From NCBI GenBank assembly GCA_000004695.1, contig CM000152.2, positions 4,736,001 through 4,800,000 of the forward strand: 64,000 nucleotides of DNA, in the 5' to 3' direction. The notes under the pieces were generated by a model. It was not told the DNA's origin. It saw nothing but the letters and a program-made list of their open reading frames with translations, and did no database searches. Below, in pieces: positions 1 to 64,000 of the stretch. The position numbers were made by a program, and so were the translations under genes. The stretch's first letter is position 1; each line of letters begins with the position of its first letter. This DNA is from Dictyostelium discoideum. Lineage: Eukaryota.

Positions 1-11
1 AAAAAAGAAAA

Positions 12-52
<41 letters not shown>

Positions 53-920
53 GAATAATAATAAGAATGGAAAAGAAGAAGAAATAGAAGAAGAAAGTAC
101 CACTTATGATGGTTATGGTTATAATTCTGATAATTCTTATGATTCTGACGATTATGATGATTATGATAATTATGATAATTATGATGATTATGGTGATTCT
201 GATGATTCTGATGATTATCTTAATTTTGCTCATGATGATGATTCTAATTATGAAAATGACAATGAAGATGAAGATCATCCTCAAGATTATAGCAATATGG
301 CAATTACAACAGCAGCAACAGTAACTGCAACAGCGACAACAACAACAGCACCAACAACAACAACAGCAACAACAGCAACAACAACAGCACCAACAGCAAC
401 AACAACGACAACTGATAATGGTAAAAGTGATAATGGTAAAGAAGATGATGATGATGGAATAATTATGATTATTTTAAATCAATCACAATTAATTGATATT
501 TTATATAATTCTAATCGTTTAGATGATATATTTAAATTCAAACGTGATTATAAATTTTCAAATAGAAATTTTTTTAGAAAGGTTGGACCACATATTCCAT
601 TATCATTGGTTGAAATTTTATTAAAAAATTCAAATTTTATCAAAATTGGTATTGATATTCAAGAATTTTTAAATTATTTAGTTTTAATTGGTAACCTTCC
701 AATTATTAAATATTTAAATTTAAATTTTAGTCATTTCTTCACAAAAAACCAAAGAACAAAGGATTTAAAGAGTTTACTTTCAACTGCCATTCGTTATGAT
801 TACCCTCAAATCGCTGAAATTCTTTTTGTTTATATAAAATTAACAAGATATGAATTCAGAAAAGAAGTTCAAACTGATTTCTCATTAGTAGATTCACTCT
901 ACTATAATAATTTGTGGTAA
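1..920 (+). CDS. 3' part of a gene that starts upstream of the window (stop at 918-920). It has a poly-Asn and Asp/Tyr-rich acidic region, a Thr/Ala-rich linker, and a conserved about 150-aa C-terminal domain.
   Basis: Frame 0 (codons at 3,6,...) is open from nt 3 to the TAA at 918. The listed ORFs 106..324 and 297..920 are pieces of or shifted from this frame. The C-terminal segment (LIDILYNSNRLDDIFK...GPHIPLSLVEILL...IKYLNLNFSHFF...YPQIAEILFVYIKLTRYEF) is clearly paralogous to the C-terminus of the 6882..9746 protein (LIQILYNSNRLDDIFK...GPHISLPFVEKLL...IKYLNLNHSHFF...HVQIAEILFVYTNLTKGEF). Confidence 0.6.
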
Positions 921-931
921 TGAATAGAATA

Positions 932-970
<39 letters not shown>

Positions 971-1134
971 AATAGAAATAAAATAAAATAAAAAGAAAAA
1001 GAAAAAAAATAAAATGTTTGTTAAAAAAGATATTTTATTTTTATTTTTTTATACAAAAATAATTGAAATTAATGACAATGATAATATCATTAATTTGCAA
1101 ATTTGTTGAAATTTTTGAGATGCAAGAGAAGTTG

Positions 1135-2530
1135 TGGTTGAATGTGAAGTTTATGATGTTGATGATGTTGAGGATGTTGAAGAAGTGGTATAATCACCAG
1201 TTGAATAACCTGAAGAGGAATAATCACCAGTTAATGTAGAATCGGAACCACAAAATGTATTATCATTATTTTTAGCATAACAATGGTCACAATATACAAC
1301 AAATGATGTATTAAAATTAAAATTCTCTTTTTCAAAGTCATCTCTGAATTATCACAAACAATTCCATTTTCAATGTTTTCAAAATTAATATTATTAATAT
1401 AAACTGTTGAATAATAAGCTTGAATAAATGCTGCACCATTATTTGCTTTTGGTTGTTTATAGGCAGTACCAATACTTGAATTGGTAATAGTGAGATTTGC
1501 AATAAACACATAAATGGCACCACCACCTAACAAAGCATTATAATTTATAAAAATTGAATTTTCAATCAATATTGGTAATTATAAAGCACCGATAGCACCA
1601 CCATTGGATTTAGCACTATTTCCAATAAAAATACAACCGATTACATTGCTTGAAGTTGAAATTTGATCTTGACTTGAGTATGAAACGAATAAAACACCAT
1701 TGACATTAGTATTATTAAAGAATTGACAGTTTTCAATATTAAATGAGTATTGTTTTGGAAGTGAGCTGTCAAATTTTAACACAGATGAAGAGTTTAAACC
1801 AATGTTTTCGGTGAATGAAGAATTTGTTAAATAAACTGTTGAATCTGTTGAAAAGACAATATCTCTTAAATTGGAATTTCCAATAAATGAACTGTTATTA
1901 ATAGAAACATAACCTTGACTGGATAATATAATCTCTTCAATATTTGAAACGTTTGAAACTTGAGTATTTTCAAATACAATAGATGTTTTTACAAAGTTGA
2001 TTAATGGAGTTTCAAATCTTACAGAAGCGTTTAAAATTGATGAATTTGAAATTATAATATTTGTGGTTATTGATGTTGATGTTGATGATGGCGGTGATAA
2101 ATAAACACCAGCTTCAATCATTGAACTAGAGGCTGAGCTGAATTATCAAATGTACTTTGATCAAATGTAAAGTATGAATTTGAGTAACCATCGACACTTA
2201 GTATTGATTGATTGAATAAATTAAAATATATTCCAGTAATTGTTACAGAGGATTGGATAATAAGATCTTGACTACTTTAACTACCTTCACTTGGTGTGGC
2301 AATTGAAAATAATGGAGAACCTTGACCAACAAAAGATACACCACCATTAGAGCTATTTAATGGAGAGATAACTATATCAAATTCATATAAATTTACAGAG
2401 TTTTCCACGGCTGGATATATCCCATCTACCAATTTTAAATTTAATTTTTGGTACATTGAAGCAATGGTTAAAGTTGGATTTTGAACTGTTGCAATTGTTT
2501 TAAAATACTCTATAGCATCATTAATTATTT
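1135..2530 (-). pseudogene. Pseudogene or fragment of a secreted beta-helix protein with Chlamydia polymorphic-membrane-protein-like repeats (GGAI motifs).
   Basis: The minus-strand translation has repeated motifs (IGNSAKSNGGAIGAL, GGGAIYVFIANLTITNSSIG, FENTQVSNVSN, INNSSFIGNSNL) typical of the PMP / pectin-lyase-like repeat family known in Dictyostelium. Coding continuity is broken by an in-frame TAA near 2276-2278 and by frame changes near 2122-2130 and 1570-1578. There is no Met or signal peptide at the 5' end, which is a TAG just upstream near 2556. The last part runs in another frame (…GSDSTLTGDYSSSGYSTGDY…TSSTS*) and ends near 1135. No intron-like A/T-rich GT..AG segments sit at the breaks. 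Confidence 0.5.
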
Positions 2531-2820
2531 TTTTTAAAAAAAAAATAAAAAAAAACTAAATTATCGTTTTTAAAACTCGCTCCAATGCCATTTTATTTTA
2601 ATTTTATTGCATTTTATTTTTTTATTATATTTTTAAAATAATTTTATATTTTCCGTGCTTACGTTATTTCCATTTTAAAATAAGTTTTACTAAGGAAAAA
2701 AAAAAAAAAAAAAACTCAATAGTGACACCAGTCACAAAAAAAAAAAAAAAATCTTTAAATAAATGATATTGAAAATGAATTATATAATAGAATTGAAAGA
2801 TATTATAATATTAAAATTAA

Positions 2821-3159
2821 ATTAGAACTAAATTCTCTGTAGATATACCAGATTTCGATCATAATTCATTTGTTTATGTTTTCGAAGGTGAAGGTAAATT
2901 CGGTCTAGAAGGATATGAAAAAGTTGTAGCTGATCAACATATTGGTGTTTTAGCGAATAAAGATAGAGTTACAATTAATGATAATGAAATTACACCAAAT
3001 AAATTAGATGCAATCGCAGGTGAAAATGGTGTTAGATTCTTATTTTTATCAGCAAAACCATTACGTGAACCAATTGTCCAACATGGTCCATTCGTTATGA
3101 ATACACAAAAAGAAATTCAACAGGCTTTTTTGATTACCAAATGGGTAGATTTTAATTAA
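2821..3159 (+). pseudogene. Orphan C-terminal fragment of a pirin (cupin-family) gene.
   Basis: Translation …VDIPDFDHNSFVYVFEGEGKFGLEGYEKVVADQHIGVLANKDRVTINDNEITPNKLDAIAGENGVRFLFLSAKPLREPIVQHGPFVMNTQKEIQQAFLITKWVDFN* matches the conserved pirin C-terminus (…FLYVLEG…RFLLIAG.PLREPV.QHGPFVMNT.EEI.QA). No upstream pirin exons lie on this strand. Upstream is the A/T-rich spacer and the minus-strand PMP pseudogene. Confidence 0.6.
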
Positions 3160-3503
3160 TCACCTTTTTTATAAAAAAAAAAAATAATAATAAAGATAAA
3201 AAAAAAAAAATTGTACTATAATTAATGTAAAGTGGTTATTTAATTTAACCCCCAATTAAACATTTATACTGTTGAATTAGAAAATTATAAAATAAAAAAT
3301 AATAAAATAAAATAAATAATAAAATCTTTTAAATTCAATGAAATTAAAACATAAAAAGAAATAATATGATTGTTATATTATTATAAATATATATATGGTT
3401 ATTAAAAAAAAAGTTTTATATTTTTATTTTAGTATTGTTTTTTATGTTTAAAAAAAAAATGTTTAGTGAATCTTTTTTTGATCGATCGAGAAAAAAAAAT
3501 TAA

Positions 3504-4253
3504 TTAAAATGGTAAGTTACCAAGAACTCTTGGTAAATGGACTGATGATTTCAATTTTAATTGTTTAGAATTTGGTTGATTTAAACAAATACTTGGTAAT
3601 TGGAAGTATGCTGAGTCAGCAGATGGGTTGTAATAGTAATAGTTTGTTAATGTATATCCACTTGGCGTATTGTTGATATTTTCAGTTGAGCAAGAGATTA
3701 ATGAACAATCTGATTTATCTACAAGGAGACCGACATTTGAAGAGTTACCTAAATCACCTGGATTTACTGAAAACATATCACATTGAACAGTACCTAATTC
3801 GAAATCACCAACATACTTTAATCCTTCAAGTGATGGAGTAGAGTATGATAATGGTTGTTGGAAACAATAATCAGTACCATTTACATTAACACTAACGTAT
3901 TGTGTACTATTACTACCGAAACCCCAGAGATTACCTTTTGTTTTTGTATTACCATTATCGAATAAAAAGTCAACATACAATTGTTGACCAACCAAATCGA
4001 TATTCATAAAACCAGATTCAAGGAAAGATGATTGTTGAATACCACTTGGAGTTGGATAATTTCCATTAAAACTTAACATAACATATGAACTTGAATAACC
4101 TGTTGGGAGTTGGCCACTTGAAGTAAAACATTGTTGTTGACCTACTTGATTTTCAATTTTTGAGTAATCAATTTTATTTGTACCCATACTAAATGATTTA
4201 CAACAATTTAATGCAACTGTCATTACTAAAATTAAAGATAATAATAATTTCAT
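3504..4253 (-). CDS. Secreted N/S/T/G-rich protein (249 aa) with a cleavable signal peptide and scattered Cys. Function unknown.
   Basis: It is a single minus-strand ORF with an N-terminal MKLLLSLILVMTVALNCC signal-peptide-like segment. Composition is non-low-complexity with many N-x-S/T sequons. A/T-rich flanks sit on both sides. Confidence 0.6.
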   Translation of the reverse strand: MKLLLSLILVMTVALNCCKSFSMGTNKIDYSKIENQVGQQQCFTSSGQLPTGYSSSYVMLSFNGNYPTPSGIQQSSFLESGFMNIDLVGQQLYVDFLFDNGNTKTKGNLWGFGSNSTQYVSVNVNGTDYCFQQPLSYSTPSLEGLKYVGDFELGTVQCDMFSVNPGDLGNSSNVGLLVDKSDCSLISCSTENINNTPSGYTLTNYYYYNPSADSAYFQLPSICLNQPNSKQLKLKSSVHLPRVLGNLPF

Positions 4254-5311
4254 TCTTTAATTTTTTTATTTATATATTTTATTTAATTTTTAAAAATTTT
4301 TATTTGTTTTATTTATTTATTTTAAATTATTTGTTTAATAAAAAAAAAAAAAAAAAAATTATTTATACCAATTTTTTTTTATGGGTATCCGATAACATTT
4401 TAAAAAATAAATTCGAAAATATTAACCAATAAATTATCCTGGAAAATGATATATTTTATTGCCTGGTCATGATGTCAAGAGGACTTGCAAAAATTGATTT
4501 ATTTGAATTATCTCATTTATTTACACAATATCGGATCAAAGTTTTTTCGAATATTTAAATAAAAACCGTAATAGAATTATTTTTTATCAAAGGAATATTT
4601 TTATGGTAAATAAAAAAAATTAAAAAGGAATGTCAGAGAACCTATCTCAGAAAAATGATTTTTTTTATGGATATTTTATAAAAAAAAAAAAATATCTCAA
4701 AATATTTTTTAAAAAAAAAAACCCAGGCAGTGATATCATAATCTTAACAAAAGATAGTTAGCCTGGTACTAAATTTATTGAAAAATAAATAAATAAAAAA
4801 AATAGAATTTTAAATGTTTATAATTATTTATTTGTAGTTGGAGAAAAAAAAAAAAAAAATAAATTAATTTAAATCATCAAAAATGTTTGTCACTCTAAAA
4901 AAATAAATAAATAAGTAAAATATAAAAAAAAAATAAAAAAAAATTAAAAAAATAAAGTTAAAACACCTTCAGTTAATTAATTAATTTTAATAATAATAAT
5001 TAAAAAAAAAAAAGACGAAAAGGACAAAAAAAAAAAAAAAAAAAAAAAATGAAAATATTTGGGTAAAAAAAAAAAAACCCAAAAATAAATTGGAATTCTG
5101 GAATATTTTTTTTTTATTTTTTATTTTATATTATTTTTATTTTTTTTTATAATTAGAATACCAGAACGTACAGGGAATTCATGAATAAGAAAATGATTTT
5201 TTATAAAGACTCATTTTTATTTTTTTTATTCATTTTAAAAAAAAAATAAAAAAAAACAAAACAAATATAAAACAAATATAAAACTAATAAAAATAACTAA
5301 TATTAAATAAA

Positions 5312-5752
5312 ATGTCAAGTGTTTCTAGAAAAGTTTCAAATGTTGCAAAAGGTTATAAAACTAAAGATGGCGCAGGTGTATCACTTTTAAGTGTTATTGG
5401 TGGACCTATCCTATCAAAATCAGTTGATCCATTCTTAATGTTAGATGCATTTAAATCAGAGAATCCAAATGATTATATTGCAGGTTTCCCATCACATCCA
5501 CATAGAGGTCAACAAACTTTAACCTATATGATAGATGGTATAATGGAGCACAAAGATAACAAAGGGAATAAAGGATTACTAAAACCTGGTATGGTTCAAA
5601 TTATGAATGCTGCAAGAGGGTATGTTTTTAATTATAATTGTTAAAAAAAAAAAAATAAAAAAAAAATAAAAATAAATAAATAAATAAAATAAAATAAATA
5701 CTAATAATTTAAAATAATAATATATAGTATTATTCACTCAGAAATGATATAA
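5312..5752 (+). pseudogene. N-terminal part of a pirin gene (exon 1 5312..5619, intron 5620..5727, exon-2 stub 5728..5752), truncated after …GIIHSEMI.
   Basis: Exon 1 encodes MSSVSRKVSNVAKGYKTKDGAGVSLLSVIGGP…DPFLMLDAFKSENPNDYIAGFPSHPHRGQQTLTYMIDGIMEHKDNKGNKGLLKPGMVQIMNAARG, which carries the pirin signature GFP.HPHRG..T.TY…G…H.D..GN.G….G..Q.M.A. The GTATGT donor is at 5620 and the ..atatAG acceptor at 5726-5727. The join gives G-IIHSEM (pirin GIxHSE motif), followed immediately by TAA at 5750-5752. The sequence then switches into the duplicated fragment described below. Confidence 0.6.
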
Positions 5753-5756
5753 AAAG

Positions 5757-6585
5757 AATCAAAACAACAACATGATAATAACCCATTTAATAAAAGCCAA
5801 CCAATAATATTATTAATTAATAATGAAAATGAAAATGAAATTCAGTTTTGGAAAGTTTTTAGAAATAAAATTATATTTAAAAATATATTTTCAAATTTCA
5901 AATATTCAAATCTATTTAATTATTCAAGATTATATTCAGTGTATGATATTATTAATGATTTTAATAATGGTATTGAAATCTTTAGAGATAAAGTGAAATC
6001 AAATAGTTTTTTAACTTTTAATATTGGTACTTGGCCTAATTTTATTGGTTTATCAACTATTTTAGAAAACATTAAAGATGAAAATGAAGAAAATCAATTT
6101 TTTTATATTCAATTAATAAATAATTATTGCAATAAATCAATTCATTTTATGGTTTTTTTCAAATCTATTAATGAATCATCAAATTTATTAGCATTGAATC
6201 ATTTCTTAATAAAAAATTAATTAAACAAAACATTCAACTTTATATTAAAATTAAAAGATTTTCAGATTTTCAATTTTTTGAATTTTTAGTAAATAATCTT
6301 AGTGGTTTAATTACTATTGAATCAATTATTATTGAAAATTTCAATATATTTAAAGAATTAAAATTAGGTCAATTAATTAATATCACTAAAACATTTTATC
6401 GTGATGAAAATTTAGTTAAATTAAAAATAAATATAAAAGTTCAAAATTAATATTGGAAGTTATTAACTATGGTTATCCTGAAATTTCTGAAATTCTTTTA
6501 GTTTATATAAAATTTACAAGTAGTGAATTTAACCAACGAACAGGAAGTCTAAATTCATTATTGAAACCACTAGCTATGGATTAAA
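5757..6585 (+). pseudogene. Degenerate, internally deleted partial duplicate of the downstream gene 6882..9746.
   Basis: Nucleotide-level similarity: 5757-5930 matches about 7190-7370 (…gataataa[t/c]ccatttaataaaag[t/c]caacc…ttttggaaagtttttagaaataaa…). ORF 5939..6220 ([18 protein letters not shown]…[26 protein letters not shown]…ESSNLLALN) matches aa about 170-260 of the 6882 protein. 6290-6400 matches the …FNIFKEFKLGELI… region. 6470-6560 (YGYPEISEILLVYIKFTSSEF) matches the C-terminal YDYPQIAEILFVYIKLT motif. The copy has multiple stops and deletions. Confidence 0.55.
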
Positions 6586-6881
6586 AAAAAAAAAATAAAA
6601 AAAAATAAAAATAAAAAAATAAATAAATTAGTTTTTTTACTATTTTAATAACAAAATATCAAACCTGGCAAAATAAAAATAGAAAAAAAAAAGAAAAAAA
6701 AAAAGATTTTTATTTAAATAAAAAAGAGTATTAAACTAAAATCTGTTTTAATAAGAAAAAATAAAAATATCCAGATTTTTTTTTCTTTTTTTTTTTCAAT
6801 TTTTTTTTTTTTTTCAATTTTTTTTTTTTTTTTTTTTTATTATTTTATACAAACATAACATTTTAAAAATAAAAAAAAAAA

Positions 6882-9739
6882 ATGAAAAAAAGAACTAGAA
6901 ATAATAATCAAGAATTTTATGATGGTAGAATTGAAAATATTAAAAAACCAAAAGAAGACCACATAATTAATAATGATAGTGATACTTTAATAGATGATGA
7001 AAATAATAATATTAAAAATTATGAAAATGAATTTAAATTATTTAAATTAATGAATAAAGAAAAGTTAGTAATTAAAAAATTACAAACGATTGCAAAAGAT
7101 AATGGATTACCATTCAGTGGTAATGAGAATGAATTGTATAATAGAATTGAACAATATTATAATATTAAAATTAATTCAGAAAAAGAAGTTAAGCAACAAC
7201 AAGATAATAATCCATTTAATAAAAGTCAACCAATATTATTAATTAAAAATGAGAATGAAATTGCATTTTGGAAAGTTTTTAGAAATAAATCGTTATTTAA
7301 AATGGTGTTCTCAAATTTCAAATTTTCAAATACATTTAATTATTCAAGATTATATTCAGTTAATAATATATTTAAGAGTTTTAGCAATGGTATTGAAATA
7401 ATTAGAGATAAAGTAAAATCAAATAGTTATTTATCATTTATAGCTATAAATGATAAGGACAATATTCAAAAATTCAATTTTAATGGTTTATCAATTATTT
7501 TTGAAAATATTAAAGATGAAAATGAAGAAAATCAGTTATTCTATAACCAATTTATAACAAACTATTGTAATAGGACAGTTCACTTTTGGAGTTTATTCGA
7601 CCACGTTATTGAATCATCAAATTTATTAGCATTGAAATCGTTGCATGGAAATGGAATGATTAAAGAAAAGGTAAAAGTTGATTTTGAAATTAATAGTTAT
7701 TCAAATTTAAAAATATTAAATTACCTAACAAAGAATTTAAGTAAACTATTTATTATTGAAACTATTCAAGTCAATGATTTTAATATATTTAAAGAATTTA
7801 AATTAGGTGAATTAATTGATTTCACTAGAGCATTACTTGATGATAAAAAATATTACAAATTATTAAAACCATTTAATAATAATAAATCATTTTCAAGAGC
7901 TACAAAAGATATTGATGATGAATTATCTTTATTTTTAGAAAATATTACAAAAAATAAATTAATTTTAAATGAAATTAAAAAATTTAAATTTACAGATAAA
8001 GAATTAAATGAAAATTTATTTAAAGTTTTAAAACCATTAACAAATTGGGATAGACATTTTTCAAAGTTAAATCATAATTATAGTAGTGACATTGATAACA
8101 ATAGTAGTATTAATAATGAAATTGAAAATGAAAAACAAAGATTATCAATAATAAAATTAAAAAATTTAGAATTATTTCAAAAAATAGTAAATAATAATGA
8201 TATTTTAAGTAAAAAATTAAAATTGGTTAGTTATGAAGTACATGAAAGTATTTTTAGTAATATTATGACAATTCAAAATGATCAAATTAAAATTGGAAAA
8301 GAAATGGAAGGTAATTTTATTGAACAGAATCAATTAATTCAAAAAATACAAGAAAAACAATTAAAAAAACAAAAAGAAAAAGAAAATAATACTCTTCAAG
8401 AATGTAAAGATGATGATTTAAATAAAAGAAATACAATTTTCAAATATATTACTATATTTTATGATTTAAATTTAATTAAAAAGAAACCAATTGAATATAG
8501 TTTAGCCTTTTTAAATGAATTTGTAGCTACAAATGAAGAATATTGTTGTTGGGATGATCAATTATTTGAATATGGTATGCCAAAAAATGAAATTTTAGTC
8601 AATGGTGTATTATCATCAAATATTAATAATTCAAAGAAAATTGAAATTGTAATGAATTCTAAATTTTTAATGGAAAATCAATTTAGAAATTTTATTTCAA
8701 CAAATTGTACTCGATCATTAATTAAAAATGTTAAATCCATTGATATGTTAGATTTCCTTTTTAAAAACTTTCAAAATCAAATATTTGCTGAAAATAATAA
8801 TAATTGGCAATATTGTAATAGTGTTGAAATTTTACAACATTATGAAAAATTAATGGAATCATTAGGTAGAAAATTCTCATATTCAGTTAATAACCCAGAA
8901 ATTCAATTCCCATTATTATTAATGGCAATTAATAATCCATTTTTATATGATGATGATGATGATGATATTCAAAAAAAAAAAAGTTTAATACTTAAAAAAA
9001 ATATAAGTTTTAATGATTTTTTATTATTAATAGAATCAAATCGTTTTAAGAAACTTGAAATGCGTAAGTCACTCACAGAATTTAATAATGACTCTATTTT
9101 AATTTCAAGATGGATTTCAGATAATTGTATAACCGGTCTTTCTTCTCTAATTGACCATGGTCGTGGTTTTAATACGTATAGTATTAAAATAGAAATTGAT
9201 GTTCAATTACCAAACTATAAAGGAAATGATGGTGATGGTGGTGATAGTAATGGAAAGGTTAAACTATTATTATACCAAAATCAATTAATTCAAATATTAT
9301 ATAATTCAAATCGTTTAGATGATATTTTTAAAATTAATAGTTTATCTGGTAAAGAGATTATTAATTTTATTAATTTCATTGGACCACATATTTCATTACC
9401 ATTCGTTGAAAAGTTATTACAATATTTAATTGATGTGAATTTAAATTTTGAAATTTATACTTTTTTAAGTGCATTGATTTCAAATGGTAATCTTTTAATA
9501 ATTAAATATTTAAATTTAAATCATAGTCATTTTTTTTCAAAAATTACAAAAGAGACCGAAGGATTTTTAGAACCAAGAGAATTAAAAAATTTACTTTCAT
9601 CTTCTGTTCTTTTTGATCATGTTCAAATAGCTGAAATACTTTTTGTTTATACAAATTTAACAAAAGGTGAATTTGAAAGGTCAACTAAACCTTCATATTC
9701 AATGATAGAATTTCTTTATTCTAATAATTTTAAATTATC

Positions 9740-9746
<7 letters not shown>
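6882..9746 (+). CDS. 954-aa protein with an N-terminal SAP-like motif and the conserved C-terminal domain shared with the gene at 1..920. Function unknown.
   Basis: It is a single long ORF. LVIKKLQTIAKDNGLPFSGNENELYNRIEQYY fits the SAP helix-loop-helix pattern (L..L.V.EL+..a...GL...G.K..L..RL). The C-terminal about 150 aa are paralogous to 1..920. There is an acidic DDDDDD tract and A/T-rich flanks. Confidence 0.7.
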
Positions 9747-9770
<24 letters not shown>

Positions 9771-9943
9771 AAAAAAATAAAAAAAAAAAAAGAGAGATTA
9801 AATTCCAAATATAAAGTCACAAAGTCATTTTACTTTATAAAGATGCACTGGTCAAAAATCCAAAACTCATTTTTTTAAATAATCAACACCTATTTTTTTA
9901 CATTTCTTATTAATTGTTTAAAAAAAAAAAAAAAAATTAAATT

Positions 9944-10000
<57 letters not shown>

Positions 10001-10208
10001 TCAAAAGAGGTCCCCAAAATTTTTTAGATATTTTCAAGGGAACCCTAAATTTGTAATCGTGAAAAATAATATTTAAAAGCTCAAGATATTTTCATTCCAA
10101 GCTTGGTTTTTTTAATTTTTTTTTTTTTTTAATTTTTTAAAAAAAGTTTTTTTTTTTTTTAATTTTTTTTTTTTTCTTAATTTTTTTTTTCAACATCAAC
10201 TAAAAAAC

Positions 10209-10755
10209 ATGAAATTAAAAAACATTTTTTTGTTATTATTTATTTATATATTAGTATCTATTAGTTCACAACAACCGCAGCAGCAGCAGCAACAACAAAA
10301 TTTTATAGAATTATTTAAACCAGTTCAATTGATATACCCAGATTCAAACCACGATAGATTAATAATTAATGAAAGTTCAATTAATCTTTTAAATTCAGTA
10401 TTGAGTGAAGATAGATTATCAGTACTTGGAGTGGTTGGTACATTTCATTCTGGTAAATCATTCTTATTAAATCAACTATTAGGTACAACTGATAGTTTTA
10501 CAGTTGGGCCAACAGTTCATCCACAAACAATTGGTATTTGGATGTGGGCATGTAGAATTAAAGATGATAATGGTAAACAACATAATCTATTATTATTAGA
10601 TACTGAAGGTTTTTATTCAAGTAATGTATCTGAAACTTATGATGCTAAAATATTTGCAATTACAACTTTATTATCTTCTCATTTAATTTATAATTCTGTT
10701 AAAATTATTGATCAATCAGCTTTAGAATATTTAGAGTAAGTTTAATTTATTTAAA

Positions 10756-10827
<72 letters not shown>

Positions 10828-64000: not shown

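Follow-up and report, generated by a model that had tools for sequence, protein, structure and literature searches.

How do the two ends of a pirin gene come to lie on one strand in the wrong order, with another gene between them? The question is raised by the 64,000-nucleotide stretch of Dictyostelium discoideum DNA analysed here (the window). The pirin bicupin family is defined by PF02678 together with PF05726 (in D. discoideum, Q54UE9 and Q54UY3), and both domains are recognisable at this locus, but they share no single frame and stand in reverse order, the C-terminal piece carries a frameshift, and nothing of residues 110-186 is present. A sequence-only reading had proposed that a resident pirin gene was broken by local segmental duplication plus inversion or insertion. 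We find that no resident pirin gene was shattered: the locus is ordinary genome debris, its pirin pieces are fragments of two genes, and there is no pirin gene here. The relevant features are these:

1052-2522, minus strand: decayed gene copy in three reading frames, without its first 59 codons, modelled as 290 aa in the assembly
1154-6538, no strand: 5.4-kb block present in the AX4 lineage and absent from ACTFIR and ACTFIW, where its flanks are contiguous
2764-2827, plus strand: fragment A of a SAP-domain family pseudogene, 64 nt (..ENELYNRIERYYNIKI..), 87.5% identical to 7118-7181 (E=1.5e-16)
2828-3159, plus strand: pirin C-terminal piece, residues 187-295 (PF05726, E=6.8e-17), from array pirin copy 1
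3504-4253, minus strand: ependymin-like gene, 249 aa, intact ORF (PF25544), the AX4 gene DDB_G0281635
4254-5311, no strand: divergent spacer between ependymin-like gene and pirin, presumed promoter region, of the internal-unit type by array comparison
5312-5746, plus strand: pirin N-terminal piece, with exon 1 (5312-5619), intron (5620-5727) and the first 19 nt of exon 2 (5728-5746, ..IIHSEM)
5747-5750, plus strand: filler ATAT, 4 nt, at the right junction, creating Ile-TAA with the next bases
5751-6585, plus strand: fragment B, the remainder of the SAP-family pseudogene, with frameshifts, an internal deletion near 6427 and a C-terminal tail (6453-6585)
6882-9746, plus strand: intact SAP-domain family paralogue, 954 aa, an exact match to EAL66580.1 (AX4 Q54TP0), outside the rearrangement and listed for context

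As had been read from the letters, exon 1 of the N-terminal piece translates into a pirin N-terminus with HPHRG, and its PF02678 match (Pfam, E=1.4e-27) covers profile positions 13-93 of 108. HPHRG and ..HSEM are metal-ligand motifs of pirins, and HPHRG and IIHSEM are both kept. The consensus intron (GTATGT...AG), the reading GIIHSEMI and the TAA at 5750-5752 also stand; of exon 2, 19 nt are pirin, followed by the ATAT filler. The C-terminus does lie upstream on the same strand, with the PF05726 piece 2.2 kb ahead of the PF02678 piece, neither in bicupin order nor in a shared frame with it. Searching the window by tblastn with an intact 295-aa pirin returned residues 1-105 and 187-295 only, the latter as residues 187-288 followed by 281-295 in another frame; a 1-nt deletion in a T-run (3126-3131) frameshifts the last nine codons, which shows the decay of the copy. 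The middle of the protein is absent, as the sequence-only reading had it: residues 110-186 (77 aa) were not found anywhere in the 64-kb window (tblastn, E<=10). For the 110-aa read-through ORF at 5312-5644, no record was returned by the look-up, and likewise none for the AX4 pirin P0001.

The source of these pieces is a tandem array of units, each a pirin gene on the plus strand and an ependymin-like gene on the minus strand, located on the same chromosome (chromosome 3) at a distance of about 655 kb. Its order in the array sequence (L002) is pirin of 295 aa, X, pirin of 210 aa, X, pirin of 141 aa, X, X, where X is an ependymin-like gene, and its AX4 accessions are EAL66854-EAL66864. Window positions 2827-5619 align in one piece to L002 8364-11174, fully colinear over 2.8 kb, with 95.6% identity when gaps are counted and 97.8% substitution identity (60 substitutions and 64 gap positions). 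The window copy differs from the array in being a slice smaller than a unit, 655 kb off, with no adjoining units, and array copy 2 has since changed. Intact pirin paralogues, whose existence elsewhere in the genome had been suggested, were found in the array (ACTFIT_011252, 295 aa) and as KAM9949911.1, which is identical to AX4 Q54UY3. Several pirin-X loci are present on this chromosome.

The two pirin pieces derive from different array copies, because the C-terminal piece favours copy 1 (98.8-99.1% identity to L002 8365-8697, versus 94.9% to copy 2), and the sequence ahead of the N-terminal piece is matched by the spacer preceding copy 2 alone. Exon 1 alone does not separate the copies, being 97.4-98.1% identical to the array exon 1 copies with six mismatches to copy 1 and eight to copy 2. 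In array copy 2 of today, exon 1 is joined directly to ..EGKFG, with the intron and the beginning of exon 2 missing, so the slice must come from an array that was either older or another allele; other array copies do match the window's intron and exon 2 stub. The unit is 3,149 nt long, and the 2,923-nt insert plus the missing 226 nt make exactly one unit. Since the intron, the spacer and an opposite-strand gene were all carried along, the copying was DNA-mediated.

The minus-strand gene between the pirin pieces, described earlier as unrelated, is intact and not unrelated, as it always accompanies pirin in the repeated unit. Its product matches PF25544 (Ependymin_amoebozoa) over profile positions 1-171 of 171 in an open frame (E=1.3e-59) and is an exact match to EAL66579.2. 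It differs from every array copy of the protein; relative to array copy X1 the gene is 98.3% identical in nucleotides and 98.0% in amino acids, with eight synonymous and five non-synonymous codon differences. The adjoining spacer (1,058 nt) is 93.2% identical (96.7% when gaps are left out) to L002 9781-10866, which precedes array pirin copy 2, whereas its last 400 nt are only 69% identical to the region upstream of copy 1. The ependymin-like gene is the sole undamaged gene within the slice, and this dispersed extra copy (DDB_G0281635) with its spacer is likely the only functional product of the locus; the truncated pirin remnants and the interrupted SAP-family gene are probably debris, coding at most for a 110-aa truncated cupin. 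We found nothing relevant in the literature on DDB_G0281635, Dictyostelium pirin or structural variation of wild isolates.

The sequence into which the slice is inserted belongs to the family of the neighbouring gene. Self-comparison by blastn without low-complexity masking gave thousands of poly-A/T matches, of which three were informative, and later runs were dust-masked; a protein search with the translated family pseudogene gave two matches, the neighbouring paralogue not among them. Fragment A, missed by the sequence-only reading, directly abuts the pirin C-terminal piece and ends where fragment B resumes: against five paralogues (in L006, L007 and L008), A runs 2 nt past the point at which B begins. 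Because A and B abut at one point in all five, they are one family pseudogene split once, with 2828-5750 as the insert; uninterrupted, the host would read ..AAATTAGAAAAAGAATC.. across the join. A family copy had been noted from about 5757 as three separate segments; it is present, but it starts at 5751 and is essentially a colinear long block plus a tail. Nor is it a fresh partial duplicate of the neighbour, to which 5751-6395 is only 74.6% identical (7180-7834, over 666 nt, E=5e-124). Instead, it represents an older paralogue, with 90% identity to its positional orthologue in D. cf. discoideum ACTFIY (L008 10164-10722) and 79% between its tail and L008 11658-12057; about 0.9 kb of the ACTFIY sequence has no counterpart in fragment B. 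The insertion host was probably already decaying when the slice arrived. Only the last third of the SAP motif is retained in the host, within fragment A, and in the neighbouring paralogue, named 'SAP DNA-binding domain-containing protein' in AX4 (Q54TP0), the SAP matches fall below the Pfam cut-offs (PF18953, 23.1 bits against 26.3; PF02037, 17.4 bits against 23.9).

At the left junction (2827/2828) there is 1 nt of microhomology. At the right junction the ATAT filler matches neither intact pirin, which continues with CCAAAA, nor the SAP-family sequence (TCAG). The duplication of the target amounts to 0-2 nt (AA). Given this short microhomology, filler and duplication, the ends were probably joined by templated break repair or by end-joining, either non-homologous or microhomology-mediated. 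Very probably, then, a 2.92-kb slice of the array (2828-5750) was copied into a single break of a SAP-family paralogue that is now a pseudogene. The slice would begin 250 nt into exon 2 of array pirin copy 1, cross the 3' end of that copy, the ependymin-like gene convergent with it and the divergent spacer of 1.06 kb, and break off after the first 19 nt of exon 2 in pirin copy 2. Being out of register with the repeat unit, it would set the C-terminus upstream of the N-terminus with the middle missing; the 226 nt by which it falls short of a unit, never copied, would encode the 'missing' 77 residues, and the C-terminus, partner gene and N-terminus would have arrived together, already in that order.

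Orthologous loci were reached through the single-copy GBP neighbour instead of the family protein. No pirin or ependymin-like sequence is present at the GBP-linked locus in three strains (ACTFIR, ACTFIW and ACTFIY) or in D. firmibasis, each of these four comparison genomes (L005-L008) either carrying a deletion or being too diverged at the exact insertion site. The ACTFIY locus holds the host pseudogene and the upstream minus-strand gene, with a deletion of its own spanning the insertion site, so that an empty host junction is not visible there. The divergence of the slice from its source (2.2% substitutions) is lower than that of the flanks between strains (4-6%), and the copying appears to postdate the split of the AX4 lineage from the other sequenced strains.

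A second structural difference surrounds the first. In ACTFIR and ACTFIW (L006 and L007), window positions 1-1153 and 6539-10200 are contiguous, and the intervening 5.4-kb block is bounded in the window by an imperfect direct repeat of 10 nt (GTGAAGTTTA at 1144-1153 and GTGAATTTAA at 6522-6531). Both strains retain 3' remnants of the two truncated genes, from which it follows that the absence of the block is a deletion in those strains. Unequal crossing-over between family C-termini was considered for this indel and rejected, as the boundaries are not at homologous positions: one lies 233 nt after a stop codon and the other 47 nt before one, with only the imperfect repeat in common. The upstream gene truncated by the deletion (1052-2522) is colinear with its ACTFIY counterpart (87.5%, blastn), which encodes an uninterrupted product of 550 aa; tblastn with that product recovers residues 60-185 in frame -2, 194-454 in frame -1 and 449-550 in frame -3.

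Other origins for this arrangement can be weighed against copying from the array. Local breakage of a resident pirin, with its pieces scattered and one fused to a partial duplicate of the neighbour, would explain why the pieces are out of order and incomplete and why a family copy abuts the N-terminal piece. It is nonetheless very unlikely, since C-terminus, partner and N-terminus follow one another natively where two tandem units meet, and the slice is colinear with the array throughout; moreover, the host pseudogene is split at only one point, four other genomes have no pirin here, and the family copy is much closer to its ACTFIY orthologue than to the neighbouring gene (90% versus 75%). A single inversion was rejected by reasoning, as it would place the junction between the pirin N-terminus and the family sequence on the opposite strand. 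Misjoining of pirin-array reads into this locus, also raised by the sequence-only reading, has in its favour an AT-rich, repeat-rich genome and the fact that only a single assembly shows the two junctions directly. We regard such an artefact as highly improbable: the differences from the source mark the slice as a distinct copy, the junctions lie in unique coding-like sequence outside poly-A/T tracts, and the ependymin-like gene, the SAP gene and GBP bear consecutive AX4 accessions (EAL66579, EAL66580 and EAL66581), all identical to the genes of the window. The AX4 reference is Sanger-based.

Circles one unit in size classically arise from tandem arrays, and the insert has the sequence of one unit in circularly permuted order, adding up with the missing part to exactly that unit (3,149 nt). 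A one-unit extrachromosomal circle, broken inside pirin, shortened by 226 nt and captured at the SAP-family break, is therefore conceivable, although quite unlikely: a linear slice across a unit boundary, or templated synthesis, yields an identical product, the Q-X-P interior is plain array sequence with no recognisable circle junction, and an insert below one unit is expected fairly often by chance. Dictyostelium genomes are also rich in mobile elements, but nothing specific at this locus points to transduction by such an element or to RNA-mediated retrocopying, and we hold both to be extremely remote. Because the insert is colinear with the array along its full length, there is no space in it for the termini or ORFs of an element; an intron, a promoter spacer and genes from both strands are retained, and neither junction has a poly-A end. 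No regular target-site duplication accompanies the junctions, and window positions 1-16000 contain no tRNA gene, the usual target of TRE elements.

Direct copying of an array slice places the locus among non-processed (duplicated) pseudogenes formed by ectopic insertion or capture of fragments at double-strand breaks, which it resembles in being a DNA-level copy with intron and intergenic DNA and in its arbitrary truncation points, microhomology of 0-1 nt, short filler and later decay. It differs in having a tandem array as its donor and in spanning the border between two units, which gives a circularly permuted look that mimics a 'shattered' gene, and in that the landing site is another pseudogene and one intact gene was carried along. 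It is unlikely that re-integration of unit circles or templated break-repair copying acts as a recurrent dispersal route for intact ependymin-like genes in D. discoideum. It is likewise improbable that a truncated cupin specific to the strain, or a transcript joining pirin to SAP sequence, is expressed from the pirin promoter, exon 1 and intron kept in the slice.

The locus raises no new biological question, and its main value is for annotation. It is indeed not a simple gene, as had been concluded, but a chimeric pirin-N/SAP-family pseudogene that the submitters modelled as a 291-aa 'Pirin' protein; this model and the 116-aa 'Pirin_C' model are artefacts, to be flagged, because their ORFs were forced through a pseudogene nested in a pseudogene. 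Beyond annotation, the locus is a clean, datable case of a slice over a tandem-repeat boundary that resembles a shattered or circularly permuted gene, and Dictyostelium strains differ here by two structural polymorphisms, namely insertion of the slice and the 5.4-kb deletion.

The sequence-only reading held that a local rearrangement had destroyed a resident pirin gene and created a chimeric pseudogene, or that the assembly was at fault. Every element that it named is present in the window (GC content ∼20%, long poly-A/T spacers) and its observation was correct, but the picture of a shattered gene gives way to that of a tandem-array slice, taken out of register and lying within a decaying SAP-domain paralogue. 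The features are as follows.

297-920 (+) and upstream: C-terminal end of a further SAP-family member, modelled at 1,216 aa and including a long low-complexity stretch rich in Thr and Ala
1052-2522 (-): decayed gene copy, modelled as 290 aa
2764-2827: SAP-family fragment, 64 nt
2828-3159 (+): pirin C-terminus, residues 187-295 (PF05726, E=6.8e-17, Pfam)
3504-4253 (-): ependymin-like ORF (PF25544 Ependymin_amoebozoa, E=1.3e-59, Pfam), identical to AX4 EAL66579.2 (DDB_G0281635)
5312-5619: pirin exon 1, encoding HPHRG (PF02678, E=1.4e-27, Pfam)
5620-5727: pirin intron, GTATGT..AG; then ..GIIHSEMI and the stop codon TAA
6882-9746 (+): intact 954-aa neighbour, identical to AX4 EAL66580.1 (Q54TP0, 'SAP DNA-binding domain-containing protein')
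downstream: guanylate-binding protein (GBP), identical to AX4 EAL66581.1

The middle of pirin is absent, residues 110-186 having no match across the 64 kb (tblastn with an intact 295-aa pirin as the query). The N-terminal stub still has its ATG, exon 1, and consensus intron, together with the spacer upstream, and could at most give a predicted 110-aa truncated cupin. In the C-terminal piece, the T-run at 3126-3131 is one nucleotide short (6 T versus 7 T in the array copy), which puts the last nine codons (..FFDYQMGRF) out of frame; the missing T could be real decay or a long-read homopolymer error. Both pirin stubs are probably debris. The ependymin-like gene between them is intact, keeps its spacer, and is annotated in AX4. 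Its ORF has an exact match on CM142509.1 (6.43 Mb; D. discoideum GCA_054883475.1, locus tags ACTFIT_), where the window spans ∼4,814,754-4,878,753, as derived from locus coordinates.

That the sequence becomes a copy of the neighbouring gene was borne out (a frameshifted copy from 5751, 74.6% over 666 nt), but a family fragment at 2764-2827, immediately before the pirin C-terminal piece, had been overlooked. This fragment matches 7118-7181 at 87.5% identity (E=1.5e-16), and the right-hand family copy starts at the position equivalent to 7180. When the two are aligned to five paralogues from three other genomes, the left fragment's end and the right fragment's start are adjacent, with an identical 2-nt overlap; because they adjoin in all five comparisons, a single family member was cut once, and 2828-5750 is an insert. 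The host is dead, having lost its 5' end and been split, frameshifted, and internally deleted. The SAP family forms a tandem cluster at this locus, with three or four members per strain examined; in D. firmibasis there is a single candidate of 624 aa.

Intact pirins remain elsewhere, among them one in a tandem array (L002) that lies on this chromosome ∼655 kb upstream of the window locus. The array order is pirin (295 aa, intact), ependymin-like, pirin (210-aa model), ependymin-like, pirin (141 aa), lyase fragment, ependymin-like, lyase fragment, and ependymin-like. Positions 2827-5619 align as a single piece to L002 8364-11174, which begins 250 nt into exon 2 of the first pirin (copy 1), takes in the first ependymin-like gene and a spacer, and stops where exon 1 of the second pirin (copy 2) ends. 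Substitution identity is 97.8% overall (pirin C-terminal piece, 99.1%; ependymin-like gene, 98.3%; spacers, 96.7%; exon 1, 97.4%). Of the two copies, copy 1 is the better match to the C-terminal piece (98.8%, versus 94.9% for copy 2), and the 1,058 nt of spacer preceding the N-terminal piece fit only the spacer before copy 2 (93% versus 69%); the two pirin pieces are thus the ends of two adjacent genes. The array unit would be 3,149 nt long, taking the copy 1 start at L002 7718 and the copy 2 start from window exon 1 as aligned at L002 10867-11174. The insert is 2,923 nt, and the remaining 226 nt of one unit encode the 77 'missing' pirin residues.

Copy 2 itself (ACTFIT_011253, L002 10867-11446) has exon 1 fused straight to ..EGKFG, having lost both its intron and ∼308 nt from the start of exon 2, and its 210-aa model takes in a short ORF lying upstream (MSRGLAKIDLFELSHLF..), which the window has too, at 4472-4560. 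At L002 13437-18435, beta-eliminating lyase (PF01212) fragments alternate with ependymin-like copies at expected pirin positions, and the region seems prone to mosaic rearrangements. A third pirin/ependymin-like pair, 79-90% identical to the window slice, lies on the same chromosome at L003 8286-10933 (position ∼3.18 Mb) with a degraded 234-aa pirin model, and AX4 accessions EAL67164/67165/67168 and EAL67327 suggest more.

At the left junction, family sequence ..AAATTAGAA meets pirin sequence CTAAATTCTCTG.., with one A common to both sides; at the right, pirin ..CACTCAGAAATG and family AAAAAGAATC.. are separated by a 4-nt filler, ATAT, which makes Ile-TAA. There are no element termini, no poly-A end, and no spare sequence. 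Because the insert carries an intron, a promoter spacer, and genes of both strands, copying was DNA-mediated. We propose that an out-of-register array slice was inserted into the decaying SAP-family paralogue, and the appearance of the joints points to end-joining or templated break repair.

That this arrangement is an assembly artefact is unlikely. Each junction is directly visible in one assembly only, which would allow such an error, yet both lie in unique sequence, and the slice is a distinct sequence, differing from the array by 60 substitutions and 64 gap positions. Its ependymin-like protein differs from every array copy, yet equals an AX4 reference protein whose accession is followed consecutively by those of the window's SAP and GBP proteins.

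In other genomes, the orthologous locus was located via the single-copy GBP gene and via the pseudogene's best homologue. Pirin and the ependymin-like gene are both absent from the orthologous locus of D. firmibasis. In D. cf. discoideum ACTFIY the order is family gene, 550-aa minus-strand gene, the pseudogene's positional orthologue (90% to 5873-6427), 952-aa family gene, and GBP. Pirin is absent from this locus too, but it cannot display an empty site because the ACTFIY pseudogene copy has a deletion of its own that covers the insertion site. The 550-aa gene is the uninterrupted counterpart of the 1052-2522 gene, in which similarity is split over three frames and the first 59 codons are gone; the latter has no Pfam match.

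In strains ACTFIR and ACTFIW, window 1-1153 is joined straight to 6539 onward, and a 5.4-kb block (1154-6538) is gone. Since the ∼34 last codons of the minus-strand gene (1052-1153) and ∼15 last codons of the pseudogene are retained there, the difference is a deletion in these strains rather than an insertion in the window. In the window, a 10-nt imperfect direct repeat (GTGAAGTTTA / GTGAATTTAA; 1144-1153 / 6522-6531) marks the boundaries of the block, and the deletion is of the microhomology type. Substitution divergence of the flanks between strains is 4-6% versus 2.2% between slice and source, so that, assuming similar rates, the slice was probably copied after the lineages split.

Over window 1-14300, ACTFIR and ACTFIW (labelled D. 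discoideum) differ from the AX4 lineage by 4-6% in substitutions (∼9% with indels), about equal to the divergence of ACTFIY, which seems high for conspecific strains.

Insertion of an array slice is a known kind of event, of which this is a tidy instance, and its net effect is likely one additional dispersed ependymin-like gene copy. The locus matters mainly for annotation, since the two gene models 'Pirin' (291 aa) and 'Pirin_C' (116 aa) are not real genes.
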